DNA from: an uncultured delta proteobacterium
Lineage (GTDB): Bacteria > Myxococcota_A > Polyangia > Fen-1088
NCBI GenBank assembly: GCA_963767925.1
Contig: CAVYGB010000001.1
Span: forward strand, 256,001-320,000
Direction: 5' to 3'
DNA: 64,000 bases
Position 1 is the stretch's first letter. Each line of letters opens with the position of its first letter. Positions 1 through 64,000 of this stretch are shown here, in pieces. The notes under the pieces are model-generated. The model ran no database searches and had not been told where the DNA came from. It saw only the letters and a list, made by a program, of their open reading frames with translations. Position numbers and translations under genes: made by a program.

Positions 1-92
1 TCGATCGCGACCTCCCAGTGCACGAACAGCAGCTTCCGCCAGCGCTGTGACCCCAGGCTCGCGGCGGAGAACCCGGGCCAGGCGCTCGTCAC
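1..92 (-). CDS. YqjF/DUF2071-family protein, N-terminus only (runs off the window edge)
   Basis: Minus-strand translation from GTG at 92 gives ..GSQRWRKLLFVHWEVAI, matching the QxWxxLLFxHW motif of DUF2071. AGGAGG RBS lies 5 nt upstream. Not in the ORF track. Confidence 0.65.
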   Translation of the reverse strand, partial: MTSAWPGFSAASLGSQRWRKLLFVHWEVAI

Positions 93-230
93 GCGCACCT
101 CCTGCCGGCGGATCTCGGTGACATGGAAAAGAGGATGGAGCGCGGTGTTGAAAAATCAACCGGGCGGGCTCTTGCAGCGGCCCGGGATCGCGACCGCCAG
201 GCGGCCCATCTCCTCCTGGCGCCTGTCCCG

Positions 231-272
231 ATACCATGTCATGACCATCCCTATGGATGGTATAGAGATGGT
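231..272. promoter_or_regulatory. Putative operator (ACCATCC-N4-GGATGGT) upstream of the RHH regulator
   Basis: Perfect 7-bp inverted repeat at 244-250/255-261, with extra ACCAT/ATGGT half-sites at 233-237 and 268-272, in an AT-richer patch just before the ATG at 290. Confidence 0.45.
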
Positions 273-289
273 GAAGGGAAGGCATCCGG

Positions 290-685
290 ATGGCGGACCT
301 GGAAAAGACCGAGAAAATCACGATCAACCTGGGGCTCGTCGATCTCGGGCAGATCGACCTGCTGGTGGGGGAGGGCTTTTACGCCAACCGCACCGACTTC
401 ATCCGCTCGGCGATCCGCAGCCAGCTCGCCACCCGTGCGGCGGCGGTGGACCAGACCGTCGCGCGGCGGACGCTGGTGCTGGGGACGCAGCACTTCACCC
501 GCGCGCAGCTCGAGGAGGTGCGGCGGGCCAAGCAGACCGTCCAGATTCGCGTGCTCGGGCTGGCCTCCATCGCCGCCGACGTCTCCCCGGAGCTGGCGCG
601 CCAGACGATCACCTCGGTCGAGGTGCTGGGCGCCTTCCGCGCCAGCGCCGCGGTCAAGGCGGCCCTGGCTTCGCGCATGGTCTGA
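290..685 (+). CDS. CopG/ribbon-helix-helix family transcriptional regulator
   Basis: EKITINLG..DLGQIDLLV.EGFY.NRTDFIR.AIR is an RHH signature. This type commonly precedes PHB-depolymerase-type esterases. Confidence 0.8.
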   Translation: MADLEKTEKITINLGLVDLGQIDLLVGEGFYANRTDFIRSAIRSQLATRAAAVDQTVARRTLVLGTQHFTRAQLEEVRRAKQTVQIRVLGLASIAADVSPELARQTITSVEVLGAFRASAAVKAALASRMV

Positions 686-700
686 ACGAAAGGAGTCACC

Positions 701-1930
701 ATGGATGAACCCACATTGGCCCGGATGCTCGAAGCGACCCGCCTGACCAGCCGCGCGCGCTTCGCCGAAGCGATCGCGCTGCTACAGCAGGGACCCGCCG
801 GTGCGGGGATGCCCGGCATGCCCGGTGGCGGGATGCCCCGGATGCCCGGAATGCCCAGTGGCGGCGGCATGCCCAGCATGCCCGGCGGCGGGATGCCCGG
901 GATGCCCAGCGGCGGGATGCCCAGCATGCCCGGCGGCGGGATGCCCGGGATGCCCAGCGGCGGGATGCCCAGCATGCCCGGCGGCGGGATGCCCGGGATG
1001 CCCACCATGCCCGGCGGGGGAGTGCCCGGCATGCGCGTGCGGTCCAGGCCGCGTCCCGGTCCCACCGCTCCCGGTCGCTTCCTCGACCTCACGTACGCCA
1101 GCGCGGCGGGCGAGCGTGCGTACAAGCTGTACGTGCCGCGTGAGCACGCCGGCGCGGCCGTCCCCCTGATCGTTCTGCTGCACGGGGGGACCCAGGACGC
1201 CGACGACTTCGCCGCCGGGACCCGGATGAACCACCTGGCCGAGCGCCACGGGTTCCTCGTCGCGTATCCCCAGCAGTCGAGGAACGCCAACCCGATGGGG
1301 TACTGGAACTGGTTCCAGCCCGAGCACCAGCGGCGCGGCAGCGGAGAGGCGTCGCTCATCGCCGGGCTCAGCGAGGAGATCGTGCAGTCGTACGCCCTCG
1401 ACGGCCGCCGCGTGTACGTCGCCGGGTTCTCCGCGGGCGGCGCCATGGCCGCGGTGATGGCGACCACCTACCCCGATGTCTTCGCCGCCTTCGGTGTCCA
1501 CTCCGGCCTGGCCGCCGGCGTCGCCCGCGACATCCCCTCCGCGTACGCCGCGATGGCGCGAGGCGGGCCAGCCCCTCGGACCCCGCCGATCCCGCTGATC
1601 GTCTTTCACGGGGACTGCGATCCGACCGTCGACCACATCAACGCCGACGGCCTCGTCCAGGCCGCCTTGCCGAGCTCGGGAGCCTATCAGCATCCGTTCA
1701 TCACCACCGGAGAGGTGCCCGGCGGCCGCGCCTACACCCGCCGCGACCACTCCGCCCGCGACGGCACGACGCGGGTGGAGCAGTGGACCATCCACGACGC
1801 CGGCCACGCCTGGTCCGGCGGAAGCCCGGACGGCACGTACACCGACCCCCAGGGGCCCGACGCCTCGGCCGAGCTGATCCGCTTCTTCGCCCAGCACGCC
1901 CTCCGCCACACTCGCCACCGCGCCGCCTGA
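701..1930 (+). CDS. PHB depolymerase/LpqC-family esterase with a Met-Pro-Gly repeat insert
   Basis: LHGGTQ, WNWF, GFSAGG nucleophile elbow, FHGDxD and GHAWSGG motifs. AAGGAG RBS. Confidence 0.88.
   Translation: MDEPTLARMLEATRLTSRARFAEAIALLQQGPAGAGMPGMPGGGMPRMPGMPSGGGMPSMPGGGMPGMPSGGMPSMPGGGMPGMPSGGMPSMPGGGMPGMPTMPGGGVPGMRVRSRPRPGPTAPGRFLDLTYASAAGERAYKLYVPREHAGAAVPLIVLLHGGTQDADDFAAGTRMNHLAERHGFLVAYPQQSRNANPMGYWNWFQPEHQRRGSGEASLIAGLSEEIVQSYALDGRRVYVAGFSAGGAMAAVMATTYPDVFAAFGVHSGLAAGVARDIPSAYAAMARGGPAPRTPPIPLIVFHGDCDPTVDHINADGLVQAALPSSGAYQHPFITTGEVPGGRAYTRRDHSARDGTTRVEQWTIHDAGHAWSGGSPDGTYTDPQGPDASAELIRFFAQHALRHTRHRAA
809..1033 (+). repeat. In-frame tandem repeat encoding (G/S)MP units
   Basis: Repeated atgccc(ggc/agc/ggg) units forming a higher-order ~48-nt GGMPSMPGGGMPGMPS repeat. 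Confidence 0.9.
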
Positions 1931-2222
1931 TCGGCCCGGCGATAGCGGACTCATGTAACGCCGCCTCCGAATCGAAGCGCTCGACTCGCAGGCACCGGAG
2001 GCGTTCGCCGCTGAGGTGTCGCTCGCGCGGCCGCCTGGCTGCGCCCCGCGGGGGCGACCGTGCACGATGGCTGGAGCAGATCGGAGGATTTCCTGCCGCG
2101 ACCGGTTGGCCTTAACGGACGAGCCGGTATATTTTGCGGGAAATGATGGCGGATGGCTCGGTTAGGCTCTAACCAAGCTCCTACCTGTCACCACCTTGTC
2201 GTTCACCGAAGGAGCCTCATCC

Positions 2223-3938
2223 ATGACCACTGTTTTCACGAGACCATCCGGGCCGGGCGCCGGCTCGAGAGGGGGCCTCGCGGCGCTCCTTCTGTTACCT
2301 CTGCTGGCCCTGCTGGCCTGCGGCTCGGACAAGCCGCCGCCCCCGCCGGTGACCGGGGTCGTCGCCGGGGATGGCGGCGCCGCCAGCCCGTGTGGCGGAC
2401 CGGGACAGCCTTGCTGCCAGGCGAACACCTGTGAAGGCGGCGGCTGCTGCGTGCCGGTCTCGGGGGGCAACGGCATCCGCGTCTGTATCGGGGCCGGCCA
2501 GACCTGCACCGGCGGCGGCTCGACCGGCACCTGCAACAACGGCGCCTGCGCCACGGTGGCGGGCGCCCCCTGCGGGCTGACCGGCCAGGCCTGCTGCGGG
2601 ATCAACGCGACCGGCGGCGGCGGGTTCTGCAGCGGGGACTCGGCCAGATGCACGATGGGCACCTGCCTCGAGTGCGGCGGCCCCGGTCAGCTCTGCTGCC
2701 AGGGCGGTGACGCCTACGCCTGTTCGAGCGGCCTGCAGTGCCTGGACAACGGCATGGCCGGTCCGGACACCTGCGGCCAGTGCGGCGGGCCCGACCAGCG
2801 CTGTTGCTCGGACGACGAGTGCGAGACCGGGCTGAACTGCGCGGGCGGCGGCGCCGGTGTGCCGGAGATGTGCCTCGCCTGCGGCGGCGCCGGGCAGCCT
2901 TGCTGCGACAACGACACCTGCAGCGCGGGGCTCGGCTGCTCCGATCCGCCCAACACCGATGGACCGGGGACCTGCACCGCCTGTGGCGGGAGCGGCGAGG
3001 CCTGCTGTCCAGGCGCCAACTGCCAGTCCGGCTTCGGCTGCACGGGGGTCGTGATGGGCATGGGCGGCACCTGCTCGGCGTGCGGCAAGGCCGACCAGGC
3101 CTGCTGTCCGGGCGGCGGCCCGACCGCCTGCGAGTCCGGCCTCGGCTGCGTCGTGGCCACCGGGGGCAACAAGTGCGGCGCCTGCGGCGGCGCCAACCAG
3201 CCCTGCTGCGGCTCGGGGAACACCGGCAACTGTCCCACCGCTGGGCTGGTCTGCACCGGGCGGGGCATGGGCAATCCCGGCACCTGCAACGCCTGTGGCG
3301 CCGCCGACCAGCTCTGCTGCGCCGGGGACAACCCCTGCCGGATGGGGCTGGGCTGCGTGGCGGGCGCGGCGGGCAACCGCTGCGGCACCTGCGGCGCCAT
3401 GGGCCAGGTCTGCTGCGGGACCGGCGGCGCCGGTACCTGCACCGGCGCTGGGCTGGGCTGCGGCGGGCGGGGCGCGGGCAACCCCGGCACCTGCACGACC
3501 TGCGGGGCCGCCGGCCAGGCCTGCTGCAGCATGGGCGGGTCGTGCCAGGGTCCCCTCGGCTGCGTGCAGAGCCCGACCGGCAACACGTGCGGCACCTGCG
3601 GCGCCCTCGGCCAGGTCTGCTGCGGGTCCGGTGGCACCGGCGACTGCCAGGGCGGCCTCGGCTGCAGCGGTCGCGGGATGGGCAACCCGGGGTCCTGCGC
3701 CGTCTGCGGCGGCCCCGGTCAGCCCTGCTGCGACGACAACACCTGCGCGGCCGGCCACCGCTGCGCCATGAGCATGTGTCGCCCGTGCGGGGCCATGGGT
3801 CAGGTCTGCTGCCCCGGCGGCGGGGTCGTGAGCTGCGCCCCGGGCCTGTCCTGCAGCGGCAACGCCAACAACGTCGCCAACACCTGCGCCCCCCCCGCCC
3901 CGCCCGCCCCGCCCGCCGACGCCGGCGTCAACGGGTGA
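2223..3938 (+). CDS. Cys-rich repeat lipoprotein (CGxxxQxCC repeats)
   Basis: AAGGAG RBS, hydrophobic stretch with LLACG lipobox, then 14 CGxx(G/D/N)(Q/E)xCC units. Confidence 0.8.
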   Translation: MTTVFTRPSGPGAGSRGGLAALLLLPLLALLACGSDKPPPPPVTGVVAGDGGAASPCGGPGQPCCQANTCEGGGCCVPVSGGNGIRVCIGAGQTCTGGGSTGTCNNGACATVAGAPCGLTGQACCGINATGGGGFCSGDSARCTMGTCLECGGPGQLCCQGGDAYACSSGLQCLDNGMAGPDTCGQCGGPDQRCCSDDECETGLNCAGGGAGVPEMCLACGGAGQPCCDNDTCSAGLGCSDPPNTDGPGTCTACGGSGEACCPGANCQSGFGCTGVVMGMGGTCSACGKADQACCPGGGPTACESGLGCVVATGGNKCGACGGANQPCCGSGNTGNCPTAGLVCTGRGMGNPGTCNACGAADQLCCAGDNPCRMGLGCVAGAAGNRCGTCGAMGQVCCGTGGAGTCTGAGLGCGGRGAGNPGTCTTCGAAGQACCSMGGSCQGPLGCVQSPTGNTCGTCGALGQVCCGSGGTGDCQGGLGCSGRGMGNPGSCAVCGGPGQPCCDDNTCAAGHRCAMSMCRPCGAMGQVCCPGGGVVSCAPGLSCSGNANNVANTCAPPAPPAPPADAGVNG

Positions 3939-3972
3939 CCTGGCGCCGATAGCGTTCGGTCAAGTCTGTGAA

Positions 3973-4004
3973 ACCTCTCCCCGCGGCAGACCGCGGGGAG
4001 AGGT
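3973..4004. terminator. Strong hairpin between convergent genes (terminator or REP-like)
   Basis: ACCTCTCCCCGCGG-caga-CCGCGGGGAGAGGT forms a perfect 14-bp stem. Confidence 0.55.
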
Positions 4005-4097
4005 CATTTCGCTCCGGCTCGGGGGAGAACCTCTCCGCCGACCCGCCCGGCATTGCGGCCAGCGCTCCGCTGGCGCATCAGCCACCCGCCGCTCCGG

Positions 4098-5027
4098 TCA
4101 GGCCGGGATGGGCCCGAACTTGCCCTCCTCGACGTCGACGAAGGCCTGGCGGATCTCGTCGAAGGTGTTCATCACGAAGGGGCCGTATTGCACGATGGGC
4201 TCGTCGAGCGGCTGGCCGGCCAGCACGATGACGTGGCTGCTCTCGAGCGCGGTCAGCTCCAGGTGCTCGCCGTCGTTGGCGAACAGGATCAGCTCCCCCG
4301 CGCCGGCCTCGACGTCCCCCGCGCGCACCTTTCCCCTGGCGACAACCGCCAGGGCGTTGTGGGTGGCGGGCAGGCTGACCGGCAGGCGCCCGCCGGCCTC
4401 GAGGCGCGCGTCCAGCATGGTGATCGGGGTGAAGGTGTGAGCGGGACCCTGGGCGCCGGCGTGGGCTCCGGCGATGACCCGCACCGATCCGCCCGCTTCG
4501 AGCGGCACGCTGGGGATGTCGGCCGAGGTGATGGGTTGATAGGCGGGCGGCGCGCCCTTGTCCTTGCGGGGCAAGTTCACCCAGAGCTGCATCATGTGCA
4601 TCGGGCCACCGGCGCGGCTGAAGCGCTCCTCGTGGTACTCCTCGTGGAAGATGCCCGCTCCCGCGGTCATCCATTGCACGTCCCCGGGGCCGATGATCCC
4701 GGCGTGGCCGGCGTTGTCCCGGTGGGCGACGGCGCCTTCCCAGGCCAGGGTGACGGTCTCGAAGCCGCGGTGGGGGTGCCAGCCGACGCCGCGCTTGCCC
4801 TGGGGCAGGGGCGCGAAAGGCTTGGGCGGGCCGTAGTCCATCAGCACGAAGGGGCTCACCCGTTCGGCCGGCAGCTTGCCGCTGGGAAAGTAGGTCGACA
4901 CGTGAAAGCCGTTGCCGACCCAGTGGAACGTGGTGCTGTGAAAGACGCCCTCGACGCTGCGGGTGCTGCTGGGCGCAGTCTGGGCGCGGGCTGTCGCGAG
5001 CGGCGGGGCGCTGGCTGAATTCGACAT
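4098..5027 (-). CDS. Pirin family protein
   Basis: HPHRGFETVT, GDVQWMTAGAGIFHEE, QLWVNLP and YGPFVMNT motifs. Confidence 0.95.
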   Translation of the reverse strand: MSNSASAPPLATARAQTAPSSTRSVEGVFHSTTFHWVGNGFHVSTYFPSGKLPAERVSPFVLMDYGPPKPFAPLPQGKRGVGWHPHRGFETVTLAWEGAVAHRDNAGHAGIIGPGDVQWMTAGAGIFHEEYHEERFSRAGGPMHMMQLWVNLPRKDKGAPPAYQPITSADIPSVPLEAGGSVRVIAGAHAGAQGPAHTFTPITMLDARLEAGGRLPVSLPATHNALAVVARGKVRAGDVEAGAGELILFANDGEHLELTALESSHVIVLAGQPLDEPIVQYGPFVMNTFDEIRQAFVDVEEGKFGPIPA

Positions 5028-5085
5028 GCACCTAGTCTAAGCCCCGGGTCGCGGGCGAACAGCCCGGTCGGGGTGATGACTGGTA

Positions 5086-6042
5086 TCACCCGGGGTGATT
5101 GGCGGCCGGGCCCTTGGTGGGCGCCACCGCCTTGCGGCACAGGTCGGTCAGGCGATCCTGGGCCCACCCGGCGACTGGACCCATCACAGCGTTGCGGCGC
5201 CAGACCAGCACCAGGGCGCGCCGGGGGGCCACCGCGCCCCAGGCGTCCAGGGGCAATTCGACGAGGCGCCCGGCGCGCAGGTCCTCGCGCACGAGGTGCT
5301 CGGGCATGTGCCCCCAGCCGAGGCCGCCGGCGATCAGCGCCTGTTTCGTCGCCAGATCCACCACCCGCCAGGTGCGGGTCGACAGCACGCCCTTATCGTC
5401 CTTCTTGCTCTCGGCCTCGTGGCGGTGCTCGCCGAGCACGATCTGCACCGCCTGGTCCAGGGTGGCCGCATCGATCGGGCTGTTCGGATCTTCGGGGTGG
5501 GCCAGGGGATGTTCGCGCGCGGCTACCGGGATGAGACGCACGTCCGCGATCGCCCGGCGGTCGAGATCGCCGAGGTCGGCGTCCTCGATGGCGATGCCCC
5601 AGGCCGCGCGCTTGTCCCGCACGTGCGCCGTCACCGCCGAGAGGATCTCGGTGAACAGCACGAGCTGGACGCCGGGGTGGGCGCGGGCGAAGTCCTGCGC
5701 GAACCCGACCAGCGATGCGGTCGGGAACAGGACGTCCACGACGATCCGCAGCGTCGTCTCCGCGCCCCGCTTGAGGTGGCCCACCAGCTCGTCCAGGGCA
5801 TCGACCTCGGCGCCCACCTTGTCGGCGGCGGAGACGACGGCCTCCCCGTGTGCGGTCAGGACCGGGACCCGCCCGGTGCGGTCGAACAGCCGCAGCTCGA
5901 GCTGCGCCTCCAGCCGATCGATCGACTGGCTGACGGCGGCCTGGACCCGTCCGAGCTGGCGCGCGGCCGCCGAGAAGCTGCCCGCCGCCGCCACCGCGCG
6001 CAAGGTCCGGAGCTGCTCGAACGTCACGCCCTCGATCGACAT
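5086..6042 (-). CDS. LysR family transcriptional regulator
   Basis: N-terminal HTH GSFSAAARQLGRVQAAVSQSI..LE..L..LFDR, and C-terminal GLGWGHMP. Confidence 0.93.
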   Translation of the reverse strand: MSIEGVTFEQLRTLRAVAAAGSFSAAARQLGRVQAAVSQSIDRLEAQLELRLFDRTGRVPVLTAHGEAVVSAADKVGAEVDALDELVGHLKRGAETTLRIVVDVLFPTASLVGFAQDFARAHPGVQLVLFTEILSAVTAHVRDKRAAWGIAIEDADLGDLDRRAIADVRLIPVAAREHPLAHPEDPNSPIDAATLDQAVQIVLGEHRHEAESKKDDKGVLSTRTWRVVDLATKQALIAGGLGWGHMPEHLVREDLRAGRLVELPLDAWGAVAPRRALVLVWRRNAVMGPVAGWAQDRLTDLCRKAVAPTKGPAANHPG

Positions 6043-6142
6043 GACGCGAATCTACGCCGTCCGCTCGGTCCGGTCGACAGAGGGGCTCCGGTAGCCAGAG
6101 GACCGTCATCGCGACGGACGAGCGTGGCCTCGAGCGGCGACC

Positions 6143-6360
6143 GCAAACCTGGGCGGGGCGAACCTGGGCGGCAGCAACCTCGGTGGCTCCAACCCGAGCG
6201 GCAGCAAGTCTGGGGCAAGACCGAGTGCACCAACAGCTCGGGCTGGACCCGCTGCCCGGTCACCTGCGATCCCGCCGCCGGCCTGCAGGTGCGCATCGGG
6301 ATCGGTCTCGGCACCGACAGCGGCGAAGGGCCCATCGACAACTTCAGCCTGGTCCAGTAA
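6143..6360 (+). pseudogene. Gene remnant: pentapeptide-like repeats joined out of frame to a C-terminal beta-domain fragment
   Basis: 15-bp repeats encode ANLGG-ANLGG-SNLGG-SNPSG. A different frame then gives WGKTECTNSSGWTRCPVTCD..IDNFSLVQ* with coding-like codons and no convincing start. Confidence 0.35.
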
Positions 6361-6378
6361 GAGGGCCTCGGCGGCCCC

Positions 6379-6576
6379 TCAGCGGCGGCGCCCGGCCCGC
6401 TTGTGGGCCAGGCTCTCGGCGGTCAGGTCGAGGCCCACGCGATCGATCGGGCCCAGCCCTTCCACCCCGGCCGCGCGCGCCTCCCCCTCGGGGTCGGCGA
6501 GGAACCGGGCGCGGGCCGTTGGGTCCACGTAGATCCGGGCGAGCAACGCCTCCAGCCGCTCGGCCGCGTCGCTCAT
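6379..6576 (-). CDS. 65-aa protein, putative MNIO partner
   Basis: MSDAAERLEALLARIYVDPTARARFLADPEGEARAAG... Its ATG overlaps the DUF692 stop codon (ATGA). Confidence 0.75.
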   Translation of the reverse strand: MSDAAERLEALLARIYVDPTARARFLADPEGEARAAGVEGLGPIDRVGLDLTAESLAHKRAGRRR

Positions 6577-7445
6577 GCCGTGCTCCGCAGGGCGGTCAGC
6601 CGGGCGCGGCCGGCGGCCAGGGCGACGCGGGCCTGCTCGAGCTCGGCCAGCAGCGGGTCGACGCCCGCGAAGCCGCCGTCGCGCTCGATGAGCACGGTCA
6701 GCGGACGGGGGGTGAGCGCCCCCACCTCGGACAGCAGGTCTAGGACCGCGGGTGGGACCGGGTGCTTGTGGTCGTCGAGCAGGCGCCGCTCGCCCCGGCT
6801 CGTCGCGACCCAGCGCCCGCCCGCGAGGTGGACGGCGGCGATGCGGTCGGCGGGGAGCGCCGCCAGCAGCGCCCGCGGCTGGTGCCCGAAGTTGAGCGCG
6901 TTGGCGTACAGGTTCTGCAGATCGAGCAGCAGGTCGCAGCCCGTGCCCTCGAGGATGGCGGACACCCAGCTCGGCTCGTCGAGGACGCTGCCGGGCGGGG
7001 CGATCAGGGTGGCCACGTTCTCCAGCAGCGGGCGGGCGCCGATCACGGCGGCGGCGCGGGCGACGTTGCGCACGGTTCCGGCGATGGTGGCCGGCGTGCG
7101 GGGCGGGGCGCACAGGTGGCCGATCTCCATCCCGCCCCCGCGCACGAAGGCCAGGTGCTCGGACCAGAACCGCGGCCGGACCAGGGCGGCGACGCGGGCG
7201 AAGAGCGGCAAGCGCGCCTCGTCCACCGGAGCAGCCGAGGCCAGCCCGAGCGAGACCCCGTGCAAGACCACCGGCACGTTGGCCGCCAGGGTCTCGAGCG
7301 CCCGCCACTCGGCCGGCGGGGCGTGGAAGAAGTCGTCCGCCATGACCTCGACCACGTCGATCCGATCCAGGTTGGCGAGGATCCCGGCGGCCAGCGGCCG
7401 CCGCCAGCCCAGCCCGAAGCAGTCGTCGATCTGGCGGCCCGTCAT
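6573..7445 (-). CDS. DUF692 / multinuclear non-heme iron oxidative enzyme (MNIO, UPF0276)
   Basis: GLGWR, LHGVSLGL, SEHLAF, LLENVA, LLLDLQNLYAN, HLAGG, DDH and LIERD motifs. ATGA overlap with the upstream gene. Confidence 0.92.
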   Translation of the reverse strand: MTGRQIDDCFGLGWRRPLAAGILANLDRIDVVEVMADDFFHAPPAEWRALETLAANVPVVLHGVSLGLASAAPVDEARLPLFARVAALVRPRFWSEHLAFVRGGGMEIGHLCAPPRTPATIAGTVRNVARAAAVIGARPLLENVATLIAPPGSVLDEPSWVSAILEGTGCDLLLDLQNLYANALNFGHQPRALLAALPADRIAAVHLAGGRWVATSRGERRLLDDHKHPVPPAVLDLLSEVGALTPRPLTVLIERDGGFAGVDPLLAELEQARVALAAGRARLTALRSTA

Positions 7446-8326
7446 CCCCCACACCCGCCGCAGCCCCCGCCACCGCCACAGCCCCCCCCGCCGCCGCAGG
7501 ACGAGCCGGAGGCGCCACAGGAGGCGCCGCCGCCCGAGCGGCTGGCCGCGGCGTGGGCCCTGGGAAACAGGCTGGCGACCCGCCCCTGGTACAGCGCCGG
7601 CGCCGCCGCCAGGCCGAACACGCCCAGCAGCAGGGCCAGCTCGTTGGTGCTTCCGTCGGTCGGGAGGCTCTCGCGCCGGGCGTGCAAGCCCCCGAACAAG
7701 GTGCGCAGGTCGGCCAGCAGGCGGTCGCCGCGGGTCGTGCGCGGGTGGCGGAGGATCCAGGCCAGCAGCAGCAGCGCGATGACCGCGCCGAAGATCAGGA
7801 ACAGGACGTTGTGGCGGCCGCGGCTGAGCGCCACGAACACCTTCACCGAGGCCACCGCCGCCAGGACCGCCGCCGCCAGCAGGCCCAGCCCCCAGCGCGC
7901 GCTGCTCTGTGCCTGATCGGGGATCAGCCCCTGGCGCCGCAGCTCGGCCCGGAGCTCGAGGCTCGCGGCCAGGACCTGCCGGTTCCCGTTCAGGGCGTGC
8001 CCCTTCTGCGGCTGGCGGCAGGCCTCGAGGATCGCCCGCTCGATCGGCCGGCGGACGCGCCTGGCGGCCTGGTCGTCGGCGGCGCGGACCAGGTCCCCCT
8101 CCTGCTTCAACAGACCCCGTTCACACAGGGCCAGCGTCACCAGCCGGATCGCCTCGTTCTCCTGCCCGCGCAGGAAGGCCGCCAGGTAGGGATCCATGTC
8201 GGGCAGACGCGGGACCGGCCCGTCCTCGTTGCGCTGGCGCCGGCGCCTGACGACAACCAGGACCAGCACCGCGAAGGCGGCGTAAAACAGCAGGAACGCC
8301 GGCCCGGGCCAGTCGAACGGATTCAT
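7442..8326 (-). CDS. TIGR04222-like membrane protein with a Gly/Ser/Cys C-terminal tail
   Basis: NPFD..GP.FL.FY N-terminus, DPY..AFLRG motif, about 3 hydrophobic segments, and the tail SCGASGSSCGGGGGCGGGGGCGGCGG*. GAGGT RBS before ATG 8326. Confidence 0.85.
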   Translation of the reverse strand: MNPFDWPGPAFLLFYAAFAVLVLVVVRRRRQRNEDGPVPRLPDMDPYLAAFLRGQENEAIRLVTLALCERGLLKQEGDLVRAADDQAARRVRRPIERAILEACRQPQKGHALNGNRQVLAASLELRAELRRQGLIPDQAQSSARWGLGLLAAAVLAAVASVKVFVALSRGRHNVLFLIFGAVIALLLLAWILRHPRTTRGDRLLADLRTLFGGLHARRESLPTDGSTNELALLLGVFGLAAAPALYQGRVASLFPRAHAAASRSGGGASCGASGSSCGGGGGCGGGGGCGGCGG

Positions 8327-8374
8327 GCCCACCTCATCGTCTCGGTCCGCATCGCGCCCGTAAGCATCGCCCCG

Positions 8375-9112
8375 TCAGCGCACCTGCTGGGCCCGCCCGT
8401 GCAGCGCCTGGGCCAGCTCCGCCAGGCGCAGCAGGGTGGCCGCGCCGCTGCCGGGCGCCAGCGCCCGCTGCTGGCGGGCTTCGCTGATCTGGGCCAGCAG
8501 GGGCTCCCAGGGACCGCCCGGCAGCGCTCGCGCCACCTCGGCCAGCGCCTCCCGGGGGCCGGGGGCAGGCTTTCCCTCCAGCTCGAGCAGGGCGGCGGCC
8601 GCCGAACGCAGGGGACCGGCCGCGTCGGCCACCGCCAGGGCCGCCTGCTCGTCGCGCAGGCTCTGCAGCACGTAGCGCTCCCGCAGCCGCAGCGTCAGGT
8701 TCAGCAGCACCTGCCGGCAACGGGCCAGCTCCGCCGGCCGCGAGATGGGCAGGTCGGCGAACGGATCGCTGCCGTGGAGCACCCGATGCCGCCGGCGAAT
8801 GTCGGCGAACTTCACCGCAAAGGCCTCCGCCGCCGCCGGCACCTCCTCGGCCAGGATGAACATCGCCTCGAGAGCGATCGCCGCGTGGCTCAGCCGGAAC
8901 GGCTCGCGCAGCCGATCGACCGCCGCCGCGTCGAACCGGCGAAGCACGACGATGAGGTTGACGTCCGAAGTAGGCCGCCACTGCCCCTCCGCCCCGCTGC
9001 CGAACAGGACGACCGACACGAGATCCGCCCCGAGCACCTCGCGGGCCGCGCTGACGAACAGCTCCAACCCACGCTCGACCGGCCCAGGCAACGGCGACAT
9101 CTGCGGCGTCAC
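8375..9112 (-). CDS. Nucleotidyltransferase-domain protein (Pol-beta-like fold)
   Basis: VSVVLFGSGAEG...SDVNLIVVL (GS plus D-x-N motif). Confidence 0.75.
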   Translation of the reverse strand: MTPQMSPLPGPVERGLELFVSAAREVLGADLVSVVLFGSGAEGQWRPTSDVNLIVVLRRFDAAAVDRLREPFRLSHAAIALEAMFILAEEVPAAAEAFAVKFADIRRRHRVLHGSDPFADLPISRPAELARCRQVLLNLTLRLRERYVLQSLRDEQAALAVADAAGPLRSAAAALLELEGKPAPGPREALAEVARALPGGPWEPLLAQISEARQQRALAPGSGAATLLRLAELAQALHGRAQQVR

Positions 9113-9243
9113 CGCCCCATCTTAAACCCCCTCACCGAAGCCGGCAACGGCGCCAGCCAGCTCGTCCTGCGCCTCACGCCCCCCAGCCACCGCTGAGGGA
9201 GGTTCATCGAGCGTTGCCGCCCAGGCGGGAGCAGCCGCAGGCC

Positions 9244-9630
9244 CTACTCGACGAGCTGCACGGGGACGAAGCGATCCGGCGGGATCTCGTCGAGGAGATC
9301 CGCAGGTACTGCTGCCTGGCGGGGCGGCCGGGAGCTATCTCGAGCGACTCGACACAGCCCGATCCGACGCGGTCGTAGACCTTCGTCCCCGAGTAGCCGC
9401 TGCCGACGGGGTGGATGGCGAGCCGTCCATCCCGCCACGATTCGGCATAGGCTCCCAGGACCTGGTCGGTCACCAGCGGCTTCGTGCACGTCGGGTCGCC
9501 GAAGAACTCGGCCGGCTTGTCCAGCACGCCGGTTTTGGGGGAGACAGCGGAGCTGCCCCTCGGAGGCGACGCGCGGCCGGCAGGGGACGCCCAGCTCGAG
9601 GTCGGTGGGCGGATAGGTCAGGTCTGTCTG
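9244..9630 (-). pseudogene. Frameshifted fragment of a Cys-containing secreted-type domain
   Basis: TDLELGVPCRPRVASEGQLRCLP, then in another frame FFGDPTCTKPL..KVYDRVGSGC, then back to DEIPPDRFVPVQLVE*. This pattern implies two frameshifts. Confidence 0.45.
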
Positions 9631-9719
9631 TCGTCGTCGGTTGTTTGTCGCATATTGCAACAAGGTGACGGCGGCGGGTCTGGCGTGGGCTACCAATGGG
9701 GCCGGGAGAACCAGCCTCG

Positions 9720-11495
9720 ATGTTGACGAGCAGACCATTTCATCTCGCCGGTGTGTTGTGCCTGCTGGCCTCCTGTGTGGAGCCCTACGACGGTCCCGAC
9801 CTGGCGATCGTCGATGCGGGCCCGGGGATGGCGGGGGAGCGCGATGGCGGGGCGGTGCCCTCCGGGAACGCCGACGGACCGGCGCCCGGCGAGAGCCTCG
9901 ACGGACCGGCGCCCGGCGAGGGCCTCGACGGGCCGCCGCCCCCCGCAGCGGTGGTCTGTCCAGCGGGGTTCCATGCCTGCCGCGACCGCTGCGCGTCCGA
10001 CACAGATCCCGACACGTGCGGCGTGGCCTGCGAGCCCTGCCCGTCGATCCAGGGCGGGGGCCGCACCTGCGACGGCCGCAAGTGCGGCATCACCTGTCCG
10101 GCCGGCAGCAAACCCTGCCTGGACGCCTGCGTCCCCGACAACGCCCCCTGCGACAACACCTGTCAGCCGGGGCAGAACCTGTGTGGCGGCCTGTGCGTCG
10201 ACGGCAAGAGCGTGAGCGCCTGTGGCCCGACCTGCTCGCCCTGTCCCTCCTCGCCCAGCGGCACCCCCTCCTGCGACGGCGAGAAGTGCGCGCTCGCCTG
10301 CAAAGCGGGCTTCCACCGCTGCGGTGACAGGTGCGAGAGCGACAGCAGCACCGAGGCCTGCGGCCCCTCCTGCCTGGCTTGCCCGGTCCCGGCCGGCGGC
10401 AAGGCCACCTGCCGCAGCGGCCAGTGTGAGTTCGACTGCCCGGGCGGGCGCAAGTGCGGCAACCTGTGCATCGCCAACGACCTGCCCTGCAACGGGGCCT
10501 GCCCGGGCGGGATGCGCGTCTGCAACGGGCGCTGCTTCCCCAACGATGCGGGACCGTGCTGCGTGCCGGGCAGCAAGCGCTGCAACCCCAACGGGCGCGC
10601 CGTCCAGACCTGCAGCGGCAACGCGGCCTTCGCCGACAGCGCGAGCTGCCCCCTGGGCTGCGACGCGGCCCGGTCGGCCTGCATCACCTGCCAGCCGCGG
10701 ACGGAGGTGTGCAACCGCCAGGACGACGACTGCGACGGCGAGATCGACGACAACGTGGCTCCGGTCCCCTGCAGCCCGGCCTGCGCCGGCAACCAGATCT
10801 GCCGGCCCGGGTCGGGGCTCGACGCCTCCTCCTGCGCGCCCACCAACACCGTCGAGCGCTGCGGATCGAGCTGCACCCGCTGCCCGGCCGCCCCCGACGG
10901 CGGCACCATGGCCTGCGAAGGCGGCCGCTGCGTGGCCCGCTGCCCCGGCGCCACCCTGTGCGGGGGCCGCTGCCTGCCCGCCGATCGGGTGTGCGACGGC
11001 CGCTGCGACCAGATCCGCTGCCGCGCCGGCTGCGTCCCGGCCAGCACGGGCTGTCCGCCCACCCGCCCGCTGCGCCTCTTCTTCAGCGTCCCCCGGCTCG
11101 ACAACTACACCACCGGCACCGAGGCCGGCGCGTCCAACGCCGTCAACTCCGGGTACTTCGACGCCGGCACCATGGGCCACCTCGAGAGCGCCCAGCTGCC
11201 CGGGACCAAGCCGCTGTTCTGCTACTTCAACCCGACCACGGGCGACAATCTGGTCACCGACGCCTCCTCGCCCCCCGGCGGGTTCGGCCCCTGCAACCTG
11301 GGCAACGGCAACGTGGAGGGCTTCGTCTACGGCAGCGCCCGCGCCGACACGGTCCCCCTCGTCCTGTGGCTCAACGACAGCGACCGCAGCGACCACCACC
11401 TCATCAGCGACGGCTTCCAGTCCGACAGCGACCTCACCGGCCAGAACTACCGCAAGCTCCGCACCGTCGGCCACGCCCTCCGCCGCCCGAACTGA
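9720..11495 (+). CDS. Cys-rich lipoprotein with a MopE-like metal-binding motif and a DUF5648-like C-terminus
   Basis: LLASC lipobox, repeated CG..C..CP modules, EVCNRQDDDCDGEIDD, and C-terminal PL..F/Y...D(N/H)..T repeats. Confidence 0.75.
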   Translation: MLTSRPFHLAGVLCLLASCVEPYDGPDLAIVDAGPGMAGERDGGAVPSGNADGPAPGESLDGPAPGEGLDGPPPPAAVVCPAGFHACRDRCASDTDPDTCGVACEPCPSIQGGGRTCDGRKCGITCPAGSKPCLDACVPDNAPCDNTCQPGQNLCGGLCVDGKSVSACGPTCSPCPSSPSGTPSCDGEKCALACKAGFHRCGDRCESDSSTEACGPSCLACPVPAGGKATCRSGQCEFDCPGGRKCGNLCIANDLPCNGACPGGMRVCNGRCFPNDAGPCCVPGSKRCNPNGRAVQTCSGNAAFADSASCPLGCDAARSACITCQPRTEVCNRQDDDCDGEIDDNVAPVPCSPACAGNQICRPGSGLDASSCAPTNTVERCGSSCTRCPAAPDGGTMACEGGRCVARCPGATLCGGRCLPADRVCDGRCDQIRCRAGCVPASTGCPPTRPLRLFFSVPRLDNYTTGTEAGASNAVNSGYFDAGTMGHLESAQLPGTKPLFCYFNPTTGDNLVTDASSPPGGFGPCNLGNGNVEGFVYGSARADTVPLVLWLNDSDRSDHHLISDGFQSDSDLTGQNYRKLRTVGHALRRPN

Positions 11496-11619
11496 CCCCG
11501 CCCGGCCCCGCGCCCGCCCGCTACTGGCGGGCCAGGGCGAGGTGGAAGCGTTCTTCGGCGGCCAGGAAGTGGTCGGGGTCGGGGCCGCCGAGGTCGATCT
11601 GGACCCAGCCGCGGAAGGA

Positions 11620-11853
11620 TCACTCCTTCTTGATGGTGTGGCAGCCGGCGCAGCCGAACCCGCCCGCCTCCGGCTTGTTGGGATCGAACTCGGGCAGGCC
11701 GAGCAGGGCCGCCATCCGGGGCTTGACGACCTCGGCCATGAACTTCACCATCTCCGGGGCCGCGGCGGGCGGTTGCTTGTCGGCGACGGCCAGGCCAGAG
11801 AGCCCTCCGAGCAAGAGCAGGCCAGAGAGGGACGCGACGTTCTTGACGTTCAT
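11620..11853 (-). CDS. Small secreted protein with one CxxCH heme-binding motif
   Basis: GAGGAG RBS, signal peptide and C-terminal GFGCAGCH. Confidence 0.6.
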   Translation of the reverse strand: MNVKNVASLSGLLLLGGLSGLAVADKQPPAAAPEMVKFMAEVVKPRMAALLGLPEFDPNKPEAGGFGCAGCHTIKKE

Positions 11854-12065
11854 GGTGGCTCCTCAGGTGCGCAGGCACGATTTGGGTTCTGGTTACCCAT
11901 TGTGACCGAGGCTACGACGCTCACCCGGATCGATTGGCTTGCTCGAAGCGGTCGGGGTTGGATCTCGCTCGCGGCCCAGGAAAAAAGGTAGCGACCCTGT
12001 CGATCCGGCTCTGGCTCGTTCGTCGTCTCTCCAGCGACCGCCCACCACCCACCAGAGGAGACCCG

Positions 12066-12929
12066 ATGTTCCGCACCGCTTTGATCGCCGCCAGCCTGCT
12101 TGTCATCCCCCTCGCCCCGGCCGGGGCCCAGGCCGCGGGCCGCCGGGCCCAGGTCAACGGCATGCAGATGTATTACGAGGTCTCTGGCCGCGGCGATCCC
12201 CTCGTCGTGATCCACGGGGCCTACATGAACATCCCGACCATGGGCGCGATCATCCCCAGGCTCGCCAGGACCCACAAGGTCTACGCCCTCGAGCTGCAGG
12301 GCCACGGTCGCACCACCGACATAGACCGGCCGATCACCTATCCCAACCTGGCTGACGACGTGGCGGCCTTCATGGACGCCGTGGGGCTCGCCAAGGCAGA
12401 CCTGTTCGGGTACTCGATGGGGGCCGCCGTCGGGCTGCAGGTCGCCATCCGCCACCCGGCCAAGGTGAACAAGCTCGCCGCCGCCTCCGTCGCCTACGAC
12501 GTCGGGGGCTGGCAACCGGAGTTCAAGGCCTTCATCCCCCAGATGAACGTCGAGATGTTCCTGCAGATGCCCTTCGCCAAGGAGTATCGCAAGCTCGCCG
12601 CCAACCCCGACGGCTTCCCCGAGCTGGTCAGAAAGCTCATCGCCCTCGAGAAGGAGCCGATGGCCTGGGAAAAAGACGTGAAGGCGCTCAAGACCCCGGT
12701 GCTCATCATCACCGGCGACGCCGACGTCGCCACCCTCGAACACTCGGTCGCGATGTTCCGTCTCCTCGGCGGCGGGGGCATGGGCGACATGGGCAAGCCG
12801 CTGCCGGCCTCCCGGATCGCCGTCCTGCCCGCGACCTCCCACACCGCCGTCATCACCCAGCCCGACCTCCTGCACGCCTTCATCGAACCCTTCCTGAAAG
12901 GCACCACCCCCAAGGGCATGTTCCAGTAG
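12066..12929 (+). CDS. Secreted alpha/beta hydrolase
   Basis: GAGGAG RBS, signal peptide, IHGA, ELQGHGRT and GYSMG nucleophile motif. Confidence 0.9.
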   Translation: MFRTALIAASLLVIPLAPAGAQAAGRRAQVNGMQMYYEVSGRGDPLVVIHGAYMNIPTMGAIIPRLARTHKVYALELQGHGRTTDIDRPITYPNLADDVAAFMDAVGLAKADLFGYSMGAAVGLQVAIRHPAKVNKLAAASVAYDVGGWQPEFKAFIPQMNVEMFLQMPFAKEYRKLAANPDGFPELVRKLIALEKEPMAWEKDVKALKTPVLIITGDADVATLEHSVAMFRLLGGGGMGDMGKPLPASRIAVLPATSHTAVITQPDLLHAFIEPFLKGTTPKGMFQ

Positions 12930-13044
12930 CACCCTCGCCAGACGGCGCGCCCGCCCCTCGAGTGGTACCTTCAGCGCCGCGTGTGGTCGTAGCGCCCTGG
13001 TTGCTGCAGGCGGGCAGGTCGCGCGCGCGAACGAAAAGGGAGAT

Positions 13045-13899
13045 ATGGCGATCAGGTGGTACCCGGGGCACATGGCGACCGCACGCAAGGAGGCGGCGGA
13101 GACCATGCGCAAGACCGATCTGGTCATCGAGGTGCTCGACGCGCGCGTGCCGCAGTCGAGCTGCAACCCGGTGTTCGAGGGCCTGCGCCGGCAGGGAAAG
13201 CGACCGGCGCTCAAGCTGCTCAACAAGTCCGACGCGGCCGATCCGGAACATACCCGGCGCTGGCTGGACCACTACAACAGTCAGCCGGAGGTGAAGGCGA
13301 TCGCCCTGTGCGCCAAGAACCCCTCCGAGACCAGGCGCATCCTCGCCGCCTGTCGAGGGGTGCTCCCCGATCGGGGAACCCCGGCCAGGCCGCTGCGCAT
13401 GATGATCCTCGGCATCCCCAACGTCGGGAAGTCCACGCTCATGAACGCGCTGCTCGGGCGCCACGTGGCCCATGTGGGTGACGAGCCCGCGATCACGAAG
13501 ATGCAGATGCTCCACCAGCTTGGCCCCGGCATGACTCTGGTGGATACACCCGGATTGCTGTGGTCGGGCGTCGAGGAGCGCGCCGCCCTCAAGCTGGCCG
13601 CGACCCACAGCATAAGCCGCTCGGCCTACGAGGACGAAGACGTCGCGGTGGACCTCGGTCGCCATCTCCTCGCCGAATACCCGGACCTCCTCACCCGGCG
13701 CTACGGCCCGCTCCCCGAGGATTGCGACGGCCACGCTCTCATCAGCCTGATCGCCACCCGTCGCAGTCTCACGAAGAAGGCGGGTGAGCTGGACGTGGCA
13801 AGAGGCGCCCTGGCGCTGCTCAATGACTTCCGCAGCGGCGCGCTCGGCCGGATCACCCTCGAGAGCGTCCCGCAGGTGATCCCGCCGGCTGCTCCGTGA
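13045..13899 (+). CDS. rbgA: Ribosome biogenesis GTPase RbgA/YlqF
   Basis: IRWYPGHM N-terminus, DARVP, NKSD, GIPNVGKS, DTPG and GRITLE in circularly permuted GTPase order. Confidence 0.95.
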   Translation: MAIRWYPGHMATARKEAAETMRKTDLVIEVLDARVPQSSCNPVFEGLRRQGKRPALKLLNKSDAADPEHTRRWLDHYNSQPEVKAIALCAKNPSETRRILAACRGVLPDRGTPARPLRMMILGIPNVGKSTLMNALLGRHVAHVGDEPAITKMQMLHQLGPGMTLVDTPGLLWSGVEERAALKLAATHSISRSAYEDEDVAVDLGRHLLAEYPDLLTRRYGPLPEDCDGHALISLIATRRSLTKKAGELDVARGALALLNDFRSGALGRITLESVPQVIPPAAP

Positions 13900-13942
13900 G
13901 CCCCCGGCCTCAGTGTCGAAGGACAGTCGGCACCTGGCCGGA

Positions 13943-13983
13943 CGTTCGCCCTCGCCCCGCGGTAGCGGGGAGGGGTGAGGGGT
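13943..13983 (+). repeat. REP-like palindromic element, copy 1
   Basis: CGTTCGCCCTCGCCCCGC-ggta-GCGGGGAGGGGTGAGGGG, nearly identical to the copies at 62241-62282 and 62360-62415. Confidence 0.7.
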
Positions 13984-14270
13984 CCTCCGGCGTTCGCGGT
14001 TCGACGACAGCTCGAGCCGCGGCTTCGACAACGCCTCCTGCCGCCCCCTCATCGGTCAGCCCTGGTAGCGCTCCCGGCGGCCGGGCAGCGACGCCGCCGC
14101 AGGTTCACCCGGGTGGGCCGGGTAGGTGCAGCGCTCCCGAGTCGGTGCGGCGGGATCCCAGGGGAGGGCCGGATGAAGGCGTCAATAGACTTGTAACTTG
14201 CGTTACCTGTCAACCGTGAGAGACACGTAAAGTCCGGGGGTGAAACGGCCGGCGCGGCCCCCCCCGGCTG

Positions 14271-14966
14271 GTGCAGTACCGGGACACCGGCTTTTTCCTG
14301 AACTACGCCCCCCGCCTGGTCAACCTGCGCACCTTCGCCGCCTCCGCGGAGGTCGGCGCCAGCGTCGCCGGGCAGCTCCTCTTCTCCTCGCTGTCATTCG
14401 ACCCGATCCGGGGCCTGCAGCGCGGGATGACCAACCTCACCCTCGACGAGCCGGGCCAGCTCCGCCGCTGGGTCATCGGCGACTCCTTCGTGAGCGCCAA
14501 TGGGCCGCTCGGCGGCGCGGCCTACCTGGCCGGGCTGAGCGTGGGACGGGCCTTCGAGCTCGACCCCTGCTTCGTCTCCTTTCCCACCGCCCAGAGCAGC
14601 GGAAACGCGCTCAGCGCCTCGGTGCTGGAGGTCTACGTCAACGGGGTTCTGGTCCGCCGCGTGCCGATCTCACCGGGGCGCTTCCAGGTCCAGAACATCC
14701 CCGCCGTGACCGGCGCGGGGACCACCCGTTGCGTCCTGCGGGACGCCTACGGGCGCGAGCAGCAGGTGGTGTCGTCCTGCTACGCCTCGGCCTCGGTCCT
14801 CGCGTCCGGTACCAGCGGGGGTCCGACGCTCACCCTGCTCACGCCGCTGGGCCAGATCGATCCCGAACCTGATGCCCTACTACGAGAACCGCTTGACCGT
14901 CAGCAACGACGACCTGCCAATCAACTTTCGCATCGAGGGCGACGACCAGGTCGCCGCAGGCAGTAG
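14271..14966 (+). pseudogene. Fimbrial usher (PapC/CsuD-like) pseudogene with large deletions
   Basis: GFFLNY..RG.TNL..D..RRW..GD..LGG....GL..R.F.LDP..VEVYVNG..PG.F..NIP..G.G...LRDAYGREQ is an internal usher segment. A shifted frame then gives the C-terminal PNLMPYYENRLTVSNDDLPINF. About 230 aa against ~800 aa for an intact usher. Confidence 0.75.
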
Positions 14967-15070
14967 TAGGTGAAGGTGTTGATGCCGATGACCGGCGAGG
15001 CGATGGTCAGGATGTGTCCCGCGGTGGTTCCGAGATAGTTGGTCCGCGCGGCGTCGGTGAACGTCTGATT
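14963..15070 (-). pseudogene. Possible spore-coat-U/Csu pilin fragment
   Basis: NQTFTDAARTNYLG resembles the Y(N/Q)L(Y/F)TDAART..WG motif of SCPU pilins and sits next to the usher remnant. Confidence 0.35.
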
Positions 15071-15260
15071 AGGTGAAGGTGGCGGACTGGCTGAACCGGC
15101 GGCCTGGCGACATGCGGCGGCGCGACCAGACGCGGCAATTTGCCTTGCCCTGGAGGGGCGTGGCATGATTGCGTACATAGGGATCGAAACCCAGAGCTGG
15201 AGGCGGGCCCTGATCGGCGCGCCACCGGCCGGGCCATCTTCTAGAGAAGTAGAAAAACCA

Positions 15261-16691
15261 ATGAAGTATCGCCTTTGTGTGCTCCTGGCGCTCCTCCCCG
15301 CCTGCGGGGGCTCGCGCCGCCGCCCCATCGAGGCGCCTGACGTCATGGTGGTTCCAGGTGGGGTGCCGGACGCCGGATCCGTCGATGCGGCGGTTTCCGG
15401 GACCGACGCGAGGGCTGCGGCCGACGCGCCCGCGGCCGACGCAGGCGCGATGGACACGCCCCTGGCGCCCGACGCCCGCCGCCCTGCTGACGCCGGCCCG
15501 GTCAGCCCCGCCCCCGCCCCGAGCAGCGACTACGAAGCCCGCCTGGCCTTCTTCCGCACCGACCTGTTTCATCGCATCGACCTCACCATCGATCCCGCAC
15601 AGTGGGAGGCCTACCTGGCCGAGCACCGGCGCTTCGACGAGGACGCCGACAAGACGTGGTTCCAGGGCACCTTCCGCATCGACGGGGTCGAGCTGCGCAA
15701 CGTCGGGTTCCACTCGTTCGGCTGGGGCAGCCGCGACGAGAACCTCAACAAGCCCAACCTGAGCCTCGACCTCGACCGCAACGTCCCCGGCCAGAGCCTG
15801 CGCGGGATCGAGCGCATGCGTCTCAAGAACAACGGCCAGGACGTCTCGGGCCTGCGACAGGCGCTCCTCTATCAGGCGATGCGCGAGTCGAGCCTGCTGG
15901 CCCCGCGCTCGACCTACGCCGAGCTGTACGTCAACGACGTCCCCTACGGCTTTTACTTCGTCGAGGAGTCCTTCACTCAGGGGTTCGTGCGCCAGCGGAC
16001 CGGCAACGCCAACGGCGCCACCTACGAGCCGACCGGCTGCCAGGGCTTCGTCGCCCCCCGCGAGGGCGGCTGCGAGGCCCTCGCCTACTACTACGAGAGC
16101 AACTTCAACCCCAGCGCCGGCGGCGTCGAGCACCTGGTGGGCCTGTGCCGCGTCCTCAACGGCCCGGCCGAGGACATGATCGACGGCGTCGCGCCCTACA
16201 TCGTGCTGTCCGAGTGGGTGCACCAGGTCGCCATCGACACCGCCCTCGCCGGCAACAACGACGGCTTTTCCACCGCGGGCGCCAACTACCGCCTCTACCA
16301 CGACACCACCTTGGACAAGCTGCGCCTCATTGTCCTCGGCCCCGACGACACCTTCGTCCCCGGCGAGCTGCCCGAGCCGGACTTCCTCGAGCCCGAGCCC
16401 TACGAGGATTGCCTCGACGAGAACCCCGACTTCCGCGACATCTTCCTCGAGAAGCTGGTGGCCACCCAGCGTGGCCTCGACATCTACCGCGGCACCGTGC
16501 ACAAGCTGCGCACCGGCGTCCTCGCCGCCGGCACCTTCAAGGCCCGGATCGACACCCTCTGGAGCGTCGTCGGCCCCCACGCCAAGGCCGACCCCCGCCG
16601 CAACCCCGACTACGACGCCGAGGAGAGCAAGGACCTCATCAAGGAGTTCGTCGACCGCCGCTGGCCCACCCTCGAACAAGCCGGCTTCTGA
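15261..16691 (+). CDS. CotH kinase family lipoprotein
   Basis: LPACG lipobox, NVG..G.GSR..NKP...LDLD, MRLKNN..D..LRQ, LYVN..YGFY..EE, N.D.F..NY.LY motifs. Confidence 0.82.
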   Translation: MKYRLCVLLALLPACGGSRRRPIEAPDVMVVPGGVPDAGSVDAAVSGTDARAAADAPAADAGAMDTPLAPDARRPADAGPVSPAPAPSSDYEARLAFFRTDLFHRIDLTIDPAQWEAYLAEHRRFDEDADKTWFQGTFRIDGVELRNVGFHSFGWGSRDENLNKPNLSLDLDRNVPGQSLRGIERMRLKNNGQDVSGLRQALLYQAMRESSLLAPRSTYAELYVNDVPYGFYFVEESFTQGFVRQRTGNANGATYEPTGCQGFVAPREGGCEALAYYYESNFNPSAGGVEHLVGLCRVLNGPAEDMIDGVAPYIVLSEWVHQVAIDTALAGNNDGFSTAGANYRLYHDTTLDKLRLIVLGPDDTFVPGELPEPDFLEPEPYEDCLDENPDFRDIFLEKLVATQRGLDIYRGTVHKLRTGVLAAGTFKARIDTLWSVVGPHAKADPRRNPDYDAEESKDLIKEFVDRRWPTLEQAGF

Positions 16692-16702
16692 CCGCTCCCG
16701 CC

Positions 16703-16774
16703 TCCGCGCACCGGGCGCCTTCCGTGCGCTGGGCGCCTTCCGCGCACCGGGCGTCTTGCGTGCACCGGGGCGCC
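16703..16774. repeat. Intergenic 18-bp tandem repeat, 4 copies
   Basis: tccgcgcaccgggcgcct / tccgtgcgctgggcgcct / tccgcgcaccgggcgtct / tgcgtgcaccggggcgcc. Confidence 0.8.
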
Positions 16775-16813
16775 GACCGCGCCTTCGAACGGCGACCGGC
16801 TGCCGATTGGCCC

Positions 16814-17418
16814 TCACCCACGGGGGGGCGTGGGCGGCGGCGGGGGTGAGGTGGCGCAGCGGAAGCCGGCGTCGGAGGTGAGGTGGAGCTTGCTGGGGTT
16901 GTTGCGGTTGTAGATGCGCGAGAAGAGCTCGTCGTCGCGCCAGCTCCCGCCCTTGAGCACATGGCCGCGCGCGCCGGGGCAGCGCTTGCTGGCGGGGCAG
17001 GGGCCACCCGGGTTGCGGCCGGCGGCGCCCTGCCTCGATCCGGCGGAGAGGTACCAGTCGCTCACCCATTCGGCGACGTTGCCGGTGAGGTCGCACAGGC
17101 CCTCGGCGGAGTTGCCTCTCGGCCGGCTGCAGACCGGGCGGGTGTAGGGCTCCTCGGCGGGGCGATCGCCGGCGCCGGAGTCGGGGCGCTGGTCGGTGTC
17201 GCTGACGGCCTGCTCGCAGCGGGGCAGGGGAGGGTCGTGGCCCCAGGGAAAGGCGCTGCTCGCGCCCCGGCGGGCCCGTGGTGACCGCGCCATCGCCGGG
17301 CGCCTTCACGTCCGGGCAGGCCCCCGCCGCCACACACCGCCAGTAGCAACCCGAACAGCGCGGCCGGCCCGAGCGGCGCGCCCGCGGGCACCCGGACCCA
17401 GCGGCGATCAGCGCCCAT
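16814..17418 (-). pseudogene. FGE-sulfatase (SUMF1) domain gene, truncated and frameshifted
   Basis: The C-terminal half is present (FPWG..TRPVCSRP.GN...GLCDLTGNVAEWVSDWY..VLKGGSW..GFRC). A signal-like N-terminus (ATG 17418) is in another frame and the N-terminal half of the domain is missing. Confidence 0.65.
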
Positions 17419-17460
17419 TCGCCAGTTCCATCATCGGTCGCCCGTCGAGTCGATCATGCA

Positions 17461-17900
17461 TCAGGGGAACAGCTCGGGGTGGCGGACGCGGAGGACATCG
17501 TCGCGGCGTTGCTCGAGCGCGGGCCGGGAGGCGGCCGGCAGGTCGGGGGAGGCGAGGGCGTTCTGGAGGTCGCGGTAGTAGCGATCCAGCTCGGCATCCC
17601 GTCCGCCCGGCGCCAGCGTGCGGGCCCCCCGCTGGTGCTCCGCCCACACCCCCTCGCTGCCCCTGCAGAGCGCGCTCGGCGTCGAGCCAGGACACGCCCG
17701 AGAAGTTCTGCTCGCCGTCGACCGGGTTCCAGGTCGCGGCGTTGCTCTCGCGCGGGTCCATGGCGCTGGGGTCGTCGCCGTCGCTGCGGGTGGCCCAGGT
17801 GCGCAGGCGCGCGGGCGCGCTCGTCTCCGCCAGCGGGCTGGTGCCGTTGTAGCCCCAGGCGGGCTCCCCGGACAGCCTCCATCGCCATCTCCGCGGGGCA
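17461..17900 (-). pseudogene. Frameshifted hypothetical gene remnant
   Basis: Coding-like WGYNGTSPLAE..WNPVDGEQNFSGVSWLDAERAL in one frame continues as ..DRYYRDLQNAL..RHPELFP* in another. Confidence 0.35.
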
Positions 17901-18096
17901 CCTCCCGCTCTACCGGCACCTCCCGGGAGGCATCTGGGAGGTCCCTGAGGCGTGGGGTGGGGTGGGCCGGGGTGCATTCCTGTGATTGCGCTTGCGTATC
18001 CGCGGATGGGGCACAGACTGAGGCCCTGGTTTTTGCGTGCGGTGGTGGGCCGGGCCAATCTCGCGAACCACGAACCGGGAGTCTTGATCGATGTGG

Positions 18097-19224
18097 ATGG
18101 AGACCGTCCTGCGCACGACGCGTGGCAAGCCTGCGTGGCTGACGCTGCTGGTGCCGTTGCTGGCAGGGATGTTCGCCGGCGGGTGCCGGAAGGATCTCTC
18201 GGGGCTGCTGGACCCGGCCGTGGAGCCGGGCGCTCCCGATCCGGGCGTCGGCGGCGGCGGCCGCGGCGTGGTCGGATCGTCCGTCGACCCGCCCGCTCCG
18301 CCATCCCCTCCGCCATCCGCTGCCGGATCGGCGTCCACGTCGGTCGATGGGGGGGCGGCGCCTGACGCGCGCGGGGCGGGAATGACCGCCGGCCCGATCC
18401 CCGACGGCGCGCCCATCTCCGACGGCGCGCCCATCTCCGACGGCGCACCCAGCCGCGGCGCCGACGCAGCCCTGGCTTCGCCCGACGGCGGCGCCGGCGC
18501 TCCGCCGGACGCGGCCGCTGCGCCGGCTCGGCGACCCGTGGCGGCAGGTTCGCTGGCCATGGGGGCGCTGCTGTACCTGCAATTCGATGAAGGACCGAGC
18601 ACCCTGTTTGCCCGGGACCGCTCGCCGCTCGGCCAGGTGGTCCGCCTCCAGGGCTTCGACTCCGGGGCGCTCTGGACGGAAGGTCGCTTCGGCGGCGCGG
18701 TCGAGCTCGCCGGTGGCAGGGCGGGAGGATGGCTCGAGGTGGCCAGCGCGCTGAGCCTCAACGGCATCGACGAGGGGTTCACCGTCTCGGCCTGGGTGAG
18801 CTGCCCGCCGCGCGGCTGCGACGGCGTCATCGTCTCCCGGCGGGCCGGCGGTGCGCAGGGTTTCCACTATGCCCTCCAGATCAGCGGCGAACGCCTGCGG
18901 GTGCTCATCAACTCGACGAACGGGTATCGCGCCGATCTCACGGCGCCGCAGGCGCTGCCCCGCGGCCGCTGGGTGCACGTCGCGACGACCTACGACCTGC
19001 AGGACGCCCGGCTGTTCGTCGACGGGACGCTGGCGGCGGTGACCGTGTACCAGCACACGCTGGGCCCCGACATCACCCCCGTCGTGGTCGGCGGCGCCCA
19101 GACCGCCACCGGCATCGAGCAGCGCCTGTCCGCGCGCCTGGACGAGGTGCTGCTCTACGACCGCCCGCTCGCGGCGGGTGAGATCGCCAGCCTGGCCCGG
19201 GGAGCCGAGCCGGGGTTTCGCTAG
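18097..19224 (+). CDS. LamG-like jellyroll domain lipoprotein
   Basis: AGGC lipobox, Pro/Ala linker, then YLQFDEG..GRFGGAVEL..FTVSAWV..GRWVHVATTYD..LFVDG..LDEVLLYDRPL. Confidence 0.85.
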   Translation: METVLRTTRGKPAWLTLLVPLLAGMFAGGCRKDLSGLLDPAVEPGAPDPGVGGGGRGVVGSSVDPPAPPSPPPSAAGSASTSVDGGAAPDARGAGMTAGPIPDGAPISDGAPISDGAPSRGADAALASPDGGAGAPPDAAAAPARRPVAAGSLAMGALLYLQFDEGPSTLFARDRSPLGQVVRLQGFDSGALWTEGRFGGAVELAGGRAGGWLEVASALSLNGIDEGFTVSAWVSCPPRGCDGVIVSRRAGGAQGFHYALQISGERLRVLINSTNGYRADLTAPQALPRGRWVHVATTYDLQDARLFVDGTLAAVTVYQHTLGPDITPVVVGGAQTATGIEQRLSARLDEVLLYDRPLAAGEIASLARGAEPGFR

Positions 19225-19333
19225 CGGCCCCCACCGGTCGAACCGCGACCGCCGGCTTCCGGGGCGTCCCCACGGCGATGGACGCCGATGGACGCCGATG
19301 ATCGGGGGGCCGATTCGTGGTTGGATCGGGGGG

Positions 19334-20422
19334 ATGTTTCGCGCCGCCGCTGTCGCCATCTCCCTCGTCTCGCTGACCACCACCTCGGACGCCGGGGCGC
19401 AGGCGCCCGGGCGCGTGCTGATTCGCGGGACCTACGCGTCGCCGAAGCCGCTCTGGGAGACGGGGGCGCGGCTGGACCAGCAGGGGATCAACGCCATCTT
19501 CGTGCACGCGCAGAGCCTGGACGCGGCGATGATCAAGCGGGCGCGGGCGGAGGGGGCGAAGGTGTTTGCGGAGTTCGGGACCTTGAACGGCAGCTACGGG
19601 CTCGCCGAGCATCCGGATGCCCATCCCATCGACGAGACGGGCAAACCTGCGCCCAAGGCGACCTGGTTCATGGGGGTCTGTCCCACCCACCGGGGGTTCC
19701 GGCAGAGCCGCATGAAGGCGCTGCGCGCGTTGCTGGAGGCGCACGACCTGGACGGGGTCTGGATGGACTACCTGCACTGGCACGCGCAGTTCGAGGACCC
19801 CTACCCGGTGTTCATCAAGACCTGCTTTTGCGACCGGTGCCTGGCGGCGTTCCAGGCGGCGGCGGGAGTGACGGTGCCGGGGGCGACCGTGCCGAAGAAG
19901 GCGGAGTGGATCCTGCGCCACGCGCCCGCGAAGTGGGAGGACTGGCGGGTCTCGGTGCTGGTCGACTGGGCGCGGGAGATTCGCGGGATCGTCAAGGCCA
20001 TCCGGCCGAAGGCGCTGGTAGGCAACTACCACGCCGCCTGGAAGGACGACGACTTCTGGGGCGCGCGGCGGCGCTGCCTGGGGCTCGACTTCCAGGCCCT
20101 CGCGCCCCACGTCGACGTGTTCTCGCCGATGCCGTACCACGAGCGCAGCGGCATGCCGGTCGCCTACGTCGCCGACTTCGTTCGCTGGTTCAGCGAGCGG
20201 CTGCCCTTCGCCACCGAGCCGGGGAAATATCCGCAGCTCTGGCCGATCGTGCAGGCCTCCGACGCCACCGCCGCCGACTTCGAGCAGGCCCTGCGCGGCG
20301 CCCTGGTGGGCAAGTCCACCGGGGTCATGATGTTCACCCTCGGCAGCGTTGTCGCCGATCCGGCCAAGCTGGCGGCGATGAAGCGGGTGTACCTGCCCCC
20401 GGCCCGCGCCGCCACGCCTTAG
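19334..20422 (+). CDS. Secreted glycoside hydrolase-like (GHL10/DUF187-type) protein
   Basis: Signal peptide, GINAIFV, VCP.H, LDGVWMDYLHW, CFCDRC..F and VDVFSPM.Y motifs. Confidence 0.7.
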   Translation: MFRAAAVAISLVSLTTTSDAGAQAPGRVLIRGTYASPKPLWETGARLDQQGINAIFVHAQSLDAAMIKRARAEGAKVFAEFGTLNGSYGLAEHPDAHPIDETGKPAPKATWFMGVCPTHRGFRQSRMKALRALLEAHDLDGVWMDYLHWHAQFEDPYPVFIKTCFCDRCLAAFQAAAGVTVPGATVPKKAEWILRHAPAKWEDWRVSVLVDWAREIRGIVKAIRPKALVGNYHAAWKDDDFWGARRRCLGLDFQALAPHVDVFSPMPYHERSGMPVAYVADFVRWFSERLPFATEPGKYPQLWPIVQASDATAADFEQALRGALVGKSTGVMMFTLGSVVADPAKLAAMKRVYLPPARAATP

Positions 20423-21030
20423 AGCCAGCCGCTGAAACCTGTGGAGAATTTGCGCCGATGGGCGAAACGAGGTATCGGGGCCGGGACGCGTGCTCGTGGG
20501 CGTGTTCGAGCGCGTGTTCGTGTTCGAGTTCGTGTGGGGCGAGCGTTGAGCGGCCAGGCGGCTCTCGGTGCGCGTAAATCACGCGAGCCGAGGCCCGCGG
20601 GCCGAACACGCTCACCACACACGGACACGAAACCGTCACCATCACAGGGGCGAACGTGCACGACAAGTGGATGGTGGGCCAGACCCTGGATGCCATGGTC
20701 CTGCGGGGTCCGCGTGGTCCACGTCGCCCCAAGAACTTGTGCCTCGACAAAGGCTACGACTACGCCGACTGTGAGCAGGAGGTTCGCCGCCGTCGAATCG
20801 TTCCTCACATCCGCCGGCGAGGCGAACCACCACTGGTCGGCTGTGTTCACGGTAGGCCGCGACGCTGGGTGGTCGAGCGCACCAACAGCTGGCACAACCG
20901 ATATCGAGGTCTTCTCATCCGCTGGGAACGCAAAGCCGAGAATTACTTAGCCTTCGTTCGGCTCGCCTGTGCGCTGATTGCCTTCAACGCTGCCTCTCGT
21001 GCGTAATTCACAGGTTTCAGCGGCTCACTC
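20422..21030 (+). mobile_element. IS5-family insertion sequence, internally deleted (609 bp)
   Basis: 22-bp terminal inverted repeats (GAGCCAGCCGCTGAAACCTGTG and GAGTGAGCCGCTGAAACCTGTG, 2 mismatches). TTA target duplication at 20419-20421 and 21031-21033. Contains a partial transposase. Confidence 0.88.
20633..21006 (+). pseudogene. IS5-family transposase, C-terminal half only
   Basis: GANVHD..TLD..LCLDKGYD..RWVVERTNSWHNRYRGLLIRWERKAENYLAFV. The N-terminal half is missing or degenerate. Confidence 0.85.
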
Positions 21031-21085
21031 TTAGCCGCCGCTTCCCTCGCGCCGCGCCCGGTGCCTTCGCCGGCCGTGCGCGCGC

Positions 21086-22966
21086 TCAGCAGACGCCGCT
21101 GCTGCAGGCTACCTGGGCGGAGAGGGCGAGCATCAGCCAGGCGCCGTGCGGGATCCACTGCTCGGACCAGCGCCAGCGCTCGCCGGGGTCCTTGTCCTGG
21201 GGGGAGGGGAGGAAGGTGATGTCGCGCTCGTCGTCCCAGCCGCCGGTGATGCCGTTGGCCACGCCGCCGGGGGAGTTGGGGCGCCCGGCCTGGTACTCGG
21301 GGTTGTTGCGGCCCTTGCCGTGCATCATCGAGGTGTCGAAGGGGTTGAGGCCGAGGATCCAGTCGATCTGGTCGCGGGCGTAGGTCGCCAGCGGCGCCTG
21401 CAGGGCCGGCAGGCTGACCGAGGCCAGCAGGGCGGCCGAGGCCAGCGAGCCCTGGCGGGCGCTCTCGCCTTGCCACCAGTAGCCCGACTCGTTCTTGTGG
21501 GGGAAGAAGAAGGCGCTGCGCTTGCCGCCGCCCAGGTCCTTGACGTACTGGCGGGCGTAGCCGAACGGGTTGAACACCTCGGCGGTGACGGCCAGCTCGA
21601 ACTTCAGCGACCGCTCCACCACCGCCAGCGCCGCCTTCTGCAGGGCAGGGTCGGTCTCGACGGCGCGGTAGCGGAGCAGCGCCACCACCGGCAGGCCGGC
21701 CTCGACAGCGTGGAAGAAGGGGCGCTCGCCCTTGGCGTCGGCCCGCCAGAAGTCCTTCCAGGCGCCCTCGCCGTGCAGGCGCGCGGCCAGGGCGGTCTGC
21801 CGCTGGCGGGCGGCCTGCAGGTAGGCGGGCTTCTTCGTCGCCGCGTAGAGCTCGGTCGCGGCGAGCAGGGCGGTGTAGTCGTCGATGATGTTCTCCTGGC
21901 CGTCGTCCAGGTACTTGCGGCCGTGCGCCGCCAGGTGGGCCCAGCCCTTCTCGGCGACCGCGAGGTAGCGGGCGGCGGCGTGTTCACCCGGGCGATCCAC
22001 CTTGCTCAGCCGGGCCAGGGCGGCGATGGCCAGGCCCCCGCCCTCGCGCATGCCGGCCTGGTAGTCCGCTGTCTTCTTGCCGGCCTTGGTCTCGTAGGCG
22101 CAGATCTCGCGGCGCTTCGGGTCGTACGACCAGTTGTCGAAGATGGTGAGGTAGAAAAAGCCCGCCGGGTCCTGCATGCGCACCAGGAAGTCCCCGCCGT
22201 GCAGGGCCTCGTCCAGCATGCGCGGGCGCACGCCGTTGCTGCGCTCGTCCTTGACCCTCGAGAGCAGCTCCGCCGCCTCGAGGAAGCTCCAGACCACGAA
22301 CGGCGTCTGCTGCGGGTTCATGTAGTTGGCGTAGCTCAGGTGGCTGAGGTACTTGCTGACGTCGCCCGAGGCGTCGTACCAGCCCCCGTGCACGTCGACC
22401 TTCCGGGCCGGCTTGCCGACCAGCGGCACCGCCCGGTCCGTGCGGTCGTAGATGCCCGAGGCCCGCTGGGTCTTGAAGTAGAACGTGAGGTCCGACAGCG
22501 CCGCCTCCGGCAGCAGCCGCGGCCCGATGGCGAACGGCTCGGAGCGGACGTCGCCGCCGCCCTCGACCCCCGTCAGCCGGACGCGGTACACGCCCGGCGT
22601 GTCGAAGGCGCTGAAGTCCCCGCGCGCGAAGCGCCAGCTCTTCCAGCGGTCGACGATGGCCAGCTTGGCCGGGGCGCCTCCCGCGCCCAGCTTGCCCTCG
22701 AACACCGCGCGCCCCTGCCCGTCGAGGAGCTGGAAGCCGGCGACGGTGACCTCCCGGTCCCCCTGCACGACGAACTTCTTGCTGCTGCCCACGTCGTACC
22801 CCACCTGGTTGGTGAGCACGCGCAGCACCACGCCCTTGCCCTGGGCGGCCGCCACCGCCGGCGCCCCCAGCATGGCCAGGACGGCCAGCACGCCGAGCCA
22901 GCGCCGCCGGCCATCACGGGATCGAACCTCGAAGGGCACTCCAGCAGGGGGGATGAGCGTCGACAT
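21086..22966 (-). CDS. Glycoside hydrolase family 9 with an N-terminal Ig-like domain (exo-beta-glucosaminidase-like subgroup)
   Basis: NQVGY, DVHGGWYDASGDVSKYLSHLSYANYMNPQQTP, ENIIDDY, YWWQGE, WILGLNPFD and WRWSEQWIPH motifs. Start is uncertain. Confidence 0.88.
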   Translation of the reverse strand: MSTLIPPAGVPFEVRSRDGRRRWLGVLAVLAMLGAPAVAAAQGKGVVLRVLTNQVGYDVGSSKKFVVQGDREVTVAGFQLLDGQGRAVFEGKLGAGGAPAKLAIVDRWKSWRFARGDFSAFDTPGVYRVRLTGVEGGGDVRSEPFAIGPRLLPEAALSDLTFYFKTQRASGIYDRTDRAVPLVGKPARKVDVHGGWYDASGDVSKYLSHLSYANYMNPQQTPFVVWSFLEAAELLSRVKDERSNGVRPRMLDEALHGGDFLVRMQDPAGFFYLTIFDNWSYDPKRREICAYETKAGKKTADYQAGMREGGGLAIAALARLSKVDRPGEHAAARYLAVAEKGWAHLAAHGRKYLDDGQENIIDDYTALLAATELYAATKKPAYLQAARQRQTALAARLHGEGAWKDFWRADAKGERPFFHAVEAGLPVVALLRYRAVETDPALQKAALAVVERSLKFELAVTAEVFNPFGYARQYVKDLGGGKRSAFFFPHKNESGYWWQGESARQGSLASAALLASVSLPALQAPLATYARDQIDWILGLNPFDTSMMHGKGRNNPEYQAGRPNSPGGVANGITGGWDDERDITFLPSPQDKDPGERWRWSEQWIPHGAWLMLALSAQVACSSGVC

Positions 22967-23177
22967 GAGGCGGCCATCTTCCCGGCCCGGCGACACCCTG
23001 GCAATCCAATCCAGGTCGAAAGGATAGACCTTCACGCTTTAGGGCCCGAAGGCCGATCTCCGGCGGTCCGCCGCCCCGTACCGGTGCGTGGCCGGGGCCA
23101 TGGCGCAGGCCGCCATCGGACCACACGGTCGAACCCCCGGCGTGGCCCGCGCGTGGCGCCGCGGGATCAGGGCGGAA

Positions 23178-23447
23178 TCAGCGAGCGGAACTGCGGCTCG
23201 GCTTGCCGGGCTTCGGCTTGCCGGGCTTCGGCTTGCCGGGCTTCGGCTTGCCGGCAGTGGCCTTCGCGACCTTCACCTTCGCGACCTTCGCCTTCGCGAG
23301 CGCCTCCTTGGCGCGAAACTTCGCGATGTCGGCGATCAGCTTCGTGGGCACCGGCTGATCGAGCGGGAAGCGGATCGCGCTCTTCGAGACCGCCTCGTCG
23401 CCGGTGGCCGGGAGCGCCTCGTCTCCGGGCCGGGTCCTGCGGTAGGG
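23178..23447 (-). pseudogene. YdhG/DUF1801-family C-terminal remnant with a Lys-rich repeat tail
   Basis: VSKSAIRFPLDQPVPTKLIADIAKFRAKE..GKPKPGKPKPGKPKP..*. There is an upstream in-frame stop and no start codon. 15-bp repeats at ~23197-23255. Confidence 0.6.
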
Positions 23448-23485
23448 TCACCCAACATTCGGTTTCGGCCGGCGTGATCCTGAAC

Positions 23486-26400
23486 ATGGAGACTTCGCTC
23501 GAGACCACCCGCGTCGAGGACCTGCTCGCCCACGCCGAATGGCTGCGGCGGCTGGCGGGCCGGCTGGTAGGCCCCAACGACCTGGAAGACCTGCTGCAGG
23601 AGACCTGGAAGGCCGCGCTCCGCTCGCCGCCCCGGGGAGAGCCGGAGGATGCCCGGCCCTGGCTGGCCAGGGTGTTGCGCAACCTGACTCACAACCGCTG
23701 GCGATCGCAGACCCGGGCGCAGCGGACCGTCGACGCCCTGCCAGAGAGCCCGCAGGTCCCCTCGACCGACGAGCTGCTCGACAACGCCCGCACCGAGCGC
23801 CGGCTGGCCGACCTGGTGCTCACCCTGGACGAGCCGTATCGATCCACCATCCTGCTCCGCTATTACGAGGGCAAGTCCGCCGCCCAGATCGCCGCGGCCC
23901 TGGGCATCCCCGCGGGGACCGTGCGCTGGCGCCTGTCCGAGGCGATCGGGCGGCTGCGCGGCAAGCTGGACGACGAACATGGCGGCGACCGGGCGCGCTG
24001 GCGGGCGCTGCTGCTGCCGATCGCTCACCTGCCGATGACGCTGGCCCCGGGGGCGGCGCTGCTGGCGAGCAAGAAGCTGATCGGGGTGATGGCGCTGGGG
24101 CTGACCCTGCTCGTCGCCGGCGCGGCCTCGTGGCTGCGGCCGACGCCGCCGGCGGGCGCGCCGCTGGGAACGGCGGTGGAGCTCGCGGTGGCGGACCGCA
24201 GCCCGCTGGTGGGGTTCCTGGCGTCGGCGGCGAGCCTGGCCTCCGCGGGAGCGGCCGAGGTGGAAGGTGTGGTCCTGGATCCCGAGGGCCGTCCGGCGGG
24301 TGGAGCGCGGGTCGCGCTCTCCACCGTCGGCCACGCCGACATCGCCGCCCGCGGCGCGCCCGTGAGGGCGTCGGGTGACGGCCGCTTTCGCTTCGGCGAT
24401 GTGACGTCCGGCCGCTACGTGGCGACCGCCACCGATGACCGCTGGGCGGGGGCCTTTTCGGCGCCTTTCGTGCTGGCGCCCGGTGGCCGCCACCGGATCA
24501 CATTGCGTTTGCAGGCGGGGGGCCAGCCGATCGAGGGCCAGATCCTCGACGAGGGTGGGGGGGCCATCCCCGGGGCGCGGGTGCGGGCGGAGCTGGGATA
24601 TCCCTGGTCCGGGCCGGGCGCGGCCCGGGGCTTCGAGGCGGTCGCCGACGCGCAGGGGCGCTACCGGCTGCTGCTCGAGCCGCGCGAATACACCCTCCGG
24701 GCGCGCGCGGACGGCTACGCCGAGGCCAGCATCACCGCTGCCGTCGATCAGCCCCTGCGGCGGGACGTCCAGCTGCAGCCTGCCGCCGGGGTGGCCGGGC
24801 AGGTGATCGACGGGAGGACCCGACAGCCCGTGGCCGACGCCCGCGTCCAGCTGACCACCTCTCCCCTCGGATCGGGCAGCTCCCTGGCCGGTCGCACCGA
24901 TCGCGAGGGCCGGTTCCAGTTCGGCGGGGTGCTGGCTGGCACCTATCAGGTCCACGCCGCCAGCGGCAGAAACGCCGGCGTGGGCCCGCCGCTCTCGGTG
25001 GCGGCGCTCCAGGACGTCGAGGGGATCGTCGTCGAGCTGGCCGAGGGGCTAGACCTGGCTGGCCGGATCACCGATGGCCAGGGCGCCGGCATCGGCGGGG
25101 TCGACGTCGCGGTGCAGTCCGGGGATCTCCTGCTCGCCGGGACGCGCACCTCCACCCGGACCACGACGGACGGCGCTTACCGCCTGGCCGGGCTGCTGCC
25201 GGGATCCTACCGGCTGTCCGTCGACGGCGGCGACGTCGGATACGCCGGTCAGGAGCGCGTCGTCCAGCTCGCCTCCGGCCCGGCCGCCCGGCAGGACGTG
25301 TCGCTGGCCCCCGCCCCCCGCCTGACCGGCCGGGTGCTCGGGGTGGACGGCCGCGCCGCGCGCGGCGTCCTGGTGCGGCTGCAGCCCCAGGATGGCTCCG
25401 GGCAGGGGCCGGGGGTGGAGCCGACCGTGACCGACGAGGAGGGGCGGTTCGCGCTGGTGCTGACCGACAGCGGGCCCATGCTGCTCACATGCTGGGATCG
25501 CGGCCAGGGGATCGCCCGCGTGCCGGTGGAGCTCGCCCCCGCTGCGCGCGACCGCCACTTCGAGGTGCGGCTGGTCCAGGGGGCGAGCATCGGCGGGCGG
25601 GTCCGCTACGAGGACGGCGCGCCCGCCGCCGGCATCGGCGTCGCCGTGACCCTGCAGGAGGGCACCACCAGCTACGACAGCGCCAGCACGGCGCCCGACG
25701 GGAGCTTCGAGGTGAGGAACCTGGCCCCCGGACGCTACACCGTCCTCGCCCGGCGCAAGGCCGGTCCCTGGAACCTGTGGACCTCCCGGGAGGAGCCCAA
25801 TCTCGAGCTGGTGGAGGTCGGAGCGAGCGAGCGCAAGGGCGGCGTCACCCTCGTCTTGCCCCGGGGCGGTCATCAGATCGCCGGCGTGGTGCTGCTGGCC
25901 GACGGTAGCCCGGCGGCCGGCAGCCGCTTGATCGCCCGGGTCGACGACGGTGAGACGTGGAAGCCGTCGGGCCCCACCCTGGAGCACGCCGCCACCGCTG
26001 GTGAGGACGGCCGCTTCGTCCTGCCGGACCTGGAGAAGGCGAAATTCATCGTATGGGCCACGTATCCCGGGCTTCCGGAGGCCCTGCAGCAAGGGATCGC
26101 TGCCGACCGGGAGGACGTCGTGATGGAGTTCGCCGCGGCGGCCAGGATCGCCGGTTCGGTGCGCGACAGCGCTGGCAATCCGGTGACCGACTTCACCGTC
26201 GTCCTGGTCCCCGCCCCGGGCGACAACCTGACCCGGGAGCAGCAGCTGGCCCGCCGGATGGGGCTGCGCGAGGCGCAGCGGGTGCGGGCGGCCGACGGGC
26301 GCTTCTCGATCGACGCGCTCGAGCCCGGGACCTACGAGGTGCGCATCGCCAGCCCGCAGGGCAGCAACGCCAGCCGCGTGGTCGCGGTGAAGGCCGGCGC

Positions 26401-26986
26401 GCGCACGCACGACGTCGACGTCGTGCTCCAGTCCGGAGTCACCGTGACGGGGAAGGTGGCCGACTGGAAGAGCGGGACGCCCCTCGCCAGCGCCGAGGTG
26501 CAGGCGGAGCTCGCCGGACAGCGGATCGACACGCAGACCGACGCCAGCGGCCAGTTCACGCTGCCCGGCGTCCCGGCCGGCGAGATCTTCGAGCTGGAGG
26601 TGCGCGCCCGCGACGAAGCCTTCGTGCCCGAGCAGCAGGAGATCGCGGTCCCGGCCGGCGCGCGCACGCTGCACGTCGGGACCGTCCGCCTGCTGGCGGC
26701 TCCCGACTGGCGGCAGCGCTGGGAGAGCAGCGGGCGCGTCGGGATCGGAGGGGCCTTCCGCGACGGCAGGATCGTCCTGCGCGGAGTACCTCCCGAGAGC
26801 GCCGCCGCCCGCGCCGGCCTGACCGCCGGGGACGTGGTGCTGGCGGTCGACGGCCGCTCGATCGAGGGAATGGGTCTGGGCGCAGCGACCTACACCTTCT
26901 CCCGACCCCCCGGCGCCAAGCTCTCCTTGTCCGTCCTCACCGCTCGCGGTGAGAAGAAGACCGTCGAGCTGGTCGCCGAGAAGTGA
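23486..26986 (+). CDS. ECF sigma-70 factor fused to a TM helix, carboxypeptidase-regulatory-like repeats and a C-terminal PDZ domain
   Basis: Sigma2 EDLLQETW..RPWL..VLRN, sigma4 LRYYEG.S..IA..LGIP.GTVRWRL, TM LIGVMALGLTLLVAGAASWL, repeated G.V.D..G.P..GA.V..DG.F..L.PG.Y modules, PDZ S.AARAGL.AGDV.LAVDG. Confidence 0.85.
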   Translation: METSLETTRVEDLLAHAEWLRRLAGRLVGPNDLEDLLQETWKAALRSPPRGEPEDARPWLARVLRNLTHNRWRSQTRAQRTVDALPESPQVPSTDELLDNARTERRLADLVLTLDEPYRSTILLRYYEGKSAAQIAAALGIPAGTVRWRLSEAIGRLRGKLDDEHGGDRARWRALLLPIAHLPMTLAPGAALLASKKLIGVMALGLTLLVAGAASWLRPTPPAGAPLGTAVELAVADRSPLVGFLASAASLASAGAAEVEGVVLDPEGRPAGGARVALSTVGHADIAARGAPVRASGDGRFRFGDVTSGRYVATATDDRWAGAFSAPFVLAPGGRHRITLRLQAGGQPIEGQILDEGGGAIPGARVRAELGYPWSGPGAARGFEAVADAQGRYRLLLEPREYTLRARADGYAEASITAAVDQPLRRDVQLQPAAGVAGQVIDGRTRQPVADARVQLTTSPLGSGSSLAGRTDREGRFQFGGVLAGTYQVHAASGRNAGVGPPLSVAALQDVEGIVVELAEGLDLAGRITDGQGAGIGGVDVAVQSGDLLLAGTRTSTRTTTDGAYRLAGLLPGSYRLSVDGGDVGYAGQERVVQLASGPAARQDVSLAPAPRLTGRVLGVDGRAARGVLVRLQPQDGSGQGPGVEPTVTDEEGRFALVLTDSGPMLLTCWDRGQGIARVPVELAPAARDRHFEVRLVQGASIGGRVRYEDGAPAAGIGVAVTLQEGTTSYDSASTAPDGSFEVRNLAPGRYTVLARRKAGPWNLWTSREEPNLELVEVGASERKGGVTLVLPRGGHQIAGVVLLADGSPAAGSRLIARVDDGETWKPSGPTLEHAATAGEDGRFVLPDLEKAKFIVWATYPGLPEALQQGIAADREDVVMEFAAAARIAGSVRDSAGNPVTDFTVVLVPAPGDNLTREQQLARRMGLREAQRVRAADGRFSIDALEPGTYEVRIASPQGSNASRVVAVKAGARTHDVDVVLQSGVTVTGKVADWKSGTPLASAEVQAELAGQRIDTQTDASGQFTLPGVPAGEIFELEVRARDEAFVPEQQEIAVPAGARTLHVGTVRLLAAPDWRQRWESSGRVGIGGAFRDGRIVLRGVPPESAAARAGLTAGDVVLAVDGRSIEGMGLGAATYTFSRPPGAKLSLSVLTARGEKKTVELVAEK

Positions 26987-27301
26987 AGCGAGTCCCGTCG
27001 TCGAGCAGACCGCAGCTCGTGTCGCTCCGTCAAACCTGCATGGGTGGTCCGTCACCCCTCTGCGGAGCGGGTGAGGGCGTGGCGGGTGAGGAGGTCGGTG
27101 ATGCGACCTGGCGTCTACCAGGAGATTTGCCATCTCCCTCGGACTGTTGCGAGCACTCACGACGCTTGTTCCTGAAACGCCGTCACCCCGCCCCATGTTC
27201 GCAAAAAGATCCCCCCGCCCACCCCCCCTCCCGGCGCCCCACCGCGTCGCCCGCCGCACCGCCCGGCCCGACGCGGAGCCGGCCGGGGTAAAACGGCGGC
27301 C

Positions 27302-27670
27302 ATGCGGCTCTTTCCGTGCCTGTTGATGTTCGCCCTGGGGGCGGTGGGCTGCGCGTCGGCTCCGCTGGCGCCTTTCGTGCGCACGCCCGACGCGCAGGTC
27401 GCCACCTTCCCGCGGGCGGTGATCGAGCCGCAGCCGACCCGGCCCGAGGGGGTGGGGGCGGGGCAGATCGCTACCCAGGTCACCATGCGGGTGGGGGTGG
27501 ATCGGACCGGCGCGGTCCGCGAGGTGACGGTCGTCGAGGGCGCTGGGGAGCCCTACGACCGCGACGCGGTCGACGCCATGAGACGCGCCCGCTTCCAGCC
27601 CGCGCTCGACAGGGCCGGCCAGCCGGTCGACTGCGAGATCCTCTGGCGCCTGGACTACTCCGGCCGCTAG
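27302..27670 (+). CDS. Stand-alone TonB C-terminal domain lipoprotein
   Basis: AVGC lipobox, then V.MRV.VDRTG.V.EV.VVE....DRDAVDAMRRARFQPA...GQPV. Confidence 0.75.
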   Translation: MRLFPCLLMFALGAVGCASAPLAPFVRTPDAQVATFPRAVIEPQPTRPEGVGAGQIATQVTMRVGVDRTGAVREVTVVEGAGEPYDRDAVDAMRRARFQPALDRAGQPVDCEILWRLDYSGR

Positions 27671-27857
27671 CGCCCCGCCCGGTTGGGCGATGTCTGACGT
27701 GGCCCGTCCACCGGCGCGGCGCCGGGGCGCGGGCTCGTGACGCCGCACGGCTGGGTGGAGGGCGTTGCTACGGAGGGGGCGCTCGCTTACCCTCCTGGCC
27801 ACGTTGCCCGACGGCGGCAGCGCGTGCCCCGCGATCGAAGGAGCCAGAGCCAAGCCC

Positions 27858-28418
27858 ATGGGTGAACTTCACGCCACCATGAACGTGACCCTCGACGGAT
27901 GCTGCGAGCACACGCGGGTCATTGCGGACGACGAGTTGCACGCCTGGGCGACCGATCTCGTCAACCGGTCGGCGGCCCTGCTGTTCGGTCGCGTGACCTA
28001 CAACCTGTTCCGGGACTACTGGCCGGCGGTTGCCACCGGGCAGGGACCGGCGGGGGAGATTCGCTTCGGCAGGCTGCTCGAGACCAAGGCGAAATACCTG
28101 GTCTCGCGGCAGGATCCCGCGCCGGGCTGGAACACCTCCCGGGTGGCGTTCGGTCAGAACGGCGAGGCCATCGGGCGGCTCAAGCGCGAGCTCGGCGGTC
28201 CGCTCTTGCTGCTCGGCAGCCCGACGCTGGCCCGCGCCCTGGTGGAGGTCGGCCTCATCGACGAGTACCACCTGGCGATCCAGCCGGTCTTCGCCGGCCA
28301 CGGTCCGACCTTCCTCGCCGGCCTCTCCGCGCCGAAGCAGCCGCGCCTGGTGGACACCAGGCGGCTCCCCTCCGGCGTGGCGATCCACCGCTACCAGCTC
28401 GGCACCGCCAACCGTTAG
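27858..28418 (+). CDS. Dihydrofolate reductase-like (RibD C-terminal) protein
   Basis: NVTLDG, LLFGRVTY, GSPTLA..L...GLIDEY.L.I.P..G.G motifs. Confidence 0.88.
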   Translation: MGELHATMNVTLDGCCEHTRVIADDELHAWATDLVNRSAALLFGRVTYNLFRDYWPAVATGQGPAGEIRFGRLLETKAKYLVSRQDPAPGWNTSRVAFGQNGEAIGRLKRELGGPLLLLGSPTLARALVEVGLIDEYHLAIQPVFAGHGPTFLAGLSAPKQPRLVDTRRLPSGVAIHRYQLGTANR

Positions 28419-28615
28419 CCACGTCGCGGAGCCAGACGCGACGGCGCTGGCACGAACCGACCCGCGCCGCCCGCCCCTGCGCGCCCGATATAGATCGCGA
28501 CCGACCCCGATCACCATGCTAGGTTCTGATTCCGGATACGTCGGTCTCCCTCCTCTGCCTCACGGTTGGCCTCCACCAACCGTCCGAGCCGTTCAGGCAG
28601 ACGGGAAGGGCACGG

Positions 28616-30469
<1,854 letters not shown>

Positions 30470-30597
30470 TCTTTCCGCCGCTGCACCGCTAACCGCCTGC
30501 GCCAACGCCCGCGGAAACAGCCGCCTGCGCCGGCCGAGATTCTTCCAGCTTGGCGCGGTGGCGCGGCGTATGCTTGCCGCGAAAGGGTGGCGTGGAT

Positions 30598-32382
30598 ATG
30601 GATAGGTTCAAGGGAGTGGGCGCCTCGGACGGAATCGTCATCGGTCCCGTCTATCCGCTCGACGCAGCCGTCGCCGTCCGCGAGACGGTGATCGCCGCCG
30701 ACCAGGTCGAGCCGGAGCTGGCTCGCTTCGATCGCGCCCTGGCGGTCGCCGACGGACAGCTCGAGGGGCTGCAGGAGCAGCTGGCCGGGCGCCACGCCGG
30801 GCACGGCCGCCAGGTCCTGGAGGCGCACCGGCTCATGCTCAAGAGCTCGGACCTCCTCGACGAGGTGAAGCGCTTCATCCGCGAGGAACATTTCGGGGCC
30901 GAGTGGGCCGTCCGCCGCACCCTCGACACGATCCGCGCCGTGTTCGCCGACCTCGACAACCTGTACTTTCGCGATCGGGTCAGCGACATCGACGCCATCG
31001 GCGAGCGCCTGCTGCGCTGCCTGCTCGAGCTGCCCGAGCCCCGCCCCGGCGAAGGGGCGCCCGCCGGATCGGTGGCGGTGGGGGTCGATCTGTCGCCCCT
31101 CGATCCGTTCCTGCTCAAGCGCGCCGGGGTGGTGGGCCTGGCCACCGACCGCGGCGGCCGCACCTCACACACCGCGATTCTGGCCCAGGCGCTGGGGCTG
31201 CCCTTCGTCGTCGGTCTCAAGCAGGTATCGGCCCGGGTGCGGGCCGGCGACATCATCCTGGTCGACGGGGGGCGCGGCGAGGTGGTCGTCGATCCCGACG
31301 GGGCGACCCGCCAGTCCTACGAACGGCTGGCCGCGGCCGAGCGGGCCCACCGCCAGGATCTGCGCTCGCTGCGGTCGTTGCCGGCGGTGACCGCCGACGG
31401 CGTGCCGATCCACCTGGCGGCCAACGTCGAGTGCCTGCCCGAGGTGGCCGCCGCCGTCGACGCCGGCGCCGAGTCGATCGGCCTGTTCCGCACCGAGTTC
31501 CTCTACCTCGAGCGGGCCACCCTGCCCGACGAGGAGGAGCAATATCAGGACGCCGTCGCGGTCATCCGCGCCCTCGGCGGCCGACCGGTCACCTTCCGCA
31601 CCCTCGATCTCGGCGCCGACAAGCTCCCCGCCGGGATCGAGCGCCCCCGGGGGGCAAACCCCGCCCTCGGCCTGCGCTCGATCCGCCTCTCCTTCGCCCG
31701 ACGGGACATCTTCCGCACCCAGCTCCGGGCCCTGTTCCGGGCGGCGGCGGTCGGTCCCATGCGGATCTCCTTCCCTCTGATCTCCGGCGTGACCGAGCTG
31801 ATCGAGGCGCAGGCGCTGTGCGACGAGGTCTGCGTCGAGCTGGCCCGCGAGGGCAAGGCTCACGATCGCAACACCCCGGTGGGGATGGTCATCGAGACCC
31901 CCAGCGCGGCGCTGACCGTCGACCACCTGGCGCGCAAGTGCAACTTCTTCAGCGTGGGGACCAACGACCTCATCCAGTACGCCTTCGCCGCCGACCGCCA
32001 GAACGAGGACGTCGGCTACCTCTACCAGCCGCTGCATCCGGCCGTCCTCCGCTCGCTCAAGCAGATCGCGGTCGCCAGCCGGGCGGCGGGAAAGCCGCTG
32101 TCGATCTGCGGGGACATGGCGGGCGAGGCGGCCTTCGTCTGGATCCTGCTCGGCCTGGGGTTCCGGGACCTGTCGATGGCCCCCCGCCACATCCCCACCA
32201 TCAAGTCGGTGATCCGCTCCTCCTTCCTGACCGAGGCGGAGGCCCTGACCAACCAGGCGCTCGAGCTGGGCAGCGAGATCGAGGTCGAGCAGCTCGTCCT
32301 CGGCGCCATGGGCGAACGTTTCGGCCCCGAGATGGAGGGCGCCCCCAGCCCGCGCGCCACCGAGCTGCCCGCCCGCTGGTGA
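30598..32382 (+). CDS. ptsI: PEP-protein phosphotransferase (PTS enzyme I)
   Basis: GGRTSHTAILA (phospho-His), IGLFRTEFLY, RTLDLGADK, NPALGLRSIR, SVGTNDLIQY and ICGDMAG motifs. Confidence 0.93.
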   Translation: MDRFKGVGASDGIVIGPVYPLDAAVAVRETVIAADQVEPELARFDRALAVADGQLEGLQEQLAGRHAGHGRQVLEAHRLMLKSSDLLDEVKRFIREEHFGAEWAVRRTLDTIRAVFADLDNLYFRDRVSDIDAIGERLLRCLLELPEPRPGEGAPAGSVAVGVDLSPLDPFLLKRAGVVGLATDRGGRTSHTAILAQALGLPFVVGLKQVSARVRAGDIILVDGGRGEVVVDPDGATRQSYERLAAAERAHRQDLRSLRSLPAVTADGVPIHLAANVECLPEVAAAVDAGAESIGLFRTEFLYLERATLPDEEEQYQDAVAVIRALGGRPVTFRTLDLGADKLPAGIERPRGANPALGLRSIRLSFARRDIFRTQLRALFRAAAVGPMRISFPLISGVTELIEAQALCDEVCVELAREGKAHDRNTPVGMVIETPSAALTVDHLARKCNFFSVGTNDLIQYAFAADRQNEDVGYLYQPLHPAVLRSLKQIAVASRAAGKPLSICGDMAGEAAFVWILLGLGFRDLSMAPRHIPTIKSVIRSSFLTEAEALTNQALELGSEIEVEQLVLGAMGERFGPEMEGAPSPRATELPARW

Positions 32383-32563
32383 GGGGGCCCGGACCTCAGC
32401 GGGGCGGGCCCGCGGCGCCGGCCCGGCGCGCGCTGGCGAAGGCCGCCTGGGCCATCGCCTCGAGCTCGGCGTCGATGGCGGCCAGCACCTGCGCCGCGCC
32501 CCCGGCGTTCATCGCGCCCATCAGCGGTCGCGCGGGCGTGGCCCCGCTGCGGGAGGGCGGGCC

Positions 32564-33874
32564 TCACATGCGGCGGAGGAGCTGGCTGACCGACAGGATC
32601 GATCCGTAGGCGCCCCAGACCGCCAGGGCGAACACCAGCACCATGATGGCGTTTTCCCACCAGCGGTTGCGGTGCTGCGCGCCGATGAAGCGGGCGCTGC
32701 CGGTGATGCACCAGAGCCCTCCGGCGATGAAGGGGATGAGGAGCACCTGGAAGCTGTTGCCCAGCAGGGTCAGCGTCACGAAGTCGGGCATGCCGGGCAG
32801 GGTCCAGACCAGCGGCGAGAGCAGCACCCAGAGCACCAGCAGCCGGTAGATGCGCTCCCGGCGCGGATCGGCCGCGCTGGCCGGGCCGGAGCCGCCGCGC
32901 CAGCGCAGGTAGGCGTGGGTCCCGATCGAGCCCAGGCCGACCGCGTGGCCGACGAGGGAGGTGAAGACCGCCGCGAAAACGCCAAGGTAAAACAGCGCCC
33001 GTCCCCCCGCGCCCAGCACCTGGGCGAGCAGGCCGGCGAGCCCGTCGAGGTCGTGCACGGTGCGGCCGGTGCCGTGCACCAGCTCCGCCCCCAGCGTCCA
33101 CACCGCCAGATCGAGGACGATCATGACGACCACCGCCAGGAAGAAGTCGTACATCTGCACCTTGCGGTACTGCGCCCCCCGCCAGCCTTTCTGCTCGATG
33201 AAGATGGGGTAGGCGAGGTTCATGATCGAGCCGCCCACCGCCCCGATCATCCCCACCGCCAGCAGCAGCGAGTCGAAGGGCCCCTGCTGGGGTGGCAGGG
33301 CGAAGGCCAGCGTGCCGCGCAGGATACCGCCGGGGCTGGGACCCACCCACAGGGCGCTGCCCAGGAAGGAGACCCCGAGCAGGCCGAGCAGCAGCTTGAA
33401 CACCCAGTCGAGCGAGCGGTACACCGGCCGGAAGGCGATGAGCAGGGCGACCACCGTCCAGGCGATCGCCCACTGCCAGGTGGCGCCCCGGCCGGTCATC
33501 TTCGCCCAGGTCTCGCCGACCCCCACCGCCATGAAGGCGCCGTACACGTGCCCCATCACCACCGACGCCGCCAGCAGCCCCGGGGCATACAGCGGGTGCA
33601 GCCTCACCAGGCCGTCGATGACGCTCTCGCCGTGCTGGTTGCAGAGCTGGTACTTGGCGATCAGCGACACGAACAGGAAGCGGATCATCAGGGCCACGAC
33701 GACGATCCACATCAGCGCGTAGCCGTAGTTCGCCCCCGAGATCCCCGCCTCGACCACGTCCCCCGCTCCCAGCCAGGTCAACACCACGATGAGGCCCGGC
33801 CCCATCGACCGCAGGTATTCGGTGAAGGTCCGCGGAATCGGGGGGGCAGCAGGGAGAGCCGGTTGGGAGGTCAA
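32564..33874 (-). CDS. NRAMP-family (MntH-like) transporter
   Basis: GPGL....W.GAGD....GA.YGY.L.W motif and about 11 hydrophobic segments. Start is uncertain (TTG 33874). Confidence 0.78.
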   Translation of the reverse strand: MTSQPALPAAPPIPRTFTEYLRSMGPGLIVVLTWLGAGDVVEAGISGANYGYALMWIVVVALMIRFLFVSLIAKYQLCNQHGESVIDGLVRLHPLYAPGLLAASVVMGHVYGAFMAVGVGETWAKMTGRGATWQWAIAWTVVALLIAFRPVYRSLDWVFKLLLGLLGVSFLGSALWVGPSPGGILRGTLAFALPPQQGPFDSLLLAVGMIGAVGGSIMNLAYPIFIEQKGWRGAQYRKVQMYDFFLAVVVMIVLDLAVWTLGAELVHGTGRTVHDLDGLAGLLAQVLGAGGRALFYLGVFAAVFTSLVGHAVGLGSIGTHAYLRWRGGSGPASAADPRRERIYRLLVLWVLLSPLVWTLPGMPDFVTLTLLGNSFQVLLIPFIAGGLWCITGSARFIGAQHRNRWWENAIMVLVFALAVWGAYGSILSVSQLLRRM

Positions 33875-33964
33875 GCCGGCGATATTATCCCGACCGGCGC
33901 CCGGTGCGGGCGCCGCCGATCGGCGCGGGCCAGCCGTGGCGTCGCGCCGGCGCGCCCACCGGGA

Positions 33965-34051
33965 CCGGCGACTGGCGACCCGTGGCGCAAGCCTATCGCG
34001 TCTCCCGATGCACGCCGGCGACCGGCGACCCGTGGCGCAGCCTATCGCGTC
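33965..34051. repeat. ~37-bp direct repeat, 2 copies, in a divergent intergenic region
   Basis: ccggcgac(t/c)ggcgacccgtggcgca(a)gcctatcgcgtc at 33965-34002 and 34015-34051. Confidence 0.75.
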
Positions 34052-34087
34052 CCCCTCGACCGGCCCCCGCCGTGTAAAACCTGGTCC

Positions 34088-35431
34088 ATGACGGTGCGGG
34101 ATCGACGCGTGACCTTCGCCGCCGCCGGGGCGCTGGCGGCGGTGGCAGTCGCCGGCTGCGGGCACGGGCGGCCGGGTCACCCCGTGCACATCGAGCCGGC
34201 GGATCGGGGCACCGCCTTCGTCGGGCGTTCGCCGCCGCCGGGCCCCATCCTCGCCGCCCGGCTGCTGGCCATCCGCGTGTCGGACGACGGCGGCGCGCGC
34301 GAGGCGCGCATCTTGCCCGAGCAGGTGGCGGCCTGGGTGGCGTTCACCAACGAGGTGTTCCGGCCGGCCGGGATCCGCGTCGACTTCGATCCGCGGGACC
34401 TGCAGCTCCTGCGCAGCACCGCCGTCAACCGCCTGCAGGGCCCGGAGCAGCCGGACTGGGCTGCTGCCAAGCGCGTCGCCGACGACGTCGCCGCCCGCCA
34501 CCCCGACCGCCTGGTTGTCTTCTTCCGCCACGGCCCCGGCGCCGGCCCCACCGGCGCGGGCCTGTCCTGGACCGACTACAACTTCGTCGTCATGCCCGGC
34601 TGGCCCGACGACCGCCACTGCGGCCACGACCACCTCTCCGCCCTGGCTCACGAGATCGGCCACCACCTCGGCCTGCACCACACCTTCGCTCGCGTCTTCC
34701 CCGAGCCGCGCGCCGCCGCCGCCTTCCTGGCCGAGTCGCGCGGCGACACCCACGTCTTCGACGGCGACAGCCTGTCGGAGACCGCCCCCGATCCCGCGAT
34801 CCGCACCACCGAATGTGCCGCCGTCCCCGCCGTCGACCTCGACGGCGCCCGCCTGCCGCTCCCCCGCCGCAACATCATGTCGTATTACGACGAGCGGGAC
34901 TCGCTGAGCCTCCAGCAGATCCGCCGCCTGCGCTGGTTCCTGCGCCAGCGCCTCGCCCACGGCATGAAGCTCCCCCGCAACGACCCGCCCGCCACCGCCT
35001 GGCAGCTCGAAGACCTCGCGCTCACCGCGGTCGAGAACGGTCGCTGCTCCCCCCAGGCCATGGATCCCTTCGGCGCCGGCAACTGGAGCGCCGGCGCCCA
35101 GCTCTTCTGCAGCTCCCAGGAAGGCCCCCTGTCGGTCACCGTCGAGCTTCCCGTCGCCATCACCGCCCACCAGCGCCTCGACCTCTACCTCACCCGCGCC
35201 CCCGACTTCGGCGTCGTCGAGGTCCTCCTCGACGGCCACCCCCTCGGCGCCCCCTACGACGCCTGGGCCCCCACCGTCCTCACCTCCGGCAAGATCCCCC
35301 TCGCCACCGTCCGCCTCACCCGCGGCCCCCACACCCTCACCTTCCTCGTCCGCACCCGCAACCTGGCCGCCACCGCCCACAACCTCGGCCTCGACGCCCT
35401 CACCCTGACGTCTGTGGAACCCCAGAGCTGA
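34088..35431 (+). CDS. Metzincin (M43-like) zinc metalloprotease lipoprotein with a C-terminal beta-sandwich
   Basis: VAGC lipobox, HEIGHHLGLHHTF, DGD.LSET.PDP and NIMSY Met-turn. Confidence 0.82.
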   Translation: MTVRDRRVTFAAAGALAAVAVAGCGHGRPGHPVHIEPADRGTAFVGRSPPPGPILAARLLAIRVSDDGGAREARILPEQVAAWVAFTNEVFRPAGIRVDFDPRDLQLLRSTAVNRLQGPEQPDWAAAKRVADDVAARHPDRLVVFFRHGPGAGPTGAGLSWTDYNFVVMPGWPDDRHCGHDHLSALAHEIGHHLGLHHTFARVFPEPRAAAAFLAESRGDTHVFDGDSLSETAPDPAIRTTECAAVPAVDLDGARLPLPRRNIMSYYDERDSLSLQQIRRLRWFLRQRLAHGMKLPRNDPPATAWQLEDLALTAVENGRCSPQAMDPFGAGNWSAGAQLFCSSQEGPLSVTVELPVAITAHQRLDLYLTRAPDFGVVEVLLDGHPLGAPYDAWAPTVLTSGKIPLATVRLTRGPHTLTFLVRTRNLAATAHNLGLDALTLTSVEPQS

Positions 35432-35537
35432 CCCCGGCGAGCGCACGCGCGCCCGTCCCGCCGGGAGGGACGGATCTCGCCCTCCCCGTGCAACTTCCCC
35501 TCGCGAACGCCGGCTCCGGTCGAACCGTTTCGGGATG

Positions 35538-36557
35538 TCAGCGCGCGGTCTTTCGAGGATCGGCGCGGCTCTCGATGAGCAGCGTGCCCTGGTTGCGTTC
35601 GAGGATCAGCGCTTCGCCGTTGACGCCCGCTGCCCCTGTCACCACCACCGCTCGCTGGCTGCCGCGGCCGTCGTTCTCCTCGACGGTGGTCTCCCGGCTG
35701 CCCGGCGACGAGACCGTCGGCTCGCCCGCGCGCGCGTTGTCGACCAGCACGCCCATGCCGGTGACGTCGTCGTCGCGCGAGCCGTCGTCGGGGCCACCGG
35801 CCCCGGGGACCGCCAGCCGGTTGCCGAACACCACCGTGCGATCCGCCCCCAGCACGAGGATCCCGGTCCGCGCGAACAGGTCGAACCCCGGCGCGCCCAC
35901 CACTTCCACCGTGTTGTCCGCCACCGTGTTGTCCGCCGGCCGGTTGCGCGGGTTGAGCGATCCTCCCGGCAGGGCGACGCTCTCGCCCGCGTCCTGGACC
36001 ACGATGGCGCTGCCGCCGCCGCAGTAGCGCGCGCAGTCTTCGAGGGCGGTCAACCCCAGGACGGTGTTGCCGGTGATGCTCCAGCGGCGACCGGCCGTGT
36101 TCGTGATCGCCTGCGTGGTCCCGAAGAAGCGGTTGCCGCTCACCACAACGTCGTCGGCGAAGCGGGCATAAACCCCGAAGGCGAGGGGTGCGAGGGCGTC
36201 GTTCGAGATCCCCCGGCCGTCGAAGGTGAGCCCGCTTACCGTGGTGCCGCTGGCCGGATTGCGGCCGCTGGCGTCGGCGAGCAGCAGGCCGATGCGCAGC
36301 TTCCCGTGCAGCCGGGGGCTGCCGGCGCAGCCGATAACGGTGGCTCCCGCCGCCCCCACGATCGCCAGGCGCTTGTCGACGACCGCGCCGCAATGGCGAC
36401 CCGCCGCCAGCCGGATCTCGTCGCCCGGCGCGGCGGCCGCCACCGCCTCCTGCAAGGTCGCCCGGTCTCCGGGGACGGTGAGGGTGGCGGCGAAGCTCCG
36501 TTGTGCCCAAAGCGCGGTCAGCGCGAAGGCGATTCCGATCGACCGGCAGCGCGACAT
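35538..36557 (-). CDS. Secreted right-handed parallel beta-helix protein
   Basis: Signal peptide, VPGD..TLQEAV.AA.PGD.I.L..G, and repeated V/I.GN/DN.V motifs. Confidence 0.75.
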   Translation of the reverse strand: MSRCRSIGIAFALTALWAQRSFAATLTVPGDRATLQEAVAAAAPGDEIRLAAGRHCGAVVDKRLAIVGAAGATVIGCAGSPRLHGKLRIGLLLADASGRNPASGTTVSGLTFDGRGISNDALAPLAFGVYARFADDVVVSGNRFFGTTQAITNTAGRRWSITGNTVLGLTALEDCARYCGGGSAIVVQDAGESVALPGGSLNPRNRPADNTVADNTVEVVGAPGFDLFARTGILVLGADRTVVFGNRLAVPGAGGPDDGSRDDDVTGMGVLVDNARAGEPTVSSPGSRETTVEENDGRGSQRAVVVTGAAGVNGEALILERNQGTLLIESRADPRKTAR

Positions 36558-36695
36558 GGCCCCGTCATGGTACCAGCCCCCTCCGCCAGCGCGCCACGCG
36601 CGCAGCGGCCTCACCCCTGCCGCCGATGTGCGCCCTCCACGCAGCCCCGAAGGGCGTCGCGATCCAGCGCGTCCGCTGCCCCAGGTGCGGGTCGG

Positions 36696-37331
36696 TCAGC
36701 GGTTCGAGGGGACGGCGCGCGAGACAGCGCGCGGGGCGTCTTCCGGGGAAGTGGGGCGGCGGCGGGGGAAGGGCTCGAAGCTGACGCGGGTGGGGGGCTG
36801 GAAGGCGCGCCGGGCCTGGGCGGCGGCGACTGCCTCCTCGGTGACCTGGAAGGTGCGCCGGGCGCAGGCCGGGGCGGTCAGGTCCTCGGTGTGCTGGGGG
36901 GCGCGGGCGGGCGCGGCCGGCTCCTCCGTGGGCCGGGAAGCGCGGCGGGCGCGGATGGCGGCCGCCACCTCCTCGGTGGACAGGCCGGAGAGCGTGCGCA
37001 CCGACGGTGGCTGGTCCTGCTCCATCAACATGATGTCGACGTTCGACCCGAAGTTCAGCAGGTCGGAGACGATCACGGTCGGCGGGTTGTACCCCGGGTT
37101 GGTGAAGAATCCGGTGAGCGGCCGGGCCGGAGCCGGCCGGCTCGACCCCCGGATGGCGCTGCCGCCGGACTGGATCTCGCCCGACTGCTCGGCGCACCGC
37201 TGCAGGCAGGGGCACCCCTCCGGGTGCTCATGGGGCGGCTCCGTCACCGACTCGCCGCCCGCACCACCGGCCTGCGCCTCGACACGGCGCTCGACCGAAA
37301 CATCCCGAGAACGAAAGGAAGGTATTTTCAT
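36696..37331 (-). CDS. Hypothetical protein
   Basis: ORF with coding-like codons in its central part, co-directional with its neighbours. No family recognised. Confidence 0.4.
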   Translation of the reverse strand: MKIPSFRSRDVSVERRVEAQAGGAGGESVTEPPHEHPEGCPCLQRCAEQSGEIQSGGSAIRGSSRPAPARPLTGFFTNPGYNPPTVIVSDLLNFGSNVDIMLMEQDQPPSVRTLSGLSTEEVAAAIRARRASRPTEEPAAPARAPQHTEDLTAPACARRTFQVTEEAVAAAQARRAFQPPTRVSFEPFPRRRPTSPEDAPRAVSRAVPSNR

Positions 37332-37515
37332 TGGGAGCCCATCCACGACCGCTCTTCACCTTCGGTCCGCCCACACCGCCCCGCAATCGAGACTGACCCC
37401 GGGGGAGACCCTACAAATGACGGAAGAACGGCCGCCCGCCCGTCCGTCCACCCCGACGCCACCCGGCGGGGGTCATCCACCAGGATGTTACCAGCGCGAC
37501 GGCCGGGCGGGTGGG

Positions 37516-38214
37516 TCAGACCCGGTCCCCCAGCCGCCCGAGCTGGTCGTACCCGGCCTGCAGCCAGGTCTTGATGCGCTGGCGGTCCAGCCGCGAGAAC
37601 GCCCCCTCGCCGAAGGCCGGGTTGTTCACCGCCGCCCAGTAGCTGGCGTCGAGGCGGTCGATGCCCGCCATGGCGGGGGCGTGCAGCGCGGGCAGCTCGA
37701 AGACCGCCGCTCCGAGCGTCGTCGCCCGCGCGCGGGTGGGCGAGCGCTCGAACAGCGAGAAGTCCTTGCCGCGGCCGAGGTTCTTCACGATGCAGTAGCG
37801 GGCCGCCGCCCCGTAGCGGGTCAGCAGCCGATCCAGCGTGAGGACGGCGTCCTTGCCGTCGTCCATCACGTGCCAGAACACGACCGCCACCTCCGACTCG
37901 CGGGCCAGATCGAGCACGCCCGACTCGGTGATCCAGGTGGAGAGGGCCCGATCGCTCTGCGCGGGCAGGTCGACGAGGACCCGCCGGTCGAGCTCGGTGG
38001 CGAGGGCCAGGATCTCGTCGGCGCTCTCGAAGCGCGTGAGGTCCACCGGCCGCGCGTAATCGCCGTAGTGGCGGGTCAGCGACCCGTGCGACGAATCGGC
38101 GTCGAGGGCCACGAAGGGCGTCTCTTTATCGATGAAATACTGGGCCAGCAGCCGCGCCACCACCGACTTGCCCACGCCACCTTTCTCCCCGCCCACGAAA
38201 TGAATGATGCTCAT
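37516..38214 (-). CDS. ParA/MinD-like P-loop NTPase ('mobilization protein'-type)
   Basis: IHFVGGEKGGVGKS deviant Walker A, DAD and LVDLPAQ motifs. Confidence 0.75.
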   Translation of the reverse strand: MSIIHFVGGEKGGVGKSVVARLLAQYFIDKETPFVALDADSSHGSLTRHYGDYARPVDLTRFESADEILALATELDRRVLVDLPAQSDRALSTWITESGVLDLARESEVAVVFWHVMDDGKDAVLTLDRLLTRYGAAARYCIVKNLGRGKDFSLFERSPTRARATTLGAAVFELPALHAPAMAGIDRLDASYWAAVNNPAFGEGAFSRLDRQRIKTWLQAGYDQLGRLGDRV

Positions 38215-38308
38215 GCCCAGCACGGTACACCTTTGCGGTGTCGCCGATGGTGCCAGCGGGTATCCACCCGGATCCGATCCCGCCTCGGTCGGCTATCATG
38301 AGGGGACG

Positions 38309-40411
38309 ATGTCGGAGCTGGATCCCCCCCGTGAGAGCCCCCTGATCGGTCGCGACGACCTGCCCCGGTTCGCGGAGATGGAGAGCGGGCAGGTGGTGCC
38401 CGCCGTCCGCGCGCTGGTCGCCGCCCAGGAGACCGCCCGCCAGGGCCTCGAGGCCGCGCACGCGGCGAGCTGGGAGGGGCTGGCCCGCCCCCGGGCCGAG
38501 CTGTCCGAGCCGCTCGGGTACGGCTGGGGCATCGTGCAGCACCTGCTGGCGGTGAAGAACAGCCCGGAGCTGCGCGAGGCCGAGGAGACCGTGCAGGCGG
38601 AGGTCGTCGCCTCCAGCCTGCGCCTGGGGCAGAGCCGGCCCTTTTACGAGGGCTTCCAGCAGATGCGGACCGGCCCGACCTGGGCGGCGCTCTCCCCCGC
38701 GCAGCAGCGGATCGTGGCCGCTAGCCTCGAAGACGCCGAGCTGGCCGGGGTATCGCTCGAGGGCGCGGCCAAGGAGCGTTTCCTGGCCATCGAGACCGAG
38801 CTGGCCCAGGTGGGCACCGACTTCTCGAACCACGTGCTCGACGCGACGAAGGCCTATGCCCTCGTGCTGCGCACACCGGAGGAGGCCGAGGGGTTGCCCC
38901 CCAGCCTGCGGGCGGCCGCGGCCCAGTCGGCGCGCGGCCAGGCCACCGAGGATCCCACCCTGGCCGGCGCCAGCGCGGACAGGGGGCCCTGGCGCATCAC
39001 GCTCGAGCCGCCGCTGTACGTCCCCTTCATGGAGCACAGCCGCCGGCGCGACCTGCGCGAGCGTCTGTACCGGGCCTTCGTCACCCGCGCCTCCACCGGC
39101 GCGCTCGACAACCAGCCCCTCATCCTGGCCACCTTGCGCCTGCGGCGGGAAAAGGCCCGCCTGCTGGGGCTGGCCAGCTACGCCGAGCTGAGCCTGCGGC
39201 GCAAGATGGCCCGCTCGGTCGCCGCGGTGGACGCCCTGCTGGGCGAGCTGCGCCGGGCCAGCCGCCGCCACGCCGAGAAGGAGCACGAGGAGCTGCGCGC
39301 CTTCGCCCGCGGCAAGACCGGCGACCCGAGCTTCGAGCTCGCTCTGTGGGACGTCGGCTTCTGGGCCGAGCGCCTGCGCGAGGAGCGCTACGCCTTCCGG
39401 GAGGAGGAGCTGCGCCCCTACTTCCCCCTGCCGGCGGTGCTCGAGGGGCTGTTCGGGGTGGCCCGACGGCTGTTCGGCGTGGTGATCACCCCGGCCGACG
39501 GCAAGGCCCAGGTCTGGCACCCCGACGTTCGCTTCTTCGAGCTGGCCGACGAGGACGGCACCCCCCGGGCGGCGTTTTACCTCGACCCCTACAGCCGCCC
39601 GGCCGACAAGCGGGGCGGCGCCTGGATGGGCACCTGCCTCGACCGCAAGCGGCGGCCCGACGGCAGCCTGCGCCGCCCGGTGGCCTACATGGTGTGCAAC
39701 CAGGCCCCGCCGGTCGACGGCGCGCCCTCGCTGATGACCTTCCGCGAGGTCGAGACCCTGTTTCACGAGTTCGGGCACGCCCTGCAGCACATGTTGACCG
39801 AGGTCGACGAGCCGGAGGCGGCCGGCATCAACAACGTCGAGTGGGACGCGGTCGAGCTGCCGAGCCAGTTCATGGAGAACTGGTGTTACCACCGCCCGAC
39901 GCTGCTCTCGTTCGCCCGCCACCACCAGACCGGGGCGCCGTTGCCGGCCGAGCTGTTCGACAAGATCGCCGCCGCCCGCACCTTCCGGGCCGGCTCGCAG
40001 TTCCTGCGGCAGCTCCACCTCGCCACCCTCGACCTCGCCCTGCACGGCGGGTTCGATCCGGACAGGGACGACCTCGACGCGCTCCGGGCCCGGGTGGCGG
40101 CCGAGAACACCGTCTTGCCGCCGCTGCCCGAGGATCGTTTCCTGTGCAGCTTCTCGCACATCTTCGCCGGGGGCTACGCGGCCGGCTACTACAGCTACAA
40201 GTGGGCCGAGGTCCTGTCGGCCGACGCCTTCGCCGCCTTCGAGGAGGCGGGCCTGGACGACCCGGCCGCCCTGGCCGCCACTGGCCGCCGCTTCCGCCAG
40301 ACGGTCCTCGCTTCGGGCGGCAGCCGCCACCCGACGGAGGTGTTCACCGAGTTCCGCGGCCGCGGGGTCCGCACCGACGCCCTCCTCCGCCACGCCGGCC
40401 TGTCCGGCTGA
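38309..40411 (+). CDS. prlC: Oligopeptidase A (peptidase M3A)
   Basis: KRGGAWM, TLFHEFGHALQH, WDAVELPSQFMENW and FSHIFAGGYAAGYYSYKWAEVLSADAF motifs. Confidence 0.93.
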   Translation: MSELDPPRESPLIGRDDLPRFAEMESGQVVPAVRALVAAQETARQGLEAAHAASWEGLARPRAELSEPLGYGWGIVQHLLAVKNSPELREAEETVQAEVVASSLRLGQSRPFYEGFQQMRTGPTWAALSPAQQRIVAASLEDAELAGVSLEGAAKERFLAIETELAQVGTDFSNHVLDATKAYALVLRTPEEAEGLPPSLRAAAAQSARGQATEDPTLAGASADRGPWRITLEPPLYVPFMEHSRRRDLRERLYRAFVTRASTGALDNQPLILATLRLRREKARLLGLASYAELSLRRKMARSVAAVDALLGELRRASRRHAEKEHEELRAFARGKTGDPSFELALWDVGFWAERLREERYAFREEELRPYFPLPAVLEGLFGVARRLFGVVITPADGKAQVWHPDVRFFELADEDGTPRAAFYLDPYSRPADKRGGAWMGTCLDRKRRPDGSLRRPVAYMVCNQAPPVDGAPSLMTFREVETLFHEFGHALQHMLTEVDEPEAAGINNVEWDAVELPSQFMENWCYHRPTLLSFARHHQTGAPLPAELFDKIAAARTFRAGSQFLRQLHLATLDLALHGGFDPDRDDLDALRARVAAENTVLPPLPEDRFLCSFSHIFAGGYAAGYYSYKWAEVLSADAFAAFEEAGLDDPAALAATGRRFRQTVLASGGSRHPTEVFTEFRGRGVRTDALLRHAGLSG

Positions 40412-40510
40412 CCGGCGCGCGGCGCGTTGGAGGGCGCGCGCACGCGGGCGACGAGGTGGGTGCCAGGGGGACCTTGACGACACCCCCTTGCCGGTCCCAT
40501 CGTTGCCTAC

Positions 40511-40795
40511 ATGCGCGACCTCGCCCGGGTCTTCTTGAGCAAGCTGCGCGCACCCGTCCTGATGGCAGGCATCGTCCCGGTCTCGTTCGGCGCCAGCAGC
40601 GACGCCGTGCCGTTCGTGTTTCTGGGAAAGGTCTGGGGCGTTGCCATGGTGTTCTGGGGAGCCTGCCTGGTCCTCGTCGCGGCCGGCGCGCTCATCCGGC
40701 ACCTGTCGACCGACTCGCCCGACGAGGTCGGGCGCCTCCACACCCGGATCCGCCGCTTCCGTTTCACCCGCCCGACTCCCGCGCCCCGACCCTGA
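40511..40795 (+). CDS. Small membrane protein
   Basis: 94-aa ORF with two hydrophobic segments. Confidence 0.45.
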   Translation: MRDLARVFLSKLRAPVLMAGIVPVSFGASSDAVPFVFLGKVWGVAMVFWGACLVLVAAGALIRHLSTDSPDEVGRLHTRIRRFRFTRPTPAPRP

Positions 40796-40876
40796 AGAAG
40801 TTCCCGGCATATCCCGCGGTGAATTCCGGGGTGACGGCGGGCCGCCGCTGAACGCGGCGGGGGTATAGTGCCGGGC

Positions 40877-41950
40877 ATGCGGTGGCCAGCGTGTGCCTGC
40901 GTGGCAGGCTTGCTCCTTGGTGGTGCTGCGGGCTGCGGGCCGCAGATGGTCGCGCCCGGCGGTCCGCCCGACGCCGCGCCCGTGGCAGGTGAACCGGACG
41001 CCAGCCCGGTCTCCTTCCCCGGCCTGATCCCGCCCGCGCCCGGTCCGACCAGCGGGGGAACCGGTCCGTCGATCGTCTGCCCCGGCACCGACACGGGCGA
41101 GCCGGCGAGCTGCGCCAGCATCGGGGTGGCGCTGGCTCCGCCCTTCGACACCCGCTACACCTGCTTCGACCTGGGACCGATCCCGGGCGTGACAACCACG
41201 AAATACGGCGGGCTCAGCCTCACCTCCGAGGCCTGCAGCTCGACGTTGCTGATCGGGGTGAACGCCAACGCGTCGACCGCCCTGCTGCACGCGGTGGACA
41301 TCACCCGCGACAGCGGCGGGCACGTGAACGGCTTTCGCGGAATGGCCCGGCCGCTGATCGATGCCCCCTACCACGACGGCGGGGTGGCCTATGGACCGGG
41401 AGGCGTCCTGTTCATCACGCGCTGGCCGGTCAACGAGATCCAGCAGACCCTCCCGGGGAGCACGGTCGCCGACAAGGTCACGGCCCTGGCGCCGCTCGGG
41501 GTCGTCCGCTCGGCCTCCAGCCTGAACTTCGTGCCGCCGAGCATGCCCGGTGGGGGGGCGCTCAAGCTTGTCACCTACAGCACCGGCGACTGGTACACGC
41601 TGCTCCTCAGCCCGGATGGGCTCGGGACCTACGACATCGTGGGCGCCAAGCGGGAGCGCGCCTTGACCGGAGGGCCCGAGGGGTTCGTCTACGTCGCCGC
41701 GGGCAGCCCGCAGATCCCGGTCCACTCGCTGCTCGTGTCGGAGTGGTCGGCCCGGCGGATCAGCATCTACGAGACGGACCAGAACGGGAACCCCCGGGTC
41801 GACACGCCCCGGGACTTCATCACCGGCCTCAACGGCGCCGAGGGCGCCTACCGCGATCCCACCACCGGCGACTTCTTCTTCTCGACCTGGGGCCACGCCA
41901 GCGGGGACCGGGTGATCGTCGTCCGCGGCTTCGCCCCGATCATCGACTGA
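40877..41950 (+). CDS. Hypothetical lipoprotein, probable beta-propeller
   Basis: AAGC lipobox, Pro-rich linker, and repeats DGGVAYGP / GPEGFVYV / GAEGAYRDP.TGDF.FSTW. Confidence 0.7.
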   Translation: MRWPACACVAGLLLGGAAGCGPQMVAPGGPPDAAPVAGEPDASPVSFPGLIPPAPGPTSGGTGPSIVCPGTDTGEPASCASIGVALAPPFDTRYTCFDLGPIPGVTTTKYGGLSLTSEACSSTLLIGVNANASTALLHAVDITRDSGGHVNGFRGMARPLIDAPYHDGGVAYGPGGVLFITRWPVNEIQQTLPGSTVADKVTALAPLGVVRSASSLNFVPPSMPGGGALKLVTYSTGDWYTLLLSPDGLGTYDIVGAKRERALTGGPEGFVYVAAGSPQIPVHSLLVSEWSARRISIYETDQNGNPRVDTPRDFITGLNGAEGAYRDPTTGDFFFSTWGHASGDRVIVVRGFAPIID

Positions 41951-41965
41951 CGCCCGGCCCGGCCG

Positions 41966-42691
41966 CTACCGGCACATGCTGGTGCTGCGGTAGACCAGCA
42001 GGGCGGCGGCGCAGAGCGGGTCGGTGGGGAGGACGGTGAGCTGCGCCTGGCAGGTGGCGCGGCCGGCGGCGGGGAGGCTGTCGCAGCAGCGCTGCAGGTC
42101 GGCGCAGGTGCCTTCCAGCCGGACGTCCGGGCGCGGGCCGTCGGGGGTGGGGGCGTCGGGCGGGGCGTCGGAGGCGGCGGCGTCCAGGCGGGCCGGGCCG
42201 ACCACGACGCTGATCGTGTCGGGGCGGATCACGTCGGGGGGGGCGGCGTCGGGAGGGGGTTCGTAGCAGGCGGGGCGGACGCAGCCGCTGCTTGTCAGGC
42301 ACTGGGCGACCGCCTGGCCGCAGGCCAGGCAGGCGAAGGACGGGATGCAGGCGGCGCGGCAGGTGAGGTCGGTGCAGCTACAGCGGGTCGTGCATTCGAC
42401 CCAGCCCTCGCAGGGGCACAGCTTCAGCGCGGCCTCGCAGCGGTCGAGCAGGCAGCGGTTGTAGGTGGTGACCTCGCTCGGCGCACAGGTGGCGCCGCCG
42501 GCGGGGCATTGCCAGCTCAGGCTCGCGCCGAAGCCGCCCGCCTCGATCGCATCGGCGGCGGGGGCGTCCGGGAGGGCGGCATCGCGGCCGCCCGCGTCGG
42601 CCGGGGCCACCGGCGCCGGGGCCTCGTCGCCCGAGCAGCCGAGCGCCGCGAGCCCAGCGGCGATGCCGAGAACCGGGACCAGCTTGCGCAT
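41966..42691 (-). CDS. Cys-rich lipoprotein
   Basis: ALGC lipobox, central Cys cluster and C-terminal C..L..CC..L module. Confidence 0.7.
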   Translation of the reverse strand: MRKLVPVLGIAAGLAALGCSGDEAPAPVAPADAGGRDAALPDAPAADAIEAGGFGASLSWQCPAGGATCAPSEVTTYNRCLLDRCEAALKLCPCEGWVECTTRCSCTDLTCRAACIPSFACLACGQAVAQCLTSSGCVRPACYEPPPDAAPPDVIRPDTISVVVGPARLDAAASDAPPDAPTPDGPRPDVRLEGTCADLQRCCDSLPAAGRATCQAQLTVLPTDPLCAAALLVYRSTSMCR

Positions 42692-42894
42692 CGATGTCGT
42701 GTCCTTTCCCGCCAGGAAGGGGGGCCGTTTGCGCCAGTCTTGGACGAGCGCGGCGGGGCTGGCAAGAGGCTTCCCCGCGGTCCGGTCAAACCTCGTGGCA
42801 GAGGACGATTTCGTCGGCCAAGGTTTCATGGACTTCTTTTCGCTCAGGCCCGATCATCTTCGTTCCGATACTCAAAAGGAGAGGCGGCGTTTAC

Positions 42895-43023
42895 ATGGGT
42901 GATAAATCTCCGAAGGCCAAGGACAAGGCCAAGAAGCAGGACAACGCAGACAAGAACCAGAAGCGCGCGGCGGCGGCGGCCAAGGCTGCTCCGCCGATCT
43001 CGGGGGCGAAAAAGGGACGCTGA
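42895..43023 (+). CDS. 42-aa Lys/Ala-rich small protein
   Basis: AGGAG RBS, then MGDKSPKAKDKAKKQDNADKNQKRAAAAAKAAPPISGAKKGR with strongly biased codons. Confidence 0.6.
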   Translation: MGDKSPKAKDKAKKQDNADKNQKRAAAAAKAAPPISGAKKGR

Positions 43024-43089
43024 CGGGCGCCGCCAGGCGCCGGGCCGGCGGCTCCACGCCGCCCGCGCCCGCGCCGGCTGCGGCCGCGC

Positions 43090-46000
43090 TCAGGCTCCCT
43101 CGCCGCCGATCCGGACCTGGTGGGTCTGGCCGTCGTCCACGAGGGGGATGCGGCCGTCCGCGCGCCGGTGGCCATCTACAACCACCGGCAGCGCCGCCCC
43201 GTCCGGGCGGGGGTGCACCGTGATCTGATAGGTGCTGCCGCCGTGGCGGTAGTCGATGCGGTAGTGGGACCAGGCGGCGGGGACGCAGGGGCGCACCTCC
43301 AGGGTGTCCCCCCGCCGGGTCAGCCCCAGGATCTCCTCGAGCCCCACCCGGTACATCCAGCTCGCCGAGCCGGTGTACCAGGTCCAGCCGCCGCGGCCGA
43401 CGTGGCCGGCGGCGTTGTACACGTCCGCCGCCACCACGTAGGGCTCCACCTTGTAGGTGGCGACCTCCTCGGGCGTGCGGGCGTGGGTCAGGGGGTTGAG
43501 CATCTGGTAAAGCTCGAAGGCCCGGTCGCGCTGGCCCAGGCGGGCGGTGGCGAGGACCGACCAGAGGGCGGCGTGGGTGTACTGGGCGCCGTTCTCCCGC
43601 ACCCCCGGCAGGTAGCCCTTGATGTACCCGGGATCGTGGGTGGTCTTGTCGAAGGGCGGGTCGAGCAGGAGCAGCAGCCGGGCGTCCTCGCGCACCAGGT
43701 GCCGCTCGAAGGCGGCCATGGCCGTGACCTGGCGGGACTTCTCGCCGGCGCCCGAGATCACGCTCCAGCTCTGGGCGATGGCGTCGATGCGGCACTCGCT
43801 GGCGGTGGCGGTGCCGAGCGGTGAGCCGTCGTCGAAGAAGGCCCGCCGGTACCACTCGCCGTCCCAGGCGCTGGCCTCGATGGCCTCGCGGTAGGCCTTC
43901 GCCCGGGCGCGCAGGTCGGCGGCGACGCCGTCCCCGCCGCGCTCGTCCTTCGGGCGGGCGTCGACCTGCTCGGCGTAGGCCCGCAGGGTGGTCACGAGGA
44001 ACCAGGCCACCCAGACGCTCTCGCCCCGCCCGGCCAGGCCCACCCGGTTCATCCCGTCGTTCCAGTCGCCGCTGCCCATGAGGGGGAGCCCGTGCTCCCC
44101 GGTGGTGCAGGCCCGGCGCAGCGCCCGCAGGCAGTGCTCGTGGACGGAGGCCTGCTCGTCGGCCACCTGGGGCAGGTCGTACACCTCGTGCTCGTGTGGC
44201 TCGAGCGCGCGCATCGTGAGGAAGGGGACCGACTCGTCGAGCAGCGTGCGATCGCCGGTGACCCGCAGGTAGTGGTCGACGACGTAGGGCAGCCAGACCA
44301 GGTCGTCGGAGAACCGGGTGCGCACGCCGCGGCCGCTCTGGGGGTGCCACCAGTGCTGCACGTCCCCCTCGACGAACTGGCGCGCCGCCGCCCGCAGGAT
44401 CTGGGTCCGGGCGATGGCCGGCTCGGCGTACAGCAGGGCCATGATGTCCTGGAGCTGGTCGCGAAAGCCGTAGGCCCCGCTGCTCTGGTACAGGGCCGAG
44501 CGGGCCCAGACCCGGCAGGACAGCGCCTGGTACAGCGTCCAGCGGTTGATCATCAGGTCGAACGACGGCTCGGGCGTGTGCACGGTGACAACCGAGAGCC
44601 GCCGTTGCCAGGCCGCCACGGTGGCCTCCACCGCCGCCTTGGCCGCCGCCACCCCGCGGTACGTGCGCGCCAGCCGGGTGGCCTCCTCGGTCCCCTCGCC
44701 GGCCCCCAGCAGCACCGCCAGCTCCCGGCTCTCGCCCGGCTGCAAGCTGATCGAGCAGCGCAGGGCCGCGCAAGGATCGAAGCCCGCCCCGGTGGTCCCG
44801 GCCAGCGCCGGCTGCTGCAGCCCGGCCGGATCGGCCAGCGAGCCGTTGCGCCCGAGGAACTCGTGGCGATCGCCGGTGTGCTCGCGGACCGCCTCGCTGA
44901 GGGTGTGGAACGCCACCTGATGGTCGAAGTCGGGCGAGAAGAAGTTGCGGGCGAACAGGGTCCCCAGGGCGCCGTCGAAGCGCGTCAGCACCTGGTGCTG
45001 GGTGTGCTCGCGCATGACCCCCAGGTTCCACTCGACGAAGGTCGTCACGGTCAGGCGGCGCGGCCGCCCCGACCGGTTGGTCAAGGTGAGCAGCGCGATC
45101 TTCACCGGGTCCTCCTCGGCCAGCCCCAGGGCCAGCCGGGAGCCGATGCCGGACCGTTCTTGCTCGAACGAGGAGAGCCCGGGCTCGTGGCGCACGGTGA
45201 AGGCCGCCTCCTTGCCGAGGGGGGCGGGCGTCGCGCTCCACAGCTCGTCGCTGTCCTCGTCGCGCAGGTAGATGACCTCGGTGGGCGGGTCGCTGACGGG
45301 ATCGTTGTGCCAGGGTGTGAGCCGGTAAAAGTAGCTGCTCTCGGCCCAGGTGAAGCCGCCGCCCCGCTCGCTGACGACGAAGCCGGCGCGGGCGTTGGCG
45401 ATGACGTTGACCCAGGGGGCGGGCGGCAGGCGGTCGCCGCGCACCGCGATCTGGTAGGCGCCGTCGGCGGTCACCCCGCCGAGCCCGTTGTCGAAGGCCA
45501 GCGCGCCGGCGGCGGCACCGACCGGATCACCCACCGGGGTGGGGTCGGCCGGGGCGGACGGCGCGGCGCTGCCCCGCATGGGGGTCGTGCGCACGAGGGG
45601 CACCCCTCGCAGCGGGGTCGGCACCACGTGCTGTCCCGATGCGGCCGCCGGCAGGCGCAGGGGGGCCTCCTCGAGCAGAGGGTCCTCCTGCCGCTCGAGG
45701 TCGGCACCCCGGGAGGCGCTGTCGAGGATGCGACCGAGGGGACGGCCGTCGCAGGGCACCACCACCCGGGCGGTGGCCCGCAACATGAGGAGGTCCTCGG
45801 GCTGGAGCAGATCCCGCTGCCGCAGGAACACCCCGCCGGGCTGGTCGGTCAGGCCAGCGTCGCCGGCGGCGAACCGGCTCTGCATGATCCGCTCGTTGAG
45901 CTCCTGCAGGTAGGCCGAGGGGTGGTCGTTGATCACCACCAGATCGGCGGTCACCCCCCGCCGGCGCCAGTAGTGGTGGGCGGCGAAGAGCTGCTGCAAG

Positions 46001-49000
46001 GTGGGCAGCCCCTCGGGCGAGTCGATGGTGGCCAGCACGATGGGCCAGTCGCCCGAGATGCCGGCGCCCCAGAGCATCGGCTGCGAGCCGCGGTTGCGCA
46101 GCAGATCCGCCTGGGGCACGCGCAGGGCCGGGTTGGCGTAGAAGAGGTGGCCGGCCAGGTCCTGGAACACGGCCGCGTCGCGCGGGCTGATGCGCAGCTC
46201 GCCGAGCTCGATCTGGGAGGCGGTCCAGGCCAGATCGAGGGCCCGCTGGGCGGCGTGCAGATCGTCGTAGCGGTCGGCCAGCTCGAAGGCCCGCTCGCGG
46301 GTGGGGGCCACCAGGGTCGTGAAGGCGACCGACGCCGACTGGCCGGGCCGCAGCCGCAGGCGCGTGCGCAGGGCGAAGATGGGATCCAGCACCGCCCCGG
46401 TGGTGTCGGACAGCGGCCCGTCCCCCTCGAGGGCCACCGGGTCGCGGGTCGTGCGCCCGCGGCCGATGAAGCGGGCCCGGTCGGTCTCGCAGCTCACCAG
46501 CCCCACCCGCTCGTCGCCGGTGGCCACCACGTGGACACACCACAGGGGCTTGTCCGTCTCGGAGCGGGGCCGGCGGGTGGCGGTCACCGCCGAGCACCAG
46601 TCGTGCCACTCGGTCTCGATGAACAGGTTGGCGAAGGCCGGGTGGGCCCGGTCGCTGTCGGGCGAGGCCAGCACGATCTCGCCGTAGCTGGTCAGCTCGA
46701 TCTCCCGGGCCTTGCCGCCGTTGTTGGTGACGGTCACCCGCCGCACCTCGGCCGCGTCGGCCGGGACCGCCACCACCTCGGTGCGCGTCTCGATCTCGCC
46801 GTCCACCCGGCGGAAGGTCACCCGATCGGTGGCCAGCACCGTGCCGAACCAGTCGCCGGGGGCGCACACCGGCTGATGCGCCGCCGACCAGACCGCCCCG
46901 CTGGCCAGGTCCTTGAGGTAACAGAACTGCCCGGTCGCGTCGCGGGTGCCGTCCGCGCGCCAGCGGGTGACGGCCTGGTTCTCGTAGCGGCTGTAACCGC
47001 CGCCCCCCTGGCTGATCATGATCGTGTAGGGCACGTGGCCCAGCAGGGCGATGCGGGGGGTGGGCGTGAAGGGCGAGTCGACCGCGCGTTCGGCCGGGCG
47101 GTCGAGATCGGGATCGGGCAGGCCCTCCTCGGGGCGGGCCCGCTGCGGCTGGTTGAGGACGACCGCCCGAGGGATGCGCTCGTGCAGCAGCAGCTCGGCC
47201 GAGCGCACCAGCGGGTCGGCGTGAAAGCGGCGCTGCCACAGGTCTTCCTCGAGCAGGTTGGCCAGCGCCACCAGGCCCATGCCGATGTGGTGGGCCATGT
47301 AGTTTTGCACGATGGCCTGGCGCTTTCCCGGCGCCGGGCGGGTGTAGTCGATGGCGTCCCGGAACCCGTAGGGGCCGAGGGCGCCCATCCGGTCGAGGGC
47401 CTGCAGGTTGGCCAGGGCCGGTCGGGGATGGACCATGGTGGCCAGCACCGCGGCGTAGGGCGCCACGACCAGGTCCCGGCCCAGCCCGCGCTTGAGGGCG
47501 AGATCCGGGACGCCGAAGGCCCGGTACTGGTAGGTGAAGTGGCGATCGCGCACGTTGTAGGCGCTCTCGCTGGTCCCCCAGGGCACGCCGCGCTCGTCGC
47601 CGTAGCTGATCTGGCGGCGGACGGCGTTGCGGTGGGTCTGTTCGAGCAGGGTGAAGGGATAAGACCGCATCACCAGCACCGGCATCAGGTACTCGAACAT
47701 GCTCCCGCTCCAGGAGACCAGGGCGGTGCCGGCGGGAGCGTGGGTCAGGCTGCGCCCCAGGCGGAACCAGTGGTCGACCGGCACGTCGCTCTTGGCGATG
47801 GCCACGAAGCTGGCCAGGCGCGCCTCGGAGGCCAGCAGGTCGTAGAACGATCCGTCGAGGGCGTGGCTGCTCTCCTGGTAGCCGATGGCGAACAGCTTGC
47901 GCTCGCGGTCGTACAGGAAGGTAAAGTCCATGTCCATCGCCAGGCGATGGGCCCGATCGGCCAGGCTATGCAGGCGCTCGACCAGGGCGGCGGCGGCGGG
48001 CGCGCCGGCCGCCAGCTCGCGCCAGGAGGGTCCCACGCTGGCCGGGCCGGGCTCGCCCCCCAGATCCCGGAGCTGGGCGCTCTGGCTGGCGATCAGCGCG
48101 AGCGACAGGTCGATCCACTCGCTGACCGGCCCGGCGGGCCGGCCCCGCAGGGCGGCGCGCGCCCGGTCCATGTGCTGCTCGACCGCGGGGAGGAAGGTGC
48201 CCGGGCTGCCCGGCCGGGCCTCGCGGGCGACGAGGGCGGCCTGGGCGAAGCGCACCTGCCCGGCGGCCACCCGGAGCGCGGCGGCGTCGGGATCGGCGGA
48301 CTGGCCCGCGACGAGCCGCTCGATCGACATGCCGAGGGCGGCGACCAGGCCGCGCCACACCCGCTCGTCGGCGGCGGGCTCGTCGACGATCTGCAGGCAG
48401 GCCTGGCGCAGGGCGATCAGGTGGCCGGCCAGGTTGCCGCTGTCGACGGTGGAGATGTAGGCCGGCTCCAGCACGCGCAGGTCGTGCAGGTCGTACCAGT
48501 TGTAGAAGTGGCCCCGGAACTTGCGCAGCCGGTCCAGGGTGGCGAAGGCCTGCTCGAGGCGGTCGACCATGACCGCGGTGCTGATGAAGCCGAGCTTCTG
48601 GGCGCTGGCGGTGGCCAGGAGCGCCAGGCCCACGTTGGTGGGCGAGGTGCGCATCGCCAGCACGGGGGCCGGGTCGTCCTGGTAGTTGTCGGGGGGCAGC
48701 CAGCTGGTCTCGGCCCCCACGAAGCGGTCGAAGAAGCGCCAGTGCAACAGCGCGTACCGGGTGGCCTGGGCCCGGCTGGCCAGGCCCAGCCGCCGGCGCG
48801 GCGGCAACATCGGCGATCCGAGGTCGTGGGCCAGGGCCGGCGACAGGCCCCAGAGCAGGGCGAAAGGCAGGGCCACCGGGAGGATCTCACCCAGCCGGTG
48901 GGCCGACGTCCCCTCGAGCAGCACGCCCCCCGCCACCGCCGCCGCCATGGCCAGCACCAGCAGCAGGCCCGGGCGCATGAGGCCCCAGACCTCCGCCGCC

Positions 49001-51813
49001 GTACCCCGGGCGGCGCCCTCGACCTGGCGGGCCGCCTGCCAGTCGAGCAGCCGCCGCCGGCTGACGAACAGCCGCCACCAGGTGCGGACGATGGCGTCGG
49101 CCGAGACCCAGGCCTGGTGGGGTAAAAAGGCGACCGCCAGGCTGACCTGCTGCACGCTGAGCCAGGCGTCCTGGGCCACCGTCGTGTAGTAGGCCCGGAA
49201 GGACTTGTCGACCGGGGGCCGGACCAGGGCCAGCAGCAGGGACACCAGCCAGGGGGCGGCGATCAGCCCGAGGCCCAGCAGGGTCCAGCGCAGGGGCGAT
49301 CCGGGCAAAACGGTCCAGCCCGCCAGCAGGAACAGGAGCTGGGCCAGCTCGGTGGTGCTGCGCCGGAGGTTGTCGAGGATCTTCCAGCGCGACAGCACCG
49401 ACAGGCGGTTGCGCTCGGGGCCGTCGGGGCCGGGCACGATCCGCCCCAGCCAGCCCAGGAGCTGCCAGTCGCCCCGGATCCAGCGGTGCTTGCGCCGGGT
49501 GAAGGTCTCGTAGCGGGTGGGGTAGTCGTCGTAGACGGCGATGTCGGTGGCCAGCCCGGCCCGGGCGTAGTTGCCCTCGATGAGGTCATGCGACAGGAGG
49601 GTGTTCTCGGGGAAGCGGCCGTGGGTGGCCTGCTCGAAGGCGTCGACGTCGTAGATCCCCTTGCCGGTGTAGCTGCCCTCGCCGTAGAGGTCCTGGTACA
49701 CGTCCGAGACGGCGGCGGTGTAGGGGTCCACCCCGGGGTGCCCGGAGTAGATGGCCGCCAGGCGCGAGCGGCTCGCCGAGGGCAGCGACACGACAACCCG
49801 GGGCTGGATGATGCCGTAGCCGGCGACCATCCGCTGCGCCTCCGGGTCGTACACCGGGCGGTTGAGCGGGTGGGCCAGCGCGCCCACCAGGAGCTGGGCG
49901 GCCTCGGGCGGCAAGACCGTGTCGGCGTCGAGGGTGATGACGAAGCGGACCTTGCGAATGGTGGCGATGTCCCCGACGATGGTGCTGAAGGGCTCGGCGC
50001 TGGGCCCGGCCGAGCCGCCGCGCAGGAAGCGGTTGAGCTCGCCGAGCTTGCCCCGCTTGCGCTCCCACCCCATCCAGACCCCCTGCTGCGCGTTCCACAG
50101 GCGCGGCCGGTGAAACAGGTAAAAGGCGTCCTGGGTCTTCGGCGCGTAGCGGGCGTTGAGCGCGCGCACCCCCGCCACCGCGGTGGCCACGATCTCGGCG
50201 TCCTCGGGGCGGGTCTCGCTGGGGGCGTCCAGGAAGTCGCTCAGCAGGGCGAAGTGGACGTGGGCGCCCCGGTTGGCCAGGTACAGCGCCTCGAGGTTCT
50301 CCAGCGCCTCCGGCACCGCCTTCACGCTCGGCAGCAGGGTGGGGACCACCACCGCCGTGCGCAGCTCGGCGGGGATGCCCCCGTTGTCGCCGAGGTCCAG
50401 CTTCGGCAAGGTGCGGGGGGGCAGGAAGATCGTCACGAGCTGACTGACCACGTTGACCGCCACGTCGAGGGCGGGCAGCAGGGTGAAGGCCAGCACCAGC
50501 AGGACCACCCAGGGCGATCCGGCGGCCGGGGCCAGGGCGGAGAGCGCCGCCAGGACGGTCGCCGTCCAGATCGCGATGCCCCCCACGAACACCAGGTTGG
50601 GGTGGCCCAGCACGAACCGGTGCAGCGACTCGGTCAAGGTGGGGCGATAGCCCACCGCCCGCTCGAGCTCGGCCAGGCCGGCGTCGATGAGGAAGTAGCC
50701 CACGTGGGTGCGGCGGGGGTCTCCCCCTACCGCGGCGCGCGCCAGCTCGACCGCCTGCCGGGCCACCACCTCCTCGCGGCGGCCGGTGCGGCGGGCCAGC
50801 CGTTCGGCCACGTGCCGGTACTGGTCGCGGGTGGCGAAGGTCATGCGCGGGTAGGCCCCGGCCGGGTCCTCCTGCAGGGCGGCCTCAAGGCGGCTCTGCC
50901 GCTCGACGAAGCTGCGCCAGTCCCGGTGCGAGATGGCCCGCAAGCTCGTGATGCTGTTGGCCATCATGAGCTGGGTGTGGGCCATGCGCTGACTCGACCG
51001 CGCCGCCGCCTCCTCGGCCCCCAGCCCCTCCTCGCCGATCCAGCTCTCCAGGCGCACCAGCGGCGGCAGCGAGCCGTGGGCGTGCCGGAGCCGCTGCAAC
51101 ACCCGGCAGATGAAGTCGGCGGTGAGCGGCTCGCGGCGCCCGACGAACTCGCTCAGCACCGAGTTGAGCGCGGCGACGTCCACCTCGGCCCCGCCCTGGA
51201 TGCGCTCGGCCCAGCGGTCGGCCTCCTGGATCTCGTCGAGGCGCTTGACCGTGCGCAGGGACATGCGCCGGACGTTCTCGATCAGCCCCAGGCGCAACAT
51301 GGCCGGCATGGCCCACAGCTCGCCGATCGACAGGGGGGCCACCCGCTGGAAGGCCTCGACGAACAGCTCGACGTTGCCGAGGTCGATGCGCCCCTCGGTG
51401 TGGGCGATCAGCGTGATCGCCAGCTCGTAGACCCGGGGGTAGCCCGCCAGCGGACCCCGGGTCAGCTCGGGGAGCTGCCGGTAGTACCCGCGCGGCAGGC
51501 TCTCGCGCACCTCGCGGATGTGCTCCTGGACGACGTGGTAGTTGTCGAGCAGCCATTCGCCGGCCGGGCCGACGTCGACCTTGGCGTCGGCGCTCAGCCG
51601 GGCGTGGGCCCGCTCGACGATGACCTGGGTGCTGTCGAGCCGGGCCAGCAGAGGGGTGCGCCGGCCCTTGCCGCTGGCGGCCACTCGCCGCTCGCTGGCC
51701 AGCACGCGCGCGCGCTCGGCCAGGCCCTCTGCCCCGAGCAACTCACCCCTCAGGGGCACGGCGATCAGCTCCTCCCGTTCCGGGGGAGGGCGCTTGAATG
51801 GAAGGTTCAGCAA
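43090..51813 (-). CDS. ndvB: Cyclic beta-1,2-glucan synthase (Cgs/NdvB/ChvB-like; GT84 plus glucoamylase-like plus GH94 domains)
   Basis: EWLLDNYH, WMGWERKRGKL, VITLDADT, LLSHDLIEG, RWIRGDWQ, RTSPTNVG, YDLLASEARL, SWSGSMFEYLMP, QSSGAYGFRDQLQD, GDWNDGMN, ENGAQYTHAA and GWTWYTGSA motifs. 2907 aa. Confidence 0.95.
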   Translation of the reverse strand: MLNLPFKRPPPEREELIAVPLRGELLGAEGLAERARVLASERRVAASGKGRRTPLLARLDSTQVIVERAHARLSADAKVDVGPAGEWLLDNYHVVQEHIREVRESLPRGYYRQLPELTRGPLAGYPRVYELAITLIAHTEGRIDLGNVELFVEAFQRVAPLSIGELWAMPAMLRLGLIENVRRMSLRTVKRLDEIQEADRWAERIQGGAEVDVAALNSVLSEFVGRREPLTADFICRVLQRLRHAHGSLPPLVRLESWIGEEGLGAEEAAARSSQRMAHTQLMMANSITSLRAISHRDWRSFVERQSRLEAALQEDPAGAYPRMTFATRDQYRHVAERLARRTGRREEVVARQAVELARAAVGGDPRRTHVGYFLIDAGLAELERAVGYRPTLTESLHRFVLGHPNLVFVGGIAIWTATVLAALSALAPAAGSPWVVLLVLAFTLLPALDVAVNVVSQLVTIFLPPRTLPKLDLGDNGGIPAELRTAVVVPTLLPSVKAVPEALENLEALYLANRGAHVHFALLSDFLDAPSETRPEDAEIVATAVAGVRALNARYAPKTQDAFYLFHRPRLWNAQQGVWMGWERKRGKLGELNRFLRGGSAGPSAEPFSTIVGDIATIRKVRFVITLDADTVLPPEAAQLLVGALAHPLNRPVYDPEAQRMVAGYGIIQPRVVVSLPSASRSRLAAIYSGHPGVDPYTAAVSDVYQDLYGEGSYTGKGIYDVDAFEQATHGRFPENTLLSHDLIEGNYARAGLATDIAVYDDYPTRYETFTRRKHRWIRGDWQLLGWLGRIVPGPDGPERNRLSVLSRWKILDNLRRSTTELAQLLFLLAGWTVLPGSPLRWTLLGLGLIAAPWLVSLLLALVRPPVDKSFRAYYTTVAQDAWLSVQQVSLAVAFLPHQAWVSADAIVRTWWRLFVSRRRLLDWQAARQVEGAARGTAAEVWGLMRPGLLLVLAMAAAVAGGVLLEGTSAHRLGEILPVALPFALLWGLSPALAHDLGSPMLPPRRRLGLASRAQATRYALLHWRFFDRFVGAETSWLPPDNYQDDPAPVLAMRTSPTNVGLALLATASAQKLGFISTAVMVDRLEQAFATLDRLRKFRGHFYNWYDLHDLRVLEPAYISTVDSGNLAGHLIALRQACLQIVDEPAADERVWRGLVAALGMSIERLVAGQSADPDAAALRVAAGQVRFAQAALVAREARPGSPGTFLPAVEQHMDRARAALRGRPAGPVSEWIDLSLALIASQSAQLRDLGGEPGPASVGPSWRELAAGAPAAAALVERLHSLADRAHRLAMDMDFTFLYDRERKLFAIGYQESSHALDGSFYDLLASEARLASFVAIAKSDVPVDHWFRLGRSLTHAPAGTALVSWSGSMFEYLMPVLVMRSYPFTLLEQTHRNAVRRQISYGDERGVPWGTSESAYNVRDRHFTYQYRAFGVPDLALKRGLGRDLVVAPYAAVLATMVHPRPALANLQALDRMGALGPYGFRDAIDYTRPAPGKRQAIVQNYMAHHIGMGLVALANLLEEDLWQRRFHADPLVRSAELLLHERIPRAVVLNQPQRARPEEGLPDPDLDRPAERAVDSPFTPTPRIALLGHVPYTIMISQGGGGYSRYENQAVTRWRADGTRDATGQFCYLKDLASGAVWSAAHQPVCAPGDWFGTVLATDRVTFRRVDGEIETRTEVVAVPADAAEVRRVTVTNNGGKAREIELTSYGEIVLASPDSDRAHPAFANLFIETEWHDWCSAVTATRRPRSETDKPLWCVHVVATGDERVGLVSCETDRARFIGRGRTTRDPVALEGDGPLSDTTGAVLDPIFALRTRLRLRPGQSASVAFTTLVAPTRERAFELADRYDDLHAAQRALDLAWTASQIELGELRISPRDAAVFQDLAGHLFYANPALRVPQADLLRNRGSQPMLWGAGISGDWPIVLATIDSPEGLPTLQQLFAAHHYWRRRGVTADLVVINDHPSAYLQELNERIMQSRFAAGDAGLTDQPGGVFLRQRDLLQPEDLLMLRATARVVVPCDGRPLGRILDSASRGADLERQEDPLLEEAPLRLPAAASGQHVVPTPLRGVPLVRTTPMRGSAAPSAPADPTPVGDPVGAAAGALAFDNGLGGVTADGAYQIAVRGDRLPPAPWVNVIANARAGFVVSERGGGFTWAESSYFYRLTPWHNDPVSDPPTEVIYLRDEDSDELWSATPAPLGKEAAFTVRHEPGLSSFEQERSGIGSRLALGLAEEDPVKIALLTLTNRSGRPRRLTVTTFVEWNLGVMREHTQHQVLTRFDGALGTLFARNFFSPDFDHQVAFHTLSEAVREHTGDRHEFLGRNGSLADPAGLQQPALAGTTGAGFDPCAALRCSISLQPGESRELAVLLGAGEGTEEATRLARTYRGVAAAKAAVEATVAAWQRRLSVVTVHTPEPSFDLMINRWTLYQALSCRVWARSALYQSSGAYGFRDQLQDIMALLYAEPAIARTQILRAAARQFVEGDVQHWWHPQSGRGVRTRFSDDLVWLPYVVDHYLRVTGDRTLLDESVPFLTMRALEPHEHEVYDLPQVADEQASVHEHCLRALRRACTTGEHGLPLMGSGDWNDGMNRVGLAGRGESVWVAWFLVTTLRAYAEQVDARPKDERGGDGVAADLRARAKAYREAIEASAWDGEWYRRAFFDDGSPLGTATASECRIDAIAQSWSVISGAGEKSRQVTAMAAFERHLVREDARLLLLLDPPFDKTTHDPGYIKGYLPGVRENGAQYTHAALWSVLATARLGQRDRAFELYQMLNPLTHARTPEEVATYKVEPYVVAADVYNAAGHVGRGGWTWYTGSASWMYRVGLEEILGLTRRGDTLEVRPCVPAAWSHYRIDYRHGGSTYQITVHPRPDGAALPVVVDGHRRADGRIPLVDDGQTHQVRIGGEGA

Positions 51814-52248
51814 GGAGGGAGCGTTCTGGATCGGCGAACAGAGGGCCGCGCGGAGGGCCGTGCGGTCAGCGCGGAGGGTGCCGCGAAGGGCTGGCGAAGG
51901 CCAGGAAGGTCCGGGAAAGCTGGCGGGAAAGCCGGCATGATAGCCAACTTCACCCCCGGCGCGACGGAGACTGCCCCTTCCGGGGCGCGCGAGCCAGAGG
52001 CATGATGGCGCCGTCCCCGTTGCTTGGTGATAAGTATCGAGAAATGTTCGAGAACATCAGGCGCCTCGCCCGGGCGGCTCGAGCGAGCCGCTCGTTGCGG
52101 AGGGCCGGGCAGCACCGGCAAGCTCACCTCGGAGCTATGGGTGCGCGTCGACCGGCTGCCAACCGGCGGTCCGCGCGCCGCCGTCCTTGCCTCGCGGCAA
52201 AGTCGTCGCATGGTTGTGGGATGCCCGCGACCCGGAGGTGAGACCGAC

Positions 52249-53250
52249 ATGCGCCTCATCGGTGGAGGGCACCTCTCGATCAAGGACTTCGTCAGGCGGC
52301 TGTACCGGGCCTACCAGGACGATCTCCTCTTCGATAGCGCCGCCCAGCTCAGCTACTACTTCCTGTTTTCCCTGTTCCCGTTCCTGTTTTTCCTGGCGAC
52401 CCTGACCGCCTACTTGCCCCTGGCCGAGCTGCTGGCCCGGTTGATCCCCCAGATCCGGATCTTCGCCCCCGTCCAGGTCTCGATCTTCGTCGAGGAGCAC
52501 CTGCACACCCTCACCGCCGAGCAGCGGCCCCGCCTGCTGGCCTTCTCCCTGCTGGGCAGCGTCTTCGCCGCCTCCCGGGGCATCGACGCCATCCGCCGGG
52601 CCCTCAACCTGGCCTACGACGTGAAAGAGTCGCGGCCGATGTGGAAGACCGAGCTCTCGGCCATCGCCCTGACCATCGCCGGGGCCACCTCGGTGATGTG
52701 CGGCGTGGCCCTGCTGGTGGCGGGCGGCGACGTCGGCTTCTGGATCGCCGAGCGGCTGCACGTCGAGACCACCTACATGCTCGTCGTCCGCCAGATGCGC
52801 TGGCCGGTCGCCGGGACGTTGATCGCGACCCTGGTCGCCACCGCCTACCACGTCTTGCCGGACGTGCAGCAGCGGACGAAGTTCCTGCTGCCGGGGGCTT
52901 TCATGGCCACCGGCCTGTGGCTCGTCGCCACCTGGGGCTTCGGCCAGTACGTGTCCGCCTTCAACACCTACAACATCACCTACGGCTCGCTCGGCGGCAT
53001 GGTCGTCCTGCTGGTCTGGCTCTACCTCTCCGGCCTGCTCTTCGTCCTCGGCGGCACCGTCAACGCCATCCTCGAGCACGCCTCCGCCACCGGCAAAGCC
53101 CAGGGCGCCCGCACCGAAGGCACCCCCTCCCCCCCCCGCCCCGACCGCCCCAGCGCCTCCCCCCCCGGCGCCACCGTCAACGCCACCGTCGCCGCCCGCA
53201 CCACCGGCGTGCGAGAGCCCCCGGAGGAGCCCCCCGCGGGGAAGGGGTAG
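52249..53250 (+). CDS. YihY/virulence factor BrkB family membrane protein
   Basis: AAQLSYYFLFSLFP, ALNLAYDVKE.R and YGSLGG.VVLLVWLY motifs. GGAGG RBS. Confidence 0.92.
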   Translation: MRLIGGGHLSIKDFVRRLYRAYQDDLLFDSAAQLSYYFLFSLFPFLFFLATLTAYLPLAELLARLIPQIRIFAPVQVSIFVEEHLHTLTAEQRPRLLAFSLLGSVFAASRGIDAIRRALNLAYDVKESRPMWKTELSAIALTIAGATSVMCGVALLVAGGDVGFWIAERLHVETTYMLVVRQMRWPVAGTLIATLVATAYHVLPDVQQRTKFLLPGAFMATGLWLVATWGFGQYVSAFNTYNITYGSLGGMVVLLVWLYLSGLLFVLGGTVNAILEHASATGKAQGARTEGTPSPPRPDRPSASPPGATVNATVAARTTGVREPPEEPPAGKG

Positions 53251-53409
53251 CCATGGTCAGTGTCGTGACCGCTGCTCCGGTTCAATCGGGGGGCGGCTCG
53301 GGCTGAGGCAGGCAGAGCCCTCGACGGCGGGGAGCTCGGCGCCGCGGGCGCGTGCTTCGAACCGGGCCAGCACGGGAGTCCAACCGCCTTCAATCAGGGT
53401 GCGCAAACA

Positions 53410-53560
53410 CCTTCGTCGCCGGAACCAAGGCGCTCGACGGAGACGAGCTCGCCGGGTGCTTCTCGCAGGCGCTCGACCGCTCGATCAGGTTCGTGAGCCT
53501 TCCCATCGATCGATTCGAGCAGGGTGTCGACGCCGCCATCGGTCCGGGCGCGGAGAGGTT
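53410..53560 (+). pseudogene. NmrA/SDR-like C-terminal fragment
   Basis: FVAGTKALDGDELAGCFSQALDRSIRFVSLP resembles the G.E.L...E.A...S..LGR.I.Y segment of NmrA-family proteins. No N-terminus is present. Confidence 0.4.
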
Positions 53561-53707
53561 TCAGCTTCTAGCCGGTCCGTAGGGCTTGTCGCGAAACAGG
53601 TTGCGGCAGAGGGTGGTCTTGCCGGACTGACGCGGTCCGGTAACGGTCACCACCGGGTACTGGGCGGCCAGGCTCCGGAGCACCGGCTCCGCGTTGCGCG
53701 GAATCAT
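53561..53707 (-). pseudogene. AAA_14/DUF4143-type ATPase, N-terminal 48-aa stub
   Basis: MIPRNAEPVLRSLAAQYPVVTVTGPRQSGKTTLCRNLFRDKPY followed by an early stop. Not in the ORF track. Confidence 0.7.
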
Positions 53708-53728
53708 TCCGGTAGTTTAAGCGACTAT

Positions 53729-53761
53729 GCACCGATTGAAAGTTGGACTTTCAATCGGTGC
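53729..53761. promoter_or_regulatory. Perfect AT-rich 15-bp inverted repeat (operator or terminator)
   Basis: GCACCGATTGAAAGT-tgg-ACTTTCAATCGGTGC, 21 nt upstream of the ATPase stub. Confidence 0.55.
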
Positions 53762-53799
53762 GGCCCGGCGCGTTGCCGCGCAGGCGGCGGCGGGGGGCC

Positions 53800-54954
53800 T
53801 CAGTTCGGCGGGGGCTGGCGGCAGTCGCTGGTGGGGGTGGGGCCGGGGGTGATGGCGAAGTTGGCGAAGCGGACGATCTCGAGCTCGCGGGTGTTGGGGG
53901 AGATGCCGCGGTAGAGGCCCCACTTCGGGCGGACGTAGGAGCCCTGGCGCCACATGTCGATGCCCTTCTCGTCGACGGTGAGGACGGTGGATCCGTCGGG
54001 GCGCTTGATGGTCACGAAGACGACGCCGTTGTCCTTGTATTCGATCCGGCAGACCACCTCGAGCCAGATGCCCTTGGCATCGGTGACCGGGGCGGTGGCC
54101 AGGGCCCGGACGGCGCCGCCGGCGTCGCCGATGTACTCGACGATCAGCTTGTCGGCGCCGCCGTTGGGGGCGACCTTGATGTTGATCAGCGGGAGCTTGT
54201 CGTTGCCCCCGAACGACTTGAGCTGAAACATGGCGTTGAAGCGCGGCGAGTAGATCATCCCGGCGTCCATCTTGAAGCGCCAGGTATAGGTGACGGTCTC
54301 GCCGGCGGTGCCCTGCATGCTGTCGGCGGCGCCGGTGTGCACCTTGATCTCGAGCCGGTTCTTGCCGTTGTTGGTGCCGCGGTCGGAGTCGTTCTGGTGC
54401 ACGTGGAAGGCGAAGTGGTGGCCGACCTCGGCGTCGGTGTCCTCCTGCACGTGGCGGAAGGGCGGGGTGTGGTCGCCGTCGGGGTTCTCGATGCAGTTCT
54501 TGCCGAAGATGCTCTCGAGCAGGGCGTAGGTGTCTTTCCCCCCGGCGCCGTCGGCGTTGATGCACACGGTGCTGCCGGCGGCCGGCGGGCTGGTGTCCGC
54601 CGCGCGGGCGTCGCCCCGGGGGCCCGGCCCCGCGGACCCATCGGCCCGCGTGCCGGCATCGGCCCCCGGGCTGCCCGCGTTGCCGCCGCTGCCCGCGTTG
54701 CCGCCGCTGCCCGCGGAGCCGCCGCTGCCCGCGACGCCACCCGTCCCGGCCGCCCCACCGGTCCCGCCGCTCGCGCCCGGGCGACCGGCGGCTGGCTCCG
54801 GGCCTCCCGCACCGGCCGGGCCGCCTCCGCCCGTGCCGCCGGGCGGATCGCCGTCGCCCGAGCTGCAGGCCAGCGCCAGGGCCGACGCGAGCAGCCAGAC
54901 CTGCGGCCCGAATCGGCCGGGGAGGGGACGAACGATCTTCATGGAGTTGGCCAT
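53800..54954 (-). CDS. Lipoprotein with a polysaccharide-lyase-like beta-jellyroll domain
   Basis: ALAC lipobox, Gly-rich linker, then RLEIK..YTWRFK..FQLK..YVRPKWGLYR. Confidence 0.7.
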   Translation of the reverse strand: MANSMKIVRPLPGRFGPQVWLLASALALACSSGDGDPPGGTGGGGPAGAGGPEPAAGRPGASGGTGGAAGTGGVAGSGGSAGSGGNAGSGGNAGSPGADAGTRADGSAGPGPRGDARAADTSPPAAGSTVCINADGAGGKDTYALLESIFGKNCIENPDGDHTPPFRHVQEDTDAEVGHHFAFHVHQNDSDRGTNNGKNRLEIKVHTGAADSMQGTAGETVTYTWRFKMDAGMIYSPRFNAMFQLKSFGGNDKLPLINIKVAPNGGADKLIVEYIGDAGGAVRALATAPVTDAKGIWLEVVCRIEYKDNGVVFVTIKRPDGSTVLTVDEKGIDMWRQGSYVRPKWGLYRGISPNTRELEIVRFANFAITPGPTPTSDCRQPPPN

Positions 54955-55180
54955 CCCTAATACGTGTCGGTCGAAGCCTGCCGTCACATCCTATCCGCTG
55001 ACCTCCTGCGTGACCGTCCCCGCGATCGGCGGCGCAGACGGGGGCCAGCGTCCGGGCCCGCGGCCGGCCAACGCGGAACGACATCATCGGTGCCACCCTG
55101 TATCGGCGTCGGGCGGCGGTCGCGGGCGGGGCGATGCAGGTATCTCCCGGCAGCCCCGGAGCGCATGATGCCGGCGAGAC

Positions 55181-56251
55181 ATGGCCAGCGCGATCCCCAC
55201 CGAGCCGATCGGAAGCATCCCCCGGCCCGCCTCGTTGATCGCGGCCATCGAGGCCACAGGGTCGGCGACGAGCCCCGCGCTCGACTCGCTGTACGAGCAG
55301 GCCGTCTCCGATACCATCGAGCGCTTCGAGGCCACCGGCTCGCCGGTGGTGACCGACGGCGAGCAACGGAAGTATCACAACTTCTGGACCTACGGCGTCC
55401 ACGGCCTGCCGAACACGTCCCCCGATGGCTTCAAGATCCCCTTCGCGGCCGGACACGTCCGCCGGATGCCACGCCTGACCGGTGGGCCCTTCCGCTACGT
55501 GCGCACCGCCGACGCCTATCTCGACGTGGCGTTGCGCTACGCCGGCAAGCCGGTCAAGCAGGCGGTCATCTCGCCGTCGGCGCTGTCGCTGATGTACCCG
55601 GCGGTCGAGCTGCCCGGCTACCCGCGCCAGCAGTTCCTGCGCGATCTCCTGCAAGAGCACGAGCGGGAGGTCCGGGCCTGCCTCGCCCGGGGGGCCCACG
55701 TGGTCCAGATCGACTTTACCGAGGGGCGACTGGCGGTGAAGCTCGATCCCGGCGGCGGCCTCCTGCGTAGCTTCATCGAGCTCAACAACCTGGCGCTCGC
55801 GCGCTTCGGCGCCGACGAGCGCAAGCGGCTGGGCGTCCACACCTGTCCGGGGGGCGACCGCGACTCCACCCACAGCGCCGACGTCGACTACCGCGAGCTG
55901 CTGCCGAGCCTGTTTCAGCTCAAGGTGGGCAACTTCTACGTGGCGCTGGCCCGGGAGCCGGACCGGGTCCGGGTCCTCGAGATCATCCGCGACCACCTCC
56001 CGTCCGACCGGCGGGTGTTCGTCGGCGTCATCGATCCGATCGATCCGCGGGTCGAGTCGCCCGAAGCGGTCCGCGACCGGGTCCTGGAGGCCGCCCGCTA
56101 CATCCCCCTGGCCCAGCTCGGCACCACCGACGACTGCGGCTTCTCGCCCTTCAGCGACGACACCTCGACCAGCCGGGAGACCGCCTTCGCGAAGGTGCGG
56201 GCGCGGGTCCTGGGGACCGCCCTGGCCTCCGAGGTCCTCGCAGCACGCTGA
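55181..56251 (+). CDS. Cobalamin-independent methionine synthase II-like (single-barrel MetE-like) protein
   Basis: PTEPIGSIPRP, TDGEQRK, VQID, GVHTCPG, VGVIDP and DDCGF motifs. Confidence 0.85.
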   Translation: MASAIPTEPIGSIPRPASLIAAIEATGSATSPALDSLYEQAVSDTIERFEATGSPVVTDGEQRKYHNFWTYGVHGLPNTSPDGFKIPFAAGHVRRMPRLTGGPFRYVRTADAYLDVALRYAGKPVKQAVISPSALSLMYPAVELPGYPRQQFLRDLLQEHEREVRACLARGAHVVQIDFTEGRLAVKLDPGGGLLRSFIELNNLALARFGADERKRLGVHTCPGGDRDSTHSADVDYRELLPSLFQLKVGNFYVALAREPDRVRVLEIIRDHLPSDRRVFVGVIDPIDPRVESPEAVRDRVLEAARYIPLAQLGTTDDCGFSPFSDDTSTSRETAFAKVRARVLGTALASEVLAAR

Positions 56252-59151
56252 TGGCGCCCGAGGACGACGAGGAGCGGCTGCTCCGCTCGGTGGCCCTGCA
56301 GAACGTCCAGATCATCCTGCAGGAGCGGCAGCGCATCGAGCGCGAGCTGGCTGCCGAGCGCGAGCGCCTCCGCATCACCCTGGCCAGCATCGGCGACGCT
56401 GTGATCAGCACCGACGCCGAGGGGCGGGTCGTCTTCCTCAACGGCGTGGCCGAGGCCCTGACCGGCTGGCCCCAGGCCGAGGCCGCCGGCCGGCCCCTGT
56501 CGGAGATCTTCCACATCGTCAACGAGGTCACCCGCCTGCCGGTCGACAACCCCGCCCTGCGCGCCCTGCGGGAGGGGCGGGTGGTGGACCTCGCCAACCA
56601 CACCCTCTTGATCGCCCGCGACGGCCGCGAGCGGCCCATCGACGACTCCGCCGCCCCGATGCGCGACGATGAGGGGGCGACCATCGGCGCCGTCCTCGTG
56701 TTCCGCGACGTCAGCGAGCGGAAGCGAGCCGAGGAGGCGCACCTCCGGCTGGCGGCCATCGTCGAGTCCTCCGAGGACGCCATCCTGAGCAAGACCCTCG
56801 ATGGGATCATCCGCTCCTGGAACGTCGGGGCGGGGCGGCTGTTCGGCTACACCTCCGAGGAGGCGGTCGGGAAGCACATCACGCTGATCATCCCGCCCGA
56901 CCGGCTGGAGGAGGAGGCGACCATCCTGGGCCGGCTGCAGCGGGGCGAGCGCATCGATCACTTCGAGACCGTGCGGGTGCGCAAGGATGGCCGCCGCGTC
57001 GACATCTCCCTCACCATCTCGCCGCTGCGGGATCACGAGGGGACGATCATCGGCGCCTCCAAGATCGCCCGCGACATCACCGGGCGCAAGCGGGCCGATG
57101 CGGCCCTGCGCGAGAGCGAGGGCCGGCACCGCGTCCTGGCCGACCTCGCCGCCGCCACCCAGGCCCTCGTCGAGCCCGGCGAGGTCATGGGGACGGCCGC
57201 CCGCATGCTGGCCGAGCACCTCGCCGTCGACCGCTGCGTCTACGCCGAGCTCGAGGACGAAGCGGTCCTGGTCGTGACCGGGGAGCACACCCGGTGTGGG
57301 CTCGGCCTCCTGGGGCGCTGGCCGCTGGCCGCCTTCGGCTCGGAGTACGCCCGGCTCATGGCGGCCAATGAGCCCTTCGTCGTCCACGACCTCGACCGGG
57401 ATCCCCGGGTGGGCGCGGATCTCAGCGCCTACCGGCAGGCCAGCATCCGGGCGATGATCGCGGTGCCCATGCGCCAGGCGGGCAAGCTCGCCGCGACCAT
57501 GATGGTCTACCAGGCCGCGCCCCGCGCCTGGACGCCCGCGGAGGTCGAGCTGGTGCAGACCGTGGGGGGGCGCTGCTGGGAGTCGATCGAACGGACCCGG
57601 GTAGGACGTGGCTTGCAGGCGGCGGCCGAGCGCCTCACGCTGGCCCTCGACGCCGCCCGCCTGGGCGACTGGAGCTGGCAGGCCGGGACCGACCGCCTGA
57701 CCCTGTCCCCGCGCGCCGCCGAGATCTTCGGGGTCCCGCCCGGCGGGCCCCTCACCGCGCGCGAGCTGCAGGCCCTCGTCCACGAGGAGGACCGTGCCCT
57801 GGCCAGCCTGCCGGCGGATCGGGCGGCGACCGGGCCCGTCCTCTACGACGTGGAGTACCGGGTGCGACGCCCCGACGGGCGGGAGGTCTGGGTCTCGGCC
57901 AGGGGCCAGGTCGAATACGCCCCGGGTGGCGCGGTCCGGGGGATACTCGGCGTGTTCCAGGACATCACCGAGAAGAAGCACCTCGAGCAGGAGCTGCGCC
58001 AGCGGGCGGAGGAGCTGGCCGAGGCCGACCGGAAGAAGGACGACTTCATCGCGCTGCTGGCCCACGAGCTCCGCAATCCGCTGGCGCCCGTGTCGACCGG
58101 GCTGCAGGTGATGCTCCGGGCGCGCGATCCGGCGGTTGTGAGCCGGGCGGGGGTCATGATGGACCGCCAGCTCTCGCACATGGTGCGGATGATCGACGAC
58201 CTGCTGGACGTCTCCCGGATCAGCCGCAACAAGCTCCACCTGCAAAAGGATCGGGTGTTGCTGGCGGAGGTGGTGAACCACGCCCTCGAGGTGGTCAACT
58301 CCGCGCTCGCGGCGGCGGGACACCAGCTCCACGTCTCGTTGCCGCCCGAGCCGGTCATGCTGGAGGGCGATCTGACCCGGCTGGCCCAGGTGTTCGGCAA
58401 CATCCTCACCAACAGCGCGAAATACACCGAGCGGGGCGGCCGGATCTGGCTCGAGGCCCGGGTCGAGGGGGGCGAGGCGATCGTCTCGATCCGCGACACC
58501 GGCATCGGCATCCCCGCCCCGGAGCTGAGCCGCGTGTTCGACATGTTCTCCCAGGTCGGCCGCAGCGTGGAGCGGGTCACCGGGGGGCTCGGCATCGGGC
58601 TGGCCCTGGTGAAGGCCCTCGTCGAGGCCCACGGGGGCAAGGTGACCGCGGAGAGCCCGGGGCCGGGGGCGGGCAGCACCTTCACCGTGCGCCTGCAGGT
58701 GGCGGACGCCCACGCGGGCGCCGCGGCGGCTGCGCCCGGGGAGCTCGCGGCGGCCGGCAGCCGGCTCAAGGTGGTGGTGGCCGACGACAACCAGGACGCC
58801 GCCGCTTCGCTGGCCGAGCTGCTCGAGATGCTGGGCAACGAGGTGCACGTGGCCCACGACGGCGCGCAGGCGGTCGAGACGGCCGAGCGGGTGCGCCCCG
58901 ACCTCGTGCTGATGGACATCGGGATGCCGAGGGCGGACGGCCTGACCGCCACCCGGCGGCTGCGAGAGCGCCCCTGGGCCCAGGGGGTGACCATCATCGC
59001 CCTCACCGGCTGGGGGCAACACGGCGATCGCGAGCGGACGCGCGCCGCGGGCTGCGACGACCACCTGGTCAAGCCGGTGACCTTGCCCCAGCTCGAGAAG
59101 CTGCTGGCCGCCCTGCGGCCCGCCCGCCGACCGGACGCACCCGCGCCGTAG
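56251..59151 (+). CDS. Cytoplasmic hybrid histidine kinase (PAS-PAS-GAF-PAS-HisKA-HATPase-REC)
   Basis: SIGDAVISTD, AIVESSEDAI, LAHELRNPL, NSAKYT, DTGIGI, GGLGIGL and LMDIGMP motifs. Start overlaps the upstream stop (TGATG). Confidence 0.93.
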   Translation: MAPEDDEERLLRSVALQNVQIILQERQRIERELAAERERLRITLASIGDAVISTDAEGRVVFLNGVAEALTGWPQAEAAGRPLSEIFHIVNEVTRLPVDNPALRALREGRVVDLANHTLLIARDGRERPIDDSAAPMRDDEGATIGAVLVFRDVSERKRAEEAHLRLAAIVESSEDAILSKTLDGIIRSWNVGAGRLFGYTSEEAVGKHITLIIPPDRLEEEATILGRLQRGERIDHFETVRVRKDGRRVDISLTISPLRDHEGTIIGASKIARDITGRKRADAALRESEGRHRVLADLAAATQALVEPGEVMGTAARMLAEHLAVDRCVYAELEDEAVLVVTGEHTRCGLGLLGRWPLAAFGSEYARLMAANEPFVVHDLDRDPRVGADLSAYRQASIRAMIAVPMRQAGKLAATMMVYQAAPRAWTPAEVELVQTVGGRCWESIERTRVGRGLQAAAERLTLALDAARLGDWSWQAGTDRLTLSPRAAEIFGVPPGGPLTARELQALVHEEDRALASLPADRAATGPVLYDVEYRVRRPDGREVWVSARGQVEYAPGGAVRGILGVFQDITEKKHLEQELRQRAEELAEADRKKDDFIALLAHELRNPLAPVSTGLQVMLRARDPAVVSRAGVMMDRQLSHMVRMIDDLLDVSRISRNKLHLQKDRVLLAEVVNHALEVVNSALAAAGHQLHVSLPPEPVMLEGDLTRLAQVFGNILTNSAKYTERGGRIWLEARVEGGEAIVSIRDTGIGIPAPELSRVFDMFSQVGRSVERVTGGLGIGLALVKALVEAHGGKVTAESPGPGAGSTFTVRLQVADAHAGAAAAAPGELAAAGSRLKVVVADDNQDAAASLAELLEMLGNEVHVAHDGAQAVETAERVRPDLVLMDIGMPRADGLTATRRLRERPWAQGVTIIALTGWGQHGDRERTRAAGCDDHLVKPVTLPQLEKLLAALRPARRPDAPAP

Positions 59152-59174
59152 CGGCGGAGCTAGTCCCGGGGGGA

Positions 59175-59798
59175 CTAGAAGAGCTCGACCTCGACCGAGT
59201 CGTCGGGGAGGCGGGCGCGGGCCCGGGCGGCGCGCTTGCGGCTGCTGGTCTTGCGGGCCTTGCCGACCGCGCGGGCCTTGGCCCGGGACATCGCCGAGGG
59301 GGCGGCCTTGCGGGCGGCGGCGGGCCGCGGCTCGTCGTCGTCGGCCTGGTCGTCGGCCTCCGGGACCGGCGCGGTGGGAGCGGGCACCAGCGAGCGGGTC
59401 TCGGGTAAAGGGCTTCCGCCGGTCCCCGACACCCGTTCGGACGCCTCCTGGTCGGCGGTCGAGCGGCCGAGCTTCCCCTGCAACCAGCCGAGCATGCCGC
59501 GCGGGGGGGCCAGGGTCAGGACGATGCCGGCGGCGGCACCCAGCAGGACGGCGGCGGCGAGCACGTTCCGGCGCCGGTTGCCTCCGCGCTGCTGCCGCAT
59601 GGGCGGCGGCCGCGACAGCCGCTGCGTCGACTCCGCATCGAGCAGCGGCTCGAGATCGAGGCGGTGCCCGATGATGGTCGGCACTGGCTCACCGGGGTCC
59701 GGCGGGGCCGGCGCCCCGTCGTCTTCCGTCCGGAATTCCGCACGGTTTTCCGCACGGTCTTGCGCGCGATCTTGCGTGGGGCGTGAGTCCCGGCTCAT
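59175..59798 (-). CDS. Hypothetical single-pass membrane protein
   Basis: One hydrophobic segment and a basic C-terminus. Confidence 0.5.
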   Translation of the reverse strand: MSRDSRPTQDRAQDRAENRAEFRTEDDGAPAPPDPGEPVPTIIGHRLDLEPLLDAESTQRLSRPPPMRQQRGGNRRRNVLAAAVLLGAAAGIVLTLAPPRGMLGWLQGKLGRSTADQEASERVSGTGGSPLPETRSLVPAPTAPVPEADDQADDDEPRPAAARKAAPSAMSRAKARAVGKARKTSSRKRAARARARLPDDSVEVELF

Positions 59799-59926
59799 TC
59801 GACGTCACTATGGGTTCGGTGGCGGCGTCGTCTGACCGAGCGAGCAACCCCGAATTGGCGCAGAACACTATCTGGTGTCGAAGAGATATGCCATAAGAAA
59901 GCGAACACCCTCGGGATCCGCTCGGC

Positions 59927-60541
59927 TCAGGACTGACGCCACAGGACGAGGCGGTCGCCGCCCGCCCGCTCGGTGTGCACGCGCTCGAAGCCGTCGGGCA
60001 GGTTGCCCCCGAAGCCGTAGAAGGTGACAACGGCGGTGCCGGGGCGGGCGGTGGCCAGCTTCTCCTGGATGGTCTTCACGTAGCGGCGGTACAGGGAGCG
60101 CGAGCGCACCACCTCGCCGTCGATGGGGAGCACGCTGCGGTCGCCGAGCTGCTCGAAGAACGGATTGAAGAGATAAAAGCCGTCGAAGCCGGAAAAATCG
60201 AAGTCGACGATGTTGGCCCGGGAGAAGCGGACCCGGCGCACGCCACAGCGGGCGGCGGCGGCGCGGGCGACGTCGACGAGGTGGGGCCGCCGCTCGACCC
60301 CCACGAACGACGCCCCGGTGGTGAGGGCGCCAACGATGCAGAACTTCCCCGGCCCCGACCCCACGTCGAGGATCGAGGTGGCGTCCGCCTCGGTGAGCAG
60401 GGTGGCCGCCCGCATCGCCACCCGCACGGGAGTCCAGTGCTGGCGCGACAGGGCGCGCACGTCGGCCGGATACACCTGATCGAAGGCCCGGTCGCTCACC
60501 ACCCCTCCGGCCTTCAACGTGACGGCGATCGTGCTGGGCAT
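59927..60541 (-). CDS. Class I SAM-dependent methyltransferase
   Basis: HWTP, ILDVGSGPGKFC, FVGVE and YLFNPF motifs. Confidence 0.85.
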   Translation of the reverse strand: MPSTIAVTLKAGGVVSDRAFDQVYPADVRALSRQHWTPVRVAMRAATLLTEADATSILDVGSGPGKFCIVGALTTGASFVGVERRPHLVDVARAAAARCGVRRVRFSRANIVDFDFSGFDGFYLFNPFFEQLGDRSVLPIDGEVVRSRSLYRRYVKTIQEKLATARPGTAVVTFYGFGGNLPDGFERVHTERAGGDRLVLWRQS

Positions 60542-60705
60542 GGGCTCGGGCGGGACGGCGGGGCGACGGGACGATCCGGCCCCGGTATACGCCGGCGCGC
60601 GTCCGCGAGCCAGCGCCCGCTGCCCTGCGGGGCCCTCTCCCCTCGAAGGGTGCGACGCGCGAGGTCGCCGGGGGGAGCCGCGGGTGTTACCTTTTCCTGA
60701 TCGCC

Positions 60706-62223
<1,518 letters not shown>

Positions 62224-62240
62224 ACGCTCCCCCAGATTCC

Positions 62241-62415
62241 TCACCCCTCCCTCTCCGCGCTGGCGCGGGGCGAGGGCGAACGATGGGCGAGGAGCCTCGG
62301 TCGTCCCCGAGCGAGCGGATCCATGGCTCGGTTTCGCGCGATTTCGGCGCCCTGTTGCCCGTTCGCCCTCGCCCCGCGAAGCGGGGAGAGGGTGGGGGTG
62401 GGTGGGGGTGAGGGG
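62241..62415. repeat. Inverted pair of REP-like palindromic elements
   Basis: 62241-62282 is approximately the reverse complement of 62360-62415. Both match 13943-13983. Confidence 0.7.
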
Positions 62416-62450
62416 GCTCCGGGGAGGAGGGCAGCCGGGTGGCTGTCGCT

Positions 62451-63821
62451 TCAGGGCGAGACGGCCGGGCAGCGGGTCGGGGGGCCGCGGACCTCGATCT
62501 GGGCGGGGGCGGTGTTGTCGCTCATGTCGGGGTCGCCGGACCACAGGGTCGCCTGGGCCTCGGGTTGCAGGCGGGTCCCCTCGGGCAGGCCGCAGGCCAC
62601 CGTCGCGGTCAAGGTGACGACCGCCGTCTCGCCGCCGCCGAGCGCGGGGACGCTGACCGCGGGCAGGGGGCCGCCGGCGCAGGTGCCGAGGGTCGTGGTG
62701 CAGGCGGCGAGGGTGAGGCCGCGGGGGAGCGCCAGCTCGACCCGGGCCTGGCGGGCGCCCTCGGGGTGGCGGTTGGTGACCGCCACCGACACGGTCACGG
62801 TCGTGCCGGGGGCGGCGATCGGCGGCGTCACCGTGGTGCGCACCGCCAGGTTGGCGCGGATGGACGCCAGGTAGATCGCCTCGTCGATCTCCGGCTCCTG
62901 CGACCGGGTCGAGCTGTCGCCGTCGATGAAGCCCACGCTGGTGTGGAAGGCGAAGCGCAGGTTGCCCCAGTCGTCCCAGCCGGTCAGCTCGGTGGTCTCC
63001 CGCGTGCCGGGGCGGAGGGTCTGCTGGTCGTCGCCCGCCGCCAGGGTGTCGCACCGGCGGTCGGGGCCGTTGGCGATGACAGCCCCGGCGATCACGTCGT
63101 CGCCGGCCGGGGCCGTGTCGAGGATCCGGTTGCGGCCGGGACCCACGCAGCGCCCGTCGCCGCTGGGGTCGCTCGCCACGCCGCTGTCGCCGCTGACCGC
63201 GTTGCAGTTCCAGTCGACCGGTGCGCCGCCCACGAGGGGATCCCGGCGGTAGTGGGGGCAGAAGTAGAAGGAGTGGTCCTCGCTGTCGCCGATCCCGGCC
63301 GGCTCGTGCAGGTAGGTCTCGAACAGGGAGGGCAGGGCCGCGCGCGAGAAGTCGATGCGGCCGCTGAGCGGCCCCGGCCCGTCAGGGTCGCGCGGAGGGA
63401 TGCCGGCGAGCTGGAAGGTGTAGCTCATGATGCTGATGTAGTTGGGCTTGTCGTTGAGGTTGTCCCCGCCGCCGTGCCGCAGTCCGAGGGTGTGCCCGAG
63501 CTCGTGCACGAAGGTGCCGGCCTGCTGGGACACGGTGCCGACCATGGCGTCGGCCAGGCCGTCCTGGTCGAGGTCGGCGCCCTGGTTGCCGAAGCCCCCC
63601 AGCGACACGACGAAGTCGTTGCCCGGCAGCTCGCCACAGCCCGAGCTGCCGGAGCTGGGATGTTGCAGGTGGGAGAACAGGGCGTAGCGGTAGGCGAAGC
63701 GGCGCGGGTTCTCGGGGCCGAAGATGGCGGGGTCGGGTCCGTTTTTCCTGCTGCTCGGACGGAGCGAGCCAGGCGTCGAGATGCCCAGCATGAGCAGGCC
63801 CGTGCAGGTCGGCGGCATCAC
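62451..63821 (-). CDS. Zinc metalloprotease-like protein with a C-terminal DUF11-like Ig domain, probably 5'-truncated
   Basis: HELGHTLGLRHGG, KPNY.SIMSY Met-turn, and ANL.V....PG.TVT..V.VTN..DPD.SDNTA. The first ~30 codons look unrelated and there is no signal peptide. Confidence 0.65.
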   Translation of the reverse strand: MMPPTCTGLLMLGISTPGSLRPSSRKNGPDPAIFGPENPRRFAYRYALFSHLQHPSSGSSGCGELPGNDFVVSLGGFGNQGADLDQDGLADAMVGTVSQQAGTFVHELGHTLGLRHGGGDNLNDKPNYISIMSYTFQLAGIPPRDPDGPGPLSGRIDFSRAALPSLFETYLHEPAGIGDSEDHSFYFCPHYRRDPLVGGAPVDWNCNAVSGDSGVASDPSGDGRCVGPGRNRILDTAPAGDDVIAGAVIANGPDRRCDTLAAGDDQQTLRPGTRETTELTGWDDWGNLRFAFHTSVGFIDGDSSTRSQEPEIDEAIYLASIRANLAVRTTVTPPIAAPGTTVTVSVAVTNRHPEGARQARVELALPRGLTLAACTTTLGTCAGGPLPAVSVPALGGGETAVVTLTATVACGLPEGTRLQPEAQATLWSGDPDMSDNTAPAQIEVRGPPTRCPAVSP

Positions 63822-64000
63822 CTACGGTTCCCTGAACCTCGTCCTCGACCCCCTCGGCCTCATCCGCCGATCGCAGCCCTGAGCAGCAGGCGGGCTCCGG
63901 ACGTGCGCCCGCTGCCAGTCCCCGGCGGTGGCGTGGTCGACGGCGTCGAGGAGCCGCTGGTCCACGCTGCTCATTCACGAAGCGTACCGCTCTGCGGGGC

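Follow-up and report, generated by a model that had tools for sequence, protein, structure and literature searches.

The window, i.e. the whole 64,000-nucleotide stretch analysed here, contains an operon of four genes coding for a nucleotidyltransferase-like protein, a TIGR04222 membrane protein, an MNIO oxidase and a small NHLP/LigA-like subunit. In the reading that we favour, to which a probability of roughly 0.6 is given on comparative grounds, the MNIO and the small subunit would convert the cysteines of the TIGR04222 tail to 5-thiooxazoles, yielding a membrane-tethered, metal-binding tail. The cassette is a predicted maturation system for a protein, not for a released peptide. Its features are the following.

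8375..9112, minus strand: AadA-like (Pol-beta fold) nucleotidyltransferase-like protein, 245 aa, first gene of the cassette
7442..8326, minus strand: TIGR04222 membrane protein, 294 aa counted from the ATG
7445..7522, minus strand: Cys/Gly tail SCGASGSSCGGGGGCGGGGGCGGCGG, 26 residues, 5 Cys with a Gly after each, proposed substrate
6573..7445, minus strand: MNIO (DUF692) oxidase, 290 aa, BufB/HvfB-like branch
6379..6576, minus strand: small NHLP/LigA-clan helical protein, 65 aa, subunit/partner of its MNIO clade

The three minus-strand genes and the two ATGA overlaps described in the first-pass annotation were recovered with all their elements in place (7445-7442 for TIGR04222/MNIO and 6576-6573 for MNIO/65-aa gene, as read from the sequence). 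The extent of the unit had been underestimated: the gene of the AadA-like nucleotidyltransferase (9112..8375, minus), separated from the TIGR04222 gene by 42 nt, had been overlooked. The cassette boundaries could be set because the LysR and pirin genes that flank it recur in just 1 of 79 related loci each. In agreement with the initial claim that no dedicated protease or exporter is adjacent, profile searches highlighted none of these families among the cassette genes or their immediate neighbours. Promoters and terminators were not detected in a scan of positions 5900-9800, a type of scan that is uninformative in G+C-rich DNA.

The membrane protein matched the NCBIfam TIGR04222 profile with an E-value of 1e-29 (103.8 bits for a cut-off of 43, profile positions 3-228 of 229), which confirms the family proposed at first sight, and the five-cysteine tail was read directly from the sequence. 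Its M1-N2 start is invariant in 76 homologues, and a GTG at 8332 is also open. The AF2 model (pLDDT 91, pTM 0.83) and the hydropathy of the family revealed three long hydrophobic helices at 8-34, 138-168 and 175-192, a soluble alpha/beta insert at 46-131 and a helical C-terminal region at 198-264, including a helix at 228-237 that might cross the bilayer, leading to a disordered Cys/Gly tail (pLDDT below 50), so placed that a low-complexity Gly/Cys-rich region follows the TIGR04222 domain. Foldseek comparison of this model with the PDB gave nothing at E ≤ 0.001. Candidates retrieved via a wide fold search were generic three-helix bundles only and were rejected, the best Z (11.6) being below the value of about 13 needed for helical bundles.

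Conservation in the TIGR04222 protein is highest in the tail (consensus ...CGGGCGGCG[GS]), which is also the most conserved stretch among proteins that are 26-31% identical elsewhere. A C-terminal Cys/Gly tail with 3-8 Cys is present in 76 of the 79 related loci. The search for these loci used only the tail-less TIGR04222 domain (three-sequence alignment), their neighbours playing no part in the choice. All 79 come from MAGs, and the subfamily sampled in this way is mostly acidobacterial, as judged by record titles. Downstream genes were counted in the 71 loci whose flank reaches 1300 nt or more. In 66/71 of them TIGR04222 is immediately followed by an MNIO, a recurrence of gene order that is far beyond chance, and MNIO and small protein are both present in 63/71; the gene-neighbourhood analysis called for in the first-pass annotation has thus found the trio to be conserved. 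Among the five remaining loci, four carry an SbtM-like radical-SAM/SPASM gene and the fifth (L097) has a frameshifted TIGR04222 with an MNIO match just downstream. Each of the 71 flanked loci possesses an MNIO or a radical-SAM/SPASM gene. Upstream, the nucleotidyltransferase gene adjoins TIGR04222 in 61 of 73 loci; it is missing in 10 of the 73, given which it may be dispensable. Tandem TIGR04222 genes, two in number and each with its own tail, precede a single MNIO in five loci.

The conservation and frequency of the tail, the tandem genes and the occurrence of a maturase at every flanked locus lend comparative support to the original proposal that the tail is the putative substrate. Cys/Gly tails bind metals by themselves, and about one third of the genomes with TIGR04222 genes are without any MNIO according to the accessible part of the survey of Antoine et al. 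(PMC12452194). Both points would fit an unmodified tail acting as a thiolate metal or Fe-S site or as a lipidation site, the MNIO and the nucleotidyltransferase serving another substrate. This possibility is improbable, since the MNIO or SbtM-like gene is found beside the tail-bearing gene at every flanked locus, often with overlapping stop/start codons.

The side of the membrane on which the tail lies, a point that the first-pass annotation had left to prediction, received two answers. K+R counts place the soluble insert and the C-terminal region in the cytoplasm (9.05 versus 3.45) in 76/76 sequences, whereas a periplasmic tail is predicted for other members of the TIGR04222 family in the part of PMC12452194 available to us. 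A single apparently intact nucleotidyltransferase-TIGR04222 single-ORF form (P0153, one case) would put the TIGR04222 N-terminus inside. Other apparent fusions, namely P0155 and P0163 (nucleotidyltransferase-TIGR04222) and P0154 (TIGR04222-MNIO), contain garbled or truncated stretches and were dropped as topology evidence. P0075 was likewise discarded as a TIGR04222-MNIO-small triple fusion: its garbled middle reflects a frameshifted gene model in which only the MNIO-small part is in frame.

The identification of the second gene of the original trio as a DUF692 (MNIO) oxidase holds, with a match to Pfam PF05114 (MbnB_TglH_ChrH) at an E-value of 8.2e-65 (219.1 bits for a cut-off of 25, positions 2-261 of 263). 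The nearest solved chain is 3bww (E = 2e-21). Conservation across 68 sequences reaches 95% or more at eleven residues (H62, E96, H97, E142, D175, N178, H206, D225, H226, H228 and E254), of which H62, H97, E142, D175, N178, H206, D225, H228 and E254 are candidate iron ligands by analogy with MbnB. The scores on the equivalog models were 183.7 bits for BufB (NF050167, cut-off 310), 133.4 for HvfB (NF003818, cut-off 360) and 38.6 for MbnB (cut-off 325). By these profile scores the enzyme is a member of the BufB/HvfB-like branch, short of both equivalog cut-offs. A second MNIO encoded elsewhere in the same genome belongs to a true BufB locus (351.9 bits for a cut-off of 310). No match to the DUF2063-RRE (PME1) partner was found among the cassette genes; the 65-aa NHLP/LigA-like gene comes after the MNIO instead.

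MNIOs catalyse diverse chemistry, and the product proposed here is extrapolated because the window enzyme lies below the BufB and HvfB equivalog cut-offs. Rather unlikely in our view, the tail cysteines could be modified by the MNIO to another product, such as an oxazolone-thioamide as in methanobactin, the result of beta-carbon excision as by TglH, cross-links or another oxidation. Such an outcome would suit an enzyme that reaches none of the BufB, HvfB and MbnB cut-offs and a partner protein of a new type, and the available part of PMC12538549 indicates that distinguishing the two heterocycles is difficult; nevertheless, the best scores go to BufB and HvfB, the products of which are now assigned as 5-thiooxazole in the accessible part of PMC13097082, and the enzyme replacing the MNIO in four loci is an SbtM equivalog, the known product of SbtM being thiooxazole.

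This replacement was analysed with the TIGR04082 (SbtM) model, for which the cut-off is 350 bits. The radical-SAM neighbours in L022, L063, L078 and L080 scored 452-510 bits, and two of the six radical-SAM neighbours (L069 and L089) reached only 144 bits, below the cut-off; among the four radical-SAM loci that entered the downstream counts, two score as SbtM, i.e. as thio(seleno)oxazole maturase. In the SbtM homologues linked to TIGR04222 the match is confined to positions 195-516 of the 516-position model, the N-terminal part being missing. As far as the consulted parts of the two papers go, SbtM forms thiooxazole from Cys in vitro (PMC11002830) and 5-thiooxazole is broadly installed by MNIO-PME1 clusters (PMC13097082). 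Because the replacing gene scores as the thiooxazole maturase SbtM in four loci, the same chemistry would be achieved there via another enzyme. The window cassette itself contains no SbtM, the equivalogs being found only in related loci. In a tree of 76 TIGR04222 proteins built by a quick method, the base is unresolved and does not distinguish one MNIO/SbtM exchange from several.

Relatives of the 65-aa protein were collected by a full HMMER search, which was needed since a word-index search returned only two close relatives; 502 cluster representatives were obtained at E ≤ 1e-3 and 131 at E ≤ 1e-10. Of the 82 members of the family, 76 are recognised by NF038399 (NHLP clan; best E 8e-12) and 49 by Pfam LigA (PF07746), and profile comparison with the PDB gave SonA and an NHase-alpha-like chain at E-values of about 1e-3. 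The window copy reaches 25.1 bits on NF038399, below the cut-off of 40, and no Pfam match at 0.01. In 63 of 66 MNIO loci the MNIO is followed by the small protein, and in 21 of 65 the two share one ORF (for example P0021 and P0107); none of the 5 radical-SAM loci (of 79), where the MNIO is replaced, has the small gene. These results are in agreement with the early suggestion that it is the MNIO partner. Small-protein matches in the relatives G038, G050 and G049 are embedded in long, unrelated ORFs, and they were considered spurious. The small-protein HMM did not match the C-terminal MNIO extensions of about 190 aa in G003 and G046, which are a different partner type.

NHLP/LigA clan members are often RiPP leader domains, and enzyme-precursor fusions exist among borosins. 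The 65-aa protein could in principle be the true RiPP precursor, made of a leader and a variable basic C-terminal core, with TIGR04222 as anchor, exporter or immunity factor; its clan membership, the SonA matches and the variable tail after the conserved domain speak for this very unlikely arrangement. In contrast, the family has no conserved Cys and no conserved residue past the KR motif, after which the window copy ends within five residues, the gene is missing from the five radical-SAM loci that keep the Cys tail, and the MNIO branch is nearest to Cys-modifying enzymes. The 65-aa protein is thus regarded as a subunit and not as a precursor because of its place after the MNIO and its frequent fusion to it. 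The initial statement that there is no short precursor gene requires a caveat as regards the clan of this gene.

The first gene of the cassette codes for a protein displaying the nucleotidyltransferase motif GS..x9..SD50-V-N52 + E90 and a score of 21.5 bits on Pfam NTP_transf_2 (cut-off 21). Its AF2 model (pLDDT 94.4) gave full-length Foldseek matches to ANT(3'')(9), AAD(9) and AadA (E = 1.6e-7, TM about 0.6). In 65 sequences, G38, S49, D50 and E90 are invariant and N52 nearly so. The two-domain fold is all that is shared with AadA/ANT(3'')(9): the protein lies outside the ANT(3'')/ANT(9)/AadA families (about 20 bits for cut-offs of 340-545), and D50-V-N52 is not the canonical D-x-D. By spacing, D50 and E90 correspond to D47 and E87 of AadA, whereas the second metal-binding Asp of AadA is replaced by the nearly invariant N52. 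In the five radical-SAM loci (of 79), nucleotidyltransferase and tail are both kept without MNIO or small gene. The genomic setting speaks for a protein substrate and offers no hint of antibiotic resistance. A complex prediction for TIGR04222 and the nucleotidyltransferase gave a score of 0.01 for a mark of 0.32, a result that has no bearing either way.

In the favoured mechanism, the TIGR04222 protein would be anchored in the membrane by its three modelled helices and would carry the disordered C-terminal tail of Cys-Gly motifs. The MNIO would act with the small subunit, the pairing of which is shown by gene fusion, in place of the usual DUF2063/RRE partner. With O2 and its iron site, it would turn the tail cysteines into 5-thiooxazoles with the loss of 4 H per Cys, a conversion modelled on the action of BufB/HvfB-type MNIOs on secreted peptides. 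The product should be a membrane-tethered string of heterocycles binding soft metals such as copper. In some lineages a radical-SAM/SPASM gene would take over from the O2-dependent MNIO and its subunit. The AadA-like nucleotidyltransferase, which stays with TIGR04222 whichever maturase is present, would act on or with the substrate protein.

These elements can also be combined, tentatively and with more doubt than confidence, in a leader-in-trans system. A stand-alone or enzyme-fused NHLP-type domain would keep the BufB-like MNIO permanently switched on, and the enzyme would then put thiooxazoles on the leaderless tail of the membrane protein. The O2-dependent MNIO and the O2-independent SbtM would be interchangeable on the same tail, like FGE and anSME for sulfatases. 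The nucleotidyltransferase would add a second modification, by O-nucleotidylation of the Ser-rich tail, or would be a substrate adaptor replacing the RRE.

To our knowledge, the only substrates on which MNIO chemistry has been demonstrated so far are peptides and small secreted proteins. The favoured reading, if true, would add the tail of an integral membrane protein to these, and a cytoplasmic tail would make the product the first intracellular, membrane-tethered thiooxazole metal site. The first-pass annotation knew of no biochemical characterisation of such an arrangement, and our literature searches likewise found no published biochemistry, mass, spectrum or expression data for any TIGR04222-MNIO member. 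A screen of sequencing runs listed no RNA run carrying the sequence, and two DNA runs contained a fraction of 0.06 of its words. The pairing itself is already published and not new: Antoine, Leprevost et al. (Microb Genom 2025; PMC12452194), in a publication that had been missed, reported TIGR04222-MNIO clusters from in silico work.

According to the accessible part of that survey (PMC12452194), its clusters resemble the present one in having a TIGR04222 protein with a C-proximal Cys-rich segment before the MNIO and no DUF2063 partner, and modification of the TIGR04222 tail is also proposed; many clusters seem to be without a partner gene, and at least 10% have 'PME-type 2' partners. The collection is mostly from Actinomycetota, whereas the subfamily sampled here is mostly acidobacterial and, unlike those clusters as described in that part, always has an MNIO or SbtM, plus the NHLP/LigA-like subunit. 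The words 'nucleotidyl', 'SPASM' and 'NHLP' are absent from the available text of PMC12452194, and its very small 'adjamnio-V' proteins may be the NHLP/LigA-like 65-aa family. Relative to this part of the survey, the new elements are a defined minimal four-gene set with sharp boundaries, a very small partner type often fused to the MNIO, and a natural MNIO-for-SbtM exchange that predicts 5-thiooxazole as the product. Together they make the question of Antoine et al. (PMC12452194), whether and how TIGR04222 proteins are modified, directly testable.

Among characterised systems, the cassette shares with BufA/BufB/BufC and HvfA/HvfB/HvfC (oxazolin/fontiphorin-type) the broad MNIO branch, a substrate in which Cys is followed by Gly and an expected copper-binding 5-thiooxazole. 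Bufferin and Hvf maturases act on Sec-exported peptides or small proteins that bear a signal peptide, together with a DUF2063-RRE (PME1) partner. In contrast, the candidate substrate here is no Sec-signal-peptide precursor of the BufB/HvfB type and would be the tail of a 294-aa polytopic membrane protein; the MNIO is paired with the 65-aa NHLP/LigA-like protein, and the cassette also includes a nucleotidyltransferase. With the SbtM/SbtA system the relatives have in common an SbtM equivalog, which replaces MNIO and small subunit beside a similar Cys-Gly tail; the putative substrate in the TIGR04222 loci is a membrane protein and not an SbtA peptide. Finally, the small subunit shows a weak but consistent profile similarity to the enzyme-docking helical leader/LigA domain of NHLP/LigA leaders (for example SonA, from the split borosin SonM/SonA), but, unlike SonA-type leaders, this domain lacks a core peptide and frequently occurs as a fusion with its enzyme.

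The window was found to contain a four-gene cassette on the minus strand, flanked by two genes coding for Cys/Gly-rich repeat proteins.

2196-3938, plus strand: Cys/Gly-rich repeat protein of the flank region, 580 aa, signal-peptide-like start
6576..6379, minus strand: small protein, 65 aa
7445..6573, minus strand: MNIO, 290 aa; Pfam PF05114 E 8.2e-65, profile nearly fully covered
8326..7442, minus strand: TIGR04222 membrane protein, 294 aa from ATG; NCBIfam TIGR04222 103.8 bits, cut-off 43
9112..8375, minus strand: nucleotidyltransferase-like ORF, 245 aa; weak Pol-beta nucleotidyltransferase motif (Pfam)
9696-11495, plus strand: Cys/Gly-rich repeat protein of the flank region, 599 aa, signal-peptide-like start

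The last three genes of the cassette are linked by ATGA stop/start overlaps at 7445-7442 (TIGR04222/MNIO) and 6576-6573 (MNIO/small protein), as the first-pass annotation had read them, and its assignment of the first to a TIGR04222-like protein with a Cys/Gly tail and of the second to a DUF692 (MNIO) oxidase was confirmed by the profile scores listed. The C-terminal end of the TIGR04222 protein, read from the window sequence, is SCGASGSSCGGGGGCGGGGGCGGCGG. The nucleotidyltransferase-like ORF, situated 42 nt upstream of the TIGR04222 gene on the same strand, turns out to be part of the unit. The genome (9.34 Mb, 13 contigs) has a completeness of 84%. The cassette is real, conserved and coherent, and every step of a mechanism beyond its gene content is what we infer from it.

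Related loci were searched with a tail-less alignment of the TIGR04222 domain, keeping one genome per species, and 79 loci (L023-L101) were obtained. As this sample is fixed by two N-terminal peptide patterns, it represents one subfamily and not the whole of TIGR04222. All the loci come from MAG records and none from cultured isolate records; according to the record titles, about two-thirds belong to Acidobacteriota lineages, the other labels including Myxococcota, Pseudomonadota, Planctomycetota, Verrucomicrobiota, Elusimicrobiota, Bdellovibrionota, Armatimonadota and more. Six-frame ORFs were scanned with local HMMs built from the sequences of this analysis. The nucleotidyltransferase was detected directly upstream in 61 of the 73 loci with at least 800 nt upstream, and the MNIO directly downstream in 66 of the 71 loci with at least 1300 nt downstream; 63 of these 71 carry both MNIO and small protein, so that the trio proposed initially is conserved in other genomes, and all four genes are present in 46 of the 65 loci with both flanks. 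The upstream criterion misses L062 and L090, where the nucleotidyltransferase gene separates two TIGR04222 copies. In L047, L053, L059, L062 and L090, one MNIO is preceded by a tandem pair of TIGR04222 genes that both carry a tail, and these loci resemble multi-precursor RiPP clusters. In 76/79 loci the ORF is complete and closes with a Cys/Gly tail of 3-8 Cys, the terminus being nearly always CGGCG[GS]; of the three others, two are truncated at contig ends and one carries a frameshift. Among the five loci (of 71) without an adjoining MNIO, four possess an SbtM-like radical-SAM gene; in the fifth, L097, the TIGR04222 gene is frameshifted and an MNIO match lies just beyond.

The limits of the unit are given by its neighbours. 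A LysR-type regulator gene and a pirin gene lie on the same strand past the cassette (4098-6042, minus strand) after a gap of 336 nt, and each is kept in 1/79 loci; the unit thus consists of exactly four genes. A relative of the 9696-11495 ORF was found only beside the same-genus cassette L023 (1/79 loci), and the Cys/Gly-rich repeat ORFs are probably unrelated to the cassette. Since TIGR04222 exceeds its cut-off in only 5 of the 61 genomes of the window's class, its distribution is patchy. On one metagenome contig, a 604-aa protein (P0162) combines the nucleotidyltransferase, a 5'-truncated MNIO and the small domain in one ORF without TIGR04222, and reflects either a deletion or an assembly error.

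A different enzyme is encountered in a genome of the window's own family (G016, locus L022). Here the nucleotidyltransferase gene and that of a TIGR04222 orthologue, 41% identical and likewise bearing a Cys/Gly tail, are followed, in the MNIO's place, by a convergent radical-SAM/SPASM gene scoring 500.8 bits on TIGR04082, the model of the thio(seleno)oxazole radical-SAM maturase SbtM (cut-off 350). SbtM-like genes are also present directly downstream in L063, L078 and L080 (452-510 bits), and a related radical-SAM/SPASM gene is located upstream in L069 and L089 (144 bits on TIGR04082, under cut-off).

SbtM equivalogs beside TIGR04222 genes:
L022:7256-8287, plus strand
L063:1867-2895
L078:6916-7974
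L080:6944-7924

The radical-SAM genes match positions 195-516 of TIGR04082 only, the first ~194 of 516 being absent. Neither MNIO nor small gene was found in the five radical-SAM loci among the 79, all of which have kept the nucleotidyltransferase; it is also kept in L022, a sixth such locus outside the 79-locus scan, in which tblastn gave no MNIO or small-protein match. As published, SbtM turns Cys or Sec of peptides into thio(seleno)oxazole, four hydrogens being lost in the process (PMC11002830), and 5-thiooxazole is "broadly install[ed]" by MNIO-PME1 clusters (PMC13097082). Two enzymes that are unrelated but share their known product alternate beside the same tail, and this alternation speaks most strongly for the tail as the predicted substrate and a thiooxazole as the predicted product. 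A quick TIGR04222 tree is compatible with a single as well as with a repeated exchange of MNIO and SbtM.

The best NCBIfam scores of the window MNIO were 183.7 (BufB) and 133.4 (HvfB), both under the equivalog cut-offs, and the closest solved chain was 3bww (E 2e-21). In 68 MNIO sequences, H62, E96, H97, E142, D175, N178, H206, D225, H226, H228 and E254 are at least 95% conserved. These His, Asp, Glu and Asn residues, putative iron ligands, are consistent with an intact iron site.

The small protein was used in a three-sequence profile against 1.84 billion cluster representatives, giving 502 matches at E <= 1e-3 and 131 at E <= 1e-10, mostly of 70-100 aa. In six of the eight longer matches scanned (P0021, P0107, P0069, P0075, P0101 and P0082), the small domain is preceded by an MNIO domain, and no MNIO match was obtained in the other two, P0059 and P0083. 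In the 79-locus set, MNIO and small protein form one ORF in 21/65 cases which, together with their adjacency, upholds the idea that the small gene encodes an MNIO partner. The family alignment shows no conserved Cys but a conserved core, LEAFLARLYVD..ARARFLADP..EA..AGL...IDR.GL.LAA.SFA.KR, after which the sequence is basic and variable; the window protein stops 5 residues past KR. Of 82 members, 76 matched NF038399 (Os1348 NHLP-clan; best E 8e-12), 33 TIGR04509 (NHLP-related RiPP peptide), 49 Pfam LigA and 17 Frankia_peptide, the window protein alone scoring 25.1 bits on NF038399, under the curated cut-off of 40. Against solved chains, the family profile matched at E ~1e-3 an NHase-alpha-like 85-aa chain and those of SonA, a RiPP precursor with a LigA domain. 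We conclude from these profile matches and fusions that in this MNIO clade the small protein serves as a subunit or domain, that it shares ancestry with RiPP leader and LigA domains, and that it replaces the DUF2063-RRE partner. Its role could be that of a lid, of a leader mimic or of a membrane tether, and it may correspond to the "adjamnio-V" proteins of Antoine et al. (PMC12452194).

The AF2 model of the nucleotidyltransferase (pLDDT 94.4) matches AadA, ANT(3'')(9) and AAD(9) over both domains (E 1.6e-7, TM ~0.6) and, more weakly, ANT(4'), Hailong HalB and MNT antitoxins. Membership of the resistance-gene families was rejected (~20 bits vs cut-offs of 340-545). In the family alignment, G38, S49, D50 and E90 are invariant and N52 nearly so; the D-x-D motif thus has Asn in place of its second metal-binding Asp. 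The position which we take, from AadA numbering, to be that of the catalytic base is kept. The protein could be catalytically active and O-nucleotidylate the Ser-rich tail, or it could serve as an adaptor.

The TIGR04222 model (pLDDT 91, pTM 0.83) comprises long helices at 8-34, 138-168 and 175-192, an alpha/beta insert at 46-131, short helices at 198-264 and a disordered tail. The fourth hydrophobic stretch forms only a 10-residue helix (228-237), with a family hydropathy peak of 1.5 vs 2.2-2.5 for the other three; in this model, the insert and the C-terminal region would then lie on one side of the membrane. The K+R counts of the flanks favour a cytoplasmic location of that side (9.05 vs 3.45, larger in 76/76 sequences), and the C-flank of the first helix exceeds its N-flank in 69/76 sequences. 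Against this, Antoine et al. (PMC12452194) predict a periplasmic tail for other members, and the N-terminus would be placed inside by one nucleotidyltransferase-TIGR04222 fusion in a single ORF (P0153), which looks intact. The side of the tail, which the first-pass annotation wished to see predicted, is thus supported as cytoplasmic by the charge counts and disputed by the two other observations, and we lean slightly towards the cytoplasm, where the tail would be within reach of cytoplasmic enzymes.

The core idea of a TIGR04222 tail associated with an MNIO is already published, and the window is a further member of this class. In its available text, the study of Antoine et al. (Microb Genom 2025, PMC12452194) describes more than 3,500 TIGR04222 proteins, mostly of Actinomycetota. 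Of more than 1,000 proteins that contain Cys, have no signal peptide and are encoded ahead of MNIO genes, 40% are TIGR04222 proteins. It proposes that the Cys-rich tail is modified, this modification and its role "remain[ing] to be investigated", and it reports no DUF2063 genes in these clusters, "PME-type 2" partners in at least 10% of them and many without recognisable partner. The words "nucleotidyl", "SPASM" and "NHLP" do not occur in that text. Our literature searches, which covered few subscription journals, found no biochemical study of the arrangement, a provisional result in line with the earlier claim.

A distant TIGR04222 subfamily (26-30% identity) was observed in L019 (genome G046, 7328-10811) and L020 (genome G003, 5486-8867). 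CGGGGGC repeats are still present in the tails, the nucleotidyltransferase is kept, with a canonical D-x-D in G046, and the MNIO bears a C-terminal extension of ~190 aa. This extension, unrelated to the small NHLP-like protein, may correspond to the "PME-type 2" partner described in print.

The present analysis contributes a sharply bounded unit of four genes, the NHLP/LigA-like subunit often fused to the enzyme, the AadA-like fourth component and the MNIO/SbtM alternation with its product prediction. The same genome possesses another MNIO system (G000:C8:2350473-2354282, locus L001), composed of a true BufB (351.9 bits vs a cut-off of 310), an HvfC-like DUF2063/RRE partner (57 bits, under cut-off) and a Lys-rich precursor of 77 aa with a signal-peptide-like N-terminus and two Cys. 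This being a canonical BufB system, the window cassette is a second and distinct one, and its MNIO version without DUF2063-RRE partner finds a parallel in the SbtM equivalogs without the N-terminus of their model.
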